Assembly: GCA_043816785.1 (NCBI GenBank)
Contig: JBDRHP010000058.1
Location: 1 to 17,714, forward strand
DNA length: 17,714 bases
Direction: 5' to 3'
Origin: Candidatus Margulisiibacteriota bacterium
GTDB taxonomy: Bacteria; Margulisbacteria; WOR-1; O2-12-FULL-45-9
In this document: positions 1 through 17,714 of the stretch, in pieces
Position numbering within the stretch: the first letter of the stretch is position 1
Layout of the letters: every line of letters begins with the position of its first letter
The notes under the pieces: model-generated
The model's input: only the letters and a program-made list of their open reading frames with translations
What the model was told of the DNA's origin: nothing
Databases searched by the model: none
Made by a program: the position numbers and the translations under genes

Positions 1-215
1 CTCTGATAGCCCTTTTTTTGATAACGTTTAGAATATGCTTCTGCGATAAGGCGAGGAACAGCTTTTGCTGAGCGACGGAGTTGACTATTTAAATCAAATC
101 TTTCTTCTTTTGGTAACTTAGGTAGAATTTTTTTTATTACAATTAAAGCTGCCTGATATGTATTGCGATAAACTTCCAAATCATAAAAACTACTGCTCGA
201 TCTATCATTTTTCAT
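1..215 (-). CDS. Four-helix-bundle protein (TIGR02436 / 23S rRNA IVP-like), 5' part; runs off the window edge
   Basis: Not in the ORF track. Manual translation from ATG at 215 gives MKNDRSSSFYDLEVYRNTYQAALIVIKKILPKLPKEERFDLNSQLRRSAKAVPRLIAEAYSKRYQKKGYQ..., with family motifs F.DLEVY, LPKEE.F.L.SQLRRS and IAE. SD GGAGG at 224-228. Confidence 0.9.
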   Translation of the reverse strand, partial: MKNDRSSSSFYDLEVYRNTYQAALIVIKKILPKLPKEERFDLNSQLRRSAKAVPRLIAEAYSKRYQKKGYQ

Positions 216-237
216 ATTATATGCCTCCCATAACTAC

Positions 238-290
238 ACCCAAACCCAAACCGGGACTTTACCCATACCAATACCTAAACCAACACCCAG
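238..290. repeat. Degenerate hexamer tandem tract (ACCnAn, about 9 units) in the leader of the four-helix-bundle gene
   Basis: ACCCAA ACCCAA ACCGGG ACTTT ACCCAT ACCAAT ACCTAA ACCAAC ACCCAG. Confidence 0.8.
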
Positions 291-300
291 ATGACCAAGC

Positions 301-317
301 AGCAACTTTATTGCCAG
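301..317 (-). promoter_or_regulatory. Sigma54-type -24/-12 promoter of four-helix-bundle gene 1
   Basis: - strand CTGGCAATAAAGTTGCT (GG-N10-GC); 15/17 identical to the element at 7451-7467. Confidence 0.7.
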
Positions 318-356
318 CTGAAAAGGAGTGAATTTGCGAATGAAAGTGGTTCCAGG

Positions 357-373
357 GTGTCGAAATTCCGATA
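357..373. promoter_or_regulatory. Palindromic enhancer-like site (TGT-N10-ACA type)
   Basis: GTGTCGAAATTCCGATA; 15/17 identical to 7507-7523 and at the same 56-nt offset from the sigma54 motif. Confidence 0.65.
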
Positions 374-387
374 GGCAGCCTACACTA

Positions 388-396
388 TGATATAAT
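388..396 (+). promoter_or_regulatory. Extended -10 sigma70 promoter for the macrodomain gene
   Basis: TGATATAAT, 8 nt before ATG 405, no SD. Confidence 0.55.
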
Positions 397-404
397 TAAA
401 TTCT

Positions 405-980
405 ATGAATGAGGTTGAAATCGGACAGTCGAAGATTGTTTTTCTAAAGGGAGACATCACCAAACAGCAGGTTGACTCTATTGTCAACGCGGCTAATTCC
501 TCATTAATGGGCGGGGGCGGGGTTGACGGCGCGATCCATCGGGCTGGCGGGCCGGCAATTCTGGAAGAATGCAAAAAGATCGTGGCTAAACAAGGTCGGT
601 TGCCCACTGGCCAAGCGGTTATTACTACTGGAGGAAAGCTTCTGGCGAAATATGTGATTCATACGGTGGGGCCGATTTACAAGAGTATCAGAGAATCAGA
701 TGATCAGAACTGGATGATCAGAGGGTCAGAAAATCAGAGGGAACAGTTACGGAGCTGTTATATTAAATCTCTTGAGCTGGCTGCTGAAAAAGGAGTAAAA
801 TCGATTGCTTTTCCTTCGATCTCAACTGGAGCTTACCGTTATCCGCTGTCTGAAGCCGCGCTGATCGCGGTCCAGGCGGTTAAAGATTTTCTAAAACAGG
901 AAACATCCATCAAGGATGTCTATTTTGTGCTCTTTAATGATGCTGCTTACGAGGCGTATGTAGAAGCCGTCCGCCATTGA
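405..980 (+). CDS. Macrodomain protein (O-acetyl-ADP-ribose deacetylase / ADP-ribosylhydrolase, YmdB-like)
   Basis: GDIT, IVNAAN, GGGGVDGAIH, VIHTVGP, IAFPSISTGAY motifs; contains a repeat-derived insertion at 681-740. Confidence 0.95.
   Translation: MNEVEIGQSKIVFLKGDITKQQVDSIVNAANSSLMGGGGVDGAIHRAGGPAILEECKKIVAKQGRLPTGQAVITTGGKLLAKYVIHTVGPIYKSIRESDDQNWMIRGSENQREQLRSCYIKSLELAAEKGVKSIAFPSISTGAYRYPLSEAALIAVQAVKDFLKQETSIKDVYFVLFNDAAYEAYVEAVRH
681..740 (+). repeat. In-frame octamer (ATCAGAnn) repeat tract inside the macrodomain gene
   Basis: AAGAGT ATCAGAGA ATCAGATG ATCAGAAC TGGATG ATCAGAGG GTCAGAAA ATCAGAGG. Confidence 0.85.
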
Positions 981-1007
981 GTCTACTTTGTGCTGCAGGG
1001 GGGCTCT

Positions 1008-1176
1008 TTTAAGGTGGTTAAGGCCTTTAGGGCTTTTAAGAAAATGAAGGCTTTTATGGGAAAAAGGGCTGTTAGGGAATAAAGGGATAGGGCCAATAAG
1101 CCCTTTGCCTCACCGCCTTACTGCCGTAACCGCCTTCATTCCCTTAAAGGCCATAAAAGCCCTCACACCCCTAAAA
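1008..1176. repeat. Inverted pair of degenerate 9-mer tandem tracts (long imperfect hairpin)
   Basis: Left arm TTTAAGGTG GTTAAGGCC TTTAGGGCT...AGGGC; loop CAATAA; reverse complement of right arm TTTAGGGGT GTGAGGGCT TTTATGGCC TTTAAGGGA ATGAAGGCG... Confidence 0.75.
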
Positions 1177-1227
1177 ATTACAGATCAAGACAAAAAGTAA
1201 AAAGAAGAAAAAAGAGGCGGCAATACA

Positions 1228-1255
1228 GATAGGCATAATATATCTTATGCGAAGC
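1228..1255 (-). other. dif-like Xer recombination site (possibly degenerate)
   Basis: - strand GCTTCGCATAA GATATA TTATGCCTATC: 11-6-11 layout with CATAA/TTATG inner arms; outer half of the XerD-like arm is poor. Confidence 0.45.
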
Positions 1256-1350
1256 AAAGGTTGAATTATGGTATCTGAAAATGATATATTTTATTCATGA
1301 CAGACCTTCAGCATCTTGGCAAGGACCGGCTGGGATTCTTATCGGAATCA

Positions 1351-1450
1351 AATGACTAATTACTAATGACGAATGACTAATGAATGTCATATTATTATAT
1401 AAAAAAGATTTTACAATCATTAGTTATTAAAGAATTAGTCATTAGTCATT
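1351..1450. repeat. Inverted pair of heptamer (AATGACT) tandem tracts directly upstream of the mutM SD
   Basis: AATGACT AATTACT AATGACG AATGACT AATGA, then an AT-rich loop, then TCATT AGTTATT AAAGAATT AGTCATT AGTCATT. Confidence 0.85.
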
Positions 1451-1465
1451 CAACCGGAGGTTGTT

Positions 1466-2332
1466 ATGCCGGAATTACCAGAAGTTGAAACCATTAAACG
1501 TGGGTTGAAGAAAGCGATTGTGGGAAAGAAGATCGCTGACTTTGACAGTGATTGGCATAAGGCGATCAATAAACCTTTGCGCCAGTACCAGCGGATACTT
1601 ATGGGAACCAAGATTTTAAATGTTGACCGCCGTGCCAAGATGCTTGTTCTGACTTTGCTAAATGATTGGCGCATTCTTGTCCACCTAAAAATGACCGGGC
1701 AGTTGGTTTTCCGCGACAAGAAAAAATGCTTAATTGGCGGTCATTCAATCGAGACAAACTGCGAAAATCTGCCGAATAAATTCACTCACGCCATTTTCAC
1801 CTTTGCTGATGACAGCCATCTTTATTTTAATGATGTGCGCAAATTTGGCTGGGTGAGGCTGTATTCAGCAAATGAATTAGCTAAGGTTTTTGAAAAAATG
1901 CAGCTGGGCCCTGAGCCGCTAACCAGCGAGTTTACGTCGGGCTGCCTGACTGAGATCATGAGGCAGCGTCCTAAAGCCAGGGTTAAACAATTTATCATGG
2001 ACCCCAAAAATCTGGTTGGGGTTGGCAATATCTACAGTGATGAGGTTTGCTTCTTTGCCAGGGTCAGGCCGGACCGACGCGTGGGAACTTTAAAGGATAA
2101 GGAAATTAAACTGATCCATAAAGGGATAATCAAAATCTTGAAAGCAGCGATCATGGCGCAAGGCACAACATTTAGCAATTATGTTAATACTGATGGAGAA
2201 GCCGGGGCTTTTACCAAGCAGTTAAAGGTCTATCAGCGCCATGGCAAAAAATGTTATAGTTGTAAGGGTAGGATAATAAAGATGAAGATAGGAGGTCGGA
2301 CTTCTTCGTTTTGTCCGAAGTGCCAGAAATGA
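1466..2332 (+). CDS. mutM: Formamidopyrimidine-DNA glycosylase / AP lyase (Fpg)
   Basis: MPELPEVE N-terminus, HLKMTG, GVGNIYSDE (H2TH), C-terminal CxxC...CxxCQ zinc finger; SD GGAGG at 1456-1460. Confidence 0.97.
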   Translation: MPELPEVETIKRGLKKAIVGKKIADFDSDWHKAINKPLRQYQRILMGTKILNVDRRAKMLVLTLLNDWRILVHLKMTGQLVFRDKKKCLIGGHSIETNCENLPNKFTHAIFTFADDSHLYFNDVRKFGWVRLYSANELAKVFEKMQLGPEPLTSEFTSGCLTEIMRQRPKARVKQFIMDPKNLVGVGNIYSDEVCFFARVRPDRRVGTLKDKEIKLIHKGIIKILKAAIMAQGTTFSNYVNTDGEAGAFTKQLKVYQRHGKKCYSCKGRIIKMKIGGRTSSFCPKCQK

Positions 2333-2943
2333 AGCTTAAGCCATCAAAAATAATCTGTGTTGGGTTGAATTACCGGGATCATGCCAAGGAATTGAATGAG
2401 CCTATTCCTGAAAGCCCAGTACTGTTCATGAAGCCGATCAGCGCGCTTATTTTTAACCATGATCCGATCGTGTATCCGGAACAGACCCAAAATCTTCATT
2501 ACGAGGCTGAATTAGCAATAGTTATTAAAGACAGGATCAAGAATATATCAGAAAAAGATGCGCGAAGTCATATTTTGGGCTTCACCTGTGCCAATGATGT
2601 GACTGCCAGGGATCTGCAGAAAGCAGATGGCCAGTGGACCAGGGCTAAGTCCTTTGATACTTTTTGTCCGCTGGGACCCAAGATTGTTTCAGACATTGAT
2701 CCTGATAATTTGGACATTAAGCTTTACCTGAATGGAGAAGTAAAGCAGTCTTCTAATACGTCAAACATGATCTTTAGGGTTGATTATCTGGTGTCGTTTA
2801 TTTCCCAAGTTATGACTTTAGAGCCTCAGGATGTGATATTGACTGGTACGCCGCCTGGAGTAGGCCCGATGAATGTTGGCGATGTGGTTGAAGTCGAGAT
2901 TAAGGGTATTGGCAAGCTATCGAATAAAGTTCAAGCCAATTAA
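2329..2943 (+). CDS. Fumarylacetoacetate hydrolase (FAH) family protein
   Basis: KIICVGLNYRDH, HYEAELA, NDVTARD, KSFDTFCPLGP, ILTGTP. Start moved to ATG 2329, which gives an ATGA overlap with the mutM stop. Confidence 0.93.
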   Translation: MKLKPSKIICVGLNYRDHAKELNEPIPESPVLFMKPISALIFNHDPIVYPEQTQNLHYEAELAIVIKDRIKNISEKDARSHILGFTCANDVTARDLQKADGQWTRAKSFDTFCPLGPKIVSDIDPDNLDIKLYLNGEVKQSSNTSNMIFRVDYLVSFISQVMTLEPQDVILTGTPPGVGPMNVGDVVEVEIKGIGKLSNKVQAN

Positions 2944-4178
2944 ATAATAAGTTCAGCCCCGGCTTCTTTTTCCGCAATTGCTTCAGCCAAGCCGATTTCA
3001 GCGACTCTTTGCAGATCAACAGAGCGGCCGGTGCGGCGCAGATTAAAAACATTAATGTTGTTGCCGGTTGAATAACTTATATTGCTGAAATCTGTGGGGA
3101 CTCGTATAGTTCTATCTTCTATCTCAAGCGGGTATGTGTCAGATAAAAACCTGACTGTTTTTTGCCCGCCTTCTTCAATGATAATTCCCCAGGTTGTGAG
3201 ATCAAATCTTTCCGGGCTGTTGGAATATGGGGTGCCGACTCCAACCACTTCTCCTGGGTGTAGGTCCTTATGAAAACTTGTCCAGAAAGGAGAGAAGGAC
3301 AACTTCCTTTGTTCAACCTCTTGCAAGGGATATGATTGTAATTCAGCGCGGCCTTCCCTGAGCAGGGTGGGCAGATCGTACTTGAGCTCCGCGCGGTAAA
3401 GCAGCTCAGCCTCAAGAATCGCTTCATAATCGCTGATCACCGGAATGTCCAGGCCAGAGGCGGCTACTTTATCTCTGGCCAGGCCAAGTTCTCCGCCATC
3501 TGTTTCAGAAACAATAACTGCTGTAATCGTGTGCTGAATGCGGGCCCTTCTTACTTCTTCCTGAACTTCGTGCTTGCCTATTTCCATGCTTGCCGACTCA
3601 TGAAAGTGAATAACGCTAAATGGGCTGCCAAAATATCTTTCATCAATATGGAAACCTTTTTTGCCAACATATCCCTCAATATCCCTGGTGAGCGCGACTT
3701 CATAAGCAACGCTTCTCTGAGACGGGAACATTCCCGTAGCAAAGGCTGGGACGGTGCGCATAATTATAAAATTGCCACGCACATCATGCATATCAGATGG
3801 TATGCGCCCCTTAAGGACCTGATCAAGGAACCACCCGGTTACATGACCTTTTGATTTGAAATAATAATGGGGCAGCCGGAGATCACCATCAGCCATAATA
3901 GCTTCCCGATAAGCCTGATATCTTTCCCTAAGACTGGCTTCAAAGCGGGTTTTATTTGGGGACAGCTGGGCGTGAGCATACTCTGCAATTACCTGGGTCT
4001 GCCATTGTTCACCAAGCCAGCTTGATTTTTCTAAAAGGTCCAAGACAGTCCTTACAATTTGTAAATTTCTTCTTAAATAAGCAGGTCGTTGTCCCCTGTT
4101 TCTCGTCGCAGTTCTTAAGGGAACAACATAGCGGGGACCGTTAGGTCCTCCCGGTCCATTTATGCTGCTAGGCGCCAT
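2940..4178 (-). CDS. Hypothetical protein, 412 aa, with G/P/S-rich N-terminus
   Basis: Long ORF; its start overlaps the end of the upstream ORF (4168-4178), suggesting translational coupling; no family recognised. Confidence 0.75.
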   Translation of the reverse strand: MAPSSINGPGGPNGPRYVVPLRTATRNRGQRPAYLRRNLQIVRTVLDLLEKSSWLGEQWQTQVIAEYAHAQLSPNKTRFEASLRERYQAYREAIMADGDLRLPHYYFKSKGHVTGWFLDQVLKGRIPSDMHDVRGNFIIMRTVPAFATGMFPSQRSVAYEVALTRDIEGYVGKKGFHIDERYFGSPFSVIHFHESASMEIGKHEVQEEVRRARIQHTITAVIVSETDGGELGLARDKVAASGLDIPVISDYEAILEAELLYRAELKYDLPTLLREGRAELQSYPLQEVEQRKLSFSPFWTSFHKDLHPGEVVGVGTPYSNSPERFDLTTWGIIIEEGGQKTVRFLSDTYPLEIEDRTIRVPTDFSNISYSTGNNINVFNLRRTGRSVDLQRVAEIGLAEAIAEKEAGAELII

Positions 4179-5601
4179 TTTCTTTTAACCTCTGGACGGT
4201 TTTTGCTAGATTATGTTGACGGTAAAGGGCTGAGGCGGCCACAACCATATTGGCGCCGGCTGAGCGAGCCCCTCCAACAGTCCTGAGGTTTACGCCGCCA
4301 TCGACTTGGAGGCCTAAGCTTAAGTCAGCTTCTTGAGCAAAACCCCTTAAGCCCGAGATCTTTGGCAAAACCTCTGGCATAAATTTTTGGCCTGAAGCGC
4401 CTGGAATAACGGACATTAGGGTAACTACATCGATCAAGCCAAGATAAGGCAGAATTTTGACATAAGGGGTTGCCGGGTTAATAGCTAAGCCAGCGTGGAC
4501 GTCATGTCGGTGTAATGAAGCTACCAGATCAGCCAGGTCCGCGCGGGGACGATCAGCCGAAGCTGTTAGTTCTGACGAGATCGTGATCAAGTCCACGCCG
4601 ATTTTCATGAGCTCAACAATATAGCTGGCAGGATCTTGCACCATCAGGTGAACGTCGATCGGCAAGTGGGTGCGGGGCCTGATATAGCGAATAAAATCAC
4701 CCAATACCATAAAATGTTCATAAGGATCTTTTGTAGAAGTAACAGGCCCAACCAACTGCCGGCCTTGGTTGAATACGCCGTCCATAATATCCAGGTGAAG
4801 CATATCTACACCATGTTTTTGGGCTCTAGCAACCCGCTGGACAATTGGCTTAAGTGAACGAGGGTTGGTGTCTTCGCGAAAAGGCCCAGCTAGTATAGAC
4901 ATGCCAAGAAGGTTAGCGTGGGCAAGTCTGGGTTTATCTATTCTTAGGGCCAAGCTTTCGGTCTGGTGGCCAAAAACACTTTCGATCTGTGCCAGCTGGT
5001 TTGATAGCAGGGAGAATAGCCTTTTTAAATGCGGGAGACTGTCGATGAGATCCTGCCTGGTCGAGGCTTGTTCAAATTTCAATTTAAATACTGCAAAATT
5101 GCCGCGGTCAACCCTGACTGGATAAAGAATAAATGGTTTGCGGTCTTTCAGATGGGCTAGGTTTTCCGGGTGCATAATGATCATTGGCTGCATACTATCG
5201 ATCACTTGATGCATTTCTATGGTTTCGTCAAGCGGGGTTTTTGTGGCGAAAGAAGTAATTTCTTCTGAATTAGGGTCCAGCTCTGCCAGCACTCTTTGTC
5301 CTTTTAAAGTGAGCTCTTTTTTGATAGTGCCTTTTATTTGCAAGCGCTGTTTGGCAGCGGGATCCAACCATTTATATACTTTCAGGGTTTTGATTGAAGT
5401 TAGTTCTGGAGTTTGGCTGACCCAGTACATCTGGGCAGCCCGGGCGCCAAGCCCATGGATTACCCCCAGTTGCAAAGTGATCCTGATCGCGTCGTCCGGC
5501 GATGTTGCCTGGCGGATCCTTTGGGTTACAAAATCAACCCTTTGCGGGAGGGGCATTTTTTGGATCTGCCTGATAATTATCGGAGAAACAGTTATTCCCA
5601 T
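4168..5601 (-). CDS. Fusion protein: unknown ~230-aa N-terminal region plus ribulose-phosphate 3-epimerase-family C-terminal domain
   Basis: C-terminal HLDIMDGVF, DVHLMV, GLAINPATP, MSVIPGASGQKF, LQVDGGVN, AGANMVVAASA; SD TGAGG upstream. Confidence 0.85.
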   Translation of the reverse strand: MGITVSPIIIRQIQKMPLPQRVDFVTQRIRQATSPDDAIRITLQLGVIHGLGARAAQMYWVSQTPELTSIKTLKVYKWLDPAAKQRLQIKGTIKKELTLKGQRVLAELDPNSEEITSFATKTPLDETIEMHQVIDSMQPMIIMHPENLAHLKDRKPFILYPVRVDRGNFAVFKLKFEQASTRQDLIDSLPHLKRLFSLLSNQLAQIESVFGHQTESLALRIDKPRLAHANLLGMSILAGPFREDTNPRSLKPIVQRVARAQKHGVDMLHLDIMDGVFNQGRQLVGPVTSTKDPYEHFMVLGDFIRYIRPRTHLPIDVHLMVQDPASYIVELMKIGVDLITISSELTASADRPRADLADLVASLHRHDVHAGLAINPATPYVKILPYLGLIDVVTLMSVIPGASGQKFMPEVLPKISGLRGFAQEADLSLGLQVDGGVNLRTVGGARSAGANMVVAASALYRQHNLAKTVQRLKENGA

Positions 5602-5619
5602 AGTATTTGCCTCAATTTA

Positions 5620-5646
5620 TTATCGGCTGCTGGCTATGGGAATTTC
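5620..5646 (-). promoter_or_regulatory. Sigma28 (FliA/WhiG)-like promoter
   Basis: GAAATTCC-N11-GCCGATAA (perfect sigma28 -10 box) just upstream of ATG 5601. Confidence 0.7.
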
Positions 5647-5720
5647 AGATTTTTAGTATAATTTTAATGAATAATAAGTATGATTAAGGGATGAAAGCGG
5701 AGTCGAGGGTGTTGAAGCTT

Positions 5721-5924
5721 TTAGGCACGCAGGGAGGGTTTAAATGGGATCGTAACCAGGTCACCAGGCTGGAATTTGCTTCCCCGATTATCCCTGGCAA
5801 TATCCGCAACACTAGCTTGATGGCCCGAAGCGAGTTCGTCCAAAGTTTCGCCTTCTTGAACAACATGCAGGTGATGGACCTGCGGATTATAACTGGTCGA
5901 TGAACCTACACTGGAAAATGTCAT
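5721..5924 (-). CDS. Small stand-alone LysM-domain protein (67 aa)
   Basis: HVVQEGETLDELA...SVADIARDN...FQPGDLVTIP matches the LysM pattern; SD GGAGG at 5935-5939. Confidence 0.8.
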   Translation of the reverse strand: MTFSSVGSSTSYNPQVHHLHVVQEGETLDELASGHQASVADIARDNRGSKFQPGDLVTIPFKPSLRA

Positions 5925-5946
5925 CTGTTGTGTGCCTCCATATATA

Positions 5947-5973
5947 TAATCGTTCCAACTATGGTAAACCTTG
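5947..5973 (-). promoter_or_regulatory. Sigma28-like promoter
   Basis: CAAGGTTT-N11-AACGATTA upstream of the LysM gene SD. Confidence 0.55.
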
Positions 5974-6027
5974 CATTTAAAATGGTAAAATTTAATCTTA
6001 AAGAGGTTGCTTTTCGTTTTTTAAGTG

Positions 6028-6141
6028 TAAGATTATCAGAGCATTAGAAGGCCAGAACTGGAAGATCAGAATATCAGATTTTTCTGATTCTCTGTTTATC
6101 TGATGCTCCAGTTCTGATACTCTGGTAATCTGATATTCTTA
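6028..6141. repeat. Inverted pair of octamer (ATCAGAnn) tandem tracts upstream of the C39-like gene
   Basis: Left TAAGATT ATCAGAGC ATTAGAAG GCCAGAAC TGGAAG ATCAGAAT ATCAGA; reverse complement of right arm TAAGAAT ATCAGATT ACCAGAGT ATCAGAAC TGGAGC ATCAGATA AACAGAGA ATCAGA. Confidence 0.85.
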
Positions 6142-6145
6142 AACT

Positions 6146-6787
6146 ATGAAAAGAATTACCATCGTTATAATATTAATTTACTTATCGGGTTTAAGTAACG
6201 CTCTTCCTCAGAAAAGCTACATCCCCATCCCCTTCCTCTGCCAGGCTCCTTTTGCAAACTGGAGCCAGCCCTGGCAGGATGCGTGTGAAGAAGCTGCAAT
6301 TATCATGGCTATTCATTATGTAAAAGGTGATCCGGTTACCCGGGTATCAGGGAATCAGGAAATTTTAGGTCTGGTAGATTTTCAGGTTGAAAAATATGGC
6401 GGGCATTACGATCTTACTGCAGAGCAGACAGCAAAGCTGATAAGAGATTATTATAAGTTTGAGAATGTTGAGGTTCGCTATGATATTACGATCCAGGATA
6501 TCAAGGATGAGCTTGCCAAGGGGAATCCTGTTATTACGCCAATGGCTGGCTGGCTGCTAGGCAATCCTTATTACACGCCACCTGGACCGGTTTATCATTA
6601 TATGGTGTTTAAAGGTTATGATGATCGAACCGGGGAATTCATTACTAATGATATGGGGACCAAGCGCGGCAGGAACTATCGCTATAAATATCAAACTGCT
6701 TATAATGCTATCCACGACTGGACCGGCAGTAAAGCAACTATCACCTCAGGCAGAAAAGCCATGGTTGTGGTAAAATTAGATAACTAA
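6146..6787 (+). CDS. Secreted peptidase C39-like family protein
   Basis: Signal-peptide-like MKRITIVIILIYLSGLSNA; QAPF..W...QDACEEA (catalytic Cys), YHYMVFKGYD (His), FITND (Asp). Confidence 0.85.
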   Translation: MKRITIVIILIYLSGLSNALPQKSYIPIPFLCQAPFANWSQPWQDACEEAAIIMAIHYVKGDPVTRVSGNQEILGLVDFQVEKYGGHYDLTAEQTAKLIRDYYKFENVEVRYDITIQDIKDELAKGNPVITPMAGWLLGNPYYTPPGPVYHYMVFKGYDDRTGEFITNDMGTKRGRNYRYKYQTAYNAIHDWTGSKATITSGRKAMVVVKLDN

Positions 6788-6905
6788 CAACACGCTCGCT
6801 ACGCGAGCTACAACTTACAACTAACAACCGGATGTATTATTATTATGAATTCAAATAGTTGTAAGTTGTTAGTTGTAGGGCCCGAAGGGCCCGTGTTGTA
6901 AGTTA
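6781..6905. repeat. Inverted heptamer (TACAACT/AACAACT) hairpin with two symmetric GC-rich side hairpins (four-way junction)
   Basis: 6781-6793 pairs with 6893-6905 (12/13); 6809-6828 pairs with 6858-6877 (18/20); side stems GCTCGC-TAC-GCGAGC and GGGCCC-GAA-GGGCCC. Confidence 0.85.
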
Positions 6906-6909
6906 GTAT

Positions 6910-6983
6910 GGGCCTGTGGCGCAACTGGATAGCGTATCAGCCTCCGAAGCTGAGGGTTGTGGGTTCGAATCCCGCCAGGCCCA
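6910..6983 (+). tRNA. tRNA-Arg(CCG), CCA not encoded
   Basis: Acceptor GGGCCTG/CAGGCCC, D arm GCGC-AACTGGATA-GCGT with A20, anticodon stem TCAGC/GCTGA with CCG at 6944-6946, T arm GTGGG-TTCGAAT-CCCGC. Confidence 0.96.
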
Positions 6984-6986
6984 TTT

Positions 6987-7069
6987 TAGAAAGTAGAACG
7001 TAGAGCGTGGAACGTAGGAGGAACAACTATTCCTACGTTCTATTTTCTGCTCTTTATGCTCTACGTTCT
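6987..7069. repeat. Inverted pair of heptamer (TAGAACG) tracts between the tRNA 3' end and four-helix-bundle gene 2; supplies that gene's stop codon
   Basis: TAGAAAG TAGAACG TAGAGCG TGGAACG TAGGA, loop, TCCTACGTTCTA...TGCTCTACGTTCT; inner 10 bp pair perfectly. Confidence 0.85.
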
Positions 7070-7426
7070 TTTGATCTCACCGGTTTTAACCGACTTAATC
7101 AAACCGCTGGTCATCTTTCCGATTTCATTCGCCAAGTCATACAAATAATTGTACTTTTCGTTAGTTATATAATTCAATTTCCAACATGCCTGGATCAATG
7201 GTACACATTCCAGCAGAGAACCTCTGGCAGTATTATAATACTGTCTCTTTTCTTTCCCATGCATTCGGCCTTGTCCCTCAGCAATATTCAGTGGTATCGA
7301 CATGGCTGCGCGGCGGAGCTGATCCTTGATATTCCTGTCCCTTAATAAACCATTAAGCGCGTAAACTGAAACTAAGAACTGCATGGCTTTCTTATAGACT
7401 TCCAGACCCTCAAACAAAAATGGCAT
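7061..7426 (-). CDS. Four-helix-bundle protein (TIGR02436 / 23S rRNA IVP-like), 121 aa
   Basis: MPFLFEGLEVYKKA...DQLRRAAMSIPLNIAEGQGR...ARGSLLEC...EIGKMTSGLIKS. True start is ATG 7426 after SD GGAGGTGAGG (7430-7439), not 7651. Confidence 0.93.
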   Translation of the reverse strand: MPFLFEGLEVYKKAMQFLVSVYALNGLLRDRNIKDQLRRAAMSIPLNIAEGQGRMHGKEKRQYYNTARGSLLECVPLIQACWKLNYITNEKYNYLYDLANEIGKMTSGLIKSVKTGEIKRT

Positions 7427-7450
7427 TAACCTCACCTCCGGAAAACATGT

Positions 7451-7467
7451 AGCAATCTTATTGCCAG
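7451..7467 (-). promoter_or_regulatory. Sigma54-type -24/-12 promoter of four-helix-bundle gene 2
   Basis: - strand CTGGCAATAAGATTGCT (GG-N10-GC); predicted +1 at about 7440, just before the SD. Confidence 0.7.
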
Positions 7468-7503
7468 GTTGCCGGCAGCTGGAAATAGGCAAGTGGGGAT
7501 GAT

Positions 7504-7527
7504 AAAGTGTCGAAATTACGACACTTT
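7504..7527. promoter_or_regulatory. Palindromic enhancer-like site TGT-N10-ACA
   Basis: AAAGTGTCG-AAATTA-CGACACTTT; core conserved at 357-373. Confidence 0.65.
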
Positions 7528-7538
7528 TTTTGGTACAA

Positions 7539-7587
7539 TAGGGGATAGATAGTAGAACGTAGATCGTAGAACGTAGAGCGTAGGTGC
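7539..7587. repeat. Heptamer (TAGAACG) tandem tract upstream of four-helix-bundle gene 2
   Basis: TAGGGGA TAGATAG TAGAACG TAGATCG TAGAACG TAGAGCG TAGGTGC; 16 bp identical to 6993-7008. Confidence 0.85.
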
Positions 7588-7661
7588 TATATGGAATGCG
7601 ACAAATCAAAAAATTTGAAAGAGTGTAATTGCGCCTTTGGGCTTTGGTCAAACATTGAGAC

Positions 7662-7690
7662 TTGTCTAATCGGCTAAAATTTTATATAAT
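7662..7690 (+). promoter_or_regulatory. Sigma70 promoter for the secD operon
   Basis: TTGTCT-N17-TATAAT, 14 nt before ATG 7705. Confidence 0.6.
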
Positions 7691-7704
7691 TACCCAATCG
7701 TCTG

Positions 7705-9039
7705 ATGAAGAAGAATATTAACCAACTTAGAATACTTATCCTGCTGGCCATCGTGGCCTTTTCCGTTTATGTTATCATGCAGCTGCCGATTACCCTGGGG
7801 CTTGATCTGCAGGGCGGGACCCGCTTAGTATTAGAAGGGCAGCCAACTGACAAGGTGCCTTTGTCTGATGATGCCATGGCTGGCGCAGTCGCGGTTATTC
7901 GCAACCGCATTGACGCATTAGGTGTGTCCGAGCCGATCATCCAGCGTAAGGGTAAAGATCAGATCGTGGTTGAACTGCCCGGGGTAAAGGACCCTGAACG
8001 CGCGATCAAGCTCATTGGTGATACGGCAAATTTAGAATTTGTTGAGGCTGAGTGGGCTCCGGCTGACGAATCAAAATTGACACCGATAAAAGTCAAGGAA
8101 TTCTATGGAGAGGAAGCTTACCTGGATAAGGTAAAACTCTTCAGGAATGGCGAGGTGGTCAGCGAAAAACCGATCATACTAAAGAAGGTTGTTTTAACTG
8201 GCGGGCTCTTGAAGGGGGCTTGGCCAGGAGTAGATGAATTCGGGAATCCGGTAGTTGATATTGAGTTCAATTCCGAAGGCGCCAAGACCTTTGCTGAAGT
8301 GACCGGCCGTGCCGTTGGCAGGCCGATCGCTATTTTGCTGGATAAAAAGATTATTTCTGCCCCAAATGTGCGTGAGCCGATCCCCTCAGGCAAGGCTCAG
8401 ATCTCCGGGGATTTCTCTATTGAGGAGGTTCAGGACTTTGTCATTAAATTAAAGGCAGGCGCGCTGCCGATACCTGTTAAACCCATTGAGACCCGCATTG
8501 TTGGCCCTACCCTGGGAAAAGACTCAATTAATAGGAGTAAGGTCGCGGGGCTGATCGGATTTGCGATCATTGCCGCCTTTATGGTCCTTTATTACCGGCT
8601 GCCGGGCTTTTTGGCCGATATCGCGCTGGGGATATACATTGTTGTCCTGCTCGCTGCTCTTTCGCTGCTCCATGCGACTCTGACCCTGCCTGGCATTGCC
8701 GGTATGCTGCTGTCGATCGGCATGGCTGTAGACGCTAATATCATTATCTTTGAGCGGTTAAAGGAAGAGCTGCGCCTGAAGAAAACTATCAGGCTGGCAA
8801 TTGATACCAGTTTTAAACGGGCCTTTTCCGCGATCGTTGACTCAAACGTTACCACGATTATTGCCGCGGCAACCCTTTTCTTTGTGGGGACCGGGACAAT
8901 CAAGGGATTTGCGGTGGTCCTGACCGTAGGTATCGCGGCTTCAATGTTTACCGCGATCGTGATCACCAGGATGTTAATGAGTATAATGGTCGACAGCAAG
9001 ATACTCTCAAGTTCAGAAACGAAAATGGTGTATAAATAA
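7705..9039 (+). CDS. secD: Protein translocase subunit SecD
   Basis: LGLDLQGG, RIDALGVSEP, VELPG, GALP, VGPTLG, LTLPGIAG, GMAVDANIIIFER, DSNVTT. Confidence 0.97.
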   Translation: MKKNINQLRILILLAIVAFSVYVIMQLPITLGLDLQGGTRLVLEGQPTDKVPLSDDAMAGAVAVIRNRIDALGVSEPIIQRKGKDQIVVELPGVKDPERAIKLIGDTANLEFVEAEWAPADESKLTPIKVKEFYGEEAYLDKVKLFRNGEVVSEKPIILKKVVLTGGLLKGAWPGVDEFGNPVVDIEFNSEGAKTFAEVTGRAVGRPIAILLDKKIISAPNVREPIPSGKAQISGDFSIEEVQDFVIKLKAGALPIPVKPIETRIVGPTLGKDSINRSKVAGLIGFAIIAAFMVLYYRLPGFLADIALGIYIVVLLAALSLLHATLTLPGIAGMLLSIGMAVDANIIIFERLKEELRLKKTIRLAIDTSFKRAFSAIVDSNVTTIIAAATLFFVGTGTIKGFAVVLTVGIAASMFTAIVITRMLMSIMVDSKILSSSETKMVYK

Positions 9040-9920
9040 TGTTTGATTTTGTTGGCCAAAGAAAATATTGGTTTATGTTGTCGGCCTTGCTGCTGACTTT
9101 AGCCGTGGGCTCTTTGATCTATAATGGGACTGTCCGCGGCAAGGCGATGAATTTTGGCATTGATTTTACTGGCGGGACCATGATCAGTTTAAGGTTTCCT
9201 GGCCAGGTCTCTGAGCGAGATGTCCGGGATATCCTGGCCAAGCACGGCCTGGAGCAAAGCGTTATTCAGAAAGCTGGCAAAAATGACATTTATATCCGGA
9301 CGGAGGAGCTGGAGCGGGGTTTAAGGCTTAAGATCATTGAAGAATTGAAAGGCCAATTTGGCGAGGTTGAGCTGCTGGAGGCGGATACGATCGGTCCGGT
9401 GATCGGCCAAGAGCTGCGCGCCCAGGCCTTGTGGGCGCTGCTGTTGGCTTCGCTCGGCATTATTATTTATGTTTCCTTCCGCTTTGAATTCAAATATGCT
9501 GTTGCTGCCTTGCTGGCGCTGTATCACGACGCAATTATTACCACGGGTATTGTGGCCCTATTATGGCGAAACATTGAAACGCCTTTTATCGCTGCCATCC
9601 TGACGATCATGGGTTATTCGATCAACGATACGATCGTCATCTTTGACCGCATCCGTGAGAACATCAAGAAGTATAGCGGCAAGAAGAAGAAATTCTCTGA
9701 AATAATCAATATTAGCATTAGCGAGACCATGGCCCGCTCGATCAACACAGTTCTAACAACTGTTATCATTGTCCTTGCTGTGTTGTTTTTTGGCGGTGAA
9801 ACGCTCAAGGATTTTGCCCTGGTGTTGTTAATTGGTTTTGCTGTTGGCGCCTATTCTTCGATCTTTTTGGCCAGTCCGATCGTGGCAGTCTGGGAAGCCA
9901 AAAACTTTAAGAAAAAGTGA
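9039..9920 (+). CDS. secF: Protein translocase subunit SecF
   Basis: FGIDFTGG, IGPVIG, RFE, HD, GYSINDTIVIFDRIRE, RSINT, GAYSSIF; TAATG overlap with secD. Confidence 0.97.
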   Translation: MFDFVGQRKYWFMLSALLLTLAVGSLIYNGTVRGKAMNFGIDFTGGTMISLRFPGQVSERDVRDILAKHGLEQSVIQKAGKNDIYIRTEELERGLRLKIIEELKGQFGEVELLEADTIGPVIGQELRAQALWALLLASLGIIIYVSFRFEFKYAVAALLALYHDAIITTGIVALLWRNIETPFIAAILTIMGYSINDTIVIFDRIRENIKKYSGKKKKFSEIINISISETMARSINTVLTTVIIVLAVLFFGGETLKDFALVLLIGFAVGAYSSIFLASPIVAVWEAKNFKKK

Positions 9921-10672
9921 AGTATTTACTCCTCGGAATAATCCAGGGATTAACCGAATTCCTCCCGGTATCTTCCTCTGGCCACCTGGTCATTCTCCAG
10001 ACATTCTTTAAAATGCCGGATAGTATTGCCTTTGATGTTATCGTGCACTTAGCCACAGGCCTAGCTGTTATTGTTTACTTTTGGAAAGATATTCTTAAAT
10101 TGTTTACTACTGAGCGTAAAATGCTCTGGCTGATAGCTGTGGCTACGGTTTTTACCGGGATCTTAGGCATAGGTTTTAAGGATTTTTTTGAAAGCCTATT
10201 CAGTTCAGTTGTTGCGGTAGGCGGATTCTTGATCCTGACCGGAGTTATCATCATGGTTGCGGAGTGGAAGGGCAGGGGTGGACGCGGCTTAAAGGAAATG
10301 AACTGGCTGGACGCGGTGCTGATCGGCCTGGCGCAGGGCTGCGCCATTGCGCCGGGTCTTTCCCGGTCCGGCACAACTATATCAGCTTCCCTGGGCAGGG
10401 ATCTGAACAGGACTTTAGCAGCGAGATTCTCATTTTTATTGTCTATTCCAGCGATTTTAGGAGCCGGCTTAATTCAGTCTAAAGCAATTATTAAAGCTGG
10501 GACAATGGGGATTGGGGCGTGGCCGTTAATTTTAGGATTTATAGCTGCCTTTGTGTCTGGGTTGCTGGCCATAAAGATCTTTATGAATATTATTCAGCGA
10601 ATGTCGATCAGGATCTTCGCTTATTACTGTTTTGTCTTGGGAATTATAGTTTTACTCATTAACATTTTTTGA
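9917..10672 (+). CDS. uppP: Undecaprenyl-diphosphate phosphatase (BacA family)
   Basis: QGLTEFLPVSSSGH, PGLSRSGTTI, ARFSFLLSIP; GTG start overlapping the secF stop. Confidence 0.96.
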   Translation: MKYLLLGIIQGLTEFLPVSSSGHLVILQTFFKMPDSIAFDVIVHLATGLAVIVYFWKDILKLFTTERKMLWLIAVATVFTGILGIGFKDFFESLFSSVVAVGGFLILTGVIIMVAEWKGRGGRGLKEMNWLDAVLIGLAQGCAIAPGLSRSGTTISASLGRDLNRTLAARFSFLLSIPAILGAGLIQSKAIIKAGTMGIGAWPLILGFIAAFVSGLLAIKIFMNIIQRMSIRIFAYYCFVLGIIVLLINIF

Positions 10673-10686
10673 ATCTTGGAGCCTTC

Positions 10687-11658
10687 GTGGCAAATGAATT
10701 TGTATACATTATCTCCAGTGAGCAGAAAGCCGAAAGGCTTGACCACTTTTTAGCTGTTCAAAAAGAAATAGCCTTGAGCCGATCGCAAATTCATCGATTA
10801 ATTGATGATGGTTTTGTTGAGGTCAATAAGGAAATCCACAAAGCAAGTTACAAGCTCAAGCCGGCTGACCGCGTGGTGGTCAGGATCCCTCCGCCAAAAA
10901 AGCTAGAGGTAGAAGCGGAGAATATTCCTCTTGATGTGGTTTATGAAGACGAAGACCTGATCGTGGTCAACAAGCCGCGCGGCATGGTAACCCACGCGGC
11001 TGTGGGGCATTATTCCGGCACCCTGGTCAATGCCTTGCTTTATCATTGTAAGGATCTATCTGGTATCGGGGGCGATCTCCGGCCCGGGATAGTCCACCGC
11101 CTGGATAAGGATACCTCTGGCTTGATAGTTGTAGCAAAAAGCAACCTTGGCCATCAGTCCTTAGCTAAACAATTCATGACCAGGAAAGTCTTTAAGCAAT
11201 ATCTGGCTTTGGTGCATGGTGTGCCCAAGGATGAAGAAGGGGTTATTGAGGCCAAGATTGGCCGACATCCTGTGCAGCGCAAGAAAATGGCGGTGATAGG
11301 GAATGGGGATCAGGGATTAGGGGGTAGGGCAAGGGAAGCGGTGACTTATTATAAGGTGTCAGAGAAGTTTAAAAATTACTCCCTGATTGAGGTGACTCTG
11401 GGTACTGGCCGCACGCACCAGATTCGGGTTCACCTGACCTCGCTGGGCCACTCAATAGTGGGGGACCCGACTTATGGCCATAAGAAAGAAGAATTTAAAG
11501 TTAATGGCCAACTGTTACATGCTGCTAAACTGGGTTTCTTTCATCCGCGGACTGGAGAGCATCTGGAGTTTGCAAAGGAAATGCCAAAAGATATGCAGGA
11601 GATCGTTAGCAGATTACGAAAGATGCCAGGATCATCAGGATCGAAGGCAGGCCAATAA
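10687..11658 (+). CDS. rluD: RluA-family pseudouridine synthase with S4 domain (RluD-like)
   Basis: RLD..L, SRSQI, NKPRGMVTH, GTLVNAL, HRLDKDTSG, TGRTHQIRVH, GDPTYG, LLHA. Likely GTG start at 10687 after GGAG. Confidence 0.92.
   Translation: MANEFVYIISSEQKAERLDHFLAVQKEIALSRSQIHRLIDDGFVEVNKEIHKASYKLKPADRVVVRIPPPKKLEVEAENIPLDVVYEDEDLIVVNKPRGMVTHAAVGHYSGTLVNALLYHCKDLSGIGGDLRPGIVHRLDKDTSGLIVVAKSNLGHQSLAKQFMTRKVFKQYLALVHGVPKDEEGVIEAKIGRHPVQRKKMAVIGNGDQGLGGRAREAVTYYKVSEKFKNYSLIEVTLGTGRTHQIRVHLTSLGHSIVGDPTYGHKKEEFKVNGQLLHAAKLGFFHPRTGEHLEFAKEMPKDMQEIVSRLRKMPGSSGSKAGQ
11295..11335 (+). repeat. In-frame heptamer (nnnAGGG) tract inside rluD
   Basis: GATAGGG AATGGGG ATCAGGG ATTAGGG GGTAGGG CAAGGG. Confidence 0.75.
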
Positions 11659-11884
11659 TGACGGAGGATTCTACTCCGCCAATGTTTAAGCCGATTATCT
11701 TTAGCATAAGATAGATCACAACCCCTGCCGTTATCCCCACCAAGGAACCGATAGAAACATTCATTATCTTAGAAAATAGCAGGTTGGCGTTTTTTCTGGC
11801 GCTTTGAAGAGAATTATCAACTTTTGGTAAAGCTGGTTTTGCTGACGGTTGAACTATTCTGACTACGAATTGATTTGTGCTCAC
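11606..11884 (-). CDS. Small hypothetical membrane protein (two hydrophobic segments)
   Basis: GTG start with SD AGGAGGAG (11892-11899) and a sigma28-like promoter; two C-terminal hydrophobic stretches; overlaps the rluD 3' end. Confidence 0.7.
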   Translation of the reverse strand: MSTNQFVVRIVQPSAKPALPKVDNSLQSARKNANLLFSKIMNVSIGSLVGITAGVVIYLMLKIIGLNIGGVESSVIIGLPSILMILASFVIC

Positions 11885-11905
11885 GTTTGATCTCCTCCTG
11901 ATTGA

Positions 11906-11932
11906 TTATCGGGAGGTGATCCGGAAAATTTC
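11906..11932 (-). promoter_or_regulatory. Sigma28-like promoter
   Basis: GAAATTTT-N11-CCCGATAA. Confidence 0.7.
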
Positions 11933-11990
11933 ACTATTTGGGAAAAATGAGGTGAATTAGGGAAGATAGAAATCGGGGATTACTTGGCAA

Positions 11991-12995
11991 TCAATGTTTC
12001 TCATCAGGAATTACTATAGTCCCATAGCGAGAATCAAAATTTCGTTCCCATATATCTAGGGTTCTTTCCATGGTGTGCTCCTCCGTTGTGATCATGTTTG
12101 GAATGTCAGGTGGGCGCATGGTTGTTTCCGGGACAAATTGGCTTGCCGCTGCATCATCTCCAAATGTTATGACTTGTGCTTCTCTAGATGAAAAGACAAA
12201 AGAGAAGGGCTGACCATTTTCGTCGAGCAACATGGTTGTTTCTCCATTTTCATTTACAACCTCAATAGTAAAGGCATAAGTTGCCCCATCCAGTAAAGAA
12301 GTACATGGTATATTGAGGCTTTGACCAATGATTCCATCTTCGAAAATGTAATCTTCTTGAACTCCTGATTGAGTGCTGTTCCAAATTTCGAGGTTGTAGG
12401 TTGAATTGCTGGGATTATTGTCATCCCATGAGATTGAAAGAGAGTCAATCTCTGGATCATTTATGATAATAGCAAACGATGGGGGATTAAGCGCTGGGGC
12501 GGTGCTGTTGACTATTTGTTCTTCTTCGGAAGCAATCGAAAAAGTTCTCTCCTCGCTTAATACTATTTTTCCTTCCCTACTGGCATTGGAAACGATATAG
12601 GAATAGCTTGTCCCTGGTTGGAATAGCTCTCTGGATACAATGCAACTGTTTGATTGGATTCCGTCTTCCTGAAACACGCTTATTCTCGAGTGCGGGGGCA
12701 GCATTATGCCGTCATGGGTCTCATAATCGGAGGTAACTCTATAAATCGTTAAGTTATAAGGCTCGCTATAATATCCTCCTTCCCACTCGAAGCAAATACC
12801 ATCATCGAGTTGAATGTCGTTGCCGAATGGTACAATCAAACTGATAGGGGAGGAATTAGTGTTTTCGCTATTGATAGTAACGTTGTCTGTTGGGATATCA
12901 AGGTCCTGATTAGGGGTGATATTACTAGGAAGAGTTGAAACTCTTAAAAGAGGAAGACTGGTTCCATTTATAGCCCCACTTATTGCATCAAACAT
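11991..12995 (-). CDS. Hypothetical acidic protein with FN3/Ig-like beta domains; paralogue of 13072-14118
   Basis: SD GAGGAGG; shares LS.SW.D, TYNLEI.N, DYI, GATYAF, LLD.NG.PF.F.FSS.E.QV..F with its neighbour. Confidence 0.8.
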   Translation of the reverse strand: MFDAISGAINGTSLPLLRVSTLPSNITPNQDLDIPTDNVTINSENTNSSPISLIVPFGNDIQLDDGICFEWEGGYYSEPYNLTIYRVTSDYETHDGIMLPPHSRISVFQEDGIQSNSCIVSRELFQPGTSYSYIVSNASREGKIVLSEERTFSIASEEEQIVNSTAPALNPPSFAIIINDPEIDSLSISWDDNNPSNSTYNLEIWNSTQSGVQEDYIFEDGIIGQSLNIPCTSLLDGATYAFTIEVVNENGETTMLLDENGQPFSFVFSSREAQVITFGDDAAASQFVPETTMRPPDIPNMITTEEHTMERTLDIWERNFDSRYGTIVIPDEKH

Positions 12996-13008
12996 TTATA
13001 TCCTCCTC

Positions 13009-13064
13009 AAGGGGAATATCTTGGTGGGGCGATTGCCCCTGGAGTTACTTTGGCCAGGGATGTG
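13009..13064 (+). pseudogene. coaX: Internal fragment of a diverged coaX allele
   Basis: 13011-13064 encodes GEYLGGAIAPGVTLARDV versus GEYLGGAIAPGVILARDA at 14623-14676; 46/54 nt identical. Confidence 0.88.
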
Positions 13065-13071
13065 TGGTTGT

Positions 13072-14118
13072 TTAATATTCATCATCTAGTGTATAGGAAA
13101 AAATGAGCAAATTTCTAATTAGTGCATTTGTTTGATCGGTTGCATTGGCTGCGTGCCATGCGCGCATGCTGTTGAGAACAAGTGTCTTGCGGGCCATCCT
13201 AGCGGAAAGACCCTGCAGCGCTTGCAAGGTTTGATCTGATACTTGTAAGCCTGGTTCATTTCTGAATGGTAACACTTGATTTTCTGTCGAGGAAAAGTCA
13301 AAAGTGAAGGGATTGCCATTTTGGTCAAGAAGCTCCGCAATTCCACCATTTGGATTTTCAGCTTCTAATCTAAATGCGTAAGTTGCCCCATTAATGAGCG
13401 GAGCATTTGAAAAGGAATAACTTCTTGAAGCCATACCCTCTACGTAGATGTAATCTAGTTCCCTTTCCGGATCATTAACGTTGGGATTGTAAATCTCAAG
13501 ATTATAAGTTGTCTCCTGGGAATTGTCATTGTCTACCCAGGATAAAGAAAGAAAATTAGTGGTTGGATCATTCTCGATTTCTGCAAATGAAACAGGTTCC
13601 AGCCTTGCGGGAGTTATAAAAAGTCCAATCTCCTCAGACCATAATGGTGGCGCTCCTTCACGGCTGGGATTGGCACCAACCCTCCAGAAATATTCTGTAT
13701 CAGGGCTTAAGTCAGAAAGATGCGGAAAGGTGACCCCAGACGCAGCTTCTCTTAGCACATCAAATTGGAGCGGGTCACTAAAATCCGGGTCAGTGCTGAT
13801 CTGCACAGCATAGGTCGTATTTTCCGGATTTGTTGGGGAGTTCCAGGTAAAGATGGGATCACCCGATACCTGGTCTATATCGGTTTGTAGATCAACAGGA
13901 GGCGCAACGTGAGCTAAGGGATCGGTATTATTAGTAAGAACCCGGCAAATACTTAGATCTTCTTCGGAAAGATCTGGAGCATGGCAGGGGTCACTAATAG
14001 TAACGCTGTCGGTTGTTGGTTCGTTAGAGCTTCCAATCGGTGACTCTAAAACACCCAGGCTGCTTGGCAGAGCAGCAGGTAGGTTGGAAACACTAACCCC
14101 AGCTAATCCATCAACCAT
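13072..14118 (-). CDS. Hypothetical acidic protein with FN3/Ig-like beta domains
   Basis: Start moved to ATG 14118 (SD GAGGAGG at 14125-14131); P.FTW...Y.VQISTDPDFS...L.PDTEYFWRV...WS is an FN3-like pattern. Confidence 0.82.
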   Translation of the reverse strand: MVDGLAGVSVSNLPAALPSSLGVLESPIGSSNEPTTDSVTISDPCHAPDLSEEDLSICRVLTNNTDPLAHVAPPVDLQTDIDQVSGDPIFTWNSPTNPENTTYAVQISTDPDFSDPLQFDVLREAASGVTFPHLSDLSPDTEYFWRVGANPSREGAPPLWSEEIGLFITPARLEPVSFAEIENDPTTNFLSLSWVDNDNSQETTYNLEIYNPNVNDPERELDYIYVEGMASRSYSFSNAPLINGATYAFRLEAENPNGGIAELLDQNGNPFTFDFSSTENQVLPFRNEPGLQVSDQTLQALQGLSARMARKTLVLNSMRAWHAANATDQTNALIRNLLIFSYTLDDEY

Positions 14119-14155
14119 TATTAACCTCCTCAAAGGGAATGCCTCTCTACTAATA

Positions 14156-14182
14156 TTTTCGTAGTAAATAGGCTAAATCTTG
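14156..14182 (-). promoter_or_regulatory. Sigma28-like promoter
   Basis: CAAGATTT-N11-TACGAAAA; -35 region TGCAAGATTT versus TGCAAGGTTT upstream of the LysM gene. Confidence 0.5.
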
Positions 14183-14203
14183 CATAAAATCGGTTATTTC
14201 TAC

Positions 14204-14232
14204 TGGACAAAACTTCGAGTCTCGCTTAGAAT
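14204..14232 (+). promoter_or_regulatory. Sigma70 promoter for coaX-lysS-metF
   Basis: TGGACA-N17-TAGAAT, 9 nt before ATG 14242. Confidence 0.55.
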
Positions 14233-14241
14233 GTTTGAATA

Positions 14242-15009
14242 ATGATTCTGGCTATTGATCTGGGGAACACCAATATTGTTATAGGCCTGTTTTCCAACAA
14301 GAAATTGCTGTGTCAGTGGCGTTGGCCAACTAGTAAGCTCAAGCTGCCGAAAATAAAGGCAAAACTGGAGAAAGTTATTGTGGCCAGTGTTGTGCCGGCG
14401 ATGAATGGGAAGCTGAAAAAAGCGATCAAAAAACAGTATAATTGTAATGCTTTTTTCGTAACCGCTCAGAATATTCCGGGATTAAAGGTTAAATTGAAAA
14501 ATAAGCAAGAGATTGGCGCGGATCGGGTGGTTGATGCTTTGGCTGCCTATACATTATATAAAGGGCCCTTGGTGATCGTTGACTTTGGCACAGCAACCAC
14601 CTTTGATGCTATCTCAGCTAAAGGGGAATATCTTGGTGGCGCAATTGCTCCGGGGGTTATTTTAGCCAGGGATGCGCTTTATGAACAGGCTGCGAAGCTG
14701 CCCAAGATAGAGATCAAACCGCCAAAGAATATTATTGGCAAGAATACTGTTGCTGCTATGCGGAGCGGTTTGGTTTATGGATATGTGGCGATGGTCGAAG
14801 GCATGATCAAAAGACTAAAATCCGAAATCCTAAATCCTAAATACGAAACAAAATCAAAATCCAAAAATCGAAATCTTAAAGTTGTTGCGACCGGTGGCCT
14901 GGCTCCGCTTATTTGCAAATATACCAAGGTTGTTGATAGAATAGATAACAACTTAACGCTTAAAGGATTAAGGATTATAGCTGAGAAATTGATTGGAACC
15001 TGCGACTGA
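14242..15009 (+). CDS. coaX: Type III pantothenate kinase
   Basis: IDLGNTN, ASVVP, GADR, VDFGTATTFD, GGAIAPG, ATGG, LTLKGL. Confidence 0.96.
   Translation: MILAIDLGNTNIVIGLFSNKKLLCQWRWPTSKLKLPKIKAKLEKVIVASVVPAMNGKLKKAIKKQYNCNAFFVTAQNIPGLKVKLKNKQEIGADRVVDALAAYTLYKGPLVIVDFGTATTFDAISAKGEYLGGAIAPGVILARDALYEQAAKLPKIEIKPPKNIIGKNTVAAMRSGLVYGYVAMVEGMIKRLKSEILNPKYETKSKSKNRNLKVVATGGLAPLICKYTKVVDRIDNNLTLKGLRIIAEKLIGTCD
14815..14880 (+). repeat. In-frame heptamer-like (CCTAAAT/CCGAAAT) tract inside coaX
   Basis: CTAAAAT CCGAAAT CCTAAAT CCTAAAT ACGAAAC AAAAT CAAAAT CCAAAAAT CGAAAT CTTAAA. Confidence 0.8.
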
Positions 15010-15058
15010 AGTCGCGGTTCCATCTGCGCGAGGAACCGAGAATTTATTCTCAGGTTCC
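14994..15058. repeat. Inverted doublet of REP-like bulged hairpins
   Basis: TGGAACC-T-GCGAC-TGAA-GTCGC-GGTTCCA (14994-15022) and, on the - strand, GGAACC-T-GAGAA-TAAA-TTCTC-GGTTCC (15032-15058). Confidence 0.75.
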
Positions 15059-15077
15059 GAGGAAAATGGGAGGATAA

Positions 15078-16595
15078 ATGGCTGAAGAACTGAATGAATT
15101 GCTAAAAGTTAGACGAGAGAAATTAGACGAGCTTAAGGCAAAAGGGATCAATCCTTTTCCTTATCGTTATGAGAAAACCCATACAGCGGCTGAGATTCTC
15201 AAACAATACGAGAAGCTTGGCGAGGGAGAAGAAAGCAAGGAAACCGTATCCCTTGCCGGGCGGATTATGACCAAGCGTGGGCATGGCAGAGCCTCTTTTG
15301 CTACCTTGCAGGATGAGACCGGCCGCATCCAGATCTACTCCAAACAGGACGTTATTGGCCAAGATAAATATGATGTTTATCGCAGGCTTGATATAGGCGA
15401 TATTATCGGGGTCAAAGGCCACATTTTTAAAACAAAAACCAAAGAAATAACAATCCGGGTGGCTGATTTTGAGATCCTGTGCAAATCGCTTCATCCTCTG
15501 CCGGAAAAATGGCATGGCCTGCAAGATAAGGAATTGCGTTATCGGGAAAGATACGTTGACCTGATGGTCAATCCAGGCGTAAAAGAGGTTTTTGTTAAAA
15601 GAAGCAAAATTATTTCTTTGATCAGAAAGTATCTTGAAGCCAAAGGATTTCTGGAAGTTGATACGCCGATCCTCAACGTTCTGCAGGGCGGAGCTGCGGC
15701 CAAGCCATTTGAAACTTATCATGACGCCCTGGACATGCCGCTGTTTATGCGGATCGCGCCGGAGCTTTATTTAAAGAGACTGGTGGTTGGCGGCTTTGAA
15801 AAAGTCTTTGAAATAGGCCGGGTTTTCCGTAACGAGGGAATTTCCTATAAGCATAATCCGGAATTCTCAATAATCGAGATATACCAGGCTTATGTTGATT
15901 ATAATGATATTATGAAATTGACCGAGGATATTATTGTTGCTGCGGCCAAGGAAGTTCTAGGCACGCTAAAAATAGAATATAAAGGGGAGGCGATCGATCT
16001 TACGCCGCCCTGGAAGAGAATTTCTTTAACGGATGCCCTGAAACAGGAAGGCATTGATATTGCCGGGAGAAGCGAAAAAGATATCCGCCAGATCGCTAAG
16101 GTTAAGGGGATCGAAGGCTATGAAGAGATCGGCGTTGGGAAGATCATTAATGTCCTGTATGACAAATTTGTTGAGGCTAAATTAAGACAGCCGACCTTTA
16201 TTATTGACCATCCGATCGAAACCTCGCCTTTAGCCAAAAAGCATCGTAAGAACAAAGGTCAGGTCGAAAGGTTTGAATTGATCATTGCTGGAATGGAGCT
16301 GGCTAATGCTTTTTCTGAGTTAAACGATCCGATCGACCAGCGTGAAAGGTTTGATAAACAGGCCGAGTTAAAAGCAGCCGGGGACCAGGAAGCCGAATCA
16401 ATGGACGAGGATTTTCTGCGGGCGCTCGAATACGGTTTGCCGCCGACCGGCGGCCTGGGGATCGGCATTGATCGCCTGGTGATGTTATTAACTGACCAGC
16501 CGTCGATTCGCGATGTCCTGCTTTTTCCGCACATGAGGCCGTCGGCTAAGGCCCAACCCAGCGCAGCAGAGATCAAAATACTGGATAAGAAATGA
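15078..16595 (+). CDS. lysS: Lysine--tRNA ligase (class II)
   Basis: PLPEKWHGL, RYRERYVDL, RIAPELYLKRL, FRNEG...HNPEF, ELANAFSELNDP, GLPPTGGLGIGIDRL; SD GGGAGG. Confidence 0.98.
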   Translation: MAEELNELLKVRREKLDELKAKGINPFPYRYEKTHTAAEILKQYEKLGEGEESKETVSLAGRIMTKRGHGRASFATLQDETGRIQIYSKQDVIGQDKYDVYRRLDIGDIIGVKGHIFKTKTKEITIRVADFEILCKSLHPLPEKWHGLQDKELRYRERYVDLMVNPGVKEVFVKRSKIISLIRKYLEAKGFLEVDTPILNVLQGGAAAKPFETYHDALDMPLFMRIAPELYLKRLVVGGFEKVFEIGRVFRNEGISYKHNPEFSIIEIYQAYVDYNDIMKLTEDIIVAAAKEVLGTLKIEYKGEAIDLTPPWKRISLTDALKQEGIDIAGRSEKDIRQIAKVKGIEGYEEIGVGKIINVLYDKFVEAKLRQPTFIIDHPIETSPLAKKHRKNKGQVERFELIIAGMELANAFSELNDPIDQRERFDKQAELKAAGDQEAESMDEDFLRALEYGLPPTGGLGIGIDRLVMLLTDQPSIRDVLLFPHMRPSAKAQPSAAEIKILDKK

Positions 16596-17467
16596 AAGTA
16601 ATTGAATCGCTAGGAGAAGGCCAGCCAACTTTATCTTTTGAGTTTTTTCCTCCGAAGACAAAAGAGCAGGAAGAACAACTATTCCAGGTTATCGAGAGCC
16701 TGCTAAAGTTCTACCCTAATTTTGCTTCGGTCACCTGTGGGGCCTTGGGGACAAATAAAGATAAGACCTTATATTGGGCAAAACAGCTTCAAGAGAGATT
16801 TCAAATCGAACCGTTAGCGCATATGACCTGTGTGGCAGCCACCAAAAAAGAAATTTTGCAGCAACTTGAAGAAATGAAGGCGTTGGAAGAAATGAATATT
16901 CTGGCGCTGCGCGGTGATCCCCCAGCTGGCGATGAAAAATATACTCCTCCTGAAAATGGTTTTCTCAATGCTAAGGAACTGGTCGCCTATATTAAAAGTC
17001 GGCGCATGGATTTTTGCGTTGGCGTAGCTGGTTATCCAGAAGGGCATCGCGAATCCCCTTCTTTAGAGGCGGACATCCAGTATTTAAAAGAGAAAGTAGA
17101 CGCAGGAGCGGATTACATTATTTCCCAGTTATTTTTTGATAATCGCTATTTCTTTGATTTTCTCGACAGATGCAAAAAAGCCGGCATCAAGGTCCCGATT
17201 ATTCCGGGAATCATGCCCATAACGAGTTTTAGCCAGGTCAAGAAGATAACCGAGATCTGTGGAGCAACAATTCCACCAAAGCTTCTTGATAAACTGGAAA
17301 GATTTAGCGGGGATAATGAAGCTGTGGCTCAGTTGGGAATAAAGCAGGCGGTAGCTCAGTGCCAGGAGCTTCTTGAGGCGGATGTTCCAGGGCTGCATTT
17401 CTTTGTAATGAATAAATCAGGGCCGATTTCGATAGTCTTGAAAAACCTCACCCCGATTAATAAATAA
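16592..17467 (+). CDS. metF: 5,10-methylenetetrahydrofolate reductase
   Basis: SFEFFPPK, AHMTC, ILALRGDPP, AGYPEGH, KVDAGAD...SQLFFD, IIPGIMP, GLHFFVMN; ATGA overlap with lysS. Confidence 0.96.
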   Translation: MKVIESLGEGQPTLSFEFFPPKTKEQEEQLFQVIESLLKFYPNFASVTCGALGTNKDKTLYWAKQLQERFQIEPLAHMTCVAATKKEILQQLEEMKALEEMNILALRGDPPAGDEKYTPPENGFLNAKELVAYIKSRRMDFCVGVAGYPEGHRESPSLEADIQYLKEKVDAGADYIISQLFFDNRYFFDFLDRCKKAGIKVPIIPGIMPITSFSQVKKITEICGATIPPKLLDKLERFSGDNEAVAQLGIKQAVAQCQELLEADVPGLHFFVMNKSGPISIVLKNLTPINK

Positions 17468-17511
17468 TCCTCATCCCAATCTTTTAAATAATTGTTTATT
17501 TTGTCTTCTAT

Positions 17512-17540
17512 ACCCTTCTCCATTGAAAATGGAGAAGGGT
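17512..17540. terminator. Perfect 13-bp hairpin after metF (terminator or CCCTCTCC/GGAGAGGG-type palindromic repeat)
   Basis: ACCCTTCTCCATT-GAA-AATGGAGAAGGGT followed by AT-rich TAATTATTT. Confidence 0.55.
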
Positions 17541-17602
17541 TAATTATTTATCTTAAACTAATAAATTCTTCCCTCTCCCTCTGGAGGGTGTCCAATAACA
17601 CT

Positions 17603-17636
17603 CATGAAACCTGCGACTAAACGTCGCGGTTTCATG
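17603..17636. repeat. Third REP-like bulged hairpin
   Basis: CATGAAACC-T-GCGAC-TAAAC-GTCGC-GGTTTCATG; same core and T bulge as 14994-15022. Confidence 0.78.
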
Positions 17637-17649
17637 GACAGAGTCTTTC

Positions 17650-17714
17650 CTATGCCATTTGTTGTGCTAATTTGGGGCTTATGAGCCATTCTTGTTTTCC
17701 TTTTAGGTGCTTTT
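17650..17714 (-). CDS. Possible 3' end of a gene entering from the right edge
   Basis: Open frame ...KHLKGKQEWLISPKLAQQMA* ending at TAG 17652-17650; too short to assign. Confidence 0.25.
   Translation of the reverse strand, partial: KHLKGKQEWLISPKLAQQMA

Follow-up and report, generated by a model that had tools for sequence, protein, structure and literature searches.

Type IV pilin genes in Pseudomonas, Myxococcus and Geobacter are controlled by PilS-PilR and sigma-54, a system in which a membrane histidine kinase is paired with an NtrC-family REC-AAA+-HTH regulator, the upstream sites contain TGTC and the pilus promoter is of the sigma-54 type. Competence regulons are governed by Sxy/CRP-S in Haemophilus and Vibrio and by ComK/ComX in Firmicutes, and the NifA upstream activating sequence (UAS), TGT-N10-ACA, goes with sigma-54 nif promoters. 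Four-helix-bundle proteins of the PF05635 / TIGR02436 family (IVP) have as their kin the 23S rRNA IVS ORFs and the DGR accessory protein Avd. The family is termed functionally uncharacterized in PMC11270868. Judging by titles, we found neither a description of sigma-54 control of PF05635 proteins nor literature linking RpoN to a competence regulon.

The 1.53-Mb genome of a Candidatus Margulisiibacteriota bacterium (apparently a MAG) contains 18 copies of a module in which a 16-bp dyad, TGTCG-N6-CGACA, is followed by a sigma-54 -24/-12 promoter, TGGCAATAANNTTGCT. Two of the copies lie in the window, the whole 17,714-nt stretch of DNA analyzed here. As in PilS-PilR systems, pilC-pilin, assembly ATPase and secretin genes stand behind the module. 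Unlike there, the regulon adds comEA-comEC, comM, ssb, topA and four small-gene families, one 16-bp dyad, at about -70 relative to the predicted start, forms the site, the sensor domain of the kinase is of the 7TM type, and the candidate regulator stays below every NCBIfam equivalog cut-off (AtoC and NtrC are the best matches). The likeness to competence regulons is that one common upstream motif would co-ordinate comEA, comEC, pilus/secretin genes, comM and ssb; control by sigma-54 and a bEBP, rather than by CRP-Sxy or an alternative sigma-70-family factor, sets it apart. Moreover, dprA has no module and lies outside the regulon, so that as a competence regulon the set is incomplete. The dyad formally fits the NifA UAS and, like it, has a -24/-12 promoter downstream, but conservation extends further, to (G)TGTCG-N6-CGACA(C), there are no nif genes, and the GAF-type bEBP is linked to dyad-less promoters. 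Both IVP genes in the window pass family cut-offs. Unlike the IVS ORFs, they lie outside rRNA, one beside a macro-domain gene and the other between tRNA-Arg and secD, and unlike Avd they are not beside a DGR reverse transcriptase.

Motifs and cassette in the window

Against PF05635 (cut-off 33.8 bits), gene 1 scores 46.8 bits (E 3.9e-12, profile positions 2-57 of 106) and gene 2 scores 101 bits (E 5.4e-29), with a further 94.8 bits for gene 2 against TIGR02436. The nearest solved structure to gene 2 is PDB 2gsc_A (E 3.1e-9), which represents PF05635 in a comparison with Avd in PMC10053308. The neighbour of gene 1 is the macro-domain gene, which is divergently transcribed.

The initial annotation had described two motifs shared at identical spacing upstream of otherwise diverged genes, and this description holds. 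The proteins share just 32% identity over 59 aligned residues, and an alignment of the upstream regions keeps two blocks, the intervening DNA having diverged. On the + strand the promoter motif reads AGCAACTTTATTGCCAG (301-317) and AGCAATCTTATTGCCAG (7451-7467), the dyad motif GTGTCGAAATTCCGATA (357-373) and GTGTCGAAATTACGACA (7507-7523), and the start-to-start spacing from the first to the second motif is exactly 56 nt in both copies. AGCAANNTTATTGCCAG (up to one mismatch) has two matches in the window versus 0.01 expected, and TGTCGNNNNNNCGAYA has three strand-matches at two sites versus 0.03 expected; these counts were reached in 0/200 shuffles each.

The further claim, of a sigma-54-type -24/-12 element with a dyad upstream, is likewise supported. 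On the - strand both promoter motifs read CTGGCAATAA(AG/GA)TTGCT, with a GG-GC separation of 10 nt, and each is directed into its IVP gene (Table 1); the dyads start 57 nt upstream of the TGG. Transcription is predicted to start near 290 for gene 1 and near 7440 for gene 2, both on the - strand. Gene 2 has a Shine-Dalgarno sequence, GGAGG, at about 7439-7430 and its ATG at 7426. The candidate middle box of the gene 1 module, TTCATTCGCAAATTC, weakly matches a TTCGTAAAA / ACGCTTAAA box found in many modules.

Table 1. Coordinates of features around the two IVP genes in the window
Feature	Position	Strand	Remarks
IVP gene 1 (PF05635), 5' part	3..215	-	ORF 3'-open, runs off contig end
Hexamer repeat (ACCCAA)n	238..252	.	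Period 6, 2.5 copies; in predicted 85-nt gene 1 leader
Sigma-54-type -24/-12 promoter, gene 1	301..316	-	TGGCAATAAAGTTGCT
Candidate middle box, gene 1 module	330..344	-	TTCATTCGCAAATTC
Upstream dyad 1	358..373	.	TGTCGAAATTCCGATA, 1 mismatch to TGTCG-N6-CGACA
tRNA-Arg(CCG)	6909..6984	+	Left boundary of gene 2 cassette
(TAGAACG)n heptamer hairpin	6987..7069	.	Left flanking repeat of cassette; just past gene 2 stop
IVP gene 2, 121 aa	7061..7426	-	PF05635 / TIGR02436 four helix bundle (Pfam, NCBIfam)
Sigma-54-type -24/-12 promoter, gene 2	7451..7466	-	TGGCAATAAGATTGCT
Upstream dyad 2	7508..7523	.	TGTCGAAATTACGACA, perfect palindrome
(TAGAACG/TAGATCG)n array	7546..7583	.	Right flanking repeat of cassette; 90% identical to 6987-7017
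28-codon remnant of small Cys-rich ORF	7585..7671	+	Sequences read directly
secD	7705..9039	+	Right boundary gene of cassette

Gene 2 belongs to a cassette of about 600 nt with repeated hairpins on either side, which is absent at the equivalent site in six relatives, where tRNA-Arg and secD are 65-75 nt apart. The left hairpin is terminator-like and folds at -30.8 kcal/mol (z -5.85), and 0/200 shuffles fold as well. To the right of the cassette, the ORF remnant, whose intact 62-codon counterpart occupies this site in the relative G004, marks an ancestral order of tRNA-Arg, small ORF and secD; secD has its own sigma-70-like promoter at 7662-7690. The proposal that each IVP gene is tied to its own short-repeat family survives in part. 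One hairpin-forming heptamer element stands on both sides of the gene 2 cassette and of two of three close metagenomic homologues, but period-7 arrays number 145 genome-wide, and of six further IVP loci tested, four lack a flanking repeat.

The module across the genome and its relatives

Modules were called from 144 promoter-like words examined genome-wide, requiring no more than one mismatch in the promoter word and no more than two in a dyad 30-220 nt upstream. All 18 are directed into an ORF, and the Shine-Dalgarno sequence, where present, follows the promoter by 10-29 nt. The dyad starts 55-57 nt upstream at 13 sites, 45-46 nt at two, 137 nt at one and 160 nt at two; as these classes differ by about 10 and about 104 nt, the dyad stays on one helix face.

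According to Pfam and NCBIfam, the modules precede comEA-comEC, a lipoprotein-secretin unit, ssb, topA, ORF6N-T2SSF-pilin (pilC-pilin), PDDEXK_3-T2SSE (a PilB/GspE-type ATPase), yraN-comM-DUF3276-ORF6N, a YhcG nuclease gene, a bEBP gene, ORF6N alone, ORF6N-IVP and seven stand-alone IVP genes. The predicted enrichment at IVP paralogues was found and is strong: eight of the ten PF05635 genes carry the module, seven of them as the first gene behind it (rough hypergeometric P 1e-12, assuming about 1530 genes). All four ORF6N genes and the single PDDEXK_3 (GxxExxY) gene also lie behind modules.

These numbers bear on the original interpretation, a dedicated NifA-type IVP regulon in which the four-helix-bundle genes would be the centre of an undescribed system, RNA-binding or repeat-associated. 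Besides the frequency of the module at IVP genes and the formal fit of the dyad to TGT-N10-ACA, it can draw on the relationship of PF05635 to Avd (PMC10053308) and on a weak bAvd match of one IVP paralogue (E 8.6e-4, below cut-off). However, genes other than IVP follow 10 of the 18 modules, and the conserved core is made up of genes for DNA uptake, type IV pili and ssDNA handling together with the regulator, so a regulon specific to IVP genes is not what we see. Nothing in our analysis points to RNA binding. The window holds no Rfam family besides the tRNA, and the assembly has no DGR, since its sole RVT_1 match is a group II intron maturase. We therefore regard this interpretation as very improbable. 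A sigma-54 and bEBP-dyad switch for a DNA-uptake core, with the IVP genes mostly accessory, is in our judgement the likely explanation of the whole.

All 15 same-family and all 15 sister-family genomes have 7-25 copies each of the promoter word (at most one mismatch), versus 0-3 for a reversed-pattern control. The arrangement is conserved in two other genera, represented by G013 and by G016, a complete genome from another family: comEA-comEC, yraN-comM, topA, the T2SSE ATPase, T2SSF-pilin, secretin, ORF6N and IVP genes follow the promoter in both. So does ssb in G013; in G016 the corresponding promoter is followed by ORFs without a Pfam match and then by a nitroreductase gene. The link to IVP genes is uneven, with 16 of 64 IVP matches in the pooled relatives directly behind a promoter with at most one mismatch (G013 3/9, G010 1/5, G004 0/1, G009 0/5, G011 1/3, G008 3/3, G001 0/11, G007 2/7, G006 0/7, G002 3/6, G014 1/4, G016 2/3).

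The dyad is less constant. A strict TGTC-N8-GACA module is present in 7/15 family and 0/15 sister-family genomes, and a search within 200 nt of the promoters in G016 revealed no common dyad. G013 has GACC-N6-GGTC at the same position instead, with nine strict matches, and no other of the 41 genomes searched has any.

Could the palindrome be a terminator or insulator hairpin carried by a mobile promoter cassette, its conservation reflecting copying or gene conversion? Dyad 2 with its T run also scores terminator-like on the + strand, the palindrome is followed by a T run in most modules of G013 and several of those in G008, G012, G006 and G014, and the unit around gene 2 behaves like a cassette that was inserted. 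At most G000 sites, however, the T run is absent, and several modules lie between divergent genes with nothing to terminate (kinase/regulator, gene 1/macro-domain gene, gene 2/secD). The stem is fixed in sequence and the loop variable, the spacing to the promoter keeps helical phase, and orthologous core genes of different genera carry a genus-specific dyad, all of which makes a terminator a highly unlikely reading compared with an activator site.

Candidate activators and a proposed circuit

A check of the genome for rpoN and bEBPs found both: rpoN has AID, CBD and DBD domains, and three bEBPs are full-length. The sole GAF-type (NifA-like) bEBP adjoins amt-glnB-glnA, whose sigma-54 promoters lack the dyad, which shows a separate nitrogen regulon. 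This speaks against an IVP regulon of the NifA type, as does the REC-AAA-HTH architecture of the autoregulated candidate, a response regulator (contig C4, 9022-10383) encoded behind its own module. A kinase gene (about 7190-8829, - strand, HisKA_7TM/HisKA/HATPase_c) is divergent from it, and the relative G002 has the same arrangement, with module. A full module in such a divergent kinase/regulator intergenic region is a classic sign of autoregulation.

The same module and regulon might instead answer to the REC-AAA-HTH bEBP encoded on C24 immediately downstream of rpoN, which has an intact GSFTGA, versus GAFTNA in place of GAFTGA in the C4 protein. Consistent with this, C4 orthologues in G013, G014 and G016 have neither an upstream module nor an adjoining kinase. 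The C4-type HTH recognition helix reads RTSLNNR in G013 versus RTTLVTK, RTTLLSK and RTSLIT in three TGTCG-dyad genomes, but the HTH of the rpoN-adjacent bEBP likewise varies between genera (C24 differs between G000 and G013), so covariation discriminates poorly. Since no dyad accompanies the promoter that closely follows the C24 bEBP (four mismatches at best), and a full module stands before both the C4 gene and its orthologue in G002, we consider the C24 protein the doubtful candidate and the C4 regulator the presumptive dyad-binding bEBP.

Together, our data suggest a model in which a response-regulator bEBP of the NtrC family would use the dyad about 56 nt upstream as its enhancer (UAS). 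The 7TM histidine kinase would sense a signal and phosphorylate the divergently encoded REC-AAA+-HTH regulator, which would then bind the dyads and activate the sigma-54 holoenzyme at short range and from a fixed helix face; the module promoters are presumably used. The core would be the natural-transformation apparatus (comEA-comEC, secretin, pilC and pilin, PilB/GspE-type ATPase, yraN-comM, ssb, topA), with the regulator gene itself a member of the regulon. Most IVP genes, all ORF6N genes, the single GxxExxY/PDDEXK_3 gene and the YhcG nuclease gene would be accessory, switched on with DNA uptake. Our reading of the module set is a sigma-54 natural-competence/type IV pilus regulon, which probably confers competence, and of which the IVP genes are variable accessory members. 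What IVP proteins might contribute is a guess: they may bind or process incoming DNA, or may be small-cassette cargo riding on the promoter.

Paired motifs in the window and their recurrence in the genome

Both genes of the four-helix-bundle family PF05635/TIGR02436 (IVP) in the window, gene 1 and gene 2, are preceded by the same two motifs, a promoter motif and a dyad, at a start-to-start distance of 56 nt in both cases. With expected counts of 0.01 and 0.03 in the 17.7 kb, the observed counts were reached in none of 200 shuffles for either motif, and pairwise alignment of the upstream regions keeps both blocks while the remaining DNA has diverged. Coordinates, offset and shuffles confirm what the initial annotation had described as paired motifs at identical spacing. 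On the - strand the promoter motif reads CTGGCAATAA(AG/GA)TTGCT and is aimed into the IVP genes; its GG-GC distance within TGGCA-N6-TTGCW is 10 nt, the spacing of a sigma-54 promoter. The family assignment is clear for both genes (PF05635 scores of 46.8 bits for gene 1 and 101 bits for gene 2, cut-off 33.8; TIGR02436 score of 94.8 bits for gene 2, cut-off 24). Gene 1 is truncated where the contig ends, and over 59 residues its product is 32% identical to that of gene 2. A PDB search with gene 2 had 2gsc_A as its sole match.

Locations of features (positions are those of the window unless a contig of the source genome, G000, or a fetched locus, L, is named)
Feature	Location	Detail
Promoter motif, gene 1	301-317, +	AGCAACTTTATTGCCAG
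Promoter motif, gene 2	7451-7467, +	AGCAATCTTATTGCCAG
Dyad 1	357-373, +	GTGTCGAAATTCCGATA
Dyad 2	7507-7523, +	GTGTCGAAATTACGACA
Possible third semi-conserved box	330-344
Extended -10 box	386-405	TGATATAAT; macro-domain gene ATG at 405
Sigma-70-like match	7510-7539, +	TCGAAA-18-TACAAT
(TAGAACG)n elements	6987-7017; 7546-7576	left; right
Cys-rich ORF remnant	7585-7671	28 codons
Heptamer arrays	1351-1383; 1434-1450; 6809-6877; 14818-14848
Repeat-rich insert sites	C2:9506 (L033); C11:70704 (L019); C104:2755 (L026)
Further strong promoters, no dyad	C24:3708; C57:5811; C57:7497
Degenerate modules at IVP genes	C4:37533; C11:18570	TGGTAAT; CGGCAAT, half dyad
IVP genes without module	C20:68282; C30:3322	between GNAT gene and metH; truncated copy
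Hairpins in predicted leaders	C4:22737; C69:20660; C104:2755; G013 L134	the last at topA
rpoN	C24:910-2253	Sigma54_AID, Sigma54_CBD, Sigma54_DBD
C4 bEBP	C4:9022-10383	REC-AAA-HTH
Reverse transcriptase/maturase, group II intron type	C20:66321-67676 (L189:2822-4177)	RVT_1 + GIIM
Direct repeat around C59 IVP unit	L029:1873-1899; L029:2666-2692	27 nt, 89% identical

Dyad 1 adjoins an extended -10 box just 5' of a macro-domain gene, and dyad 2 overlaps a sigma-70-like match. Because the dyads touch or overlap these divergent sigma-70-type elements, binding of a regulator could also affect divergent transcription. A search of public RNA runs matched none to positions 1-9000. Logan contigs from four DNA runs covered the same range in fragments, and an apparent joint of position 324 to position 7504 in them was another copy of the module from a related organism. 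One 1559-nt contig of the best-matching run equals 6974-8532 without differences; this run is possibly the source sample itself.

The source genome, of which the window is contig C58, is an assembly of 1.53 Mb in 106 contigs with 86.75% completeness and 46.9% GC. We called a module where a promoter with at most one mismatch to TGGCAATAANNTTGCT had a dyad with at most two mismatches to TGTCG-N6-CGACA 30-220 nt upstream. Among the 144 promoter-like words examined there were 18 modules, all of which aim into an ORF. Counted from TGG, the start of the dyad is 55-57 nt upstream in 13 sites, 45-46 nt in two, 137 nt in one and 160 nt in two; from one main spacing class to another, the difference is about one helical turn or about ten. 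Over the 18 sites, the dyad is thus repeated across the regulon with conserved helical phasing, as is characteristic of enhancers for bacterial enhancer-binding proteins (bEBPs). Viewed from the dyad, 11 of the 13 exact or near-exact copies in the genome lie upstream of such a promoter; three more strong promoters are without one.

The long spacings have a common cause: a repeat-rich insert between dyad and promoter displaces the dyad to -137 or -160. The insert, about 105 nt long at its C11 and C104 sites, contains runs similar to TATTATTATAAT and heptamer repeats such as TTGTTAG/TTGTAAG, and both 160-nt sites also have the hairpin CGGCCCTTCGGGCC. A third box (TTCGTAAAA / ACGCTTAAATA), semi-conserved and unlike the IHF consensus, is found in many modules of the source genome and of the relatives G008, G014 and G013, some 20-30 nt upstream of TGG. 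Short hairpins GGTNNCAAATTTGNNACC, for example GGTCGCAATTTGCGACC, occur in predicted 5' leaders.

Predicted targets and candidate activator of the modules

The genes behind the modules are comEA-comEC, a lipoprotein gene followed by a secretin gene, ORF6N-T2SSF(pilC)-pilin-SBP, PDDEXK_3(GxxExxY)-T2SSE with a GspE/PilB/ComGA-like ATPase, yraN-comM(YifB)-DUF3276-ORF6N, ssb, topA, a YhcG nuclease gene, a bEBP gene on contig C4, ORF6N followed by an IF-2B-family gene, ORF6N-IVP, and seven stand-alone IVP genes. What would be expected of a competence regulon, a common motif, is found at comEA-comEC, secretin, pilC-pilin, ATPase, comM and ssb; dprA has no module in this genome. Eight of the ten PF05635 matches lie behind a module, degenerate in two cases, as do all four ORF6N genes and the single PDDEXK_3 gene. 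IVP is the first gene behind one of the 18 modules in seven of ten cases, which corresponds to a rough hypergeometric P of about 1e-12 if some 1530 genes are assumed. In this genome, the evidence supports the suggestion of the initial annotation that the IVP paralogues are under common sigma-54/bEBP control. The arrangement of motifs and genes points to a broader system, a sigma-54 DNA-uptake regulon that would serve competence and in which the IVP genes appear to be accessory, mobile-looking members.

Among known systems, two come closest: the control that PilS-PilR/sigma-54 exerts over pilin genes, and the regulons for competence in transformable bacteria. The system differs from the former in that its targets extend to comEA-comEC, comM, ssb, topA and four small-gene families, and from the latter in its predicted control by sigma-54 and a bEBP instead. 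Our literature search, which covered only a minority of subscription-journal papers and so not the older PilR work, tied sigma-54 neither to IVP genes nor to a competence regulon, nor to either in Margulisbacteria.

The initial annotation asked for rpoN and bEBPs to be looked for in the genome, and both are there: rpoN with all three sigma-54 domains, and three full bEBPs. One of these, of GAF-AAA-HTH type, precedes amt-glnB-glnA, whose promoters are without dyad. The second is encoded downstream of rpoN on C24, where the operon-like order (C24:1-8000, L021) is rpoN, REC-AAA-HTH bEBP, a dyad-less sigma-54-type promoter, a 114-aa ORF, and the gene of a receiver protein whose AAA+ domain is degenerate. 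Walker A, GAFTGA and HTH are all missing from this protein. In the relative G013, the same pair of a 113-aa ORF and a receiver gene is also found downstream of a promoter. The third, the C4 bEBP, lies behind a perfect module and is divergent from a HisKA_7TM/HisKA/HATPase_c kinase; the same divergent pair is found in the relative G002, where the module has the variant dyad TGTCAATATTTTGACA. The loops for interaction with sigma-54 read GAFTGA in the GAF-type bEBP, GSFTGA in the rpoN-adjacent one and GAFTNA in the C4 bEBP. NCBIfam gives none of the bEBPs an equivalog-level name, and an Rfam search over the window and the bEBP's upstream region finds only the tRNA.

As candidate activator of the modules we prefer the C4 bEBP, because its own upstream module suggests autoregulation. 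Two points weaken this preference: the C4 bEBP has GAFTNA in place of GAFTGA, and its orthologues in G013, G014 and G016 have neither module nor adjacent kinase. The closest orthologues of the regulator (58-63% identity) are from Candidatus Margulisiibacteriota. The earlier label of the dyad as a NifA-type site does not hold: the dyad fits TGT-N10-ACA, but the GAF-type bEBP adjoins the dyad-less amt-glnB-glnA promoters. There are no nif genes behind the modules of the source genome.

Conservation of the predicted targets and turnover of the putative enhancer

The promoter word, with at most one mismatch, occurs 7-25 times per genome in all 15 same-family and all 15 sister-family genomes, as compared to 0-3 times for the reversed pattern; elsewhere in the class it is less frequent. 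The strict module pattern of the source genome matches only 3 of 40 relatives and is too narrow; a widened TGTC-N8-GACA module is present in 7 of the 15 family genomes and in none of the 15 of the sister family. The TGTCG-N6-CGACA dyad is found in the source genome and six other genera.

Two relatives were studied by target. G013, from another genus of the same family and 97% complete, was represented by 19 stretches covering 20 of its 22 listed matches, the two with broken GG or GC being dropped. The architecture is as in the source genome, but the dyad at the same position is TGACCA-N4-TGGTCA, and the stretch from there to the promoter contains a conserved middle box, ACGCTTAAATA. The promoters target ssb, yraN-comM, topA, PDDEXK_3-T2SSE-PDDEXK_3, IVP-T2SSF-IVP-pilin, ORF6N-x-secretin and comEA-comEC, as well as six ORF6N and four IVP genes; at amt-glnB and glnA the dyad is absent. 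In G016, a single complete contig from the sister family for which 18 of 19 promoter matches were fetched, the targets are comEA-comEC, yraN-comM, topA, T2SSE, T2SSF-pilin, x-secretin, two ORF6N genes, two of the three IVP genes, and amt-glnB twice. Since its HTH is similar, the sister family was expected to share the dyad of G013, but this prediction failed: the GACC-N6-GGTC module is found in G013 only among the 41 genomes searched, and dyad enumeration detected no shared dyad or palindrome within 200 nt in the 18 upstream regions of G016.

These comparisons suggest that the DNA-uptake core is stable, that the sequence of the enhancer changes from one genus to the next, and that the small genes shift between operon slots. 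The leader gene of pilC, for example, is ORF6N in the source genome and IVP in G013, and is absent in G016. The recognition helix of C4-type regulators reads RTTLVTK, RTTLLSK and RTSLIT in three genomes with the TGTCG dyad and RTSLNNR in G013. This parallel change would fit co-evolution of regulator and dyad, although the recognition helix of the other regulator varies too.

We also counted the IVP matches that have, on the same strand and no more than about 250 nt upstream, a promoter with at most one mismatch, leaving out G003, G005, G012 and G015.

IVP genes behind the promoter in related genomes
Genome	Behind promoter/IVP genes
G001	0/11
G002	3/6
G004	0/1
G006	0/7
G007	2/7
G008	3/3
G009	0/5
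G010	1/5
G011	1/3
G013	3/9
G014	1/4
G016	2/3
Total of 12 genomes	16/64

The total is far above the 1-2% or so expected for a random gene and far from universal; the link between IVP genes and the promoter is real but uneven among relatives. IVP subfamilies predate the genera: the IVP proteins of G000 C59, G013 L128 and G016 L155, for instance, are 43-55% identical and all three are encoded behind the promoter.

Small genes, possible cassettes and significance

To our knowledge, PF05635/TIGR02436, ORF6N and GxxExxY proteins are widespread and without known function. Two identities suggested by family membership were tried and rejected. An accessory role in a diversity-generating retroelement (DGR), as for Avd, is not supported: the sole RVT_1 match in the assembly carries GIIM, a group II intron maturase domain; because of the incompleteness of the assembly, a DGR could still be missing from the data. 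The module-less C20 IVP gene was not linked to a DGR either, since the nearby reverse transcriptase is this maturase and the neighbours of the IVP gene are metH and a GNAT gene. An intervening-sequence ORF of 23S rRNA was likewise dismissed, with only tRNA found by Rfam and gene 2 lying between tRNA-Arg and secD. One passage of PMC11270868 calls the IVP family functionally uncharacterized, and one in PMC10053308 describes PF05635 as resembling Avd, with 2GSC as representative.

In six relatives, secD follows tRNA-Arg(CCG) by 65-75 nt; in the source genome about 600 nt lie between them, and gene 2 appears to be an inserted cassette. At each end of the insert is a (TAGAACG)n element; the two are 90% identical, and the left one is predicted to fold into a strong hairpin just past the gene 2 stop (-30.8 kcal/mol, z -5.85). 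Between the right element and secD lies what is left of a small Cys-rich ORF; the relative G004 has this ORF intact (62 codons) at the same site. Gene 2 homologues occur on three metagenome contigs (79, 77 and 66% identity) in differing contexts. The first has a PPDK_N-domain gene and metH as its neighbours, the second a Sua5/YrdC gene and metH, the third a Cache-sensor gene and tmRNA. Each has TGGCA-N6-TTGC 24-33 nt upstream of its ATG, and two of the three have a hairpin element of 40-94 nt directly repeated on both flanks (83-87% identity), at spacings of 612-620 and 572 nt. On contig C59, direct repeats 793 nt apart surround a dyad-promoter-IVP unit. Of the two copies, the second falls within the 3' end of the adjacent phosphoribosyltransferase gene and therefore looks like a duplicated target. 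The C59 and C104 IVP cores have flanking repeats 445-465 nt apart, and none were found at the IVP loci on C49, C4, C11 and C30. Seven is the commonest period among tandem arrays in the genome (145 arrays, many different units), and a period-7 array lies within 700 nt of 10 of 20 module or IVP sites, as compared to 11% of random positions. The heptamer repeats resemble the STRR repeats of cyanobacteria.

A tentative reading, which we regard as possible rather than probable, is that IVP, ORF6N and GxxExxY genes are cargo of small mobile cassettes, some 450-620 nt in length. Each cassette would have a short hairpin-forming repeat in direct copies at its ends, and would either bring the sigma-54 competence promoter with it or insert downstream of one. 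The cargo would then be expressed exactly during DNA import, and the cassettes may spread via transformation and recombination. We keep this reading in consideration because the gene 2 cassette is absent at the tRNA-Arg/secD site in six relatives, because the homologues of 66-79% identity occupy three other contexts, each with promoter and two with hairpin flanks, and because, in the orthologous pilus operons of G000, G013 and G016, the small genes are found in differing slots close to the promoter.

The preferred reading of a sigma-54 DNA-uptake regulon would place the majority of a genome's IVP paralogues in one conserved regulon together with DNA-uptake machinery. This placement would give the IVP family its first concrete, testable context, namely expression alongside the import of foreign DNA. 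It would also give an uncultured phylum a competence-type regulon that is controlled by sigma-54 together with a two-component bEBP. With an enhancer that changes between genera, and promoter and targets that remain constant, the regulon may offer a compact natural case of co-evolution between a regulator and its sites. If the cassette reading were true, it would provide the first biological context for the 'rRNA intervening-sequence' families, as competence-linked selfish or DNA-handling cassettes.
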